Of a stretch of 52,248 nt of DNA, positions 1 to 52,248 are shown piece by piece. The translations under genes and the position numbers were made by a program. Every line of letters starts with the position of its first letter. The first letter of the stretch is position 1. The notes beneath the pieces were generated by a model, which was given only the letters and a program-made list of their open reading frames with translations, did no database searches and was not told the origin of the DNA. The DNA is from a virus (Duplodnaviria; Caudoviricetes): positions 1 through 52,248 of the IMG/VR virus record IMGVR_UViG_3300009420_001906, one strand, 5' to 3'.

Positions 1-612
1 ATGACACATGAATAACGATTTACCTACTCCAGTTCCTGCTAAACATATATTAAGAGTCTTCTTAGATAGCCCGCCTTTAGTAACCTTATTTAAGTAATCA
101 ATATCAAATGGTATTCTATCTTCTTTCTTATTGTAGAAATCAAACCTAGCTTCTGAATCATAGATATAATCATGACCAATATGGCTATCGAATGATACTG
201 ATAATGCGTCAGTTAGTAACTTTGGTATTTGCCCAGTATCTTTATTTTTATCTTGACCATCAATGATCTGAATACCATCCATAATAGCATTGTAGATAGC
301 TTTATCTTGACAGAACTTCTCAGTTTTATCTGTTAACCACTCTTTAATGTCTTCAGGTTGCTCAGCCATTCCTGAGATATAATCTAATCCTTGTTGACTC
401 TGATCATCTGATAAGCCGCCGGCGTTATTAAACTCTACTAGTAGAGCCTCCTTAGTAGGTAGCTTAGTATATTGCTCATAGAACTCACCTATTAAACTAA
501 ATATTTTACGTTCTGTTATGTCACTGAAGTATTCTTCTTTAATAAACGGCAAAGCTTTCTTAGTAAATTCTATATCGTAAATTAAATTACTTAAGATCTG
601 CTTTTCAATCAT
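1..612 (-). CDS. gp41: Replicative DNA helicase, N-terminal part (runs off window)
   Basis: Manual translation from ATG at 612: MIEKQILSNLIYD...GGLSKKTLNICLAGTGVGKSLFMCH (Walker A); lies downstream of uvsX as in T4-like phages; absent from ORF track because truncated. Confidence 0.93.
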   Translation of the reverse strand, partial: MIEKQILSNLIYDIEFTKKALPFIKEEYFSDITERKIFSLIGEFYEQYTKLPTKEALLVEFNNAGGLSDDQSQQGLDYISGMAEQPEDIKEWLTDKTEKFCQDKAIYNAIMDGIQIIDGQDKNKDTGQIPKLLTDALSVSFDSHIGHDYIYDSEARFDFYNKKEDRIPFDIDYLNKVTKGGLSKKTLNICLAGTGVGKSLFMCH

Positions 613-1163
613 TTGCGTTTATCCAAATTAAATGAGATTGTTATTCTCGGATTATCAGTTTCACTCTGTGTAGGCACAGAATGCTTTAGCCAACTTGGCC
701 ATATGTATATTGTATTAGCTTCCACGTTGAATTGCAAGCTTTGATTGTACCTTCCGGTTAAATAACTTCCAGCCCAGCTTCTTATTAAACCGTCCAAAGG
801 TGATTCAATATCAAAAGGAGCTGATGTCTCGTCTGCGTTTATGTATATTGTTCCGGATAGTAATGCTCTAGCATGATCATGAAAGCAATGATGATCGCCT
901 TCGCGATAGACATTCCACCAAATGTGAATATCATCTGTATCGAATTCTATGTTTCGATCTGATATTGATGAGAAGAATTGATTTCCATGCTTCATTATAG
1001 CTTGTGCTATTACAGGAAAGGATTCTATTGGGAAACTATCTTCATCAAAGTATGATGTATAGTTTGTGTTTTGTGATCTTGCTGCTAAGATTTCTTTTGC
1101 TATCTTACTACAGGGAAGCTCAAGCTTCTCCTTCAGCAGCGGGATCGGGAACAAGTCCATCAT
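609..1163 (-). CDS. 2OG-Fe(II) oxygenase-like protein
   Basis: LFPIP start, WWNVY..G.HH..HDH, LSGTIYI, WPSWLKHSV, RITISFNL motifs; start moved from 1214 to ATG 1163 to reduce overlap with uvsX. Confidence 0.75.
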   Translation of the reverse strand: MMDLFPIPLLKEKLELPCSKIAKEILAARSQNTNYTSYFDEDSFPIESFPVIAQAIMKHGNQFFSSISDRNIEFDTDDIHIWWNVYREGDHHCFHDHARALLSGTIYINADETSAPFDIESPLDGLIRSWAGSYLTGRYNQSLQFNVEANTIYIWPSWLKHSVPTQSETDNPRITISFNLDKRK

Positions 1164-2190
1164 AACTGTCGTCCTCAACTCCATACATAAATTCTTTCTT
1201 CGCGGCCATGTCAATCTGAGTTAATAGCTCTTCAGTAAAATATTCTGTAGGATTTTCATATATAGTCTTAGCATAGACTTTACGCCCATCTGGCATCTCT
1301 ATTCTTGTGGATACCTTCTTTACAATACCATATTTCTCGGCTAAGTCAAGCAGCCCATAATATCGATCTAAACCTTTCTCGAATGATAATTTAACTTCAA
1401 CAAGCTTACCTTCTTTAGATAGTCTTGATTTATGCATTCTTGCTTTAATAATATTGCCGACTAGCTCTGTGCCTTCTTTATCTTTCTTCTTACCTAGCAT
1501 AATGATAGTAGACGCAGCATACTTAAGCCCTGAACCGCCACCAATCTCTTTGGTAGGGAACAATGAACCAATAGCATCGTATACATGATTAGTAACTAAC
1601 ATAGGAACTTTGATCTTAGCCAGTTTAAGAGTTAATACCCTAAAGGTCGCCTTTATGAGCTGAGCCTTAGTCATATCCCTTGTCTCTTTACCGCTCGCGG
1701 TATCTTCTATCTCTTTGGTAGTACTGAGTAGGCCTAACGAATCTAACACAAACATCATAGGAGGACGTCTGCCAGCTGGTTGGCTCTGATAGTTATCAAT
1801 TACTCTTAATGCATGAGTTCTGAATGACTGAATCGTATCAGGTTCTGCTAAGATAACTCTCTTAGTATCAATCCCTCTATCTTCCATCATTCCTTTTGTG
1901 ACAGCAGCTTCAGTATCGTAGAACACAACACCTGCTTCTGGATCGTTGTCTAGGAAGCTTCTTATCACTCCTAGCACAAAAAAGGTTTTGCCAGTTGCAG
2001 ATTCACCAGCGAAGGCAGTAACCTTATTATTAGGAACACCTCCGTAAATAGAACCTGAACACGCAGCATTAAGTATATAAGAACCAGTATCAACTGTTCC
2101 TGTAAACTCTGCTGAGCCTTCTCCATCATATGCTATGACCGTATCTTCATCCTTGAGATCTTCGACCATATTTCTAAAAAAATCACTCAT
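1120..2190 (-). CDS. uvsX: RecA-like recombinase UvsX
   Basis: GESATGKT Walker A, YDTEAA, VLDSLG, GGGSGLKYAAS. Confidence 0.96.
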   Translation of the reverse strand: MSDFFRNMVEDLKDEDTVIAYDGEGSAEFTGTVDTGSYILNAACSGSIYGGVPNNKVTAFAGESATGKTFFVLGVIRSFLDNDPEAGVVFYDTEAAVTKGMMEDRGIDTKRVILAEPDTIQSFRTHALRVIDNYQSQPAGRRPPMMFVLDSLGLLSTTKEIEDTASGKETRDMTKAQLIKATFRVLTLKLAKIKVPMLVTNHVYDAIGSLFPTKEIGGGSGLKYAASTIIMLGKKKDKEGTELVGNIIKARMHKSRLSKEGKLVEVKLSFEKGLDRYYGLLDLAEKYGIVKKVSTRIEMPDGRKVYAKTIYENPTEYFTEELLTQIDMAAKKEFMYGVEDDSYDGLVPDPAAEGEA

Positions 2191-2212
2191 TCTTTATTCC
2201 TCACTTTTATAT

Positions 2213-2241
2213 ATTATATACTATTTTAGGTTGAAAGTCAA
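2213..2241 (-). promoter_or_regulatory. Sigma70-type promoter for uvsX
   Basis: TTGACT-17bp-TATAAT on minus strand upstream of uvsX. Confidence 0.8.
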
Positions 2242-2507
2242 CCTTTAAACACTTTATCTAAAGCGTCTGAAAACTCTTCTATCTTATCATTCCGGTTAGG
2301 CCAGTAGATATAATCCTTCTCAGGATTCTTTTTAAGATTGCTCAATAATGGTTGCACCATATTGTATAGTTTATTTAATCGATCTTCTAGATCATCAGCT
2401 CCTGCGTTTGCTGATGCAACCGCGGCTTTACCAGTTTGGACGGCTTCTAGCTCGTCCTCATCCATTGCTGAAAATCCAAAGTCGAAGCTGTAGTCTGTAT
2501 TAGCCAA
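2238..2507 (-). CDS. Hypothetical protein
   Basis: 89 aa ORF (FDFGF...LL.NLK.NPEK.YI.WPNR) tightly packed between gp43 and uvsX. Confidence 0.75.
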   Translation of the reverse strand: MANTDYSFDFGFSAMDEDELEAVQTGKAAVASANAGADDLEDRLNKLYNMVQPLLSNLKKNPEKDYIYWPNRNDKIEEFSDALDKVFKG

Positions 2508-5007
2508 ATAACACCTCCAGTGTTTGTCTCGTTTCTACATTCCAACCAATTGCGTGAATAATGGTCTTCATAGGTTCGAGAAAAGATTTATCGAACTGCA
2601 AATCATAATCTATATATTGATTCAAACCTAATTCATGAGGAAGAGTATTCGGCACAGCGATTATATTCTCCCTACTAGGGTTAGGCAGCTTCAGGTAGCA
2701 GAACTTAACTTTATCTCCTTCCATTACAGGTTGAAATCTTTCTACCTTTTTCTCTTTAAGTAGATAATTATACATCAACGCACCTCGTACGTGGATAGGA
2801 GTCCCTTTCTTATATATTTGTGAAGCGTCCATATATTTAGCTAGACCTTTACACCCTCGAGGAAAAGCCACGTCTTCAAAATTCTGAGATCTGAAATCAG
2901 CGCGCTTATTCTCAATAAACTTAATAACAGATTGCTCGTCTTCATTAATAATAACGTTGATAGCTTCTTTAATGTATTGTCTTACAATACTAGGAGTAGA
3001 AGATCTAACAGCTTCAATGCCCATCATTTTTAGTTTAGGCTCTTTATATCTTACACCTTCACTATCATGCACATTCATAATATATCTTTTCTTCGCAGTC
3101 CAGATAGCTTTATCACCTATATTTTCTCGCTTCATGAACATCTTCTGGTCCATAGCATTTACATAGGTCGCAAGCTCTCCATAAGATTTTTCAATTTCCG
3201 GTTCAAGAATCTCCTCGCAGGACTTATCAAGAAAGTCGATGATCCGTGAAGTCTCACCGCCTGCTGGAAACACTTTTTGTACAAGTGCGTCCAAAGTAAC
3301 ATATACTGAATCCGTATCAATCGCAACAACATAATCTTTATCCTCTGTTTTTAAAGTTTTATTTAAAAACTGGTTTAGAGTCCTTTCAATCCATCTGATA
3401 GATAACTGACCGCCTTTAGTGATTGACTCTGTATTGTTCATATCAAAGAATCTAAAGTATTCATTACCTAACGCACCATAAGCTGAGTTAAGTTGAATCT
3501 TTTTAGCCATCTGCATATTATAGCATTGACTAATCTCATTCTCTAATTTTTTAGTAGGATCTTTCTGATATTGCTTTTGAGCTTTAATCATTCGGTCCTT
3601 CCAAATGACTCTATCATCATACATCTTACGCATTAACTTAGGTAAGAAGCCTTCAAAATCTCTCGTATATAAATCCCCATTAGCAGATATAACATTATTC
3701 TCTTCTAAGAGACTTTCTCTTACTTTATCGAGTGCACCATCTAATATCTGATCTACTGATGGAGCAAATCCTGATTTTCCCATCCAGGTTTCAGGTGATA
3801 TATTATATTGCATAATTAAATGAGGATACAGAGAGTTTAAATCAAAGCTAACAACCCAATTATGCATACCTACTTGAGGATCTTTAACGTATGCACCTTC
3901 AGCCTGTCTGTCCTTGTTGGATCTTATAAACTGAGGTACTACTATATTCTTCTTAGACAGGTAGTTATGAATAATAAGATCCCATAATCTAACTGATGTG
4001 AATGTGTCTTGAAAATTAACCTTAGCATCATATGCAATAGCATATACTTGCTCAATAAGTTTTAACTTATCATCTAGCTTTCGAATAAGCTCAACATCTT
4101 TAATATTGTAGTCAATAAACTTATCCCAATCAGTCTTATAGAGATCAAAAAGACTATCATGATCAGAGTAGTCTAATTTTTTCTCACCTAATTCAACGTG
4201 AGCAATATTATCTAATCTATATGACTCTTGCATAACATAAGTAAACTTACGATACATCTGTAAGTAGTCTAATGTACTAACACCAACTATATCATAAAAC
4301 TGATTTGTTCTACCTGCAATAGTAACTTCACGTTCTTTTAAAACTTCGAATGGAGATAATTTCTGAGCCATATCACGACCAATTATCTGATCCATTCTAT
4401 TAATTATATAAGGAATATCAAAACCTTCTACATTCCATCCAGTAACAACATCTGGATCAATAGCGCGCCAGCAATCTAAGAATCTCATTAATAGATTAGC
4501 TTCATCTGTACAGAGAATATACTCTACATTATCTGCTTTTGGTGTGTAAGGTTGACATCCTAATGCTACATATTGACCATTAAATTCTAATGTAATAGCA
4601 TTTATTTCTTTATCTGCTTTTCTTATATCAGGGAAGCCTTCATCTGCAGCTACCTCAATATCAACATTAATTACTCTTATTAGATCAGCATCATATTTGA
4701 AGCCATCATCATAATTATCATTAATATATGTATATGCAAACATCGGTAGACCATATATTGATCTTCCTGAGATATCTTTATTTTCTTGAATATATTTCTG
4801 TGCGTAATGAGGATTATCGAATTCCTTCTTCATTACTTTTTGACCTTTTAGAGTTGTATATCCGGTCTCCTGTTGAACAGGTCCGGTAAACATATAAGGT
4901 CGGCAGGGCTCGGAGTAACTGAAACGTTCTCCATTATCATAACCACGATGAAGGATCTTTGATCCTCTCAATAATACATTAGTATAGAATTTAGACATGG
5001 TTCTCAC
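2500..5007 (-). CDS. gp43: Family B DNA polymerase
   Basis: Exo DIE and GWNVEGFDIPY; polymerase SFDLNSLYPH, KKIQLNSAYG, DTDS; no intein or split. Confidence 0.97.
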   Translation of the reverse strand: MRTMSKFYTNVLLRGSKILHRGYDNGERFSYSEPCRPYMFTGPVQQETGYTTLKGQKVMKKEFDNPHYAQKYIQENKDISGRSIYGLPMFAYTYINDNYDDGFKYDADLIRVINVDIEVAADEGFPDIRKADKEINAITLEFNGQYVALGCQPYTPKADNVEYILCTDEANLLMRFLDCWRAIDPDVVTGWNVEGFDIPYIINRMDQIIGRDMAQKLSPFEVLKEREVTIAGRTNQFYDIVGVSTLDYLQMYRKFTYVMQESYRLDNIAHVELGEKKLDYSDHDSLFDLYKTDWDKFIDYNIKDVELIRKLDDKLKLIEQVYAIAYDAKVNFQDTFTSVRLWDLIIHNYLSKKNIVVPQFIRSNKDRQAEGAYVKDPQVGMHNWVVSFDLNSLYPHLIMQYNISPETWMGKSGFAPSVDQILDGALDKVRESLLEENNVISANGDLYTRDFEGFLPKLMRKMYDDRVIWKDRMIKAQKQYQKDPTKKLENEISQCYNMQMAKKIQLNSAYGALGNEYFRFFDMNNTESITKGGQLSIRWIERTLNQFLNKTLKTEDKDYVVAIDTDSVYVTLDALVQKVFPAGGETSRIIDFLDKSCEEILEPEIEKSYGELATYVNAMDQKMFMKRENIGDKAIWTAKKRYIMNVHDSEGVRYKEPKLKMMGIEAVRSSTPSIVRQYIKEAINVIINEDEQSVIKFIENKRADFRSQNFEDVAFPRGCKGLAKYMDASQIYKKGTPIHVRGALMYNYLLKEKKVERFQPVMEGDKVKFCYLKLPNPSRENIIAVPNTLPHELGLNQYIDYDLQFDKSFLEPMKTIIHAIGWNVETRQTLEVLFG

Positions 5008-5024
5008 TTAGGTTCATAATATAT

Positions 5025-5053
5025 ATTATAGTCTCAAACGGACCATAATGCAA
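5025..5053 (-). promoter_or_regulatory. Sigma70-type promoter for gp43
   Basis: TTGCAT-17bp-TATAAT. Confidence 0.75.
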
Positions 5054-5061
5054 GCTATTTT

Positions 5062-5400
5062 TTAGTTATGTGTTACTTCGCCAGTAGATAATACAATAAG
5101 GTCTATTCTAGAGTTGATGTATGCAGGTATCCCAGCATCCATTGATCCATCGGAATGAGCTGTGACAGCAGTTACAAGTGCAGGCCAGTCAGCAGCATCT
5201 ACAGCTGCAATTTCATCAGCATTAAGTGTACTGACGTTGTCTAGCACAATAATAGCATGTTGAATAATAGAAGGAACTGCATTAAAATCAGCTATCTTAG
5301 CCGTCGTCTGATTAATAGCAGCTGTTACATCGCTATCAAGGACAGTCGCAGCAGTCCAGATTTGTATCTCTATTTTTAAAATATCGCTTTGAACAGCCAT
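5062..5400 (-). CDS. Hypothetical Ala-rich protein
   Basis: 112 aa ORF with GGAG RBS and late-type CTAAATA at 5428-5434. Confidence 0.7.
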   Translation of the reverse strand: MAVQSDILKIEIQIWTAATVLDSDVTAAINQTTAKIADFNAVPSIIQHAIIVLDNVSTLNADEIAAVDAADWPALVTAVTAHSDGSMDAGIPAYINSRIDLIVLSTGEVTHN

Positions 5401-5438
5401 AATTTACTCCAAGTTGTTTATGATATATATTTAGCTTA

Positions 5439-5573
5439 TTAGGCACTTAACATTATAATTACTACCGGCAGGAAGGGGATTAAGAGACCGGCTAAAAACA
5501 TTAAAGTTTCTACCATGGCATCTGTATCACACTCATCTACACGTGCAGTGATCGCTTTGATCATCGCGGACAT
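5439..5573 (-). CDS. Small membrane protein (44 aa, not in ORF track)
   Basis: MSAMIKAITARVDECDTDAMVETLMFLAGLLIPFLPVVIIMLSA; GGAG RBS 6 nt upstream; TATAAATA at 5628-5635. Confidence 0.65.
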   Translation of the reverse strand: MSAMIKAITARVDECDTDAMVETLMFLAGLLIPFLPVVIIMLSA

Positions 5574-5627
5574 TTTCTACTCCAAGGGAAAGGGTTATTA
5601 GGTTGATTTATATCTTCCTATCACGTT

Positions 5628-5635
5628 TATTTATA
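5628..5635 (-). promoter_or_regulatory. T4-type late promoter
   Basis: Exact TATAAATA in intergenic DNA. Confidence 0.7.
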
Positions 5636-5636
5636 A

Positions 5637-5659
5637 TAGCCGACCACGCAGGCCGGCTA
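5637..5659 (-). terminator. Stem-loop downstream of hsp20 (possible terminator)
   Basis: TAGCCGGCC-TGCGT-GGTCGGCTA hairpin with only a short U tract; second hairpin at 5665-5687. Confidence 0.5.
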
Positions 5660-5701
5660 CTAATCCCCATGATTTTTGTTTATGGGGTGTATCGGCTGAG
5701 G

Positions 5702-6148
5702 TTATTCAGCTAAGAAAGAAGCAACCCTGATATCCTTTCCAATATCGATTTTCTTAGGTTGTTTTTCTTCAGGAATCACTTTTTCTAACTTAATAGTTAG
5801 AATTCCATTCTCTACATCTGCACGAGTAACAACAACATCTTGAGCTAGTACAAAGTTCTTATCAAAGGCTCTATTCGAGATCCCTTGATGAACTGTGTTA
5901 GCTTTTTCTTTGTCTTCAATATTGCCTGATACGCGAAGATTGTTCTCCTGCATAGAAATATCGATGTCCTTCTTGCCAAATCCAGCAATAGCCATCTCAA
6001 TAACATAGTTATTCTCGTCAACATTAATGATGTTGAAAGGTGGATAGTTTGTGGTTTGTAGTGTTTTGGTTCTATTCAATTCTGAAAAGAGTTGATCTAG
6101 GCCAATTGAGTATTGATAGAATTTATCAAACGGGTTTATACTTGTCAT
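5702..6148 (-). CDS. hsp20: Small heat-shock protein (Hsp20/IbpA-like)
   Basis: NYPPFNI, IEMAIAGF, HQGISNRAF, NGILTI, PEEKQPKKI. Confidence 0.95.
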   Translation of the reverse strand: MTSINPFDKFYQYSIGLDQLFSELNRTKTLQTTNYPPFNIINVDENNYVIEMAIAGFGKKDIDISMQENNLRVSGNIEDKEKANTVHQGISNRAFDKNFVLAQDVVVTRADVENGILTIKLEKVIPEEKQPKKIDIGKDIRVASFLAE

Positions 6149-6217
6149 AATAGTCTCCTTTAAAAAGCAAGTTTTTATATAAAGGCCCGATAATTCGGCA
6201 CCTTACATAGTATATAG
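6149..6217 (-). promoter_or_regulatory. ROSE-like RNA thermometer leader of hsp20
   Basis: CUUGCUU can pair with AAGGAG (SD) with a bulged G; upstream hairpin at 6182-6204. Confidence 0.6.
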
Positions 6218-6228
6218 GCAACCAGCAA

Positions 6229-6915
6229 TCAACAATCAACTAGGAATAGTCCTAGTATAAAGTCTCTTGATTCTGCTGTTCTTATTCCTGTTACTTGAAG
6301 TGTTACTCTAGGATGATGACCAGCATTAGCCGTTGAGTGAGGTACATCTTGCCATTTAAATGTAGTAACATCTCCTGCTTTCCAGTGTTCAAATGTATAG
6401 TTACCATAAGAGAACCATTGTCCTGGTCTCCAATCAGTTAACTGTACCATATATCTCTCTACTGAGTCAGGATTATCAGGTGCCCACTTCTCTAGCTTAT
6501 CCATATGTAAGTTCCATACTTGACCAGGAAACTGTACATGCACTCTAGTCATCTGTCTCTCTAATTTAAACTCATCAGCTATAGATTGTATACTGTCTGG
6601 GACGTCCCAGTTAAGATTACTTATAATATGATCAGCTTCATAGCCTGTGTTCTCTAGGTCATACTCCTCTGCTTGAAACTCTTCTTCTTTTCTAGATCTT
6701 ACACCTATCTTACTATGCTTATCTTTATTGCCTCTTGTGCGCCAAGTAGCTCCGTATGACTCATCAATAACTTGTTTTAGATCAGTAGCAGGTACTCTGC
6801 TTAGATCAATATGGCCAACTCTGTCTATTCTATCATACTGAGGGTCAATTAAATCAGGATCGAAATGATAATTACTTCTCTCTTTATTTTTATCCCAACT
6901 GCTGCTCATGCCCAT
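6229..6915 (-). CDS. Cupin/2OG-Fe(II) oxygenase-like protein
   Basis: HxD (LHMD) ... PHSTAN ... RVTLQVTG. Confidence 0.65.
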   Translation of the reverse strand: MGMSSSWDKNKERSNYHFDPDLIDPQYDRIDRVGHIDLSRVPATDLKQVIDESYGATWRTRGNKDKHSKIGVRSRKEEEFQAEEYDLENTGYEADHIISNLNWDVPDSIQSIADEFKLERQMTRVHVQFPGQVWNLHMDKLEKWAPDNPDSVERYMVQLTDWRPGQWFSYGNYTFEHWKAGDVTTFKWQDVPHSTANAGHHPRVTLQVTGIRTAESRDFILGLFLVDC

Positions 6916-7514
6916 TTATGTCCGTTCACTTCAATTTGAGTATCATATGTAAATTCACAATTAATACTTACTCTAGCTTCATTGCTCCAATTAGTAGCAG
7001 GCTTATGCATCATCCAACCTGGCATTGTATACATTACGCCTTCTACAACTTCTAATTCTATAACCTTTGGTCCTTCAAAAGGACATACATCTACTACTTG
7101 TAACCCAGCTGATCCTGGTCTAAGGTATGTTACAAAGTTAACAGATGCTGATCTACTATGATTGTGCCAATGATTAGTATGCTTATCTTTGTCTTGAAAA
7201 TAGCTCCATGCTTGAAAATTCTCAATAAAATGATCCTGGAATCCTTTCATGTTAAATTTGTTTAATATGCGGCTACATGAGTATTTTAGTATATCTAATA
7301 CTTCAGGTATTTCTATCATTGACTGCAGAATCGGTAAGTCTCCTTTCGCTGGTTGCAGCTTGCATAACTCAGAGTAATGCTCTTTTAAATGGAATAATTG
7401 TGGATCTCTATATCCTTTTATAAAGTCTGTTATACATGATCTGCCGCCACCATATTGCGCTTGTGGTTCTGGGTCAAATCTTAGATCTACTAGATGCATA
7501 TATGTTCCTGTCAC
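6906..7514 (-). CDS. 2OG-Fe(II) oxygenase-like protein
   Basis: WHNH, VNFVTYL, PGWMMHKP, RVSINCE. Confidence 0.65.
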   Translation of the reverse strand: MTGTYMHLVDLRFDPEPQAQYGGGRSCITDFIKGYRDPQLFHLKEHYSELCKLQPAKGDLPILQSMIEIPEVLDILKYSCSRILNKFNMKGFQDHFIENFQAWSYFQDKDKHTNHWHNHSRSASVNFVTYLRPGSAGLQVVDVCPFEGPKVIELEVVEGVMYTMPGWMMHKPATNWSNEARVSINCEFTYDTQIEVNGHKWA

Positions 7515-7520
7515 GAGAGC

Positions 7521-8420
7521 TTATGAATAGCCTGCGCCGGGCTTTGCCACGGGGAGAGAGCTTAGCTCGTTCACTAGATATTTTGCGAATCTTTTATGTA
7601 CTGCCATAGTCGGATGATGAAATCCATGAACTTGGCCTCCATGTTGATGCATGTCTGTATCAGCAACTTCATACTCAGTCATTCGCTCATATGATTGTAA
7701 ACAGTAGTCCCAGAACTCCCATTCAGGTCCTAACTCAATATCATTATAAGCTTTGTAAGGTCTCTCAGTTTTTGGGAGATCTACTTTGAGATATTCTTTA
7801 CTAATGTGATGAATAAAATTAAATTTAAATTTATTAACGATAGCAAAGTCGATAATTGCATTAACTGATTTCCAGTATTCGGCTGTCTGACGATAGTCAC
7901 TTAAAAAGTTTAGCAATGGTTTCATATTACCTAATAGATGATCTGTAAGAGGTGTTGCTCTCTGGCCGTCACTGATAGACATTCGATGATGATATGTCAT
8001 ATCAAATTTACCAGTCTTCTTACTAAGGGAGTATGTTCTTGTTGGACGAGTTAGTCCTACGAATAGATGATCAGTCTTCGGATCTAAGGCGCCGCTCATA
8101 TGATCTTGTTGTATTTTAAGTAAAGCATAATCAAGAGGCATTGCTATGATGCACCGCTTTACACACTCACGCTTTCTTAGCTTAGACATAACGTTAGGAT
8201 AAGCTGTTTGCACATCTCTATGTATAAACTCCCATAGAGTTGTCTTACATGCCTCAGCTAAAACTTTATGGTGACTGCGCATAGCTAATTCTAAGCCATG
8301 CTCAGCTTTATGTGCTTTCTTTTGGATATCTAGTTCAGCAGGATCTACATCTAGAATTAGGTGGTCTTCAATTTCGATTCCCATCATATGGCTACAGCCA
8401 TAAAACACGTCTCTTTTCAT
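7521..8420 (-). CDS. SGNH/GDSL hydrolase-like protein
   Basis: N-terminal YGCSHMMG and C-terminal HHP...HKRFA resemble SGNH blocks I and V. Confidence 0.55.
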   Translation of the reverse strand: MKRDVFYGCSHMMGIEIEDHLILDVDPAELDIQKKAHKAEHGLELAMRSHHKVLAEACKTTLWEFIHRDVQTAYPNVMSKLRKRECVKRCIIAMPLDYALLKIQQDHMSGALDPKTDHLFVGLTRPTRTYSLSKKTGKFDMTYHHRMSISDGQRATPLTDHLLGNMKPLLNFLSDYRQTAEYWKSVNAIIDFAIVNKFKFNFIHHISKEYLKVDLPKTERPYKAYNDIELGPEWEFWDYCLQSYERMTEYEVADTDMHQHGGQVHGFHHPTMAVHKRFAKYLVNELSSLPVAKPGAGYS

Positions 8421-8442
8421 AATATACCTTTAAGGGTCGAAG

Positions 8443-8841
8443 CTACTTCTTTTTACCGATGTTATACTTCGTTACAAGCTCCCATTGAGATTTCTCACCA
8501 AAGGGAATGATTTTGATTCTACTAATTGGTACAGTAGGTTCTTTTATTTTCTCTGGACTGACTAAGATCACTAGACCCCAATCTGATAGTAATTTTGTTA
8601 TGGAGTTTCTTCTGCCAGTATCTTCTTGTGTAAAGTCGAATGGCTTACCGTCTAGAGCAAAGAGCTCTTTGAAGTGGACGATATAGTATCTACCTTGTTT
8701 ATGAAGTATGTGGCAAGATTGAAACAGTGTGTTGTTCTTTCTGGAAGCTACACCAATTCGTGTAAGTGTCTCTCTCACTTTTAAGAAATCATCTTCTTCT
8801 GCTAACTTCACTTCGATCATCTTATCGACTTGACTCATCAT
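8443..8841 (-). CDS. regA: Translational repressor RegA
   Basis: DDFLKVRETLTRIGVAS, QSCHILHKQGRYYIVHFKELFALDG. Confidence 0.97.
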   Translation of the reverse strand: MMSQVDKMIEVKLAEEDDFLKVRETLTRIGVASRKNNTLFQSCHILHKQGRYYIVHFKELFALDGKPFDFTQEDTGRRNSITKLLSDWGLVILVSPEKIKEPTVPISRIKIIPFGEKSQWELVTKYNIGKKK

Positions 8842-9217
8842 TTGTACCTTTATTTAACCTTAGGCGTATTTCTTCAATTTGCTCTACGTTTAGTATTCTG
8901 TTATATTCAAGAGCCTTCGAATCACTACAATTATAATATTCCTTGATAATGTTTACGACATCGCTTTTAGCCTTCTTAGGCCACTTGCTAAATCTTTTTC
9001 GAGGTCTGATACTATTTAGGTAATAGTCATACGCTAGCTTTGAGTCTAGCCCGGCTCTTTGGTTCATTTCATTAGCTTGAAGCACAGTATCTGGATACAA
9101 AGATAGTCCTCGATTAACCATAAAGGCAGGATAGTCCTTTTCGGCCTCAGGATCATTCTCCATTAAGTCATTTTTCTTAAAGGATATCGAGTTTATGTAG
9201 TCGAAAGGATTAGCCAT
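8822..9217 (-). CDS. gp62: Clamp loader small subunit
   Basis: PFDYINSI, Y.AFMVNRGLS, ANEMN, RKRFSKW; position before regA. Confidence 0.93.
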   Translation of the reverse strand: MANPFDYINSISFKKNDLMENDPEAEKDYPAFMVNRGLSLYPDTVLQANEMNQRAGLDSKLAYDYYLNSIRPRKRFSKWPKKAKSDVVNIIKEYYNCSDSKALEYNRILNVEQIEEIRLRLNKGTNDESSR

Positions 9218-9375
9218 TACCAGTGATGTACCACACCTGATGCAATAAATAAACAGGTTATAAAATTAGTTAATACAATAGCAGATCTAAATAGGGCTAC
9301 TATATTAGCCTCATCATCAGAACTGCCTTCTTTCTCACCTAGGCTCTTGGCCCAGAGTCTCCAAATCTTTGACAT
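9217..9375 (-). CDS. Small membrane protein (52 aa, not in ORF track)
   Basis: MSKIWRLWAKSLGEKEGSSDDEANIVALFRSAIVLTNFITCLFIASGVVHHW; fills the gap and ends in a TAATG overlap with gp62. Confidence 0.7.
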   Translation of the reverse strand: MSKIWRLWAKSLGEKEGSSDDEANIVALFRSAIVLTNFITCLFIASGVVHHW

Positions 9376-9559
9376 GTGTTTTTAACTTCTCTATGTAGAC
9401 AGTTGCGTCCATTAATTCTTCTTGAAGGTGTGTTAACCAATCAAGCGTTGATAGATCTGTTCGATCTAAGTTCGTTCCATACTTCTTCCATCCTACTTGC
9501 TCTCTCGATAACATCTTTTCGATAACAGCTTTAACCATTGAATCATTACTTGAGCTCAC
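9335..9559 (-). CDS. Small helical protein, possibly all-alpha NTP pyrophosphatase-like
   Basis: GWKKYG...DWLTHLQEELMDATVY (EExxD); function tentative. Confidence 0.5.
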   Translation of the reverse strand: MSSSNDSMVKAVIEKMLSREQVGWKKYGTNLDRTDLSTLDWLTHLQEELMDATVYIEKLKTHVKDLETLGQEPR

Positions 9560-10490
9560 ATTGCACCATTATTTCAGCTAGACATGCTGCCAAATTAACC
9601 TCTTGATCAGCCACAAAAGCGGCCTTATACTGATAATCAGCTAAGGTTAATACAAGTTGAGGAATTGAACCAGGTTTAAATAGGTTCGAGGATTGATCAT
9701 ATAACTTTCTAAATATTCTATTAGAATCGTTATGTATATTTTCAGCTACCCACTTGCGCACATTTGAATAGTTTTTACCTTTCATATGATCTACAAGTGA
9801 TTTAATAGATACTTCTGTTAAGTCAGCGAGTATACCAGAGTCAATTTTACCAACTGCAGAGTATCTCTGTAGTTCGTTTAATACTCTTCTCCAGTCTGGA
9901 AAATGCTTTTGAATAAAAGCAGCTACTGTTTTCTGATCGTACTCTATATTCTCTTTTTCAAGAATAGTCTGAACTCGTTTAAAGAAGTTCGCAGCTAGCT
10001 GAGGAGCTTCAGGTGACTTAATAGTAAAGTCTATAACTGAGCACCTACTATGTAACGGACTTATAATTCTATTCTTGAAGTTACAAGTAAGAATAAAGCC
10101 ACAGTTCTTAGAGAACTCTTCCATAAAATTACGGAGAGCTGGTTGAGTTGAGTTTGCATTTAGATAATCAGCTTCGTCAAGTATAACATACTTACGCCCA
10201 CCAGTGAATGAGACTGCAGATGCAAACTGCATTATCTCATTCCGGAGAGTATCTATATTACCATGCATTGAACCATTAATAATAATATGATCAGCGCCTA
10301 TTTCATCAAGCATCGCTCTCGCGACAGTAGTCTTACCTACACCAGGACCTCCTGATAGAATCAGGTTAGGTACATTGTCTTGATCAATAAACTGCTGAAA
10401 AGTATTTTTTAGTTCAGGCGGTAATATTGTATCTGATATTGTATGTGGGCGATATTTTTCCACCCACAGGAATTCTTCACGTTGTTGCAT
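9546..10490 (-). CDS. gp44: Clamp loader large subunit
   Basis: LWVEKYRP, GGPGVGKTT, ILDEAD, PLHSRC. Confidence 0.97.
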   Translation of the reverse strand: MQQREEFLWVEKYRPHTISDTILPPELKNTFQQFIDQDNVPNLILSGGPGVGKTTVARAMLDEIGADHIIINGSMHGNIDTLRNEIMQFASAVSFTGGRKYVILDEADYLNANSTQPALRNFMEEFSKNCGFILTCNFKNRIISPLHSRCSVIDFTIKSPEAPQLAANFFKRVQTILEKENIEYDQKTVAAFIQKHFPDWRRVLNELQRYSAVGKIDSGILADLTEVSIKSLVDHMKGKNYSNVRKWVAENIHNDSNRIFRKLYDQSSNLFKPGSIPQLVLTLADYQYKAAFVADQEVNLAACLAEIMVQCELK

Positions 10491-10505
10491 AATATATTTT
10501 TCACT

Positions 10506-11006
10506 TTAGATTTCTGTAAATTTGCTCAGCAGGTTTTCAGGCGTGCTTACTTCATAAGGGTCTTGATTATGATTATCATCAATATCATCTTCTGCATACA
10601 TTCCAGTAATGTTTCCATTATCTACAATCATTGCATATCTCCATGAGCGGACACCAAAACCAACGTTGTCTTTTGCAACATCCATTCTCATACCGGTCGT
10701 GAAATCACCTGACCCATCAGGTAACATTTTTACTTTTTCTATTCCCAAGCTTTCAGCCCAGGCGTTCATAACAAAAGAATCATTTACAGCTAAGCAATAG
10801 ATTTCATCTATGCCTACATGCTGGAATGATTCATAATGCTCTTCATATCCAGGTAACTGGAATGTTGAGCAAGTAGGTGTAAAGGCTCCTGGTAGAGCAA
10901 ATACAATTACTTTTTTGCCTCCAAAGATATCATAAGATGTCTTAGAGACCCACTCACCAGCTTCACGGATTTTAAAATCAACGGCTGGTACCATTTCGAT
11001 AGTCAT
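10506..11006 (-). CDS. Peroxiredoxin (Prx5/redoxin family)
   Basis: LPGAFTPTCS, VNDSFVMNAW, RSWRYAMIV. Confidence 0.93.
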   Translation of the reverse strand: MTIEMVPAVDFKIREAGEWVSKTSYDIFGGKKVIVFALPGAFTPTCSTFQLPGYEEHYESFQHVGIDEIYCLAVNDSFVMNAWAESLGIEKVKMLPDGSGDFTTGMRMDVAKDNVGFGVRSWRYAMIVDNGNITGMYAEDDIDDNHNQDPYEVSTPENLLSKFTEI

Positions 11007-11007
11007 A

Positions 11008-11688
11008 CTATCCTCCTTTTACAAAATTACTACTGACTTCAGTAGCCACCCAATACGTCATTTTAGGACCTGCAGTATTCATAGATGTGAACTTTGCAAT
11101 GCCTTGATTACTTATTTGTAACAAATAACTTAGGTTCATTAACTTAAGATTCTCTACTCTAAATATAAAAGTAAATTCATCTTCAGTTGTACCGACAGCT
11201 GATGCATAAACATCTGCAGTTGGATTCTTGCTATCAATTGCTGATAGATTTATCTCACCATTCGAGCCTACAACGGCTATCTCAGGCAGTCCCATTACGG
11301 CTGCAGCTTTCAATACTTGGCTTAATTCACTCCAAGGTATCTCAACATTAACTTCTGCTTCTGGGAATTGGATTTCTTTCTCAGGTGGGACAATAATCAT
11401 TTGCGGATCAGCGAAGGTATAGTTAATCTTCTTACGATCTTTCTGTACTGTAACATTCTTCTCACCAAAGTTTAGATCAGGCTCATCAAATAAGGAGAGC
11501 ACACCTAAGAATCTATTTAAGTCATAGACTGCTCCCTTTGATGGAAAGGTTTCATCAACCTCAGCTTTAGCCATTACAGTCTTTTGAGGACTAACAGTAG
11601 TAAGAACTGTTCCGGGTTTAAATTCAATTGAAGGATTAATCTGAGAGAAATTCTTCAAAACGTTTACTGTGTTTTCACTTAGTATCAT
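11008..11688 (-). CDS. gp45: Sliding clamp
   Basis: LKNFSQINPS, YDLNRFL, ENLKLM, YWVATE. Confidence 0.95.
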   Translation of the reverse strand: MILSENTVNVLKNFSQINPSIEFKPGTVLTTVSPQKTVMAKAEVDETFPSKGAVYDLNRFLGVLSLFDEPDLNFGEKNVTVQKDRKKINYTFADPQMIIVPPEKEIQFPEAEVNVEIPWSELSQVLKAAAVMGLPEIAVVGSNGEINLSAIDSKNPTADVYASAVGTTEDEFTFIFRVENLKLMNLSYLLQISNQGIAKFTSMNTAGPKMTYWVATEVSSNFVKGG

Positions 11689-11703
11689 AATATATTTACC
11701 TTT

Positions 11704-12735
11704 TTATTTCTTTTTCTTTTTTTGCTTAGAATGATCAGGCCCAGTAGCAACTGATTTCTTTTTCAGTTTACTTTCATCAGCGGTTGCACTAGCACCAATC
11801 GCTGCAAGGTCTGCTAATGAGCCGCCGAATACATAAGTACCAACATGCTGCAATTGCATCCAAGGACATAACCAGACTTGTAGCCCAATTTTCCTTGCCC
11901 ATTGACAGAACATATAATCTTCTGACAAATATCTATTAGAGTATTCTGACTCACCATCACCGCTTCCGGTTTTATCAGTCACGAATTCAATAATCTGTTC
12001 TTTAGTAGGTTCAGGGTTAGCTTTATAAAACTGCTCCATCTCATTACCCATATTGTTATACTTGTCATCAATAAGAGCATCAAAGTACGCCATAATTTCT
12101 CTTGAGCCATCAAATTCAGCTGTACGAACATGATCTGGCTTATACATCAATTGAGGATAAGCATCTCTATATTTCTCTAGAGTCTCTCTTCTTATCATCA
12201 TAAAGCCTGTACCACCTTCCATAACCTCTGCAGGCTCTTGAAGACTAATTTGGTTACCTGATTTAGGTACTGGATTAAATACATAATCACCAACAAACTT
12301 ACTCAGTACTTCAGCATCTTCATCTGCTACACCTTGATCTACGGCTTGCTTAACCTTCTCCCATGAAATACATTTCTTAGGATATGGACCACATAAGATA
12401 TCAAACGGATTGCCGTCATTAACACCTGGGTGACCATCTGACATAGCTAGTAAAGCTAATACATCATTAGCATCAAAGCCAATATCACTATCGATAAACA
12501 TTAAATGACTGCAATCAGATCTCATGAACTCATCTGTACAATAGTTACGTGCTCGAGTCACAAGAGACTCATTAAAGAGATAGTAAAATTTTAGCTCAAT
12601 GTTATGCGCTCTGAACAGCGCTGATAAATCGTTAGTTGACTTGCAAAACATGCCTGCGCATTGTCCACCATACATCGGAGCTGCAATAAACAGTTTCTTC
12701 TTTTGTAAGTCACTTATTTCAACTTTTAATTCCAT
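11704..12735 (-). CDS. GT-A fold glycosyltransferase-like protein
   Basis: PMYGG, ESLVTRARN, MFIDSDIGF (DxD), GTGFMMI, YLSEDYMFC. Confidence 0.75.
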   Translation of the reverse strand: MELKVEISDLQKKKLFIAAPMYGGQCAGMFCKSTNDLSALFRAHNIELKFYYLFNESLVTRARNYCTDEFMRSDCSHLMFIDSDIGFDANDVLALLAMSDGHPGVNDGNPFDILCGPYPKKCISWEKVKQAVDQGVADEDAEVLSKFVGDYVFNPVPKSGNQISLQEPAEVMEGGTGFMMIRRETLEKYRDAYPQLMYKPDHVRTAEFDGSREIMAYFDALIDDKYNNMGNEMEQFYKANPEPTKEQIIEFVTDKTGSGDGESEYSNRYLSEDYMFCQWARKIGLQVWLCPWMQLQHVGTYVFGGSLADLAAIGASATADESKLKKKSVATGPDHSKQKKKKK

Positions 12736-13178
12736 TACGCCTCAACCTTCTGCATTACCAGTTCACCAATATCTTGTCCAGGTTCAATGAATGCTTCTCC
12801 GCCATCTACTCTTAGTACACCTTCAATTAGTCCTTTATAACCAGCGCCAAATAGTGCACTTGATACACTCAATCCAGCTGCTACTAATTTTGAACTTGGT
12901 ACTAACCATGCAACGTGTCCTTTTGGTACTGTAAGATAGGCATCACTTGTAAAGGCATAAGTGCCTGGAAACATATGAGCTATTTCTCTGTTCTTTTCTG
13001 GGTCACCTGGATCAATCATCAACTGAATTTCATAAGTTTCTCTTTCGAGATTTGTTTCATCAGTTATGACAAAGGGATTGCCTTGATAGCCTCTAATTGA
13101 GGCCGCGTTTACTGGCACACTATATCCAGTTCCATCAGTATCTATTCCACTGACATATTGTTTAGGGTTCACTAACAT
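12735..13178 (-). CDS. Degenerate dUTPase-fold protein
   Basis: Collinear with the neighbouring dUTPase-like ORF (PSSKL..G, SALFGAGYKG, DIGEL) but catalytic residues are substituted. Confidence 0.6.
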   Translation of the reverse strand: MLVNPKQYVSGIDTDGTGYSVPVNAASIRGYQGNPFVITDETNLERETYEIQLMIDPGDPEKNREIAHMFPGTYAFTSDAYLTVPKGHVAWLVPSSKLVAAGLSVSSALFGAGYKGLIEGVLRVDGGEAFIEPGQDIGELVMQKVEA

Positions 13179-13181
13179 TTC

Positions 13182-13682
13182 TTACTCCTGTGCTTGATAT
13201 TTTTTATCATGGTCTTTGTTAAGGCCATAATCCCCATCATAGAGATGTAGACTTTCGGCTTTGAATAATAAGAATTGACCGATTCTTGTATTCACTTTCA
13301 CTTTAAATGGTCCTGACGTTACGTGCAACGCACCTGCCATCACTCCATTATACCCTGAGTCATAAAGACCTGAGGTTATATATACACCGTTACGGTTTAA
13401 AGTTGATCTTGTAATAACAAAACCAGCTTCTCCCTCGCCTACAGTAATAATATTCGACATTAATACTTCGTATGTTCCTACATCAAGTTCGAAGTACCCA
13501 TCCTTATTAGGTTGAATTTCAATAGAGCCTCTATGGACCTTCTGATCTTCATCTAATATGAACGGTAGATTTTTAATCATATAAACTTTGTCAAGACGTA
13601 AGTCAACCGCGTTAGGTTGAATGTCTTGTTTTTGTACGTTTGTTAATTGTGATAAGGATTTATCACTGGAGATATGTATCAT
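13182..13682 (-). CDS. Trimeric dUTPase/dCTP deaminase family protein
   Basis: QPNAVDLR, TRSTLNRNG, SGLYDSGYNG, RIGQF, YDGDYG. Confidence 0.85.
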   Translation of the reverse strand: MIHISSDKSLSQLTNVQKQDIQPNAVDLRLDKVYMIKNLPFILDEDQKVHRGSIEIQPNKDGYFELDVGTYEVLMSNIITVGEGEAGFVITRSTLNRNGVYITSGLYDSGYNGVMAGALHVTSGPFKVKVNTRIGQFLLFKAESLHLYDGDYGLNKDHDKKYQAQE

Positions 13683-13685
13683 AAT

Positions 13686-14312
13686 TTATCCAAAATAGTA
13701 TGGGTTATTTTTGGTTTTAAAGGTGCCTATTTCATCAAGGCTATTCTCTTCAAAATTCACTTTGTACATTGAATTCGGCTTTGTCTGAGACGACCCCTCG
13801 AATTTAGTACTACTTATATTTAGCTTACCATCAATAAACATTGGTGATATCTCATTACGAAAAAGGAATAATTCTCCTTCGCTATATCTTAGACAGCTAA
13901 ATGTGCCGTCTATGGCATCTAGTTGATTACCATCTCTAATCCAATCATGGACGAGACTAGTGTCCCAACTCTTAGAAGAGCTCAAAGCGACTTGTAAGTC
14001 CTTTATGCACTCTTCTTTTATAATACCGTTATGCCATAGTAGGTCTCTACCTCCAGCTCGCATGCTGGGATGGATAGAGTCTATGGCAGAGGCTGCGGTA
14101 GTCGGCGCCTGGATGTGTGCGACGTAATACATCCCAGCACTGAGCTCGATATCTTGCAGGCTGAAGGACCCCAGACATTTTCGCCTCGTGTTCATCGTGC
14201 GTGTCTTCAAATCATATTCACTAATAGAATATGAATGTTGACCTCTATAAGAATTTATTTCAACTAACTCTTCTAGCGTTTGTCGATTAAAGCTTCCTAT
14301 AATTGCACACAT
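13686..14312 (-). CDS. Class II (Ntn) glutamine amidotransferase
   Basis: N-terminal MCAIIG nucleophile, YRG..S, LWHNGII, WDT; adjacent to queC. Confidence 0.8.
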   Translation of the reverse strand: MCAIIGSFNRQTLEELVEINSYRGQHSYSISEYDLKTRTMNTRRKCLGSFSLQDIELSAGMYYVAHIQAPTTAASAIDSIHPSMRAGGRDLLWHNGIIKEECIKDLQVALSSSKSWDTSLVHDWIRDGNQLDAIDGTFSCLRYSEGELFLFRNEISPMFIDGKLNISSTKFEGSSQTKPNSMYKVNFEENSLDEIGTFKTKNNPYYFG

Positions 14313-14316
14313 ATAT

Positions 14317-15078
14317 TTATACTATTTCCGCTTGTGACTGCGCTGCGCTGAACGCATTATTAAGATAAGGTATCGGGTCAGTGACACCTGCTTTTATAAA
14401 GTTCATCATCCTCTCAGAACAAGTTGGGCATTTACCACAACTGACTCCATCGACAGGATCATAACATGAAATAGTATTAATTAATAGGTGCTCAGATTCC
14501 ATATCTAGTGCTAGAAGAATCTCATCCTTCTTAGATAGCTGACTAAACGGAGCCTCTATTTGAACCTTGAAGGTTCTATTTTGAGATGCTACAGCATTGA
14601 GACTGTCAACAAATTGCTGACTTGTATCCCAATAACCATACTCATCATGGACTTGAAGCCCAGTGAACACGTGACTAGCTCTTCTTACTTCTGCTAGACT
14701 CATAGTTAATGATAACATAATTAGGTTTCTAAATGGAACATATGTAGGTGGTTGAGGATCACCCAGCACGTCTTGGATGGTAGGCATCGCTACCTCCGTA
14801 CCACTAATGTTAGCTGATATAGGAGAAGCGATATCTCCAAGTATGCTTAAGTTAAGTATCTTATGTTTAATTCCTAACTTATTACAAAGTTCAAAAGCTT
14901 TCTCAAGTTCTACTCTTTGCTTCTGACCATAGTCATAGCTTACAGCAGACACTCTCTCCGCACCGTACTTCTTTACCAGTAGCATTGTCATTACTGATGA
15001 GTCAAGCCCACCTGATAACACAGCTAATACGTTCTGACTTGTGTCAGGTAAATTATCTAATGCTTGATTAAGATTCAT
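14317..15078 (-). CDS. queC: 7-cyano-7-deazaguanine synthase QueC
   Basis: SGGLDS PP-loop, YDYGQ, TYVPFRN, SCY...CGKCPTC zinc motif. Confidence 0.95.
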   Translation of the reverse strand: MNLNQALDNLPDTSQNVLAVLSGGLDSSVMTMLLVKKYGAERVSAVSYDYGQKQRVELEKAFELCNKLGIKHKILNLSILGDIASPISANISGTEVAMPTIQDVLGDPQPPTYVPFRNLIMLSLTMSLAEVRRASHVFTGLQVHDEYGYWDTSQQFVDSLNAVASQNRTFKVQIEAPFSQLSKKDEILLALDMESEHLLINTISCYDPVDGVSCGKCPTCSERMMNFIKAGVTDPIPYLNNAFSAAQSQAEIV

Positions 15079-15292
15079 TGATTGACTTAATCCCTAATAC
15101 ATAATTTTCTGCAGCGTTTTCAGCATATACTTCTGCCTTACCAATATAGATTTCATCTTTTAAAAATGCTCCTGATGGCCCATAGAATCTACATCCATGT
15201 TCTCCATCATTAGTTTTAAAGACTTCAACTCTAGCTCTGCCTTCGGTATGTTCCTGCATGTATTGACTCAGGACGGTTATATCATTTCTCAT
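15068..15292 (-). CDS. Hypothetical protein
   Basis: 74 aa ORF coupled to both neighbours, ending YAENAAENYVLG. Confidence 0.65.
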   Translation of the reverse strand: MRNDITVLSQYMQEHTEGRARVEVFKTNDGEHGCRFYGPSGAFLKDEIYIGKAEVYAENAAENYVLGIKSINES

Positions 15293-16224
15293 TATTGCCT
15301 CGCGGTTTTTCTGTGCGGTACGTCTGTATCAACTAAATCCATAGTTATACCGTCTATTAGTTCTTGACTAGTAGCTCTGATAGGATTAATATCAATGCCA
15401 CCTCTTCTTGTATATAGACAAGCTACTAATACTTCAGTATCATCGTCTAATATATCTACTAATCGTTTGTATATACACTCACATATTTCTTCATGAAAGT
15501 GATTCTCTTTTCTCATGCTTATAATATATCTCATAAGTGATTCAGGAGTTACACAATCCATACCTCTAATATGAATATATACATCGCCCCAATCGGGCTG
15601 GTTAGTAATTCTACAATTAGATCTTAGAGCGCTACTCGTGACTTGGAAAGGCATAAAGCCTAACTGAGGAGCATGTTCCAGAATATCTGGATCTTCTTCA
15701 TAGTTACTAAACTTTATATCTTCAATATCGACAAGTGATTCTAGTCTAACAAAATGACCTCTGATTGGAGCTCCAGGTAGTTCATTCTCTTCATCGTAAT
15801 GGAATGTAACGTCTACTTCTGTCTCTAAACAACTCTCAAGGTCGCCTTTAATTCTTTTTTCTAATGCTCTTATACCTGAGGTTAAAGTCTTACCTAATGT
15901 ATCCATATTAAATGAATTCATATACAACTTAAGACTCTTCGACTCAACTATGCATTCACTGTCAGCTGGATAAGCTAATTTAATAACACCACTAACAGGG
16001 AAGCCATTATTTAATAAGAAAGATACTTCATAGCAATTCCATACATCGAAACCAACAAACGGAAGCCTGTTTTCATCTATCTCATATTCTGTTCTATTAA
16101 GTATTCTTGGAACTGGTACAAGCAGGTCAGTCTGGATCTTAGTAGGAGTCACATATGGTTTAACAATGCTCCCGTCACCAGCCTTACCTAAGTGTTTGCT
16201 AACAATTTTATCTAATTCTTTCAT
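15292..16224 (-). CDS. queF: NADPH-dependent preQ0 reductase QueF (bimodular type)
   Basis: DVWNCYEVSFL, IVESKSLKLYMNS QueF motif, RSNCRITNQPDWG, FHEEICE, TRRGGIDINP. Confidence 0.95.
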   Translation of the reverse strand: MKELDKIVSKHLGKAGDGSIVKPYVTPTKIQTDLLVPVPRILNRTEYEIDENRLPFVGFDVWNCYEVSFLLNNGFPVSGVIKLAYPADSECIVESKSLKLYMNSFNMDTLGKTLTSGIRALEKRIKGDLESCLETEVDVTFHYDEENELPGAPIRGHFVRLESLVDIEDIKFSNYEEDPDILEHAPQLGFMPFQVTSSALRSNCRITNQPDWGDVYIHIRGMDCVTPESLMRYIISMRKENHFHEEICECIYKRLVDILDDDTEVLVACLYTRRGGIDINPIRATSQELIDGITMDLVDTDVPHRKTARQ

Positions 16225-16751
16225 CTACCTACAACCTTCAGTACTTGAGAGACTCTTTCTCTAACTGACCCTGAAACTGTAATATGTTCTCTAGGCAGCT
16301 CTTTAATAAAGCCTTCAAAGATATCGTTAATGTCATCTCTAAATTGTGGATCAATTGACCTAACGCCATCATCAATGATAGGAAACTCTGGACGTATATA
16401 AAAGATATAATCATAACTGTTAATTAGTTTCTCATATATAGAATAAACCTTTTCCAAAGTTGCTTGAGTTACTTTATTATGCTGATGCATCCATGTAGTA
16501 TATACTAGTCCATCTAATGCAGTACGATCAGTTAACATATCATCATACATGAATACGTTTGAGATATGCTTCTGCATAATTAATATTTGAGTTAAGTCAG
16601 ATCCCTGTTCATTGATATCAAATCCCATTTCTCTAATCTCTCTCGTCACTTCATCACACACTGTATATCCATCAAACCTTGGCTCGGATCTAAGTGCGTT
16701 TAACAAAGTCGTCTTCCCGACTGATTGCGCTCCTGTAATTCCTATTTTCAT
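16221..16751 (-). CDS. P-loop nucleotide kinase-like protein (NadR/AAA_28-like)
   Basis: GAQSVGKTT, TDRTALD, YDYIFY..P, DDGVR. Confidence 0.8.
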   Translation of the reverse strand: MKIGITGAQSVGKTTLLNALRSEPRFDGYTVCDEVTREIREMGFDINEQGSDLTQILIMQKHISNVFMYDDMLTDRTALDGLVYTTWMHQHNKVTQATLEKVYSIYEKLINSYDYIFYIRPEFPIIDDGVRSIDPQFRDDINDIFEGFIKELPREHITVSGSVRERVSQVLKVVGR

Positions 16752-17275
16752 ATATTCCTTTGCTTAATTAACATAGACCATAAATTAACTGCTATGTTTC
16801 TCAGTTCTTCAATTAACGATTCTAATGTATCATGATTCTTTATTTGGTAATCCATGAAGAGTTGAATCTCTCCAGTATCTACTCCAGTATCTACTCGATG
16901 TATAATAACACCAGTTGAGTCTAAACCAAGCTCTAAAGCTTTCTCTTGAGGATGTTTGCCTTTTAGCTCAGGATATTTAATAATATCTCCGGGATGAACA
17001 TTAAACATATTCTTAAGAATTGATTCTTCAGGAATGATTCTATTATATCCATGCAATGTAACAAGCGTGTCAGGTCTCTCTAATTTAATTCCATACAGCT
17101 CTTCATTAATATATTCTGCTGAGGTGAAGTCACCTATACGGTGTCCATTAGTAAGTCTCTTATCAATCTTTGATGCGTCTTTTTGATTTGTAAGTATAAC
17201 GTCAGGCCACATGCCTAACTTCTCACAAACAGATGCTAATTCTGATCCACTATAACTAAAGCAAGCTACCCACAT
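16748..17275 (-). CDS. PurN-like formyltransferase (DpdN-like candidate)
   Basis: LHGYNRII, FNVHPG, TGVIIHRV..GVDTGEI (N-H-D catalytic set); sits beside queF. Confidence 0.85.
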   Translation of the reverse strand: MWVACFSYSGSELASVCEKLGMWPDVILTNQKDASKIDKRLTNGHRIGDFTSAEYINEELYGIKLERPDTLVTLHGYNRIIPEESILKNMFNVHPGDIIKYPELKGKHPQEKALELGLDSTGVIIHRVDTGVDTGEIQLFMDYQIKNHDTLESLIEELRNIAVNLWSMLIKQRNI

Positions 17276-18066
17276 ACATTATCCTTAAACTTATGTATAT
17301 TATATACTATATCAGCTTCATTGTCAACTTTTTCTTCCATAAGCTCAAACAATTTTACTGACTCTTTATTTGCTAATCCAAATATACCATTAGCATCTAA
17401 ATCAGAATACTTAATACCTTTCATGCCATGCACTACTGGGTTGGATGTATCTAATGTATCTAGAAAAGGAAATCCTTCTCTATAGTATGCAAACTCTTGA
17501 GGAAGGCTGCAGCCTAATAAGTGATGTGGCTTCTTAGTATTAATAATCTGCTCATCTCTCATCTGTGTTATTAGTTGTTGTCTACCTTTCATCCAAGCAT
17601 GATACTTAGTTGGCTCATTAGGGAATTGTTTTTCATAGTAGCTATAATCAAAACTAATAGCAATAATATCAGCGCGCTTCTGCATATACTGATAGCATTC
17701 TATTATCTCATTATAATCTCTACCTTGAACAACACCAATTTTGAGCCCTGGTAAGGCACTATATCGTTCCAACCACGAACTAAAGTTCTCAATAGTTGTA
17801 GCTTTCTGTTCTAGTGCGTCGGGCACGATATAAGCAGAAGGAGTAAGCTTTGTTATCCACTCCGCATACTTAACCGCATCAAATGCCTCACCAAGTTCAA
17901 AAATCGAATTGTCTAAAATGACATAACGTCCTTTATCGACAGCTTGTTTAAAATAATCAAAGTAGTCAGGAAGCTCTTCAAATAGATGCACAAGAGCATA
18001 ATCATAGTCAGTCATTACTCCGACCTTGCGAATGATATTTAATGGTGCTTCGTGACTAATTCTCAT
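17266..18066 (-). CDS. Divergent TGT/DpdA-like TIM-barrel transglycosylase (DpdA3-like candidate)
   Basis: ILDNSIFELG, IVPD, GVVQG, HLLGC, LDTSNP map onto TGT-family motifs; located inside the que cluster. Confidence 0.7.
   Translation of the reverse strand: MRISHEAPLNIIRKVGVMTDYDYALVHLFEELPDYFDYFKQAVDKGRYVILDNSIFELGEAFDAVKYAEWITKLTPSAYIVPDALEQKATTIENFSSWLERYSALPGLKIGVVQGRDYNEIIECYQYMQKRADIIAISFDYSYYEKQFPNEPTKYHAWMKGRQQLITQMRDEQIINTKKPHHLLGCSLPQEFAYYREGFPFLDTLDTSNPVVHGMKGIKYSDLDANGIFGLANKESVKLFELMEEKVDNEADIVYNIHKFKDNVCG
17299..17327 (-). promoter_or_regulatory. Consensus sigma70 promoter upstream of the formyltransferase gene
   Basis: Perfect TTGACA-17bp-TATAAT embedded in the 3' end of the DpdA-like gene. 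Confidence 0.8.
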
Positions 18067-18308
18067 CTAAAATAATCCTCTACGACATCTAAAAGATCTT
18101 TATAATGAGCTACTTTGCCCATCTCATCTTCTATTGTCTGCATAATGTCAGGATGCTCTGCAACTCCGACTTGCTTTTGTAGCAACACTTCAACATTCAT
18201 AACTGCTTGTGAAATTCTTGCTGCAAAAAATTGCGAACTTACGTTTAATAATTCTTCTCTTAAATCTACGGGTGATAGCGATACGCCACTCTTTTCTTCT
18301 GTACTCAT
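18063..18308 (-). CDS. Hypothetical protein
   Basis: 81 aa, NVEVLL...VGVAEHPDI...IE.E; coupled to neighbours. Confidence 0.7.
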   Translation of the reverse strand: MSTEEKSGVSLSPVDLREELLNVSSQFFAARISQAVMNVEVLLQKQVGVAEHPDIMQTIEDEMGKVAHYKDLLDVVEDYFR

Positions 18309-19136
18309 TTATTTTCCTCCAGCGAATTGTTGCTGTAATGCAATATCGTCAAAAAATTCTTTCTTTACATCCGCCTCATTAAATCTACCTTTTAGTACAG
18401 TAGTCTGAGTAAGAGATGAATGCGCCATAATGCCTCTATTCTCACAGCAACCATGAGTCGCGTGAATATATACAGCAATATCTTCTGTGCCTGTTGCGTC
18501 TTGTAATTCTTTTACAATAGCGTTAGTCAGTTCTTCTTGCAAAGTACCTCTACGAGCAACCCATTGAGCAATTCGTGTATACTTTGATAATCCAATAACC
18601 TTTCCATTAGGAATGATACCAATATAAGCAGTGCCAACTACTGGTTGGTGATGATGAGAGCAGACAGATTTTAATTCTGATCTTACTACTAACATCCCTG
18701 TATAAGCATCTTCACCTACATTAGGAAATGCTGTCGCGACTGGTCTTTCATCATATCTACCAGCAAGGAGCTCGTTGATATACATTTTAGCTAGACGCTT
18801 TGGCGTTCCTTTAGCATTAGGATCGTTCTTCCAATCAATAAGGAGTCTATGTAAAACCTCTTCAAAGGCTTCAGCCACCTCATCTATTAGATTTAGTTTA
18901 CCAGACGCAGTTAATACTCCTGCTATATTATCATTAGAGAAAGCTCTTAAGCCTTCCTTTTTAATAACATTCCAGTAGAGTTCATGAACTTTATTTTTAT
19001 TCGGCATGTCTATATTATAGTCGCTTTTAGGTGGAATGGCAACAGCTTTTCTTTTTAATATTGATTCATTGCGATCATCTTCGAATGAAGAAAATGCTCC
19101 TTCCTTATTAGTCTGATACTCTATTTCATCAATCAT
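18309..19136 (-). CDS. folE: GTP cyclohydrolase I
   Basis: TPKRLAKMY, SVCSHHHQP, IGLSKYTR, LQEELT, HGCCENRG. Confidence 0.95.
   Translation of the reverse strand: MIDEIEYQTNKEGAFSSFEDDRNESILKRKAVAIPPKSDYNIDMPNKNKVHELYWNVIKKEGLRAFSNDNIAGVLTASGKLNLIDEVAEAFEEVLHRLLIDWKNDPNAKGTPKRLAKMYINELLAGRYDERPVATAFPNVGEDAYTGMLVVRSELKSVCSHHHQPVVGTAYIGIIPNGKVIGLSKYTRIAQWVARRGTLQEELTNAIVKELQDATGTEDIAVYIHATHGCCENRGIMAHSSLTQTTVLKGRFNEADVKKEFFDDIALQQQFAGGK
19014..19042 (-). promoter_or_regulatory. Sigma70-type promoter inside the 5' part of folE
   Basis: TTGCCA-17bp-TATAAT, then 6 nt, then in-frame ATG at 19007. Confidence 0.7.
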
Positions 19137-19588
19137 TTAACTCTCCTACAAGTTGCTGAATTATGTTCGTGCTCTCGTACCGTTACTTGCTCAACCCAGC
19201 ATCTATTACCGTATTGATCGTTAATAATATCTTGAGCCATATCGAATACCATTTGAGAAAATCTCTCACATCCTACTGCTTCAACTACTCTTATGTCTAT
19301 AAGACCATCTTTATAGAGTTGAGTGAACGTCTCTAAGTGAGGGTCATCTGCTGCAACTAAGCACGTATGATCAAACATAGTCTTAAGCCATGTTTTTAAA
19401 GCTTTAAGGCCACCGAAGTCAACTACCCAGTTGCGTTCATCTAATCCATCACTACCAAATTGTAGTTCAAATTGCAGAGCGTAACCATGTATTAATTTGC
19501 AATGACTATCTGCTCTCCATTGTCTAAACGCACAGCTATGTCCTGTGCTATGGGAATAAGTCTTCCCTGATAAAAATTCTACTGCCAT
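19133..19588 (-). CDS. queD: 6-carboxytetrahydropterin synthase QueD
   Basis: HCKLIHGY, WVVDFGGLK, FDHT, GCERF, VREHEHNSA. Confidence 0.92.
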   Translation of the reverse strand: MAVEFLSGKTYSHSTGHSCAFRQWRADSHCKLIHGYALQFELQFGSDGLDERNWVVDFGGLKALKTWLKTMFDHTCLVAADDPHLETFTQLYKDGLIDIRVVEAVGCERFSQMVFDMAQDIINDQYGNRCWVEQVTVREHEHNSATCRRVK

Positions 19589-19597
19589 ATTATTCTC

Positions 19598-19945
19598 CTA
19601 TATTGCGCTGACGATCAGAGCTAATGTTAAAAAATGTGCAAACTGATCCGTACCATGCAGCATCCAAAATCCTTGACTATCAGGATCTAAACTATATTTG
19701 TAATCGATCTGAGCTTTAGCCCAGTCGATATGATAATGAACCAATCCATTACCAATTGCTAGAAAGATTGCAAACCAGCTATTAACAAAAAATGTCAATA
19801 CAATAAATGTAAACGCTGCATGTATTCCAGAATGAAATACAGCTGTGTTTAAACCATACTCTCTCTTGTCTCGTATCATATCAGAGTCTTGCAGAAAGTA
19901 ATCAGCTAGCGTATGCCCTGTCATTAAAAGTATTAGTTCAATCAT
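19598..19945 (-). CDS. DUF3307-like membrane protein
   Basis: H.LADY.LQ, HSGIH, HYHIDWAK, GTDQFAH with hydrophobic helices; ATG 19945 preferred as start. Confidence 0.7.
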   Translation of the reverse strand: MIELILLMTGHTLADYFLQDSDMIRDKREYGLNTAVFHSGIHAAFTFIVLTFFVNSWFAIFLAIGNGLVHYHIDWAKAQIDYKYSLDPDSQGFWMLHGTDQFAHFLTLALIVSAI

Positions 19946-20393
19946 GTTTTGTCTCCCACCAGAAGTCAACCCAACTGTCATCAGTTGACCTTTCTATTGT
20001 CTTGTGCCAGAAGTCTGGCTGAATATCTTGATCGATATTATAGTAACAGCAAGCTATACTGAGATTTTCTTTTGGAAAAACCCCCCAGGTTTCTAATAGA
20101 GAATTAATTGTAAGACCTGAGTCTATAATATCATCTACTAGTAAAATCTTTTGACCGTCCCGCATATCATCTGCAGGGATATCATTATATTCTTTCTGCG
20201 CGAAGTCTCTATGAGACCATGTAATGCATTCTAATGGCATGCCTAGTTCGTATGATAGTCTAACAGCAAGTGGAAGTCCACCTCTCGCTAATCCTACTAC
20301 TCTATCATATGTTGTTCCAACAGCTCTAATATTATTTAAAATATAGTCGACGCCATCTTCAAACTCTTTATAGTTATATTTTATTTTCTTCAT
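19938..20393 (-). CDS. Type I phosphoribosyltransferase (Gpt-like)
   Basis: GLARGGL, LLVDDIIDSGLT PRPP motif, WVDFWWE. Confidence 0.9.
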   Translation of the reverse strand: MKKIKYNYKEFEDGVDYILNNIRAVGTTYDRVVGLARGGLPLAVRLSYELGMPLECITWSHRDFAQKEYNDIPADDMRDGQKILLVDDIIDSGLTINSLLETWGVFPKENLSIACCYYNIDQDIQPDFWHKTIERSTDDSWVDFWWETKHD

Positions 20394-20910
20394 TTTTATA
20401 CCATGTTACGAGTACTAGTCTAGTACCGCTCTCCACTTTACTAACTGAATGTAATACACTCGGTCCATATTTTATTGTCTCACCGACTGCTTGATTAACT
20501 ACTATAGGGATAATACTATCTCCTGCTTTATAATCACCTTCGGTATATCGGTTAGTTACTTCTGGAGTTACTTCTATATCTTTTTTATAGTGAGGCTCCA
20601 TTACAATTATTTCGCCGCCTTGCAGGTTTTCTGTCTCGAGTAATGTTATTGATGTGCCAGTGATTACATCATCGTTGTCACTATGCATTCGAGTAAAAGA
20701 ATCCTTCTCCATCATTAAGAAATAAGCTGCGTATAGACTCATGCCTTCTTCTCTTAAGATGTCAGGCACATCATCAAGTGAAATATCCTTCTTAATCATA
20801 TAGTGAAGATTATAGAATCTCTTTATACGTTCTTCCGGAAGCGAATGATAGAGCTCTATCAGAGCTTCTCTATCAGGAATGCTTATAAGTCTATCTCTAC
20901 TAAACACCAA
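20374..20910 (-). CDS. 2OG-Fe(II) oxygenase
   Basis: MHSD, GGE, HSVSKVESGTRLVLVTW. Confidence 0.8.
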   Translation of the reverse strand: MVFSRDRLISIPDREALIELYHSLPEERIKRFYNLHYMIKKDISLDDVPDILREEGMSLYAAYFLMMEKDSFTRMHSDNDDVITGTSITLLETENLQGGEIIVMEPHYKKDIEVTPEVTNRYTEGDYKAGDSIIPIVVNQAVGETIKYGPSVLHSVSKVESGTRLVLVTWYKNEENKI

Positions 20911-21814
20911 TTACATTGCCCCATATATAAGCATGCACTCGTGCACTAACATTAAAGCCTCTTTTGAAAGCTTCTGTTGCGACGTCTGCTGCTACAAGTT
21001 CTTGACCTTCTACGGTTGCGCCTACTGGCATAATCCATACAGGCCAATTAACACCTGCATATCTAAACTGCTCAATTGTATCTTCTAATTCATCCCAGCA
21101 CTCTTTAGTTCCATTAACAACGAACTTAAGCTGCCCTGAGTGAGCAAATTCTTGATATGAATTAACAATATCAGGTCTGATTGCTCTCTTAGATTCTTCT
21201 CCTGATACAGTATACAATTTAGGACTGCATGATATAAATAACTCGCTGCCCCAAACGTCTCTATACTCTTGCCAGAAGTTTATATAATCGCTTGTTTCGA
21301 TTTCTTTAGTTCCATTAGTTTCATATGTAACACTTCTTGGATAATCTCTTTGATCAATCCAATACTTCATCATATCCATTGAACACTGCTGAGCAGTCTT
21401 CATCATCGGCTCCCCGCCTGTGAAACACATATGCCTATTAAGCCACATACCTGCATTCCATTTATTTTTAAATGACTCACGAACTTTATCTGCTAAAGTT
21501 TCTGCATCATCCATCATTTGAAGTTTTTTGAATTTCTTAGCCCATGAATATGAACTATCACATCCCTTATCCCATACAGGAAGGTCTGTCATTTTTTGAT
21601 ACTTAAGCTCTCCGTCATCGTTGAGTTCAGTTAAGTCGATTTTTTGATAAGGTAAGTCCCATGTCTCAGGTTTAGTAGGATGATCCTGACCAAAGCCGTC
21701 GCATTGAAGATTACATAAGAAGAATCTCAACCAAGCTGTGGGTACACCTGTGTACTGTCCTTCACCTTGAATCGAGTCGAAGATCTCTGAATAGAGATAC
21801 TTTTTATTTGCCAT
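20900..21814 (-). CDS. queE: 7-carboxy-7-deazaguanine synthase QueE (radical SAM)
   Basis: SEIFDSIQGEG..TG.P, CNLQC...CDS, FTGGEPM, ETNGT, SPKL, RVH.YIWG. Confidence 0.93.
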   Translation of the reverse strand: MANKKYLYSEIFDSIQGEGQYTGVPTAWLRFFLCNLQCDGFGQDHPTKPETWDLPYQKIDLTELNDDGELKYQKMTDLPVWDKGCDSSYSWAKKFKKLQMMDDAETLADKVRESFKNKWNAGMWLNRHMCFTGGEPMMKTAQQCSMDMMKYWIDQRDYPRSVTYETNGTKEIETSDYINFWQEYRDVWGSELFISCSPKLYTVSGEESKRAIRPDIVNSYQEFAHSGQLKFVVNGTKECWDELEDTIEQFRYAGVNWPVWIMPVGATVEGQELVAADVATEAFKRGFNVSARVHAYIWGNVIGV

Positions 21815-21872
21815 TTTAGCTCCTAGTTTTGTTTTATTCGCTGTGGAAGGGCACAGCTACAATAATATTTAG
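21815..21872 (-). promoter_or_regulatory. Candidate structured leader (preQ1-I-like pseudoknot) of queE
   Basis: GCUGUG-CCCUUC-CACAGC stem-loop, then GAAUAAAACAAAACUAGGAG; CTAAATA at 21866-21872. Confidence 0.4.
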
Positions 21873-22414
21873 CTGCCTTGCTTAGCCTTAGCGATCTTAA
21901 TCGCATGGTTCTTAACCAGCCGCGTCACCTTCTTCCATTTTCTCTGAAATCTGTCTCTATGAATAGTATTTGCTCTTGTGAAGTATTCTATTCCATCTAG
22001 ATGATCTAACTCATGTTGGAATACCCTTGAGGCCATTCCGTCAAATTTCTTTGTGCATACATTGCCGTATGGATCTTGAAATCTAACTCTTGTAAATCTT
22101 GGACGTCTGATTTTAATAGTAACTCCAGGATAGGATAAGCATCCTTCGTCCATTAGAATTAATTCTTCACCAGTATACGTTATTTTCGGATTAAAGGCAA
22201 CTATCATAGGCTCTGAATACATAACAAATGCTCTTGCTCTGATGCCTAATTGATTAGCTGCTAGTCCAGCGCCTGCCTCATTCTTAATAGTGTCGATTAG
22301 AGTGTGTGCTAACTTAACTGCATCATTCTCCGGGTCGTTAAAGTCATAGTCAGGTACTACTGACCTGAGCATATCATTCCTATCGCCGAATGGTATTATA
22401 ATTTTTTGACTCAT
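21869..22414 (-). CDS. def: Peptide deformylase
   Basis: GAGLAANQLG, EGCLS, QHELDHLDG. Confidence 0.95.
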   Translation of the reverse strand: MSQKIIIPFGDRNDMLRSVVPDYDFNDPENDAVKLAHTLIDTIKNEAGAGLAANQLGIRARAFVMYSEPMIVAFNPKITYTGEELILMDEGCLSYPGVTIKIRRPRFTRVRFQDPYGNVCTKKFDGMASRVFQHELDHLDGIEYFTRANTIHRDRFQRKWKKVTRLVKNHAIKIAKAKQGS

Positions 22415-24126
22415 GTTGCTATTCTACTGAAAGACTTAACTTTCTCAAATCTAATTATGTTTTGAAACTTGTCTATTAAAGTGTCGCCCTTATGTGATAT
22501 TATATACACATTTGTGTCAGAAGTCAACTCATTTAGTAACTTTAGGAACTCTTCAGTACCAGTTGAATCTAGACTACTATCAAACACCTCATCCATTATT
22601 AATAGATTAGTTGAAGCACTGTTTCTTATCTTAGCAATTGAGCGCCATGTGAACAATAATGATAAGTCAATTCTCATCTTCTCACCCTCTGAGAACGATG
22701 CGTATGAGAAGTCATCTCTGAATCTAGACCTAATAGTCTCATTAAAGTTTTCATCTAATTCAAACTGCACAAAGAAGTCCATTGCTGCTAGATACTTATT
22801 GACTAGCTTATTCATAATGGGTACGTATTGTTTAATGATCTTAGATTTAATGCCTGAGTCTTTTAATATAGAAGATACAACTGCTAGAGTCCCTCTATCC
22901 AATACTGTAGCTTCTTTTACCTCTTCTTCTGATAAAAGCTTATCACTAAATTTATCTAGGTTAGCATGCTCTTGTTTCTTGCTGCCTTTAAAGTCGCTAA
23001 GCTTAGCATTATCTGCTATCAATTTAGTCGACGTAGCATTTAAAGTATTAACTGCCCAATTCCATTCACTGATGGTTGATTGCATATTAATAATCTCAGT
23101 CTGCGTCTTAGATATTTCTTCTAGTCTATCTTCTGCTTTCTGTACTTCAATTAGTAACTGTTCTATCCCTTCAGTTTTCTCTTGAATTCTATTGTTATGT
23201 GTACATGCTATATCTTCAGCGAACTCAGGATTAATTTCCTGCTCACATGTATGACATTTATCAGCCGTCTCATAGAACTTGACTTTACCTTCTAGGTCTG
23301 TTACCTGCGATGTTAGTTTAGTTCTTAGTTCTTTAAGCTTCTCATACTTACCTTTTAACTTGGTTGCATCCTCTATTGAAGTCTTTAAGCTATTGATGTC
23401 CTGTGTGGAGACATCTATTTGCCCTAAGAGAGCCTGTGTCTCCGCTGTGTTATTAGTTACCTGTAGTAAGTTATCTTGGATTCTTTTTTCGTTGTCTAAT
23501 TCAAGGGAGAGAATGTGTTGATTAGTTAGAGCAATCTTTTCTTCTAGTACAGTTATTGATAGTTTAATATCAGTTAACTCTTTCTCATTAGTAGATACTC
23601 GCTCGCGTAACAGGAGAGACATAACTGAGAAGATTTGCAAATCGAGCAGGTCTTCAATCACCTCTCTTCTATGCATTGTTTGTAATTGCATAAAGGGAAC
23701 AAATGATGTGCTTCCTAATACAACTACTTGACTAAAAGCTTTGAATGATAACTTAAGTATATGCTTCTCTAAATGCTCTTGGTAATCTCTTACGCTAGCA
23801 TCTTGATTAACCATCTTACCATTAACCCATACTTCAAATATAGAAGGCTTAGCTCCTCTTATAATCTTATACTTATTCTGTCCAATATTAAAATACAATT
23901 GTACTTTCATATCTTTCTGGTTGATAGAGTTAATTAGCTGCGGCTTCGATACCTTTCTAAACGGCTTACCATATAGAGCAAATGCTAAAGCGTCTAGAAA
24001 TGTAGATTTACCCGCGCCATTATCTCCTATGACTAGTGTAGTAGGATTGTTGTCGAGTTCTAATTCTGTATAGGTGTTTCCAGTGGATAGAAAGTTCTTC
24101 CACTTAATCGTTTTAAATGTTATCAA
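22411..24126 (-). CDS. gp46: Recombination endonuclease, SbcC/Rad50-like subunit
   Basis: KNFLSTGN, GDNGAGKST, CxxC hook, FSEGEKMR, MDEVFD. Confidence 0.96.
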   Translation of the reverse strand: MITFKTIKWKNFLSTGNTYTELELDNNPTTLVIGDNGAGKSTFLDALAFALYGKPFRKVSKPQLINSINQKDMKVQLYFNIGQNKYKIIRGAKPSIFEVWVNGKMVNQDASVRDYQEHLEKHILKLSFKAFSQVVVLGSTSFVPFMQLQTMHRREVIEDLLDLQIFSVMSLLLRERVSTNEKELTDIKLSITVLEEKIALTNQHILSLELDNEKRIQDNLLQVTNNTAETQALLGQIDVSTQDINSLKTSIEDATKLKGKYEKLKELRTKLTSQVTDLEGKVKFYETADKCHTCEQEINPEFAEDIACTHNNRIQEKTEGIEQLLIEVQKAEDRLEEISKTQTEIINMQSTISEWNWAVNTLNATSTKLIADNAKLSDFKGSKKQEHANLDKFSDKLLSEEEVKEATVLDRGTLAVVSSILKDSGIKSKIIKQYVPIMNKLVNKYLAAMDFFVQFELDENFNETIRSRFRDDFSYASFSEGEKMRIDLSLLFTWRSIAKIRNSASTNLLIMDEVFDSSLDSTGTEEFLKLLNELTSDTNVYIISHKGDTLIDKFQNIIRFEKVKSFSRIAT

Positions 24127-25178
24127 TTTATTGTCAAAGCCTCTGAATATAGATCACCGATAACAGAAGATACATCTTCTTTATTAACCACCGTGTCTAA
24201 GCTATTTACATAGTTATGTAATATTGTGAGCGTGTCTTCTGCTTCTTGTATGAGCTCGTCTTCGTCTTCCAAATCTAGATTAAGATGGTCTTCTACTACT
24301 TGCAGATGAATTGGTTCTTGCTTCTCAAGTCGCTCAATAAACATATCGAACCAGTAAGGGTTTGTTTTATTTTTAACTATAAGTTTTACGAAACAGTTTC
24401 TATATTGACTGAAGTCTTGTTCTATAATATCTGTTATTACTGCGTCTTCATCTGAATACCAAATCTTCTTAAACATTGTATTTGGATTCTTAATAAACTC
24501 TATTGATCTATCATCTGTATCATAGATATGAAATCCTTTTTGATCATCAGCATCTGACCAAGTCATCTCATATGGTGTTCCTAGATAATTAATATTACCT
24601 CTCTGAGATTTAGTATGGAAGTGCCCTGAGCATACAAGATCAAATTTCGATAAGAAGTCATCCTTCATTCCTATTCCAGGTATCACCTGACCTCTATACA
24701 TCTGATAACCAGACAGCTCTAAATGACCAAACAGTACTTGACATTTAGTTTTAGCAATCAAGTCATCTGTTTGCTGCCTGTTGTCGTCACATATCCATGG
24801 AAGCATTACAATACCATTCCACTCTGTAGGTTCTTCGTATGTAACGATGTTGGGGTACGCTTCAGCTAATAATTTAACAGAGTTAATCTCTAATGTATTC
24901 TTATAGAACGAATCATGATTACCAACTAGCATATGAACAGTGATTTTTCTCTCCGCTAACGGAGTAAAGAACATCTTTTTTGCTCTATCTAATGAATAGA
25001 AGTTTATAAACTTTCTACGGTCAAAAGTATCTCCTAGATCAACAACAGTATCAATACTATTCTCATCTATATAAGGAAAAAATACTTCTTTGAAAAACCT
25101 TTCCTGAAAATCTGCTACTTTTTGGTTATCGTTTCTACAGCCGAAATGTAAATCAGTTACTAGTGCTATCTTTGCCAT
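24123..25178 (-). CDS. gp47: Recombination endonuclease, SbcD/Mre11-like subunit
   Basis: TDLHFG, LGDTFD, GNHD, GHLE, SGHFH; true start likely MAKIAL at 25178. Confidence 0.95.
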   Translation of the reverse strand: MAKIALVTDLHFGCRNDNQKVADFQERFFKEVFFPYIDENSIDTVVDLGDTFDRRKFINFYSLDRAKKMFFTPLAERKITVHMLVGNHDSFYKNTLEINSVKLLAEAYPNIVTYEEPTEWNGIVMLPWICDDNRQQTDDLIAKTKCQVLFGHLELSGYQMYRGQVIPGIGMKDDFLSKFDLVCSGHFHTKSQRGNINYLGTPYEMTWSDADDQKGFHIYDTDDRSIEFIKNPNTMFKKIWYSDEDAVITDIIEQDFSQYRNCFVKLIVKNKTNPYWFDMFIERLEKQEPIHLQVVEDHLNLDLEDEDELIQEAEDTLTILHNYVNSLDTVVNKEDVSSVIGDLYSEALTIN

Positions 25179-25740
25179 CTTTATCCATGAATTTTTCAAG
25201 GCCTTTTTCTGCCTTTTTGCTCTCACGTTTTTGTTTACGAGCTTCAATTTTATCTTCAAAGTTAGTTACAAAGTCTTTCATATAATCTGATTGTAAGTTC
25301 ACTCCTATCGAAACGCCTCCCTCTGCCTGCTCATGGTAATCAACTAACTCATCCATTACCATATGATTCTCTAATGCTTTATGCTTAACATATAACTGTC
25401 TCTTCTCTCTATCGATTCGTCTTAGGAACGCATAATAGATTATCTGAGTAAAATATGCAAACGGGTTCTTGCTCTTTTCAGGGTCAAAGTTATTTAAATA
25501 GTTAATACAGTTCTCAATACCATCACCAACCATTTCCTCTCTGAACATATAGTTAGCAAAATTAGGCTTGTATGATAGTCTGTTAGCTATCTGCAATAAA
25601 CATTCTCCGACATAGTTTGGTATCTTAGGATATTTTTTATGATGTCTATCATATCCTTTCTCCTCTGCTGCTAGTCTCTTCTCTTTGAACTCTAATAGAG
25701 TCCGATATAGTTCTTTATTGTCGACGTAATGTTTGCCCAT
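25153..25740 (-). CDS. gp55: Late sigma factor
   Basis: HYVDNKE, PNFANY, NPFAYFTQIIYYAFLRRI.REK.Q. Confidence 0.96.
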   Translation of the reverse strand: MGKHYVDNKELYRTLLEFKEKRLAAEEKGYDRHHKKYPKIPNYVGECLLQIANRLSYKPNFANYMFREEMVGDGIENCINYLNNFDPEKSKNPFAYFTQIIYYAFLRRIDREKRQLYVKHKALENHMVMDELVDYHEQAEGGVSIGVNLQSDYMKDFVTNFEDKIEARKQKRESKKAEKGLEKFMDKDGKDSTSN

Positions 25741-26159
25741 TAGTGTATCTCCGTATTAGCGAGGTTCTTTATTTCTAGATATGCCTCTAATTCTTCAAGT
25801 GCTTCCCTATCGATAGAATGGGCTTCTAGTTCAACCTCTTCTTCTGTCTGGATTGGTTTTCTTCTCTCGAACCATTGTTTTATAAACTTCTCTCTATGTA
25901 CGATCAGAGAGTGGTCTAGTTCATCATAGTATGCTATGACATGATCTTTATAGATTCTACTTATAATAGGTGATGCTTTTGGAAACGGATTATGCATCCC
26001 AGAAAAGAAGTATCTAAATTCGGTAATTGATATTGGTGAACTAGCTAGAACAACTGCGTTCTTTATTTCCATATACGCTTCATTCTCAGAGACTACCTCT
26101 CCAACAACTGAAGTTTTATCTAGAAGTTTTACTAAGGCTATTATTGTTTGTTCAGTCAT
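25740..26159 (-). CDS. Hypothetical protein
   Basis: 139 aa ORF coupled between uvsW and gp55. Confidence 0.7.
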   Translation of the reverse strand: MTEQTIIALVKLLDKTSVVGEVVSENEAYMEIKNAVVLASSPISITEFRYFFSGMHNPFPKASPIISRIYKDHVIAYYDELDHSLIVHREKFIKQWFERRKPIQTEEEVELEAHSIDREALEELEAYLEIKNLANTEIH

Positions 26160-27627
26160 TTATTTTAACTTGGTATATTTTATAATCAAATTTTTCATCA
26201 TTATAATACTTAACCCTTTCAGCAAAATGCTGTAGTGTATAATTCACTTTAGCTTTGTATTGTAGATCGTCTGCAATATCGAACAATGTAGCTTCAGTCT
26301 TTCTATCTGATCGTCTCAGGCCTCTTCCTACTGATTGTAAAACTCTAATCTTAGACTTCGAAGGCGATGCGAATACTATATTGTCTAGGTTCTTTATATT
26401 TATGCCTGTACTAAATGTACCATAAGAAGCAACTATAACTGCATCTTTTTCACCTTCGACTATTCCTCTAATCTCTTCTCTTGTCTGTGCTTTTATCTCA
26501 CCTGACACGAAGAAGATCTGTCTATCAAAGAGCGCTGCTTTTTGTTGTTCTATAAGGTTATTATATATTATTTTGCCATGCTTTTCAACTAATTGGTATA
26601 AGACTAATGTGTTGCCTTTTAGTGACATGACTAGGTTCTGTAGGAAGGTTAATCTTCCTTGATGTGCAACTATGAATTGCATCTCTTCTTGATAGGTTTG
26701 TCCCTTTCTCTCTTTGCATGTTGCTTCTGGATAACCTAACTGTATGCATTTGATCTTTAGCTCAGCTAACGTGCCTTCATCCATTAGCTCTTTAGATGTT
26801 GTAACCTTCTTAGTAGCTCCAAACAATCCTTCTAGTACTAACTTATGAGTCATTGTACCATCTAATGTGCCTGTAAAGCCATATCTATATTCACAGCTCT
26901 CTAATTTAGTCATAATAGCTGTAAGAGATTTAGACTTAAAGTTATGCGCTTCATCTCCCATAACACATTTGAATTGATTAAACCAAGGCTTAGGCATTTT
27001 ATATATTGACTGCCAGGTTGATACAACTATGTCTTCATCAATATCATTACGCCAGCTTTTGTCTTGTGTTCCATCAATGACTCTTACATTCTTGTCGTAG
27101 CCATATTCCTGGAAGTCTGTCTTCATCTGATATACTAGCGATGTAGTAGGGACTATAACAAGTATCTTTCTACCTGCTTCTATCATCTTCTTAGCTAGCA
27201 TATAGATAATTAATGACTTGCCTGATGCTGTCGGTGATAGTAATAGAGCTCTTCTTGTTCTCATTGCATGAGCAAATGCTTCTACTTGATAATCTCTTGG
27301 CTCAAAGGTAGTTGAAGCAGAGCAAAACTCTTGTGCTTCTTTTAATGAATAGTCTGTATCTTGTAATTCGTAATCTACGTCAACTGTATACTCTCTATCA
27401 TAAGCAAACTTTCTTATGTAGGGAATTAATCCAGCATATAAGAGTCCAGTAGCAACATTGAAAAGTCTTATCTTACCGTCCCAGAATTTACTTTTAACCT
27501 GCGGCATAAACTTAGCTCCAGGTACTACAAATGTGAAGTACTCAGATAGTTCATATCCTACACCCGGTTCGCATAATACCTTTATGTATGCGTCGTTGTA
27601 TTTTTCGACGGTGATTAGATCAGACAT
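26152..27627 (-). CDS. uvsW: DNA helicase UvsW
   Basis: WDGKIRL, PRDYQ, PTASGKS, DEAH, LQSVGRGLR. Confidence 0.96.
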   Translation of the reverse strand: MSDLITVEKYNDAYIKVLCEPGVGYELSEYFTFVVPGAKFMPQVKSKFWDGKIRLFNVATGLLYAGLIPYIRKFAYDREYTVDVDYELQDTDYSLKEAQEFCSASTTFEPRDYQVEAFAHAMRTRRALLLSPTASGKSLIIYMLAKKMIEAGRKILVIVPTTSLVYQMKTDFQEYGYDKNVRVIDGTQDKSWRNDIDEDIVVSTWQSIYKMPKPWFNQFKCVMGDEAHNFKSKSLTAIMTKLESCEYRYGFTGTLDGTMTHKLVLEGLFGATKKVTTSKELMDEGTLAELKIKCIQLGYPEATCKERKGQTYQEEMQFIVAHQGRLTFLQNLVMSLKGNTLVLYQLVEKHGKIIYNNLIEQQKAALFDRQIFFVSGEIKAQTREEIRGIVEGEKDAVIVASYGTFSTGINIKNLDNIVFASPSKSKIRVLQSVGRGLRRSDRKTEATLFDIADDLQYKAKVNYTLQHFAERVKYYNDEKFDYKIYQVKIND

Positions 27628-28039
27628 TCTTTGGATTATCTTCTACCCTTTTTCTGAGGTTGCTCGTAGAGAAATTATGTGATCTATTATTAAAGTATAG
27701 CTCAATGCCTCTCTCTTGACAGATCTCTTTACCTGTAAAGGATGCATTGCGATACTCTTCACCTAATATACGTATATTAATTGGCATCATCATTAAGATG
27801 TCTTTAAGATCTTGCTCGTATACATAGGGAATAATCTCATCTACATAGCTAACTGCTTGCAGTTGAGTATATCTTTCTACGATTGTTTGAATAGGTTTGT
27901 TTTTTGTATCTCGATCGAGAGATGGATCAACCTGCAATCCACAAATGAGATGGTCGCATTGTGACTTAGCTTCTCTTAGCATATTAATATGACCTGCATG
28001 CAACAGATCAAACGCTGAACATGTGAATCCTATTTTCAT
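27620..28039 (-). CDS. Cytidylyltransferase (TagD-like)
   Basis: FDLLHAGH, YVDEI, R.H.FSTS. Confidence 0.9.
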   Translation of the reverse strand: MKIGFTCSAFDLLHAGHINMLREAKSQCDHLICGLQVDPSLDRDTKNKPIQTIVERYTQLQAVSYVDEIIPYVYEQDLKDILMMMPINIRILGEEYRNASFTGKEICQERGIELYFNNRSHNFSTSNLRKRVEDNPKNV

Positions 28040-28827
28040 TTTCTGTACTTTTGATTTTCTATAACGGTCGTATTAAATATATTCACTGCACTAAAACGAT
28101 CCGTTAAGGGAAGTAGCCCAGCGAAATGCTCTGTGTCTTTAGGTAGACACTTACCTCCAAATCCAGACTTGCCATCTGGTCCCGGAACATCAAAATGAGT
28201 AGTACCTAGTGTACCATCCACAATGAATAACTCTTTAACAGTTTCATAATCAACTTGATACGTCTCGCATACCTCTTTGATCTCATTGGCCATAATTACC
28301 TTTGCTGCTAGCATAGCATTACGACTCAATTTAAATATAGCTGCAGCCTTAGCGGTAACTATCTTAACCTGTCTACCTTTAGGCATGAGAGCGCCTAGAG
28401 CAGCTGCGCCATGCCCGCCTATAATAATAGACTTGTCTTTATTAGCTACATCTTCTGCCCAATGAATCTCTCTTAAAAACTCCGGCATAAATAACCAATC
28501 AGCTGATAGCTGATCTGGGCCAATAGTACTTCGTATTACTATCCTTGGAGGCTTACCATTTGGACAAGTAGGTATAGATCTTATTGCATTGTCTACAAGA
28601 CGTAATTCTAGTCTGCCGCAGACAGGAATCTTTGATCCATTTTCATCGACAAAAGATGTTGCATACAGAGGAGTAGGTACACATATAAAAACATACTCTA
28701 CGTCTGTCCAATCATCAATTTTTAAGCCGAGTGCTGGATCTTGTATAACAATATCAAACTCTGTGTCTATCAATAATTGCTCAGTAGCTTTACCTACGAA
28801 GCCGTATCCTAATATAGCTGCTTTCAT
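28036..28827 (-). CDS. Short UDP-glucose/GDP-mannose dehydrogenase family protein
   Basis: GYGFVG, ICVPTP, RST, PEFLRE, GFGGKCLPKD; no C-terminal domain. Confidence 0.88.
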   Translation of the reverse strand: MKAAILGYGFVGKATEQLLIDTEFDIVIQDPALGLKIDDWTDVEYVFICVPTPLYATSFVDENGSKIPVCGRLELRLVDNAIRSIPTCPNGKPPRIVIRSTIGPDQLSADWLFMPEFLREIHWAEDVANKDKSIIIGGHGAAALGALMPKGRQVKIVTAKAAAIFKLSRNAMLAAKVIMANEIKEVCETYQVDYETVKELFIVDGTLGTTHFDVPGPDGKSGFGGKCLPKDTEHFAGLLPLTDRFSAVNIFNTTVIENQKYRK

Positions 28828-29024
28828 TTAACTTCAATTTCCTTGAACTCTGGTTCGCCGTGGTACTTGGGTGCAGTTGCTAGAGCTGCGTCAACAGCAT
28901 TCTTTATACCCCAGAGCCTTTTCTTCATATCAAGGCCGGTGAATCCACAATTACGAGTGTTGTGCATCTCGTGATGCAGTTCCCATACAATGTGTCTAGC
29001 TTCTGTGTCGTTTGGTAATATCAT
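28824..29024 (-). CDS. Hypothetical protein
   Basis: 66 aa ORF coupled to neighbours. Confidence 0.6.
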   Translation of the reverse strand: MILPNDTEARHIVWELHHEMHNTRNCGFTGLDMKKRLWGIKNAVDAALATAPKYHGEPEFKEIEVK

Positions 29025-29025
29025 A

Positions 29026-29460
29026 TTATAATCCTACTTTAAATTTCTCCCAATCTATCGCTGACTTAATATTAAAGCCTCGCGAGTTAAGAGATCTGAT
29101 AGCATTCTCTAAGAATTCTACTTTCTCTTTCTGATACGCTAGTTTTAAATTTAGCTGTATTATGTCTTGATCAGCATCTATGTACTGACCTATATCTGTT
29201 CTTAATATCTTAAGCGGATTTGGCTCCCAGGAGAGTTCTGTGAGGTCATCTATATCCATAGTGCCATTAAACCATTCATACTTCTGCTTATGAAGTACTT
29301 TTTGATCGGTTTCGAGTTTACGTAGTAACAATCTCTCCTTAGAAAAGATGTTAAAGTATTTTGAGTGTAGTTGTGGTATCTTTAATGACTCTTCACCGAG
29401 CTCTGTACGATCGAGATCGCAGTCTTTGCTCCAAAGGGCCATTATATCATCTAAGGTCAT
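29026..29460 (-). CDS. uvsY: Recombination mediator UvsY
   Basis: W.KD..D, ESLKIPQLHSKY, RGFNIKSAIDW.KF. Confidence 0.93.
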   Translation of the reverse strand: MTLDDIMALWSKDCDLDRTELGEESLKIPQLHSKYFNIFSKERLLLRKLETDQKVLHKQKYEWFNGTMDIDDLTELSWEPNPLKILRTDIGQYIDADQDIIQLNLKLAYQKEKVEFLENAIRSLNSRGFNIKSAIDWEKFKVGL

Positions 29461-29486
29461 ACTATATTCTCACGGCTTTATACTAT

Positions 29487-29515
29487 ATTATAACGGCTTT
29501 CACCGTCGAAGTCAA
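29487..29515 (-). promoter_or_regulatory. Sigma70-type promoter for uvsY
   Basis: TTGACT-17bp-TATAAT. Confidence 0.8.
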
Positions 29516-29516
29516 C

Positions 29517-30050
29517 TTATAATGGTATGATTTCGTACTGCTCGTAGTTGAAGGACGCTACACATTCTATGTACATTACGTCTTGAGCTCTTAGGTCTAG
29601 TGTTAATTCTGAAATTGTTGATGGAAATAGACCTTTAAATTTAATCTCTATATTTGGATTAGCTGCGCTATTAAAGATTAATAAAGAAGCATCTGAGACT
29701 ATCTCTTGTGTTCCTAATGGGTTGAGTCTTCTGTCACTGTCTGACATTTGTTTGTAGTCATCAAAGGTGCTTGGTGAACCTAATGCTGTTATCCAATTAA
29801 ATACTTCTATGTAGTTCTTCATGTCTTCATCTACTCTAAAAGTAATCTGCATTTCACCAAAATCTATATGATCACCTGGCATAGGAATTCTTACAAATGG
29901 TGTTGATACATCAAGCTTTGGTAGTGTGATGGCAGGTAATAGAACCGACTGACAAAAGAAGTTGACGTTAGGTAATTTAGCTACATTAAATCCAAACTTG
30001 AGAGGACTCAAGAAGGACATATTAGTAGGTTGTGATGTTAATTCGCTCAT
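29517..30050 (-). CDS. gp3: Tail completion/sheath stabiliser
   Basis: FLSP..F, FFCQSV.LP, F.VDEDM.NY.E..NW, SDA.L, FP; T4-like synteny before uvsY. Confidence 0.85.
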   Translation of the reverse strand: MSELTSQPTNMSFLSPLKFGFNVAKLPNVNFFCQSVLLPAITLPKLDVSTPFVRIPMPGDHIDFGEMQITFRVDEDMKNYIEVFNWITALGSPSTFDDYKQMSDSDRRLNPLGTQEIVSDASLLIFNSAANPNIEIKFKGLFPSTISELTLDLRAQDVMYIECVASFNYEQYEIIPL

Positions 30051-30412
30051 GCGGTCTCCATTAATAAAGCTTCATTAGTATTTATCTTATCTTGATCGAA
30101 CAAGATGCTAACTCCGCATCCACATGCCGCTTCTTCATTAGGATTGACTATCCTGAATGATTCATTTAGACCTTCTTTAACCCAGTCTAATGTTGATCCC
30201 ATTAAGTAAGGTTCGCTGCCTGCTTCAATATAGATCTGGAAATTTCCGTAGTCTGTTATAGTACCTTGTAAAGGGCCATCATCAGCCCACTTAATAACAT
30301 ACTCGTAACCAGAACAGCCACCGCCAGTAATCCCAAATGAAATAGTACTTCTACCATCATCCTTTGCTTTCTCAGCCGCCTTAATTACCGCTGCATCGGT
30401 TAACTCAATCAT
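30047..30412 (-). CDS. iscA: A-type Fe-S carrier (IscA/HesB family)
   Basis: GGGCSGYEY, NPN...CGCGVS. Confidence 0.92.
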   Translation of the reverse strand: MIELTDAAVIKAAEKAKDDGRSTISFGITGGGCSGYEYVIKWADDGPLQGTITDYGNFQIYIEAGSEPYLMGSTLDWVKEGLNESFRIVNPNEEAACGCGVSILFDQDKINTNEALLMETA

Positions 30413-30833
30413 CGAACTGGTTATGTTTTCTCTTATCGAGCTTTCCTTTCCAATCAGTAATTGCCATCTGTATGCTATCTTGAGCTAATACAAAGCAATG
30501 TATCTTGATTGATGGAAGCTCCAGAGCTTCTGCTATGTCTTTATCTTTAATGAGAGAAGCTTCTTCGGTAGTTAGACCGATAAGCATATCAACAAATAGA
30601 GAGGAAGATGCAATTGCAGAACCACAACCGTACGTTTTAAATTTTACGTCTTCAATAATATTATTATCTGGATTGATTTTAAGATCCAATTTCATGACAT
30701 CACCACATGCTGGTGCACCTGTCATACCAGTAGCTACGTTTGGATCAGCTGGGTCGAATCTACCAACTCCATGTTTGGATGGTTCATCTAATACAGCGTT
30801 AAATCTGTCTACTACTTTCTGTGAATATGGCAT
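30405..30833 (-). CDS. iscU: Fe-S scaffold IscU
   Basis: YSQKV, GAPACGDVMKL, FKTYGCGSAIASSS, KIHC. Confidence 0.93.
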   Translation of the reverse strand: MPYSQKVVDRFNAVLDEPSKHGVGRFDPADPNVATGMTGAPACGDVMKLDLKINPDNNIIEDVKFKTYGCGSAIASSSLFVDMLIGLTTEEASLIKDKDIAEALELPSIKIHCFVLAQDSIQMAITDWKGKLDKRKHNQFDD

Positions 30834-30844
30834 ATAATCTCCTG

Positions 30845-30914
30845 ATAGGTTAACCTTAAAAAATGGGACTAAGCTGCCTCTATGGCGTTGAACTTAGTCC
30901 CAAGGTTGCTATCT
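30845..30914 (-). promoter_or_regulatory. Long leader hairpin with U-tract upstream of iscU
   Basis: UGGGACUAAG/CUUAGUCCCA stem then UUUUUU; outer pairings AACCUU/AAGGUU and GAUAG/CUAUC. Confidence 0.6.
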
Positions 30915-30921
30915 ACAATAT

Positions 30922-30950
30922 ATTATAGTCGATCTCTCGACTTATTGCAA
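30922..30950 (-). promoter_or_regulatory. Sigma70-type promoter for iscU-iscA
   Basis: TTGCAA-17bp-TATAAT. Confidence 0.78.
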
Positions 30951-30958
30951 CTACTTTA

Positions 30959-31171
30959 TTACTTCTCGTTAACAAAATTGTACAGCGACTTAGCCGTATC
31001 AACCACTTCCTGTGTACCTATCGATTCCGAAGCTATTGCTTCTTTGTTTCCGAGTACTTCATTGTTGTATTGAATAGTATCTACTCTATTTTGTCTATTA
31101 TCTATCAATAGACCTTGAGCTAGGTTTAGCAATTCGGCTCGAATCTCGAACCCTGATTTTCCTTGTGACAT
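30959..31171 (-). CDS. Small hypothetical protein
   Basis: KSGFEIRAELL..A...EV...A..L..FV; AGGAGG RBS; CTAAATA at 31229-31235. Confidence 0.8.
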   Translation of the reverse strand: MSQGKSGFEIRAELLNLAQGLLIDNRQNRVDTIQYNNEVLGNKEAIASESIGTQEVVDTAKSLYNFVNEK

Positions 31172-31180
31172 GTTACCTCC

Positions 31181-31199
31181 TGTGTGTGTGTATGTCTGT
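31181..31199 (-). repeat. (CA)n tract abutting an RBS
   Basis: ACAGACATACACACACACA immediately followed by GGAGG. Confidence 0.7.
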
Positions 31200-31248
31200 A
31201 GATAAAGAGTGTCTCTATCTAACTATTCTATTTAGGCAACCTCGGACC

Positions 31249-31277
31249 AAAAAAAAGAGCCCGTAAGGGCTCTTTTT
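31249..31277. terminator. Rho-independent terminator after gp23
   Basis: A8-GAGCCC-GTAA-GGGCTC-T5, potentially bidirectional. Confidence 0.92.
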
Positions 31278-31295
31278 AAAGTTTAAAACTTTAGA

Positions 31296-32639
31296 TTACA
31301 TGATGTTGTTAACCAATACTCTTCTGTAATATACGTTAGAGTCTTTAGTTAATGCACCAGCGCCGTAAGCAGTTCCTTCAGCAAATGGATTTGCAACTAC
31401 GCCGTAACGAGTTTTAAAGCCAATTTTTGGTTGGAAAGTATTCTCACCGACCGCACGAACCATTTGTAATGGAACATATGGGCAATAGAAAAGACCAGCA
31501 TCGAAGCTTGAAGATCCTTTATAACCTAATGTGTAATAGTTACCAGTAGTGTAAGGATCGATGTAAACTCTATAACGTCCGTTAAGTACGCCGGCAAAAG
31601 TATTACCAGTGTCATCAACTTGGAGGTTGTTTGAGTTTAAAGCAGGAGCATAATCAAGCACGCCAGCCATTTGTAAAGCAGAAGCAACGTCACTTGATGT
31701 GATCAATACGTTACCCTTTCCTCTACGAGTGTCTTTTGCAATTTGGTTAGCATCTCTTTCGATTTGGAACATTAAGCCCTTGAACTTCTCAACAGACCAA
31801 CGACCATTTGAATCAGTATCTAGATCAAATGTTCCGGCGGTTGTTGTATCAGTTTGAGCACCTTGCTTAGCAACAACGTTAATTGTTCTAATGATTTCTC
31901 TGTTAATCTCTGCAAGAATTTCTGTAGAAAGAATATTCGCAAGTTCTGTTTCAGCATCTAGACCATGAATGGCTTTAAGATCCTGAGCAAGTTCCATTGT
32001 GTATTCAGCTTTCAGAGCTCTTGACCCAGCTGTAACAGATACTTTCTCAATTGAGAAAGCCATTTCAGGGAAAGCAGCGTTAGATGCATTTCCGAGAGCT
32101 TCAGCTTGGTTAGTAGACATACCGTCTGCAAAGTTATACAATCCAGCTTCAGCGTTATTCGCTGTAGCAGGTGTAGTACCGACGTTTTTGTCACCGACAG
32201 TGTTTGCACCAGCATTAATAGTTCCGAAAGCAGTATCTGCTTCGTTGTAGAATGCTTCAGTGGCTGAGTTAGCAGCAGTAGTATACTTACTTCTCATTGC
32301 AAATATAAGACCAGTAGGTCCAGACATAGGCTGAACGCCACACATGTCATATGCAACAAGGTTAGGCATAGCTCTTCTTACTAAGCTAATTAAAACAGGA
32401 TCATAGTTCTGAACGCCGTCACCGAAACCAGCTGTGCCAGTTGCGTTGACAGGAGTGTGAGTTCCTGCTTCTGAGAGGAGTGATTGTGAAGAATAAGCGC
32501 TTCCTTCTCTTAACGCTATTTCTGTATTTTCTAATAGTTGGGCTGTAACTGCTCGTTTATGAGAATCTCCGATCGTTGGTAGATCTTCGTGCTCAAGAAT
32601 TGGCTGCCACTTTTCAACTAAGTTTTGATTTAGGTTCAT
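31296..32639 (-). CDS. gp23: Major capsid protein
   Basis: DPVLISLVRRAMP, GVQPMSGPTGLIFAMR, ELAQDLKAIHGLDAE, FQPKIGFKTRYG. Confidence 0.98.
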   Translation of the reverse strand: MNLNQNLVEKWQPILEHEDLPTIGDSHKRAVTAQLLENTEIALREGSAYSSQSLLSEAGTHTPVNATGTAGFGDGVQNYDPVLISLVRRAMPNLVAYDMCGVQPMSGPTGLIFAMRSKYTTAANSATEAFYNEADTAFGTINAGANTVGDKNVGTTPATANNAEAGLYNFADGMSTNQAEALGNASNAAFPEMAFSIEKVSVTAGSRALKAEYTMELAQDLKAIHGLDAETELANILSTEILAEINREIIRTINVVAKQGAQTDTTTAGTFDLDTDSNGRWSVEKFKGLMFQIERDANQIAKDTRRGKGNVLITSSDVASALQMAGVLDYAPALNSNNLQVDDTGNTFAGVLNGRYRVYIDPYTTGNYYTLGYKGSSSFDAGLFYCPYVPLQMVRAVGENTFQPKIGFKTRYGVVANPFAEGTAYGAGALTKDSNVYYRRVLVNNIM

Positions 32640-32674
32640 TAGTAGTTCTCCTTTAATTTATACCCTAACATTAT

Positions 32675-33709
32675 TTATCTTTTAACGGTACGCGAAATCG
32701 CACCGGCATATCTCTCCATTAAAGGATCGACTGCAGCCTTTTCCTCTGCTTCCTGGAGAGGCTCTTCGAAAGTCTCCTCAGTTACGGCTGTTACGCTCTT
32801 TGAAGCAAAGTACTGAGTCTTAATGACATCTAGTTTTGCTTGAAAGTCATCAAGGCTATCATACTCTATACCTTCAGCAAGTGCTGAAAGCTTTTCCTTC
32901 TGAGTAACGGTCAATGATTCTGATTGCTCAGCAACATATGCGCTCTTCAAAAGACTATCAATATCGTTCTGAAGTTCAATCTTCGAAGCAACTGCTTCGT
33001 TTAGATCGGCTTCTAATTTCTCTGCTCGTTCGATTTGCTCTGCAGCAAGATCAATCTTCTCTTCTGGAAGATCAACGAAGTTCTCTTCGAATAAGCCTTT
33101 GAGGCCTGACATGAAGTTTTCAGCGATTTCTACTTTAATAGCAGATTCGATTGCAACTTCGTTCTCAGATGCCCACTCTTCAGCGGCATATGAAAGGTAC
33201 TTGTCTACCTTAGTGTTTGTTTCTTCTATATAAGATGAAGTAGCTTCTTCAAGCTTTGCTTCGAATTCTTCTTCTAGTCTAAGTTGCTCTGCAATTACTC
33301 TAGCAGTTACTGCTGCAGTGAAAACTGTTTCAGCTTTTTCCATGAATTCTTCAGCAAGTTCTTCGCCATCAAAAATATCCTCGATGTCTTCTCTCATACC
33401 TTTTGTTTTAATGCTTGCAGCATTTTTAGAAGAACCACCGCCAGCAGCAGGGCCCTTTCCAAAAATTGTGTTGTAAGCATCGTTGACTTCTCCTTTACCA
33501 AAAGAAGATAATTTTTGTACTACCGCAGCTACCATACCGGCCTTAGATAAAGTTGGCATTGCTTTTTCGCCATCGTCTTTGTCTGCAGGTCTTTTGTTGC
33601 TCTTAGTAGAAACTGGGTCAGCAATCATAGAAGCATCGCCTGTGGCTTTGAATTCATCAAGTCCGACTGCAGCTTCGCTGTTCACTGTTTCCATTTCTTT
33701 TTTAGCCAT
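32675..33709 (-). CDS. gp22: Prohead core scaffold protein
   Basis: Acidic coiled coil, VDKYLSY..EEW..ENE.AIE, MERY..AI; between gp21 and gp23. Confidence 0.92.
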   Translation of the reverse strand: MAKKEMETVNSEAAVGLDEFKATGDASMIADPVSTKSNKRPADKDDGEKAMPTLSKAGMVAAVVQKLSSFGKGEVNDAYNTIFGKGPAAGGGSSKNAASIKTKGMREDIEDIFDGEELAEEFMEKAETVFTAAVTARVIAEQLRLEEEFEAKLEEATSSYIEETNTKVDKYLSYAAEEWASENEVAIESAIKVEIAENFMSGLKGLFEENFVDLPEEKIDLAAEQIERAEKLEADLNEAVASKIELQNDIDSLLKSAYVAEQSESLTVTQKEKLSALAEGIEYDSLDDFQAKLDVIKTQYFASKSVTAVTEETFEEPLQEAEEKAAVDPLMERYAGAISRTVKR

Positions 33710-33762
33710 TTTTACGACTCCTCTAAAATTTAATTAAAACTATTTTAATACTTTATATGTAT

Positions 33763-33770
33763 TATTTATA
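33763..33770 (-). promoter_or_regulatory. T4-type late promoter for gp22
   Basis: Exact TATAAATA; related ATAAATA at 32672, 35615/35622, 37285, 39973 and 47092, each upstream of a structural gene. Confidence 0.8.
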
Positions 33771-33776
33771 AAAACC

Positions 33777-34439
33777 TTATACTAGCGAGTCAAGAAACTT
33801 CTGGAAGAACTCAAATTTGCGTTCTTGAAGTTGTTTAACACTCTTCGTTCCGGTTTTTATTACCTCATCTATAACTCGTTGTGATCTCCATTGACCTTCA
33901 GCAGCGTTATAAACCCAATCCACACCCTCCATAACACCTCTTACATAAGCATCAGGTGCAGATGGATCAGCAACAATATCGGCTGCTGTAGCTAGCATGA
34001 AATCACTTTGTACTTCCATAACATCTCTGTTAGGCTTTATTGATCCCATACCTCTTGAAGATACACCTAGTTGTGCGCCTTCATCCATTAGATTTTTTAC
34101 GATTTGTCCATAAGGAGTATCCAAAATCTTGGCTCTTCCTATGAAGTTGTCTCCATCCTCTTTCAAAGATGTAATCATATGTGAAACTCTTTCTAGGTTG
34201 ATAGTTGGACCTGAAGGGTGACCTAGTTCACCATATGCTCTCTTCGCATCTATATTGTCTTTAATATAGCGACCAACTTCTTTGGTCATTGTTTCCTTAG
34301 GATACATACGACCATTTCTATTCTTTAAATTTGATTGTAAGAATACGCCTTCAATAAAGTAGTTCTGTTTTCCGTCTTCTGTTTTACCTTCTTTTAGGTA
34401 TTCAAAGTCTGAAAAGGTTACTTCTGTTATTAGCTTCAT
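33777..34439 (-). CDS. gp21: Prohead protease
   Basis: MKLITE, NRNGRMYP, GELGHP, GVSSRGMGS, DIVADPSAP. Confidence 0.97.
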   Translation of the reverse strand: MKLITEVTFSDFEYLKEGKTEDGKQNYFIEGVFLQSNLKNRNGRMYPKETMTKEVGRYIKDNIDAKRAYGELGHPSGPTINLERVSHMITSLKEDGDNFIGRAKILDTPYGQIVKNLMDEGAQLGVSSRGMGSIKPNRDVMEVQSDFMLATAADIVADPSAPDAYVRGVMEGVDWVYNAAEGQWRSQRVIDEVIKTGTKSVKQLQERKFEFFQKFLDSLV

Positions 34440-34448
34440 ATCTTTACC

Positions 34449-34694
34449 TTAATTCGCGAACCCGACTGGGGTTCCGTTTATTGTAGGAGCGCATGCTATC
34501 TTGTCTGTTGGAGACTTAGCGATAAGATGTGTACCTGCAAGTAATGTTGTAGTACCAATAGCTGCATCAGCTGCTGTTGTTAAAGTAACAACTGTTGCTG
34601 CTGCTGTAGCATTGATTTTGATTAGTCTAGCACCGCTAAAATTGGATGCGGTGGAGGTGATTGATGCTTCTGCGCCTTTAATGTCGATGATCAT
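34449..34694 (-). CDS. Small hypothetical (putative virion) protein
   Basis: 81 aa Ala/Thr-rich ORF in head gene cluster. Confidence 0.7.
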   Translation of the reverse strand: MIIDIKGAEASITSTASNFSGARLIKINATAAATVVTLTTAADAAIGTTTLLAGTHLIAKSPTDKIACAPTINGTPVGFAN

Positions 34695-35218
34695 TGCGCT
34701 TCATCTCCCATTGATATAGCAAAGTCAACCATTCTTAGGAAATCTTCTTCTGATGTTTCAAGCTTCTCTAAGAACTTCTCTGAATTTTCATCGTTTAAGA
34801 ATTCCATTACGTTAACAATATTTCTAGCTGTATCAGGATCTACATCGATCATTGTGCCGTCTGTTAGCTCAACTGAGCGCTCTTCATCGGCTTCTACTAT
34901 AGCTTGTATATCATCAAGTACTGACTCTTGAAAATCTTCTAAGAGATCTTCTTCTGAAAGGATTGACTCAAGAACAGAATTAACGTCTTCATTAGCTAAC
35001 TCTTCTTCATCTTTAGTCAGGTGTGTTCTTTTCGATGTATCTTTCTTCATCGACTTAGCGTTAAGAATATCCATATTCTTTTTGCCTGTTGGGTGTTCAG
35101 GATCGTTTATGACGGCAGTATGAAGGTTTTTAAAGTCCTTCTCGCCTTCAGCTTTATCACGACCGTGATGAGGCAGTTTGCCTACTGCTTCAAGAATGTC
35201 TTTAAGTTTCTTCGCCAT
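34691..35218 (-). CDS. Putative prohead core protein
   Basis: Basic N-terminus, acidic C-terminus; occupies the gp67/gp68 position. Confidence 0.6.
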   Translation of the reverse strand: MAKKLKDILEAVGKLPHHGRDKAEGEKDFKNLHTAVINDPEHPTGKKNMDILNAKSMKKDTSKRTHLTKDEEELANEDVNSVLESILSEEDLLEDFQESVLDDIQAIVEADEERSVELTDGTMIDVDPDTARNIVNVMEFLNDENSEKFLEKLETSEEDFLRMVDFAISMGDEAQ

Positions 35219-35227
35219 TTTATTCCT

Positions 35228-35605
35228 CTATTGACTTGATTCTTCTTCAGAATCGTCTTCTATTTGTTCTTCTTCAGTTGGAAGCTCTTCTTCAGGATTT
35301 TCATCCTCGTCATCTAGTGCAGCTTCCAGCTCATCATCTGTGACTTCTGCGTCGAGTCCATCTTCTTCCGGCTCAACATCTGCTACTTCTTCAGGTGCTT
35401 CTGCTTCTGCTTCAACCTCTTCTGGTTCTTTATTACCAACCATGGACTGAACTACTTCATCTCTCTTACCAGAGATAACATCTGCTACTCTATTTAGCAT
35501 CTCGTCATCGAACGCTTGCTTAACTGATACTGGTTTATCGCCTATAGCGCCTTTAACAATATCATCAACATTCACTTTATTATAATCTACATCAGGCATA
35601 TTCAT
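35228..35605 (-). CDS. Highly acidic putative prohead core protein (gp67-like position)
   Basis: Glu/Asp-rich tail; directly after portal gene. Confidence 0.6.
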   Translation of the reverse strand: MNMPDVDYNKVNVDDIVKGAIGDKPVSVKQAFDDEMLNRVADVISGKRDEVVQSMVGNKEPEEVEAEAEAPEEVADVEPEEDGLDAEVTDDELEAALDDEDENPEEELPTEEEQIEDDSEEESSQ

Positions 35606-35654
35606 TCTCCATTATATTTATTATTTATCACACCTCTAAACGAGATCTCAGCAT

Positions 35655-37220
35655 CTATTGCTCTTCTGGTTCAGTTTGATTCCATGGTGCTTCAGGATGA
35701 GACCCCCCGCCGGGTCCAAAGTCCTGTTCATCACTGGATTCTTGATCCATAGATGACTTCATATCAGCTATCTCTTGCTCGTTTAATCTTAGTATATTCT
35801 TACGTACCCAGTCTTTCGAGAAGTATGTTCCAGTGTGTTGAACAAGAGCATCTAACGTTTGTAGTCTTTCTCTTACAACTTCTGAATCTTTTAATTCTGC
35901 GAAGTGATTGTCTTCAACGTAATCAAACTTAACATAATGAATAGCGTGATGCCATTCATCTATTGTCATAACACTCTTAAGTGCTAATTGTTTCTCTAAC
36001 GCTTTAATAAATAATAGGCTGAATCGTAATCTTAATCTTCTGATAAACTTATTAAATTTAAGTTCATCTCTTGAAATCTCTGATGCTCTGCCTAGAGTGA
36101 AGCCAGCGTCTGGCTCTAATCTACTAACAGGCACATTAAGAGATCTATATAATTTCTTTTTAAAGTATTCTATATCTTCCATCTCACCTAGATTTTGTCC
36201 ACCAGGTAAGGTTGTTATTTCTGTCCCTCTGCCGCCTTCTCTTCTAGGTAGCCAGAAATCTTCCATCATAGTCATAAACTTACGATCATCTCTGATCTCT
36301 CCTGAAGCAGCATCGTAGACTAATCTGTTCTTATGCTTAGTCATCATATCTCTTAGATATTGTTCTGCCTTCATTTTAGGTAAGTTACCTACGTCGATAT
36401 AAAAGATTCTTCTCTCAGGGGCTCTCGATATTCTGTAGATGACTGATGCATCCTCTAACACTTGTAATTGGTTAAGAGGTTTAATAGCTTTATGCAAATG
36501 CGATAAAACCATTTTATTGTATTCGTCTGTTAAGCCAGATGTAATATGTAATATACTATCCTTGGCTATTTTAAGTCCTTGTGCTCCGCCCGCTACAATT
36601 GGGTCCGGTGACATAGTTGACTTGGAGTGGAACCCTTTATCATTAAAAATATAAAATTCATTTATAACTTTAACAACCGGTACACCGCCTTGCTTGACTT
36701 TCTTAGTTTCTCTAATAAGTCTGATCTTTCTTGGATCAATATATCTTAGCTCTTTTATACCTTCTTCAGGCTTATCTTCATCGATGACTGCATGGAAATA
36801 CATACGACCGTCAACGTACCACTTACGAAATAATTCGTAGCCGCCTTGATTGAGATAAAGTAATTCAGATATTTTTTTGAATTCTGCATCGATAAGATTT
36901 TTAACCTTAGTGCTAAAATCGGTACCATCTAAATTAATATCAACTACTGGCTGAGTAGGATCTGATATAATAGTTTCATTAATGATATCGTCGATTGCAT
37001 GTTCGACTTCAGGTTGTAAAGACATCTTACGATAGCGAGTAACCAATTCAGCTTCGTTCTTTGCCGTACCTTCTAGGTCTACGTACGTTCCATACATGCC
37101 ACCTGTAGTGGTAACATTAACAGCTCCGTCATCGTACTGAGGTGTGACAAAAGAAGGTTGCGTCTTAGACTCTTCTTCCGCTTGCTTACGCTTTATTTCA
37201 AAGCCAAATAATTCAGCCAT
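35655..37220 (-). CDS. gp20: Portal protein
   Basis: MAELFGFEI, WYVDGR, YIDPRKI, RAPERRIFYIDVGNLPK, EDFWLPRREGGRGTEITTLPGG. Confidence 0.98.
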   Translation of the reverse strand: MAELFGFEIKRKQAEEESKTQPSFVTPQYDDGAVNVTTTGGMYGTYVDLEGTAKNEAELVTRYRKMSLQPEVEHAIDDIINETIISDPTQPVVDINLDGTDFSTKVKNLIDAEFKKISELLYLNQGGYELFRKWYVDGRMYFHAVIDEDKPEEGIKELRYIDPRKIRLIRETKKVKQGGVPVVKVINEFYIFNDKGFHSKSTMSPDPIVAGGAQGLKIAKDSILHITSGLTDEYNKMVLSHLHKAIKPLNQLQVLEDASVIYRISRAPERRIFYIDVGNLPKMKAEQYLRDMMTKHKNRLVYDAASGEIRDDRKFMTMMEDFWLPRREGGRGTEITTLPGGQNLGEMEDIEYFKKKLYRSLNVPVSRLEPDAGFTLGRASEISRDELKFNKFIRRLRLRFSLLFIKALEKQLALKSVMTIDEWHHAIHYVKFDYVEDNHFAELKDSEVVRERLQTLDALVQHTGTYFSKDWVRKNILRLNEQEIADMKSSMDQESSDEQDFGPGGGSHPEAPWNQTEPEEQ

Positions 37221-37249
37221 TTGTGATCTCCATTATAAAAAAGAAGATT

Positions 37250-37272
37250 GCCAGACTAATTGATAGCCTGGC
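37250..37272 (-). terminator. Stem-loop between gp19 and gp20
   Basis: GCCAGGCUA-UCAAU-UAGUCUGGC followed by a pyrimidine/U-rich run. Confidence 0.55.
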
Positions 37273-37287
37273 TCTCTTTCAATATAT

Positions 37288-37833
37288 TTATGTGCCCGCG
37301 TTTCCAGTTGCACCAGATACAGTCCAGTAGTCGTATTGAAAAATACAACTGAATTGTTGGATCTGATCTACAGCTTCCCAATCTAATTGAATCTCTTCAA
37401 TTTGAGCTGGATAAATTCCTACGAACTTATACTCTCTGATCGGTACCCCAGTTTTACTAAACTGAGTTACTGTTGCATCTGACTTATACGCAGAAGGACT
37501 TGCACTACCAAACCCTCTTACATTTTCTTGATGGGCGTTTATTTCATGTGACCAAGCTTCTAATGCATTTCTGATTAAAAAGTCTTCGTCATTTAAAATT
37601 GTAACAGGCCATTCAGCGAATGTTCTGTCCCCAGCAATTTTTAGTTTCCTTCCAAAGTAAGGTACTTCAATTAACCCTAACGTTGAGGCTGGGATCTGAG
37701 AAGCTCTGATTAAAAATGGAGCCTTCAAGTCGCCAGCTGATTCAGCCGGGTTATTTATTCGTACTTGGAATAAGGAAGGACGTGCGCCGCCTAATGTAAG
37801 CTGCGATCTAATTTCGTTTATATTAAATGCCAT
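37288..37833 (-). CDS. gp19: Tail tube protein
   Basis: GGARPSLF, GRKLKIAGDRTF, NDEDF.IR, YDYW. Confidence 0.96.
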   Translation of the reverse strand: MAFNINEIRSQLTLGGARPSLFQVRINNPAESAGDLKAPFLIRASQIPASTLGLIEVPYFGRKLKIAGDRTFAEWPVTILNDEDFLIRNALEAWSHEINAHQENVRGFGSASPSAYKSDATVTQFSKTGVPIREYKFVGIYPAQIEEIQLDWEAVDQIQQFSCIFQYDYWTVSGATGNAGT

Positions 37834-37843
37834 GTCTTACTCC

Positions 37844-39934
37844 TTAAAATTTTCCAACTACTTCACTAAATTCTACACCCGATCTAACGGCTACAAAGTT
37901 TAGTTGAATAAAGTTAATTGATCTAGCAGGTTTGATATAAATATCTCCTACAAATTCGTTTCTGTCGATTACTTCGCCAGTGTTGTTTGAATCGTTACAT
38001 ACAACCCTAAAGTCATATATTCCTCTTCGCCCTTGAACATCTCTTAAGAAAGGCTCAACTAGGTTAACAAACTGTGATCTAGTAAACTCATCATTGAACT
38101 CGAACAATGTGAAGTTAGAAGCTGTACTAATTGCTTTCTCTAGAACGATGAATAAACGTCTTACGTTGATTCTATCGAATGCAGAAGGCTTACTTAGCAA
38201 TGTCTTATCACCAAATAGAACTGTTCCCTGACCTGGGAATGCAACTACTGGGTTAACACCTGCTTTGTAAAGTACATCTCTATATGCTTGTCTTGGGTTG
38301 AACGCTAACTTAATTACGTTTTTGATCTGACCTCTATTGAAACCACCTGGTGAAAACCAAGCATCTCTTTCGTTGTCAGTTCTAGCACAAAGACCAGCTA
38401 CGTCGCCATTTAATGGGACCCATCTGTAAACGTCGTTGTACTTATCGTAAGCGTATTTATAACCACTATCTAACATAGCATAAGAAGACGATCTACAAGT
38501 GTTTCTAAATGCGACGACATTGTCTGCTGCTGTTGAAGGGGCTGTAACGTCTACGACATCCGCTTTGTCTGGCGAACCAAACGCAACGCAATCTTTTCTT
38601 ACTTCGCAAATATTATCGATTACGTAGTTAAGTAATGCTTCACCGTTGGTGCCGCCTTTACTCTTACCTATCATTACTAATGATACATCTACATCTGCTC
38701 CGTCTGAGAACAAGTCGTAACCAACTGCTATATCTCCTAATGAGATACTAGATTCTGTGCTACCATCTAGGCCACCTGCGAAGTCAAGCTTCACCGGAAG
38801 TGCTGTAGATAATGCAGTCAATCCAGAAGCAATTCCTGGTGTGTGACCTGATACTGAATTTACAAAGTAAATCCATTCAGAAGCATCGTTAATTTTGTCG
38901 TAGTAATAAGTAGATTCGCCGCTTTCGTTTTTAGCGTCAGTGGCTCTTGAAAGAGCTTCCCATTTCTCAAGAATTGTTTCTTGAGTTCCGGTAATGTCAC
39001 CAGCTTCATCTACTACTACAACATGAACTTCATCACCTGCGCCGCCTTTTCCAGCTGCGTAAGTTGATGTGCCTGGAGCATTGTCGAATGAATCGCTATA
39101 CTTCCAGAACCTTTGTATTGTTCCTGTACTATAATCAGTAGATAATGTGAATCTATTATTTAATGTAACCGTTCTGCTAGCTGTAAATACACCACTGCCG
39201 TCATCGACATATGTATCTGAACCTGCTGCAGCTATTGATTTAATGCTTAACTTCTGTTCACCTATAGAAGAGTTACCTACTTTAACTAGGTCTCCTACTT
39301 GTAAATCAGCAGCAACACCTGTCAATAAGGTTGTTAATGTAGCGTTTGCAACACTACTTGATGCGCCTTTCAATGCTATGGTTGCACTAGTGCTACCAAT
39401 ACTGAAAGACATTTTTGTAACTGTATCTGATGTTGCAATGTCTGCGTTTGCACTTGCAGCGCCGCCGTTAATTAAAACAACGTTGCTTTGCCAAGCACTC
39501 GTACTATCACAAACCTCTACTCGTAAACCATTACCCCTAACACCGACATATTTTGCCGCGGTGATATGAGCATCGTTAGCAGCAGTTACTGCAGCGTCAA
39601 GAGAATCTGAATTCTTTAAAGAGATTCCAGATGTATTCCCGCCTGCAACAACACCAGTAGCATTTCTTGCTGCTGATGAAACTGTTCTAACAACGTATAG
39701 TTTATTTCCATAAGACAAAAAGTTGGCAGCAGTGAAAAAAGTCTCTGCGTTGTCAGATGTTGGTTCCCCAAATCTAGCAACTAAAGATGTTTCACTATCA
39801 ACTAGGACTCGCTGTTCAGCGGGACCCCAATTGAATACGCCAGCTATTGCGCCTTCTGTAGTAGAGACTGCAGGTACGACTGTGGTTAAGTCTATTTCGC
39901 TTACATTTACACCAGGACTAACTTGAAATCCCAT
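37844..39934 (-). CDS. gp18: Tail sheath protein
   Basis: SPGVNVSEIDLT, WFSPGGFNRG, SAFDRINVRRLF, KPARSINFIQLNFVAVR. Confidence 0.98.
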   Translation of the reverse strand: MGFQVSPGVNVSEIDLTTVVPAVSTTEGAIAGVFNWGPAEQRVLVDSETSLVARFGEPTSDNAETFFTAANFLSYGNKLYVVRTVSSAARNATGVVAGGNTSGISLKNSDSLDAAVTAANDAHITAAKYVGVRGNGLRVEVCDSTSAWQSNVVLINGGAASANADIATSDTVTKMSFSIGSTSATIALKGASSSVANATLTTLLTGVAADLQVGDLVKVGNSSIGEQKLSIKSIAAAGSDTYVDDGSGVFTASRTVTLNNRFTLSTDYSTGTIQRFWKYSDSFDNAPGTSTYAAGKGGAGDEVHVVVVDEAGDITGTQETILEKWEALSRATDAKNESGESTYYYDKINDASEWIYFVNSVSGHTPGIASGLTALSTALPVKLDFAGGLDGSTESSISLGDIAVGYDLFSDGADVDVSLVMIGKSKGGTNGEALLNYVIDNICEVRKDCVAFGSPDKADVVDVTAPSTAADNVVAFRNTCRSSSYAMLDSGYKYAYDKYNDVYRWVPLNGDVAGLCARTDNERDAWFSPGGFNRGQIKNVIKLAFNPRQAYRDVLYKAGVNPVVAFPGQGTVLFGDKTLLSKPSAFDRINVRRLFIVLEKAISTASNFTLFEFNDEFTRSQFVNLVEPFLRDVQGRRGIYDFRVVCNDSNNTGEVIDRNEFVGDIYIKPARSINFIQLNFVAVRSGVEFSEVVGKF

Positions 39935-39991
39935 ATTATGTCTCCTCTAAAAATCAATAAATCGTCTGATTATATTTATTAAAACCGGTGG

Positions 39992-41614
39992 TTAGAAAAC
40001 CTTGTCTCCTGTCTCCCAGTCAATTATTTCCATACCCCCTGGTACGTCTTCGTGGCCATCATCTATAAACCCTAATGGTAACATATCCTCTTCATGCTGT
40101 GCAGCACTCTGCCCTTGAATATGTTTACGTATATCAGTGCTTGTTATTTCCTTATAGTAGTCTTGTATACTTAACCATCCATAAAGAACTAAACACATAA
40201 CTAAATCATCATGCCCGCCATCTGCTTCCCATGATTCACCTTTTTGCGTAAAATGTGTTAACTCTTCTAGGATTTTAAAGTCAGAGATAATCAGCTGATC
40301 ACTCTCGATTAAAGTCTTAAGATTCAAACAACCGTTCCGCTTAACTTGCTTCGTTGTTCTAACACCAAAATACTGTCCACCTGCGCCAAACCCTGATGAA
40401 AGTACTTGCCCTGCTCTTCCTCTAGCAGCTGACATAAGAACGTTTTCTACTTCTAATTCATTGTGCAGACTCTCGACTACACTCATACCAATATCGTTTG
40501 ACTCTACTAATATATAGGCATTATTGTATTGCTTGGCCATCGATTGCAATACAACTGGATAATTCATTGGGCTTATTGTATTGTTCTGATACACACATAC
40601 TACTCTATGAGGTAATTCAGTAATATCTAATACTACACATGCCGAATAATCATTGTTAACCCCACGCGCCGTGTCAACTACCATCTGATAAAGATGATCT
40701 TTCTGAGCGCTTTCAAATACTCTTATACTTTCGTTTGTAAAGATTGGATTCTCATATACGAGCCGCTTTAATACTGACGGGCTTATTAATGTATTTGAGC
40801 TTCCTATGAATTCACATTCGAACTCAACTCTAAACTGATCAGCAGAAGTATTTCTGATGGTCATTTCTCTCCACTTCTCATCTCTTCCAGGAATGTCAGA
40901 CCAATGAACGTCTATTCTTTTATAGTCATTTAGTTCATTTTCACTATCATTCCATATCTTATAGAATAGATTCATTCCATTAGGTGTGGATGTTATTAAT
41001 ACTTTAGAAGTATTACCAGATGAAATCGTAGGATATACAGAAGCAAAAAACTCTTCCTGTATATGCATTGGAACGAATGCAAACTCGTCTAAGTAAATAA
41101 GGTTAAATGATCCACCTCTAATAGCTGATGCTGATGTAGATGCAGCTAATATCTTGGAACCATTTTCTAATTCTACGTTACCTTTGTTCCATTCTACTAC
41201 ACCTAGTTGTAACCATCTTGGTAAGTGTTCGTATGCTAAAGATATTCTTCCTAATATTTCTCTTGATTGTTGAGACTTATGAGCAAGAATAGCTAATGAA
41301 AACGATTCATGGAACATTATATACCATAATAGCACAGCTGCGACTGTTGTCGTCTTACCTGACTGTCTAGGCATCTTACATATTACAAATCTTTCTTCTG
41401 TAATAAGATCAACTATATCTTCTTGAAAATCATATAAGTCAAAAGGAATTAAGCCTTCATCTATATTGACAATCTGTATATAGTTATTAATAAAATAGAG
41501 CGGAGATTTACTACACTTAATAAATTCACTAACTTGCTCTGGAGAAAACTCCTGAGGAACATTGGCGCGTTTAAGGTTTGGATTTCCTAGGTAGTTCTCT
41601 CTAACTTGATTCAT
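39992..41614 (-). CDS. gp17: Terminase large subunit
   Basis: YLGNPNLK, PRQSGKTT, YLDEFAF, STPNG, HDDLVM. Confidence 0.97.
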   Translation of the reverse strand: MNQVRENYLGNPNLKRANVPQEFSPEQVSEFIKCSKSPLYFINNYIQIVNIDEGLIPFDLYDFQEDIVDLITEERFVICKMPRQSGKTTTVAAVLLWYIMFHESFSLAILAHKSQQSREILGRISLAYEHLPRWLQLGVVEWNKGNVELENGSKILAASTSASAIRGGSFNLIYLDEFAFVPMHIQEEFFASVYPTISSGNTSKVLITSTPNGMNLFYKIWNDSENELNDYKRIDVHWSDIPGRDEKWREMTIRNTSADQFRVEFECEFIGSSNTLISPSVLKRLVYENPIFTNESIRVFESAQKDHLYQMVVDTARGVNNDYSACVVLDITELPHRVVCVYQNNTISPMNYPVVLQSMAKQYNNAYILVESNDIGMSVVESLHNELEVENVLMSAARGRAGQVLSSGFGAGGQYFGVRTTKQVKRNGCLNLKTLIESDQLIISDFKILEELTHFTQKGESWEADGGHDDLVMCLVLYGWLSIQDYYKEITSTDIRKHIQGQSAAQHEEDMLPLGFIDDGHEDVPGGMEIIDWETGDKVF

Positions 41615-41999
41615 CTAATTCTTTTTTTATAAGCTTTTGAAGATCGCCGGTACTTCCGACGAACAGATTATTATTAACTGTATTAGGGTTCTTAACTGCT
41701 TCCCCTGTTATGTCTTGTTTCTTTTTAGTTAAATCCATTAGCGCTATGTTTGCGTCAGATAATGTTCTGACTAGTGTAGCCACTACTTCGTAAGCTCTCG
41801 GGTGCTGTCCTTGCTGTGCTACTTGTAGTAGATCAGTCAAAGCATTGGACCCATTCTCAATCACTTGGTAGAGGTTGCCTCTAGCATATTCAAAATCATT
41901 GTCTATTTTAGAATCTTTAACAAGCTGATTGGCTTGTTTTATATCTTTCTTGATTGGTTCTAATTCTAAAAATTCACCAATTGCATCATTATTATCCAT
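41601..41999 (-). CDS. gp16: Terminase small subunit
   Basis: DFEYARGNLY, HPRAYEV, NNNLFVGST.DLQK. Confidence 0.95.
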   Translation of the reverse strand: MDNNDAIGEFLELEPIKKDIKQANQLVKDSKIDNDFEYARGNLYQVIENGSNALTDLLQVAQQGQHPRAYEVVATLVRTLSDANIALMDLTKKKQDITGEAVKNPNTVNNNLFVGSTGDLQKLIKKELDESS

Positions 42000-42822
42000 T
42001 AAAAGTCTTCTCAGTTATATAACCAAAGCTATCATTAGCGTTAATACTATTAGTATTTATACTTACGCTAGAATTAGATGTTGCAACACCGTTAGCATCT
42101 AAACCTGGTTTAACAACAACCTTACTGGCTACAGATGTAGCGTCCAGTTTAAAGACGCCTGTTGCACCTGGGTCAACATGGAACTGAGTATTAGCTGATC
42201 TGATAAGACCTTTCTGATCTTTAACATTTCCAAATACAAAACCTTTTACTACAAAATCTAAAGTATGTATTAATACTCTTCTTGTTGTATAGTCTGCTTC
42301 ATATGAATCTTCTGTATTTAATCCTTGGAATATAACTGGGACATCAAGAACAAAATCCATATTGTCTATAAGCTTTAGTGTTGCTGTAAATTCAGGAGTA
42401 AAGAATGGTAGTATCTGTTCTAGTATTCTTACTCCATCTTCAGCATTCTTAACCATAATAGCTAACTGAAAACCTATATCAAATGGTGTTGGTGTATATG
42501 TAGATAACAGATTATTTGTATCGTCTGTCTTAGCTTGATAGATTTTTTTAGTTGGTGACAGTCTTCTTTCAGCATCGTATTGGAATGCTGTCATCTCAAA
42601 TGACATACGAGGTAACTGCAATGCCACCTTTCTGTCGAGATTAGCGTCCACATCAAGCCTTTCTATAAACTTCTGCCTAGGACCGTAGGAGATAGGGACT
42701 CTCAAGGTCTGCTGCACTGTTCCAGCACTGTCCACTCGATCTATCTCTAAGTCATTAAATAAAGTCCCGAAGTATATAACATACTTCCTAATGACTCCAT
42801 TATAGAATTTTTGGCCGAACAT
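41992..42822 (-). CDS. gp15: Tail sheath stabiliser/terminator
   Basis: FGTLFN, VPISYGP.QKF, LPRMSFE, EQILPFF.P. Confidence 0.95.
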   Translation of the reverse strand: MFGQKFYNGVIRKYVIYFGTLFNDLEIDRVDSAGTVQQTLRVPISYGPRQKFIERLDVDANLDRKVALQLPRMSFEMTAFQYDAERRLSPTKKIYQAKTDDTNNLLSTYTPTPFDIGFQLAIMVKNAEDGVRILEQILPFFTPEFTATLKLIDNMDFVLDVPVIFQGLNTEDSYEADYTTRRVLIHTLDFVVKGFVFGNVKDQKGLIRSANTQFHVDPGATGVFKLDATSVASKVVVKPGLDANGVATSNSSVSINTNSINANDSFGYITEKTFNG

Positions 42823-43574
42823 TATAGTACTCCTTCACTGAATGGATTAATATCACTAAAGTCAATAAAGCCATCTGCTGTATCCTCAAACATGGTTGAG
42901 TCATCATCTTTATCGACTAGTCTCTTATCGTAGTTATCGTTTATAAACGACACTCCATTCTCTGCTGTTACTATGACTCCAGCCTCTGTTGTAATAGTAG
43001 TAGCGTCTAATTGATAGTCTTGTGAATTATCAACTTCAATATTATCAATTAATGCGACACCTGTATCAAGCCTTTCTTCTGAGTAGTTAAATCTCTCTAA
43101 TGTAATGTCGTATGTTTGTAGGTCGCCCATTTGATAGAACACTGCATCATGATTAACAAATTTAATCTCGAACAATGCTCCTGTCGCTGTAGGAAGAGAT
43201 CCTTTGACCCAAGGTAAAAATATTAAATCACCTTCTCTTGGTCTTGTTATTTCTGGCTCAAACTCTTCTATTTCTTCTTGGAACTTTCTTCTTGCAACTG
43301 TGAGTACCATTTGGTCTTGGATTTGTAAACCAAATCTAGACATGAACTCACCTTCGCCTTCAAACCCTTCAACTGATTTAATATACATCTCAATTGGATA
43401 AGTAGTTTCGAATTTAGAAAGAGGGGCTTCAGAATATAACTGATCAGTCTCAACTCTGTTTCTTGGAAGGTACAGAGTCTCCTGCCCGTAGATAGAAATA
43501 GATTCTATTACGAGATCTTCTATTAAGCGAGCTTCTCCGCTAGCTTCGTAATTCTGAAAGAAAGTGCTTCGCAT
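42822..43574 (-). CDS. gp14: Neck protein
   Basis: EDLVIESI, YLPR, RPREGDLI, FYQMG, DFS..NPF. Confidence 0.95.
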   Translation of the reverse strand: MRSTFFQNYEASGEARLIEDLVIESISIYGQETLYLPRNRVETDQLYSEAPLSKFETTYPIEMYIKSVEGFEGEGEFMSRFGLQIQDQMVLTVARRKFQEEIEEFEPEITRPREGDLIFLPWVKGSLPTATGALFEIKFVNHDAVFYQMGDLQTYDITLERFNYSEERLDTGVALIDNIEVDNSQDYQLDATTITTEAGVIVTAENGVSFINDNYDKRLVDKDDDSTMFEDTADGFIDFSDINPFSEGVL

Positions 43575-43580
43575 TAAACA

Positions 43581-44327
43581 TTATCCGATCATATCAGATA
43601 CTGGAAGACTGTAACTTGAAATCATCTCTTGTTCTAACTGATTGATCTCTCGCTCTGCATCATCCATTATCTTGGTTCCATTAAATTGTACGCCGCCAGG
43701 TAATTGCATTCCTTCAAATTTCGTTAAGTTTGATCCCCATTGATATTTGATTTTTGCTGATGCATAGCTTAGCAACCATCTATCTTTATAGACATTAGTA
43801 AATGTTTCTGGGTCTACTATCTGGTATGCTTCTGCTATGATCTTTTCACCCACCTGCACCTTTTCCCAATCCATGTCTACGTATAGTCTATTAACATGTC
43901 TGTTATATCTGATTGGCTGTCTGCCGACTAATAGCTCTTCAATAAATTGAATGTGTTGCATATTAGTATAGTATGTTACTAGGGATTGATTGAAAGAAGT
44001 TAGATCGTACAAATCATTCAAAGCAATTTGATATCTAATATTGAATAGATTATTTGTTGATAGTGAATCACCAATATCAAAAATTCTAACAACTCCAATA
44101 ATATTTTCTGGAACTGTCAGGTATCTATTTGTAATGTCAGAGGCGCCCACTGTCCATTTATAGTAGTCTTTTACGACACCGTCAAAATGATAATCCCAAT
44201 AAAATTGTAATGCTTCGTCGATTCTATCTTCGACCTGCATGTCCTCAACATTAATTTCGATTACAGGGTAACCTAATTTTCTTAAGCAGTATTATTTAAA
44301 TGCTACTCTACTTGCTGGAAGGGCCAT
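43581..44327 (-). CDS. gp13: Neck protein, interrupted by an in-frame TAA at codon 12
   Basis: MALPASRVAFK*YCLRKLGYPVIEINVEDMQVEDRIDEAL...KYQWGSNL.KF.G.QLPGG; ORF track starts only at 44240. Confidence 0.9.
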
Positions 44328-44330
44328 ATA

Positions 44331-47072
44331 TTACCCCCATACCACACTTCCGGCGGCATTATAGATCTTTAATGTTCTATTAGAACCGTCCAGTAATGTT
44401 GTTACCTTTGTATTGGCTGATATAGTCGCGTCAGCAAATGTGACTGCGGATGTTGTTGCAACTGCTTGTCCGATATGAACACCTGTTGAATTAGCCACTA
44501 CTCCTGTGCCGCCTGTTACTGCTAATGATCTAGAAGCAGCTATTGTGCCACCACCAGTTAGACCAGCGCCGGCTGAGATTGATACACTAGTATGATCAAT
44601 ATGTTCGTTAGCTACAAAGCCACTTAAGCTATCATGGACAATTTCTGAATCTTTACTAAATACACCAGTACTGTTAGCTGTGATACCAGTGTTTGCTAAA
44701 ACTGCTGTTGCAATTGCGTTAACACTTATTCCGTTTCCGGCTCCGACTGTTAATGTTCTAGTAGCAGCTATTGTACCGCCGCCTGTTAAACCACTACCAG
44801 CTGTAATTGTAACACCAGTATGATCTATATTTTCATTAGCGTCATAACCAGATAATGCTGTCATCACGATTTGTGAATCGTTTGTAAATAGTCCAGTAGA
44901 GTTAGCTGTAAGTCCTGTTTGTGCGTCTACTGCTACGTCATCTGCGTTTGCGGTTATTCCGTTTCCACCTATAACATTTAATGTTCTAGAAGCAGCTATT
45001 GTACCGCCGCCTGTTAAACCAGTACCAGCTATTGTACTTACTGCTGAGTGATCAATATGTTCGTTAGCTACAAATCCGCTTGTGCTATCATGAGCTACTT
45101 CTGATGAGTTTACAAATACACCAGTTGAATTAGATACGATACCTGTATTAGCTAATACTGCTATTGAAGGATCTGATCCTTCTCCTGGAGTATGTGTTAC
45201 TGCTATACCTACGCCTGCTGTTACACCATCAACATAGTTACCAGATGTGTCTGTTCCTAGAGCAATATCGGTTGCTTTTGTATGGAAAACGTATTCTGTT
45301 CCACCAGTTAATTTATGAGTCCATCTATCATTTGACTCATCCCAGTATATGGTTGCATTAGCTGCACTACCACGATTAACTTCAATACCTGCATCCAATG
45401 AAGGAGCAACTCCTGAGCCTAATCCAGATACAACTGTTATAATAGCATCGTTAACTGCTAAGTCAGTTGTGTTTAATTGTGTTTTTGTTCCTGATACTGT
45501 TAAGTTACCAGAGATAACCAAGTCAGCAAATGTAGGAGTATCTCCTGTACCAACTGCTTGTCCGATATGAACACCTGTTGAATTGGATACTACACCAGTG
45601 CCGCCAACTACATGAGCTCCTGTTGAATTAACACTAACACCATTACCTGCTGTAACTGATACAGCTGTACTGTTAGTTGTTATACCATCACCGGCTCCGA
45701 CTGTTAATGTTCTAGTAGCAGCTATTGTGCCACCACCAGTAAGACCGGCGCCTGCTGTCACAGTAACACCAGTATGATCTATATTTTCATTAGCGTCATA
45801 ACCAGACAATGCTGTCATAACGATTTGTGAATCGTTTGTAAATAATCCAGTAGAGTTAGCTGTAAGACCGGTAGATGCATCAACGTGAGTACCAGTTGAA
45901 TTGGCTGTTATACCATCACCTGGAATTACTGCTACGTCATCTGCGTTTACTACAGTACCAACACCAGCGCCTATGGCTAGTGTTCTAGTAGCAGCTATTG
46001 TACCACCACCTGTTAAACCACCACCAGCAGTTATTGTAACTGCTGAGTGATCAATATGTTCGTTCGCTACGTATCCACTCAGGTTATGAAGATCAATGTT
46101 GCCTTCATCAGCATATACACCTGTTGCGTTAGATACAATACCTGTTGCGCCTACAACGTGTGTGCCAGTTGAATTGGATGCTACACCGTCGCCTGCACTA
46201 ACAGTTATTGTTCTAGTAGCTGCAATTGTGCCGCCTCCAGATAACCCATTACCTGCTGTAACTGATACAGCTGAGTGATCAATATGTTCGTTAGCTACAA
46301 ATCCAGCTAGAGTGTCATGATCAATTGAAGCTGAATTAATCCATACACCAGTTGTGTTGGATATTAATTGTGAGTTGCCTGCTGCAAAAGAAAGCTCAAC
46401 GTTAGCATTAATCGCTGAATTACCTGATAAACCATTACCACCTTTAATATAGATAGTGCTATGATCGATTACTTTGTTAGCTCCGTAATCAGCTAGTCCT
46501 GTAATTGTTAATGCAGCGTTGTTAACAAAAACACCTGTTGAGTTAGTAATAATTGCGTCACCAGCTACAACATTAATTGTTCTAGTTGCTGCTATTGTAC
46601 CACCACCTGATAGACCAGAGCCTGCTGTTACACTCACGGTTGAGTGATCAATGTGCTCGTTAGCTACAAAGTTTGTAAGCGCGTCATGGTCAATACTTGA
46701 TTCTGATACTGATGCAAATCCAGTTGAGTTAACTGCAAGTAGGTCACCTACTTTAATAAACCCTGAAGATGTTGTATTGGCTGTTGGAAGTGTTTGTGCA
46801 AATGCAGTGCCGGTACCAGTAGTAAGAATAAAGGTTGAGTTGCTTGCTGTGTATGTATAATCAGATATTGAACTAATAGCTGCTGACTGAACGTTAGTTA
46901 CTATACCTCTGGTATTAACTGTAATAACAGGCACATATGTTGTGTTACCTGTTGTACCAGCCGATGCACCTGATACGCCAAAAGCGGTAGTATTGACAGC
47001 ACCGGAAGAGGATACAACCTCTACGCCGCCGACTTCTAAACCGTTCTTAACTCTAAAATTTTGATTTGCCAT
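44331..47072 (-). CDS. Repeat-rich tail fibre/virion structural protein
   Basis: 913 aa Gly/Thr/Ala/Val-rich; NFRVKNGL N-terminus; eight ANE(H/N)IDH-type repeat units. Confidence 0.8.
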   Translation of the reverse strand: MANQNFRVKNGLEVGGVEVVSSSGAVNTTAFGVSGASAGTTGNTTYVPVITVNTRGIVTNVQSAAISSISDYTYTASNSTFILTTGTGTAFAQTLPTANTTSSGFIKVGDLLAVNSTGFASVSESSIDHDALTNFVANEHIDHSTVSVTAGSGLSGGGTIAATRTINVVAGDAIITNSTGVFVNNAALTITGLADYGANKVIDHSTIYIKGGNGLSGNSAINANVELSFAAGNSQLISNTTGVWINSASIDHDTLAGFVANEHIDHSAVSVTAGNGLSGGGTIAATRTITVSAGDGVASNSTGTHVVGATGIVSNATGVYADEGNIDLHNLSGYVANEHIDHSAVTITAGGGLTGGGTIAATRTLAIGAGVGTVVNADDVAVIPGDGITANSTGTHVDASTGLTANSTGLFTNDSQIVMTALSGYDANENIDHTGVTVTAGAGLTGGGTIAATRTLTVGAGDGITTNSTAVSVTAGNGVSVNSTGAHVVGGTGVVSNSTGVHIGQAVGTGDTPTFADLVISGNLTVSGTKTQLNTTDLAVNDAIITVVSGLGSGVAPSLDAGIEVNRGSAANATIYWDESNDRWTHKLTGGTEYVFHTKATDIALGTDTSGNYVDGVTAGVGIAVTHTPGEGSDPSIAVLANTGIVSNSTGVFVNSSEVAHDSTSGFVANEHIDHSAVSTIAGTGLTGGGTIAASRTLNVIGGNGITANADDVAVDAQTGLTANSTGLFTNDSQIVMTALSGYDANENIDHTGVTITAGSGLTGGGTIAATRTLTVGAGNGISVNAIATAVLANTGITANSTGVFSKDSEIVHDSLSGFVANEHIDHTSVSISAGAGLTGGGTIAASRSLAVTGGTGVVANSTGVHIGQAVATTSAVTFADATISANTKVTTLLDGSNRTLKIYNAAGSVVWG
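44811..45866. repeat. ~100 bp near-identical direct repeat pair (44811-44912 and 45765-45866)
   Basis: Both encode LTANSTGLFTNDSQIVMTALSGYDANENIDHTGV; about 3 nt differences by eye. Confidence 0.8.
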
Positions 47073-47094
47073 TTTTGTTGTCCCTATCCTTTAT

Positions 47095-47505
47095 TTATGC
47101 ATCTACAAATTCAACTTGGAATTTAAATGTAGTGTTTGTTGCTACTGGTGTGGCTAATAGCTGAATGGTACTTCCACTCACATTACCTGCATACGTAGCT
47201 ATGACAGCATCGCTCATTACATCTGCGTATTGAGTATCAAATGCTGTTGTGCTGTCATGGTTTATTAATATAACAGTTGTGTGAAACTCACCACCCTGAC
47301 TAGCAGTAATTATATACTGCGCTGCGCTGTAATCAGCCTTTACAAACGAGTCAATTTCTTGCTGACTAGTTGTTGTAGTGACCTTAGTCTTTCTTACTTT
47401 ACCTTCTGATTTAATTGACTTTGTTGTTTCAAGTGTATCATTTGTCGCATTGTAATTTAAATGCCTGATCAACTCTGCCATGTTAAATGCTTTTGTCTTA
47501 GCCAT
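47095..47505 (-). CDS. Virion structural protein
   Basis: IDSF.K..Y..A.Y.I...HD.T.A..TQY domain, paralogous to the C-terminus of 47508..48638. Confidence 0.7.
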   Translation of the reverse strand: MAKTKAFNMAELIRHLNYNATNDTLETTKSIKSEGKVRKTKVTTTTSQQEIDSFVKADYSAAQYIITASQGGEFHTTVILINHDSTTAFDTQYADVMSDAVIATYAGNVSGSTIQLLATPVATNTTFKFQVEFVDA

Positions 47506-47507
47506 GT

Positions 47508-48638
47508 TTAAACCTTAATTCCTATTCGTTTCATTTTAAATGTTGTCCCGCTTCTCGTAGGTGTTACTCTCAGCCTACAATTCACTCCAGAAATATCAGC
47601 ACTCACGGCGTATAAAACACCATTTGAGCTTATCATTCCATACTCTGAAGTAAAGGCGTTAGTTCCGTCATGAACTACCAATGCCTCACTTGACGTAAAT
47701 GAATCTGACGTGTTCGCTTGTATAAAGTATTTAGCAGTCCTAAAGGTTGCCTTGTTGAATGTATCTATTGTTAACAAGGATGTGTCTGCGGATGCATACC
47801 CTGTAGCTTCTAATAAATCTTTTGTTGCTCCGCCAAATGCTAGTACTTGCAATATATCGCCTGATACAGCATTAGCTGTTAATACGCAATGTGTTGAGTT
47901 AGCTGCAGCATAGTCATCTGTTGTTACTAGTTTAACACCATTTAAGAAAACAAGCTCTCCGCCTGCAATATAGTTTAATACAGTACCATTATCGTCTGCA
48001 CCAGAAAAGGATGTTGTGTTAGATGCTACTGTATATTCAAATTCTTTATAATTAGTGTTACCTACTATTCTCTGTATTTCTAATGTGTCACCAGATACAG
48101 CATTAGCTGCTAAAGTAATACAAGTTGTATTCGTAGCAGCATAGTCATCATCTGCTAATAGTTTAATACCATTTAAATATAAGTCCTCTTGTCCAGAGAC
48201 ATAGTCTAATATATTACCATTCTCATCTACGCCTTGGAAAACAGTCTGATTAGATGCAGGCTCATATTTAAATGTTGTAATAGTTATACCAGGACCGCCG
48301 CCTGCTGCGCCGTCTCCTGATGATCCATCTTCCCATGTAACAGCGCCTGAACCATCAGTTGTTAATACCTGATTGGCAGTTCCGTCTGTTCTTGGGATTG
48401 TAAAGGCACCTATTGTTAACGCTGAGTTAACTCTGGCGGTTGTTGCATTGATGAATAGGTTGTTTGCACCTACTGACGTAGCTGAAGTATTGGCACCTAT
48501 CTCAAAGATTATAGTTCCGTTAGAACCATACATCCTTCCATCAGGTAAATTGAGCGCTAGCTCACCTGTTTGTAATTGAGATGTGTTTGGAGCGTTACCT
48601 GTACTCGAGGTACGCTTGACTAAAAATTTTGCTGCCAT
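47508..48638 (-). CDS. Tail fibre-associated structural protein
   Basis: KR.S..G.AP...L..GELA.N N-terminal module; two tandem LNG.KL...DDYAA.N.T repeats. Confidence 0.75.
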   Translation of the reverse strand: MAAKFLVKRTSSTGNAPNTSQLQTGELALNLPDGRMYGSNGTIIFEIGANTSATSVGANNLFINATTARVNSALTIGAFTIPRTDGTANQVLTTDGSGAVTWEDGSSGDGAAGGGPGITITTFKYEPASNQTVFQGVDENGNILDYVSGQEDLYLNGIKLLADDDYAATNTTCITLAANAVSGDTLEIQRIVGNTNYKEFEYTVASNTTSFSGADDNGTVLNYIAGGELVFLNGVKLVTTDDYAAANSTHCVLTANAVSGDILQVLAFGGATKDLLEATGYASADTSLLTIDTFNKATFRTAKYFIQANTSDSFTSSEALVVHDGTNAFTSEYGMISSNGVLYAVSADISGVNCRLRVTPTRSGTTFKMKRIGIKV

Positions 48639-48649
48639 TTTGGCTAGTT

Positions 48650-48665
48650 CCTCTTATATAAGAGG
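48650..48665. repeat. 16 bp perfect palindrome over the RBS of 47508..48638
   Basis: CCTCTTATATAAGAGG. Confidence 0.7.
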
Positions 48666-48689
48666 TTCGGGATCACGTTTCCCCTTCAC

Positions 48690-48872
48690 CTACTTCTTTT
48701 TTACGTCTGTATTTACAGTCGGTTGAGCTTCTATAAGCTCATTTATCTTATCATTTGCTAATTGTAACTGAGCTTTAAGACTTAAACATTCTAATGTCTT
48801 AGTACTAAGCTCAGAGTTCAATTGAGCAATATAATAAGTCACGTATTGATCTTGATTCTTCCGATCTACCAT
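48690..48872 (-). CDS. Small coiled-coil protein (possible fibre chaperone)
   Basis: 60 aa heptad-like ORF directly after a fibre gene. Confidence 0.55.
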   Translation of the reverse strand: MVDRKNQDQYVTYYIAQLNSELSTKTLECLSLKAQLQLANDKINELIEAQPTVNTDVKKK

Positions 48873-48896
48873 AATATAATCACCATTTATTATTCT

Positions 48897-50111
48897 TTAG
48901 TATGTGCCACCATCAACGATTGCTTCAATATAAGCAAGATCGCCTGCAGCATATGTTACAGTTGTTCCTGGTTCAGCAGTAATACCGTCTACAAATACCC
49001 ATGCTTTATTAGCATTGTTTGTATCTCTGAATACTCCAGAATACTTCTGAGTTCCACCAACATCATATGTACCGTAAATACCAACGTCAACTGCATCTGT
49101 GTCAGTTGCAAGTTGGTTAGCAGCTAGTTTGATTAATGAATCATCTATTGAAACTGTAGTTGAGTTAATCTGTGTTGTGGTTCCAGCAACGTTTAAGTTA
49201 CCGCCAATGAACACATTCTGTGCAACACCAAGGCCTCCATCTACAACTAAAGCACCTGTGCCTGTTGAAGAAGAACCTGTTGTGTCGTTAATATTAACTT
49301 GGCCAGCTATTTCATTATTGGCTCCATTAAAAGAAGTGTTTCCAGCAACGGTTAGTAAACCGTCTGTATTAATATCACCAGCGGAGCTTATAACAGCGTT
49401 AACTGTTGAGTTGCCAACTGTGACATTGCCTTTAAATAATGATGTTGTTTCAACGGATAAAGTAGTACCTACATTAGCAAATCCTGAGAATGTAGTATTA
49501 CCTGTTAGTGTAGATAGTCCAGCAACTTCTAATGCGCCGTTTAAGTCTGAAAGGCCTGCAACTGTTAAAGTTCCATCTGTATCAATATTACCACCAGAAG
49601 AAATAGCAGCATTAACTGTTGAATTACCAACTGTAATTGCTCCATCAAATAATGATGTTGTTCCTACTCTTAACGATGTTCCAACTTCTACTGTAGAAGC
49701 TGTATTAATACTACCTGATACGTTTGCGAATCCTGATACTGTTGTATTACCAAATCCTACTACTTTACTTGTTGTAGCTCCTCTTCCAACGACTGTGTCG
49801 AGAGTAGAGGTTGAATTGATATTTATTACTGTTGAGTTACCAGCGACTACTGTATCTGTGCCACCAGTTACTAATATGCTATCGTTTGATAAAGTTGTGT
49901 TATCAACTGTAAGTGTGATGATACCATGCGTAGCGTTACCGCTCTGCGATGCGTTGTATTGATCTCCACTTAGAGTGAATGCAAACCCAGTTGAGTTCGC
50001 GGAATAGAGTTTCTTCGCCGTTACGTCAATGGCTAACTCGCCTTCAGTCAGCGCATTATTAGCCGGAGCTCCGGAACCTCTTCTTAGTTTAATTAAAGCT
50101 GATCTAGCCAT
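48897..50111 (-). CDS. Tail fibre-like structural protein
   Basis: IKLRRG...P...L.EGELA N-terminal module; TGALVVDGGLGV; ends VDGGTY. Confidence 0.78.
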   Translation of the reverse strand: MARSALIKLRRGSGAPANNALTEGELAIDVTAKKLYSANSTGFAFTLSGDQYNASQSGNATHGIITLTVDNTTLSNDSILVTGGTDTVVAGNSTVININSTSTLDTVVGRGATTSKVVGFGNTTVSGFANVSGSINTASTVEVGTSLRVGTTSLFDGAITVGNSTVNAAISSGGNIDTDGTLTVAGLSDLNGALEVAGLSTLTGNTTFSGFANVGTTLSVETTSLFKGNVTVGNSTVNAVISSAGDINTDGLLTVAGNTSFNGANNEIAGQVNINDTTGSSSTGTGALVVDGGLGVAQNVFIGGNLNVAGTTTQINSTTVSIDDSLIKLAANQLATDTDAVDVGIYGTYDVGGTQKYSGVFRDTNNANKAWVFVDGITAEPGTTVTYAAGDLAYIEAIVDGGTY

Positions 50112-50127
50112 TTATTTATACCCCTGT

Positions 50128-50388
50128 TTAATTCTTAATAAAAGGACTTGTCTTCCTCTTAATATCTTTTAATTTTAATGCTTTGTTTACGTCCATACTA
50201 TTTATATTACTCAGGTCGTCTAGCACCTCACGTAACACTGAAACTTCAGCTACAAGTTGCTGATTTTTTCCAGATAAGCTATTAATAATATTCTGTTGGT
50301 TAATCAGATATGTGCTTAGTACTTTTAGTTCTATATCACCTAGCTCGCTATTGAGTATCTTCTTTTCCCAAAACTTCCACTTACTCAT
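50128..50388 (-). CDS. Small coiled-coil protein (possible fibre chaperone)
   Basis: 86 aa; Y...Q...IN.L...N..L.A pattern similar to 48690..48872. Confidence 0.55.
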   Translation of the reverse strand: MSKWKFWEKKILNSELGDIELKVLSTYLINQQNIINSLSGKNQQLVAEVSVLREVLDDLSNINSMDVNKALKLKDIKRKTSPFIKN

Positions 50389-50405
50389 AATTTATTCAAT
50401 CCTAT

Positions 50406-51155
50406 TTAATATGTACCACCATCTAAATCGCCGAAATCGACATCATTATTGGTGACTATCATTACCTGTCCATTGCTACCAGACTTAAATTCAATGGCTG
50501 TTGTATTGGATGTACCAAACAACGCGTTTGAAGTAAAGCTTGAGAGCCCTGTTCCACCATCTTTCACTTCCAGAGGGGCACTTAAACTAGTTATTGTTCC
50601 GTTAATTAGCTCTGAGTTGCTAATAGTCATTGCATTATAACCGGTCGTGCCATTATATTTAGCTCCCGAAAGAAAGATACTCTTACCTGCTACTACTTGA
50701 CTCGGTAAATTATCACCTATGAAGTGTAATGTGCCTGATTGATAGTCGAATGTCCATTCGTCACTAGAGCCTGATCCAGTTTCAAATATTTGTGTTCCAT
50801 TAGAAGCTGGGTCAGTTGATCCTGTTGTATCGACATATACCTTTAATTGATATGTAGATCCAAATGTAGGCGGCACCCAATTAAGTATACTGCTCTTCCA
50901 TGTTCTTCTAGCCGTAGATGTATTATCTTCTGTAGTCTGTAATTGATCCTTTATTATTAACACACCTGCATTTGCGGCAGGCTGAGTAGATGGTATGCTT
51001 GCTGCTTGTGACCATAAAGTAGAAGGCTTAATAATTAATTCAGTAACTATTGCTTCATTGGCCGCTTTTTTATTAGCGTTAGTATCAGACTTAGCTTTAC
51101 CAAACCCTACCTTCTTCCAGAGCAGGTCAATTTTTTGTGCATCTTGAATAGCCAT
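50406..51155 (-). CDS. Virion structural protein
   Basis: KIDLLWKK, W.FDYQSG.LHF, L.V..GGTG...FT; ends LDGGTY. Confidence 0.7.
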   Translation of the reverse strand: MAIQDAQKIDLLWKKVGFGKAKSDTNANKKAANEAIVTELIIKPSTLWSQAASIPSTQPAANAGVLIIKDQLQTTEDNTSTARRTWKSSILNWVPPTFGSTYQLKVYVDTTGSTDPASNGTQIFETGSGSSDEWTFDYQSGTLHFIGDNLPSQVVAGKSIFLSGAKYNGTTGYNAMTISNSELINGTITSLSAPLEVKDGGTGLSSFTSNALFGTSNTTAIEFKSGSNGQVMIVTNNDVDFGDLDGGTY

Positions 51156-52248
51156 TATTCTACTTCCAATTTGGTTAAAGTTTGATTAGGGTGTAAACCT
51201 ACACTAACTAATATTTGATTATTGTATGCTCCAGATCCATTCTGATCACCGAGCGTTTGTTCGTATGCTATATTACTTATGGATGTATTAGCTGCAACTC
51301 TAGCTCCAAGGCCGCAACCATTTGATCCGTTACCATCAGCACTTGTATTTGCTCCTGGGGTTCCAGCACCACCATATGCTGTTGTACAATCTAACCATCC
51401 GTTTAATGTTGAAGCACTGTCTATTCCTGTTGCTGGTGCTGCGATATGTAATGAAGCAATACCTGTTGTTGAATTTAATCTAATATTAAAATTAGCCATC
51501 GCTGTTCTCTTAAATGCAAATCTAAGATATTGAACTCCAGTTCTTCCAGATGAAAGATTAGGTCCTACTGGTAAGTAACCTGTTGAATAATTAGTAACAT
51601 CATGTTTGAGAGTACCATATCTCTGTACGGCCTCATCTGTTCCTGCTACTGTCTGATTTCCTGTCCAAACATTAGACGCATAATAGTCTGTGCTTGAGCT
51701 AAATGTTGGTGTGCCATTTGTTGAGCTAAATGAATTTAATCTAACTCCGTTTGTGTCATACGTTGCTCCTAAAGAAGCTGAAACTGGAATTGCTGACTCA
51801 TTAACACCTGTTGATGTTCCATTGTGTGCTTGAATAATTGTATTACCATAGTTAACATATGATCCATTACCGTTTGTGTTTCTCATTCTCATCTGGAAGC
51901 CTTCTGCCTTTCGGCCGCCGCCATTAACACTCACTTGGAAAGTATCTATTGTTACATTTGCTCCGACACCTGTATTAGCTATCGGCACGCTAGATGCTAA
52001 GGTGCTTGAAGGCAATATTGTATATGATTTTGATTGTGTTCCAAATGCTGATCCTGAATCACCGTCTACGTCAGATCCTGATTGAATACTAAAAGGTGTT
52101 GAATCGTCTCTGTAGACCTGGCCTGCAACATTAGATACTTTAGCTCCAACAACATTAATAACACCGTCATTAGTATAATAAGGAACTCCAGAAACATAAG
52201 TTATTGTTCCAGCATTTGCTGTTACTGATGCTCCATTATGTGCTATGA
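51155..52248 (-). CDS. Large virion structural protein, C-terminal part
   Basis: Frame stays open from 52015 to the window end (...YVSGVPYY...), so the ORF-track start is not real. Confidence 0.75.
   Translation of the reverse strand, partial: IAHNGASVTANAGTITYVSGVPYYTNDGVINVVGAKVSNVAGQVYRDDSTPFSIQSGSDVDGDSGSAFGTQSKSYTILPSSTLASSVPIANTGVGANVTIDTFQVSVNGGGRKAEGFQMRMRNTNGNGSYVNYGNTIIQAHNGTSTGVNESAIPVSASLGATYDTNGVRLNSFSSTNGTPTFSSSTDYYASNVWTGNQTVAGTDEAVQRYGTLKHDVTNYSTGYLPVGPNLSSGRTGVQYLRFAFKRTAMANFNIRLNSTTGIASLHIAAPATGIDSASTLNGWLDCTTAYGGAGTPGANTSADGNGSNGCGLGARVAANTSISNIAYEQTLGDQNGSGAYNNQILVSVGLHPNQTLTKLEVE

Follow-up and report, generated by a model that had tools for sequence, protein, structure and literature searches.

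The class I preQ1 riboswitches (preQ1-I) were reportedly defined as types 1-3 by McCown et al. 2014. They are described as H-type pseudoknots in which Shine-Dalgarno (SD) bases take part in the second helix, P2 (PMC7641330, PMC8752633, PMC10622847, PMC11625349). A conserved G-C pair tops the first helix, P1 (PMC7641330), a specificity cytosine directly precedes the 3' strand of P1 (PMC7641330, PMC8752633, PMC10622847) and an A-rich L3 lies in the P1 minor groove (PMC7641330, PMC8752633, PMC10622847, PMC11625349). The edge of the ligand is read by uridines of L1 (U6/U7) together with an adenine of L3 (PMC10622847, PMC8752633). Type I is marked by UC before the P1 3' strand, CUA in the tail and UU in L1 (PMC8752633), and it binds two stacked ligands, the second of which is read by the tail C (PMC8752633, PMC11625349). 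In type III the loop is short and rich in pyrimidines, its U-C-C pairing with the A-G-G of the SD, and this is combined with a variable linker and conserved adenines (PMC10622847).

Riboswitches have been reported as rare in phage genomes (PMC5473149, McCown et al. 2017; PMC9004378), and the scanner used in a survey of pelagimyophages is reported to have found none (PMC7029224). The DNA of Flavobacterium phage immuto_2-6A carries formyl-dPreQ1 in place of G, and the formyltransferase has been named DpdN (PMC10516641). The word riboswitch is absent from this key paper on such gene clusters (PMC10516641). More widely, the full-text literature yielded no preQ1-type RNA linked to 7-deazaguanine DNA modification in phages, supplements and the McCown et al. 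2014 alignments being outside the scope of that search. Streptococcus phage Dp-1 presumably has a preQ1 riboswitch on its que operon; the first 5 kb of Dp-1 gave no Rfam match at the gathering score and did not confirm this.

The leader RNA described here is found at the head of 7-deazaguanine gene clusters in at least 78 IMG/VR loci, which hold 52 distinct sequences. Its reference copy lies in the window, the whole stretch of DNA analysed (52,248 nucleotides), an IMG/VR record that represents 52 kb of the genome of a T4-like marine phage known without cultivation. All genes of the window are on the minus strand, and the queE-like gene is the head of a tightly packed, often overlapping cluster that reaches down to 14317. 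It is followed by genes for a 2OG-oxygenase-like protein, a phosphoribosyltransferase (PRTase), a DUF3307 protein, QueD, FolE and an 81-aa protein, and then by a DpdA3-like transglycosylase (266 aa), a formyltransferase, an AAA_28 kinase-like protein, QueF, a 74-aa protein and QueC. The cluster encodes the whole path to preQ1 (FolE, QueD, QueE and QueC, plus QueF) together with a DpdN-like formyltransferase and the DpdA3-like transglycosylase. The queE-like protein itself has no Pfam match. A preliminary description of this DNA had called queE the first pathway gene, which holds for its place in the operon but not for the chemistry, as FolE catalyzes the first enzymatic step of the pathway. 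Genes resembling gp46 and gp47 are located upstream in the window, and near-identical DNA is present in marine and seawater metagenomes.

The spacer between the deformylase gene and queE measures 54 nt. Reading along the minus strand towards the queE start codon, it contains a 6-bp hairpin with the loop CCCUUC, an A-rich tail and AACUAGGAG. The leader RNA quoted in the preliminary description is present exactly, letter for letter, on this strand. Positions of all elements are listed in Table 1.

Table 1. Features of the deformylase-queE junction, numbered along the window.
Feature	Position	Strand	Evidence or remark
Peptide deformylase gene, immediately upstream	21869..22414	-	Pfam PF01327, E 1.4e-33; ORF list
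Deformylase stop codon	21871-21869	-	Inside the promoter-like CTAAATA
CTAAATA heptamer, T4-type late-promoter-like, ending 8 nt before P1	21866..21872	-	Putative function
P1 5' strand GCUGUG	21857-21852	-	Outer pairs covary in the 49- and 62-sequence sets
Loop CCCUUC	21851-21846	-	Loop variants, P2 counts
L1 (loop position 1), single nt, any base in the family	21851	-	
P2 5' strand (loop positions 2-4)	21850-21848	-	
Loop position 5, U or C in the family	within 21851-21846	-	
Loop position 6, invariant C directly 5' of the P1 3' strand, candidate specificity base	21846	-	
P1 3' strand CACAGC, its first C pairing with the invariant G that tops P1	21845-21840	-	
L3, 13-nt A-rich linker ending AA	21839-21827	-	
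Invariant CU of the tail ACUA, kept even in tandem copies with a non-SD tail	21826-21825	-	
CUAGGAG	21826-21820	-	
Shine-Dalgarno AGGAG; first three bases (21824-21822) are the P2 3' strand, pairing with loop positions 4, 3 and 2	21824-21820	-	
queE-like AUG, five bases past the SD	21814-21812	-	
queE-like radical SAM gene, 304 aa	20900..21814	-	PHROG 2076, E 7.6e-54; weak NCBIfam QueE matches

Folding of the single sequence is unremarkable. For the 81-nt region we obtained z = 0.30, and 124 of 200 shuffled sequences folded at least as well. The hairpin alone is therefore not above chance; what raises the element above chance is its conservation and covariation in related phages. Within the window the element is unique. 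A covariance model (R1, see below) scored 59.3 bits at the queE leader and at most 10.4 bits elsewhere, and AACTAGGAG occurs exactly once. Allowing up to two mismatches, the 12-mer used for the family scan matched three times in the window against 1.5 expected, with the exact match only at the queE site. No Rfam family reached its gathering score in the window or in 15 motif loci, and none appeared at E<=10 in a 301-nt search. A consensus scan predicted neither a terminator nor a sigma-70 promoter at the hairpin. DNA BLAST of queE plus def against cultured phages gave no match, and BLAST of the 52-nt leader gave seven partial matches, all with E >=1 and none in a que context.

Conservation became visible in the closest relatives. 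In IMG/VR, the three nearest QueE proteins (74-76% identical) are encoded behind a deformylase-queE junction with an identical loop and tail, compensatory stem changes and a linker shorter by 3 to 4 nt. Exact retention of loop and tail together with compensated stem changes, at this level of protein identity, is conservation beyond what the divergence of the coding sequence would lead one to expect. In relatives with QueE at most 53% identical (L005-L021, first protein scan) the motif was absent.

To define the family, we scanned IMG/VR for the 12-mer GUGCCCUUCCAC followed by AGGAG within 8-35 nt. The scan returned at least 120 loci, and among those listed 78 have a full leader through to the start codon. 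The 42 other listed loci are taken to be chance matches, as they lack the CTAGGAG tail plus start codon, are mostly stemless and in many cases GC-rich. Forty-nine unique leaders from the listed loci, that of the window included, made up the alignment A1, from which the model R1 was built; a second alignment, A7, holds 62 sequences. For most of the counts of invariant positions given below, the sequences were retrieved with patterns or a model that already demanded part of the motif. Loci selected by QueE protein provide a different sample. There, R1 detected the motif in only 7/80 and 9/80 loci, and ACTAGGAG occurred 20 times among the 160 loci chosen by QueE protein alone, 16 of these 20 sites having the hairpin with an NCCUYC loop.

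The start codon is located 5-8 nt past the SD in 50 of the 52 distinct sequences. The shortest members span about 24 nt from the first base of P1 to the last base of P2, and one locus has two full copies about 230 nt apart. Among about 186,000 bacterial and archaeal species, each represented by one genome, the exact pattern occurred five times, and a single occurrence was real. This sole case is an 11.6-kb AT-rich contig with the phage cluster that had been binned into a metagenome-assembled genome (MAG). With the pattern otherwise absent from these cellular genomes, we regard the family, in this form, as restricted to phages.

The association with 7-deazaguanine genes was examined by tblastn with proteins of the window. 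QueE is encoded within about 1 kb in 75 of 75 listed loci with enough downstream DNA, three further listed motif loci being too short to judge. QueE is usually followed by FolE, a DpdA3-like protein, a formyltransferase, QueF and QueC, at 30-80% identity. Throughout, the motif keeps its place at the operon head, while the first gene varies. This gene may encode QueE, which comes from either of two subfamilies, QueD, a flavodoxin (Pfam), FolE (where a variant of the motif sits between queE and folE), a 56-59 aa protein without Pfam match or a 251-aa dehydrogenase-like protein. All members belong to one syntenic cluster family, so that this is essentially one evolutionary association; it is strong but not many times independent.

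Comparative analysis of the stem shows that P1 is 4-9 bp long across the family and topped by an invariant G-C pair. The preliminary description had suggested looking for covariation among phage queE leaders, and this turned out to be strong, with a P1 covariation score of 0.325 compared with 0.072 in shuffles (0/500 reached the real value) and at most 0.066 when the partners were slid. In A1, pair 9-22 is AU in 16, CG in 13, GC in 11, UA in 8 and GU in 1 of the sequences and is never unpaired (0/49); pair 8-23 is unpaired in 0/35 and pair 7-24 in 1/29. All four Watson-Crick types are represented among the outer pairs. The three inner pairs of A1 are fixed by the search pattern. In variants found with the model or with other patterns, the inner stem covaries as well (GUG/CAC, CUG/CAG, CAG/CUG, CGG/CCG and GAG/CUC). 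The closing G-C pair is present in 62/62 sequences, a count that is pattern-enforced in most of them and free only in the 16 R1 matches, R1 itself being biased toward G-C. G-U pairs in the stem are found on the sense strand only, which, together with the asymmetric conserved centre, argues for an RNA element rather than a DNA operator. In a pseudoknot P1 length would be expected to scale with linker length; no such correlation was seen (rho 0.16, p 0.26).

The six-nucleotide loop follows the consensus NCCU(U/C)C and is closed by G-C. Its first position, L1, is C in 42, G in 5, A in 3 and U in 2 of the 52 distinct sequences. Positions 2, 4 and 6 are invariant, position 3 is C except in tandem upstream copies, and position 5 is mostly U, with C in one further locus (L269) and in some tandem upstream copies. 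The C directly 5' of the P1 3' strand is found in 62/62 sequences, being partly enforced by the pattern and not strictly so in the 16 model-found variants. A dedicated scan for L1 variants returned 107 stretches, many of which are an unrelated repeated intergenic module of phages of about 88 kb, or chance matches. In this unrelated phage group, AACUAGGAG serves as the ribosome-binding context of many genes.

On the 3' side, the linker ranges from 2 to 13 nt, and that of the window, with 13, is at the upper end. AACU precedes AGGAG in all 49 leaders of A1, although the scan pattern imposed only AGGAG. One variant found later (L444) has CA in place of the AA that ends the linker. Scanning for the hairpin and AACUA followed by a base other than G gave 11 stretches and no real variant.

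Loop positions 2-4 can form all three pairs with the AGG of the tail in 62/62 sequences of A7. In the middle pair of this putative P2 helix, 56 sequences have C-G and 6 have A-U. The latter come from tandem pairs, in which they are the promoter-proximal copy, and are located where relatives have a single element. In these upstream copies loop position 3 has changed from C to A and its partner in the tail from G to U. The tail of the upstream copies is thus no SD, yet AACUA and the final G are kept. A scan dedicated to the two covarying positions (loop 3 and tail 41) returned 26 stretches, of which 12 were real, all with A plus U, and 14 were chance-like; no further covariation event was found among them beyond the single tandem clade. 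Since the P2 covariation is confined to this one clade, the double change probably represents a single evolutionary event, as judged from the sequences at hand.

Full pairing in 62/62 together with the double change supports an H-type pseudoknot whose P2 uses the first three bases of the SD. The preliminary description had already noted the complementarity between loop and SD and had proposed such a pseudoknot, with either CCU or CUUC as the pairing part of the loop. Its first register, CCU with AGG, is the one that the family retains. The alternative, CUUC with GGAG, was rejected, as three of its four pairs are broken in 6/62 sequences. As non-SD tandem copies keep both P2 and AACUA, the pseudoknot does not appear to be kept merely for masking the ribosome-binding site.

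How close is this element to known preQ1-I riboswitches? The gathering score of the Rfam preQ1 family RF00522 is 39 bits; in a control search 1 of 14 well-known genomes exceeded it. None of the six motif records searched, that of the window among them, reaches it. Checking against the Rfam model had been suggested at the outset: the match in the window's record scores 10.5 bits (E 0.76), far below the cut-off, and it is the only match in that record and falls at full length on the motif (21817-21860, minus strand). In two of the five other motif records the motif is again the sole match, with 21.6 bits (E 0.0017) and 16.3 bits (E 0.015), and the remaining three records gave no match. The motif is aligned over all 45 model positions, and its stem and the tail AAAACUA.G fit the consensus; in one printed alignment, in contrast, the model unpairs the covarying inner stem of the motif in favour of a longer loop.

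Several preQ1-I features are present in the phage motif. They include a covarying P1 with a top G-C pair, an H-type pseudoknot involving the SD, a C before the P1 3' strand, an A-rich L3 with terminal adenines and a gene context of 7-deazaguanine synthesis. A feature of type I in particular is the UC before the P1 3' strand in combination with CUA in the tail. The phage motif lacks the L1 uridines with which all three solved preQ1-I types read the ligand.

Type I, as in the Carnobacterium antarcticum riboswitch with its two stacked preQ1, resembles the phage element in being a minimal H-type pseudoknot with UC, an A-run, CUA and a top G-C pair, and in burying SD bases in P2 (PMC8752633, PMC11625349). 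Control by type I is described as translational (PMC8752633, PMC11625349), and we infer the same for the phage motif. Differences concern mainly the loop. Instead of UU in L1 the phage motif has a single nucleotide of any identity, and it has no loop adenine that could pair with the tail U. Its loop measures 6 nt versus roughly 12 in type I, a figure derived from the residue numbering in PMC8752633, and versus about 9-12 nt, likewise derived from residue numbering, across the known preQ1-I types. The phage P2 consists of three Watson-Crick pairs (CCU:AGG), whereas that of type I is reported to be largely non-canonical.

Type III, found in E. coli and Shigella upstream of yhhQ, shares with the phage motif the short pyrimidine-rich loop, the variable linker and the conserved adenines. 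The phage P2 also has the same register and polarity as the type III pairs U11-A28, C10-G29 and C9-G30, and most of the SD is buried in both (PMC10622847). The type III set of 5' UU, 3' AC and an AAGG tail, however, was not found in the phage motif. Type III is described as having UU before the P2 strand, AC before the P1 3' strand and a tail AAGG without CU, whereas the phage motif has UC and ACUAGG. Type III is also reported almost only from Gammaproteobacteria, upstream of a transporter gene, unlike the phage motif, which is located on biosynthesis and DNA-modification operons.

Judged by its nucleotides, the phage motif is a combination of the marks of type I with the loop and P2 register of type III, with one nucleotide in L1 and two in L2. 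It falls below the Rfam cut-off and lacks the uridines in L1, and on these two grounds is not a member of the described preQ1-I family. By fold, signature nucleotides and gene context it appears preQ1-I-like, and similar behaviour is predicted. The initial suggestion of a preQ1-type variant is thereby borne out in part: a conserved structured leader tied to 7-deazaguanine genes, with a covarying stem, a pseudoknot with the SD, preQ1-I hallmarks and sub-threshold RF00522 matches, speaks for it, and the Rfam score and the missing L1 uridines speak against it. The suggestion was also right about the loop, which falls short of the canonical length and departs from the usual consensus. Flavobacterium phage immuto_2-6A has the same gene set in largely the same order, with a DpdA3 that is 53% identical to that of the window; the RNA motif, in contrast, is absent from this phage (best R1 match 10.8 bits).

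Upstream of the hairpin, AGCTAAATA is kept in the closest relatives despite a differing upstream reading frame. A promoter-like hexamer (TAAATA, TAAGTA, TATAAT, TATTAT or some other TAnnnT) precedes P1 in 42 of the 52 distinct sequences, its end lying 3-14 nt away, a count made without a chance control. These observations suggest that the operon may have a transcript of its own that carries the aptamer at its 5' end or close to it; transcripts may also read through from the deformylase gene. Over the whole window CTAAATA shows no enrichment (14 copies, 16.8 expected), and nATAAATA or CTAAATA-like motifs are also present in other spacers. Three short metatranscriptome contigs from three studies cover the 3' end of the deformylase gene together with the hairpin; they stop at 21822-21828, so that queE is reached by none of them. 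We draw no conclusion from them, because such contigs cannot show RNA ends and DNA carry-over is possible.

On balance, we consider it reasonably probable that the element is a divergent, very small preQ1-I-like translational OFF switch, restricted to phages and placed at the head of 7-deazaguanine DNA-modification operons. Ligand binding, the identity of the ligand and the direction of control are what we infer from the comparison with known riboswitches. The ligand would be a free 7-deazaguanine base that the operon produces, bound between P1 and P2. This base would most likely be preQ1, while preQ0 or formyl-preQ1 are possible; with QueF and the formyltransferase encoded in nearly all clusters, preQ1 and formyl-preQ1 are the obvious candidates. 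By analogy to preQ1-I, the ligand would be read by the loop cytosine adjoining P1 and by tail adenines and/or the tail cytosine. L1 would contribute one free nucleotide, and L2 would consist of U/C plus the invariant C. Binding would lock P2, hiding the AGG of the SD and lowering translation of the first gene. The gene controlled in this way would be queE in the window and elsewhere the gene for QueD, FolE, a flavodoxin or a small membrane protein, and overlapping downstream reading frames may spread the effect along the operon.

Alternatively, a pseudoknot that acts independently of any ligand, or a translational operator bound by a protein, could set or time the translation of the first gene without a small molecule. 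We regard this as unlikely, although it has several observations on its side. Invariant loops are typical of protein-binding hairpins, and a single syntenic cluster family could carry its own regulator, for which the 81-aa protein encoded in some clusters might be considered. This protein was, however, detected in only some loci, and no candidate regulator is common to all clusters. For a pseudoknot without ligand speak the missing L1 uridines, which would be needed for ligand contact, and the anti-SD-like character of the loop, as simple SD masking would explain the CCU:AGG pairing. Masking, in turn, does not account for the tandem upstream copies, where P2 is maintained by a double change, along with AACUA, even though the tail is not an SD. 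The ends of the three metatranscriptome contigs, within 6 nt of each other at the SD, could be read as a hint of processing. If no ligand is involved, UC, the A-run, CUA, the top G-C pair and the repeated sub-threshold matches to RF00522 would all have to be coincidence.

A generic 5' stabilizing hairpin in front of a strong ribosome-binding site, which the preliminary description had offered as the alternative, is improbable. The promoter-like hexamer before P1 in 42/52 sequences, uncontrolled for chance as it is, would place the hairpin at the very 5' end of a transcript, and AACUAGGAG is used as ribosome-binding context by the unrelated phages of about 88 kb. It is also true, as pointed out at the time, that other leaders in the window carry hairpins. 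None of them resembles the queE leader element, though (R1 at most 10.4 versus 59.3 bits), and the window spacers hold just one element of this kind. For stabilization a stem would suffice, leaving the invariant loop, the AACUA tail and the compensated loop-tail pair unexplained, as well as the recurrence of this hairpin at 16 of the 20 ACTAGGAG sites in QueE-selected loci.

An element acting at the level of DNA, be it an inverted-repeat operator, a promoter component or an intrinsic terminator for the deformylase gene, is scarcely credible: the stem is indeed an inverted repeat adjoining a promoter-like motif, but its G-U pairs are confined to the sense strand, its centre is asymmetric and conserved, covariation between loop and tail would be meaningless in duplex DNA, and a terminator is contradicted by the lack of a T-run after the stem and of any terminator prediction at the hairpin.

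Coming back to the preQ1-I-like switch, a more specific version of this reading has, in our estimate, about an even chance of being correct. The family would then be a phage-specific sub-class of preQ1-I and the smallest natural aptamer yet, lacking L1 uridines and sometimes arranged in tandem. What it senses would be the pool of free modified base, perhaps as formyl-preQ1 or through two ligands stacked as in type I, and it would throttle the synthesis of the base that replaces guanine. As such it would be the first riboswitch both widespread and dedicated to DNA hypermodification, in organisms in which riboswitches are reportedly rare.

A family of considerable size escapes the curated thresholds of Rfam and comes to light only when viral metagenomes are compared. 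If a deazaguanine is bound, nature would have provided an aptamer that undercuts even the known preQ1-I types in size, of use to structural studies and as a compact switch in synthetic designs; with no uridines in L1 and a loop of only six nucleotides, it would also show how much of the preQ1-I pocket can be dispensed with. For the phages, binding of a deazaguanine would mean that they meter an anti-restriction DNA-modification pathway with an RNA sensor.

In one clade of viral loci from IMG/VR (L191, L348, L353, L373, L393, L410, L441 and L444), the candidate preQ1-I-like motif is found as two copies in tandem. The promoter-proximal copy carries the loop CCAU(U/C)C and the tail AACUAUG and is devoid of a Shine-Dalgarno (SD) sequence, which is borne by the second copy. 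Since the first copy overlaps P1 of the second by 1–2 nt, folding of the first pseudoknot would be in competition with pairing at the foot of the second stem, and this competition could result in cooperative or two-step switching. A different arrangement was observed in L362, a single locus with two complete motif copies about 230 nt apart, one ahead of queE and the other ahead of a different, upstream gene.

Features of the window and of related loci (L-numbers)
Feature	Location	Strand	Remark
Tandem motif pair	L191:1262-1325		
Tandem motif pair	L348:7680-7743	(-)	
Motif copy	L362:7911-7943	(-)	
Motif copy	L362:7679-7719	(-)	
Two dCTP-deaminase/dUTPase-like genes and one AAA_28 (thymidylate-kinase-like) gene	window 12735-13682 and 16221-16751		
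Low ends of metatranscriptome contigs	window 21828, 21826, 21822		
Sigma-70-like promoters in spacers	window 2191-2237, 5008-5061, 29461-29516, 30834-30958	minus	
Leader of gene 5400-5062	window 5398-5440	minus	AAGCUAAAUA, A-rich stretch, then AACUUGGAG

At the queE leader of the window, short contigs from three metatranscriptome runs, belonging to three studies, all end at CUAGG, no more than 6 nt apart, and none of these short contigs continues into queE. The shared stop hints, only weakly, at the end of an RNA or at an artefact that depends on structure.

Elsewhere in the window, four spacers contain sigma-70-like promoters composed of TTGACT, TTGCAT or TTGCAA, about 17 nt and then TATAAT, with a short inverted repeat between the two hexamers, and other spacers hold nATAAATA late-promoter-like motifs. 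The leader of gene 5400-5062 resembles that of queE in its promoter-like motif and tail but lacks the hairpin. The dCTP-deaminase/dUTPase-like pair and the AAA_28 gene lie within or adjoining the deazaguanine cluster, and in most related clusters the kinase-like gene adjoins the formyltransferase gene.

A repeated intergenic module unrelated to the motif was observed in L331, L340, L344, L368, L377 and about 30 other loci, on contigs of roughly 80–90 kb. It is present in several copies per genome, ahead of many different genes, and consists of a G-rich hairpin with CCUUCC in its 3' strand, a spacer of ~19 nt and then AACUAGGAG with ATG. The module looks like a promoter/terminator-plus-RBS cassette belonging to another phage group.

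Most close relatives of the second QueE subfamily (L146-L225) lack both the motif and any SD-like sequence ahead of queE. Judged from these leaders, the hosts of second-subfamily phages may not rely on SD pairing. The lack of an SD-like sequence in most of these relatives accounts for the patchy distribution of the SD-masking motif.
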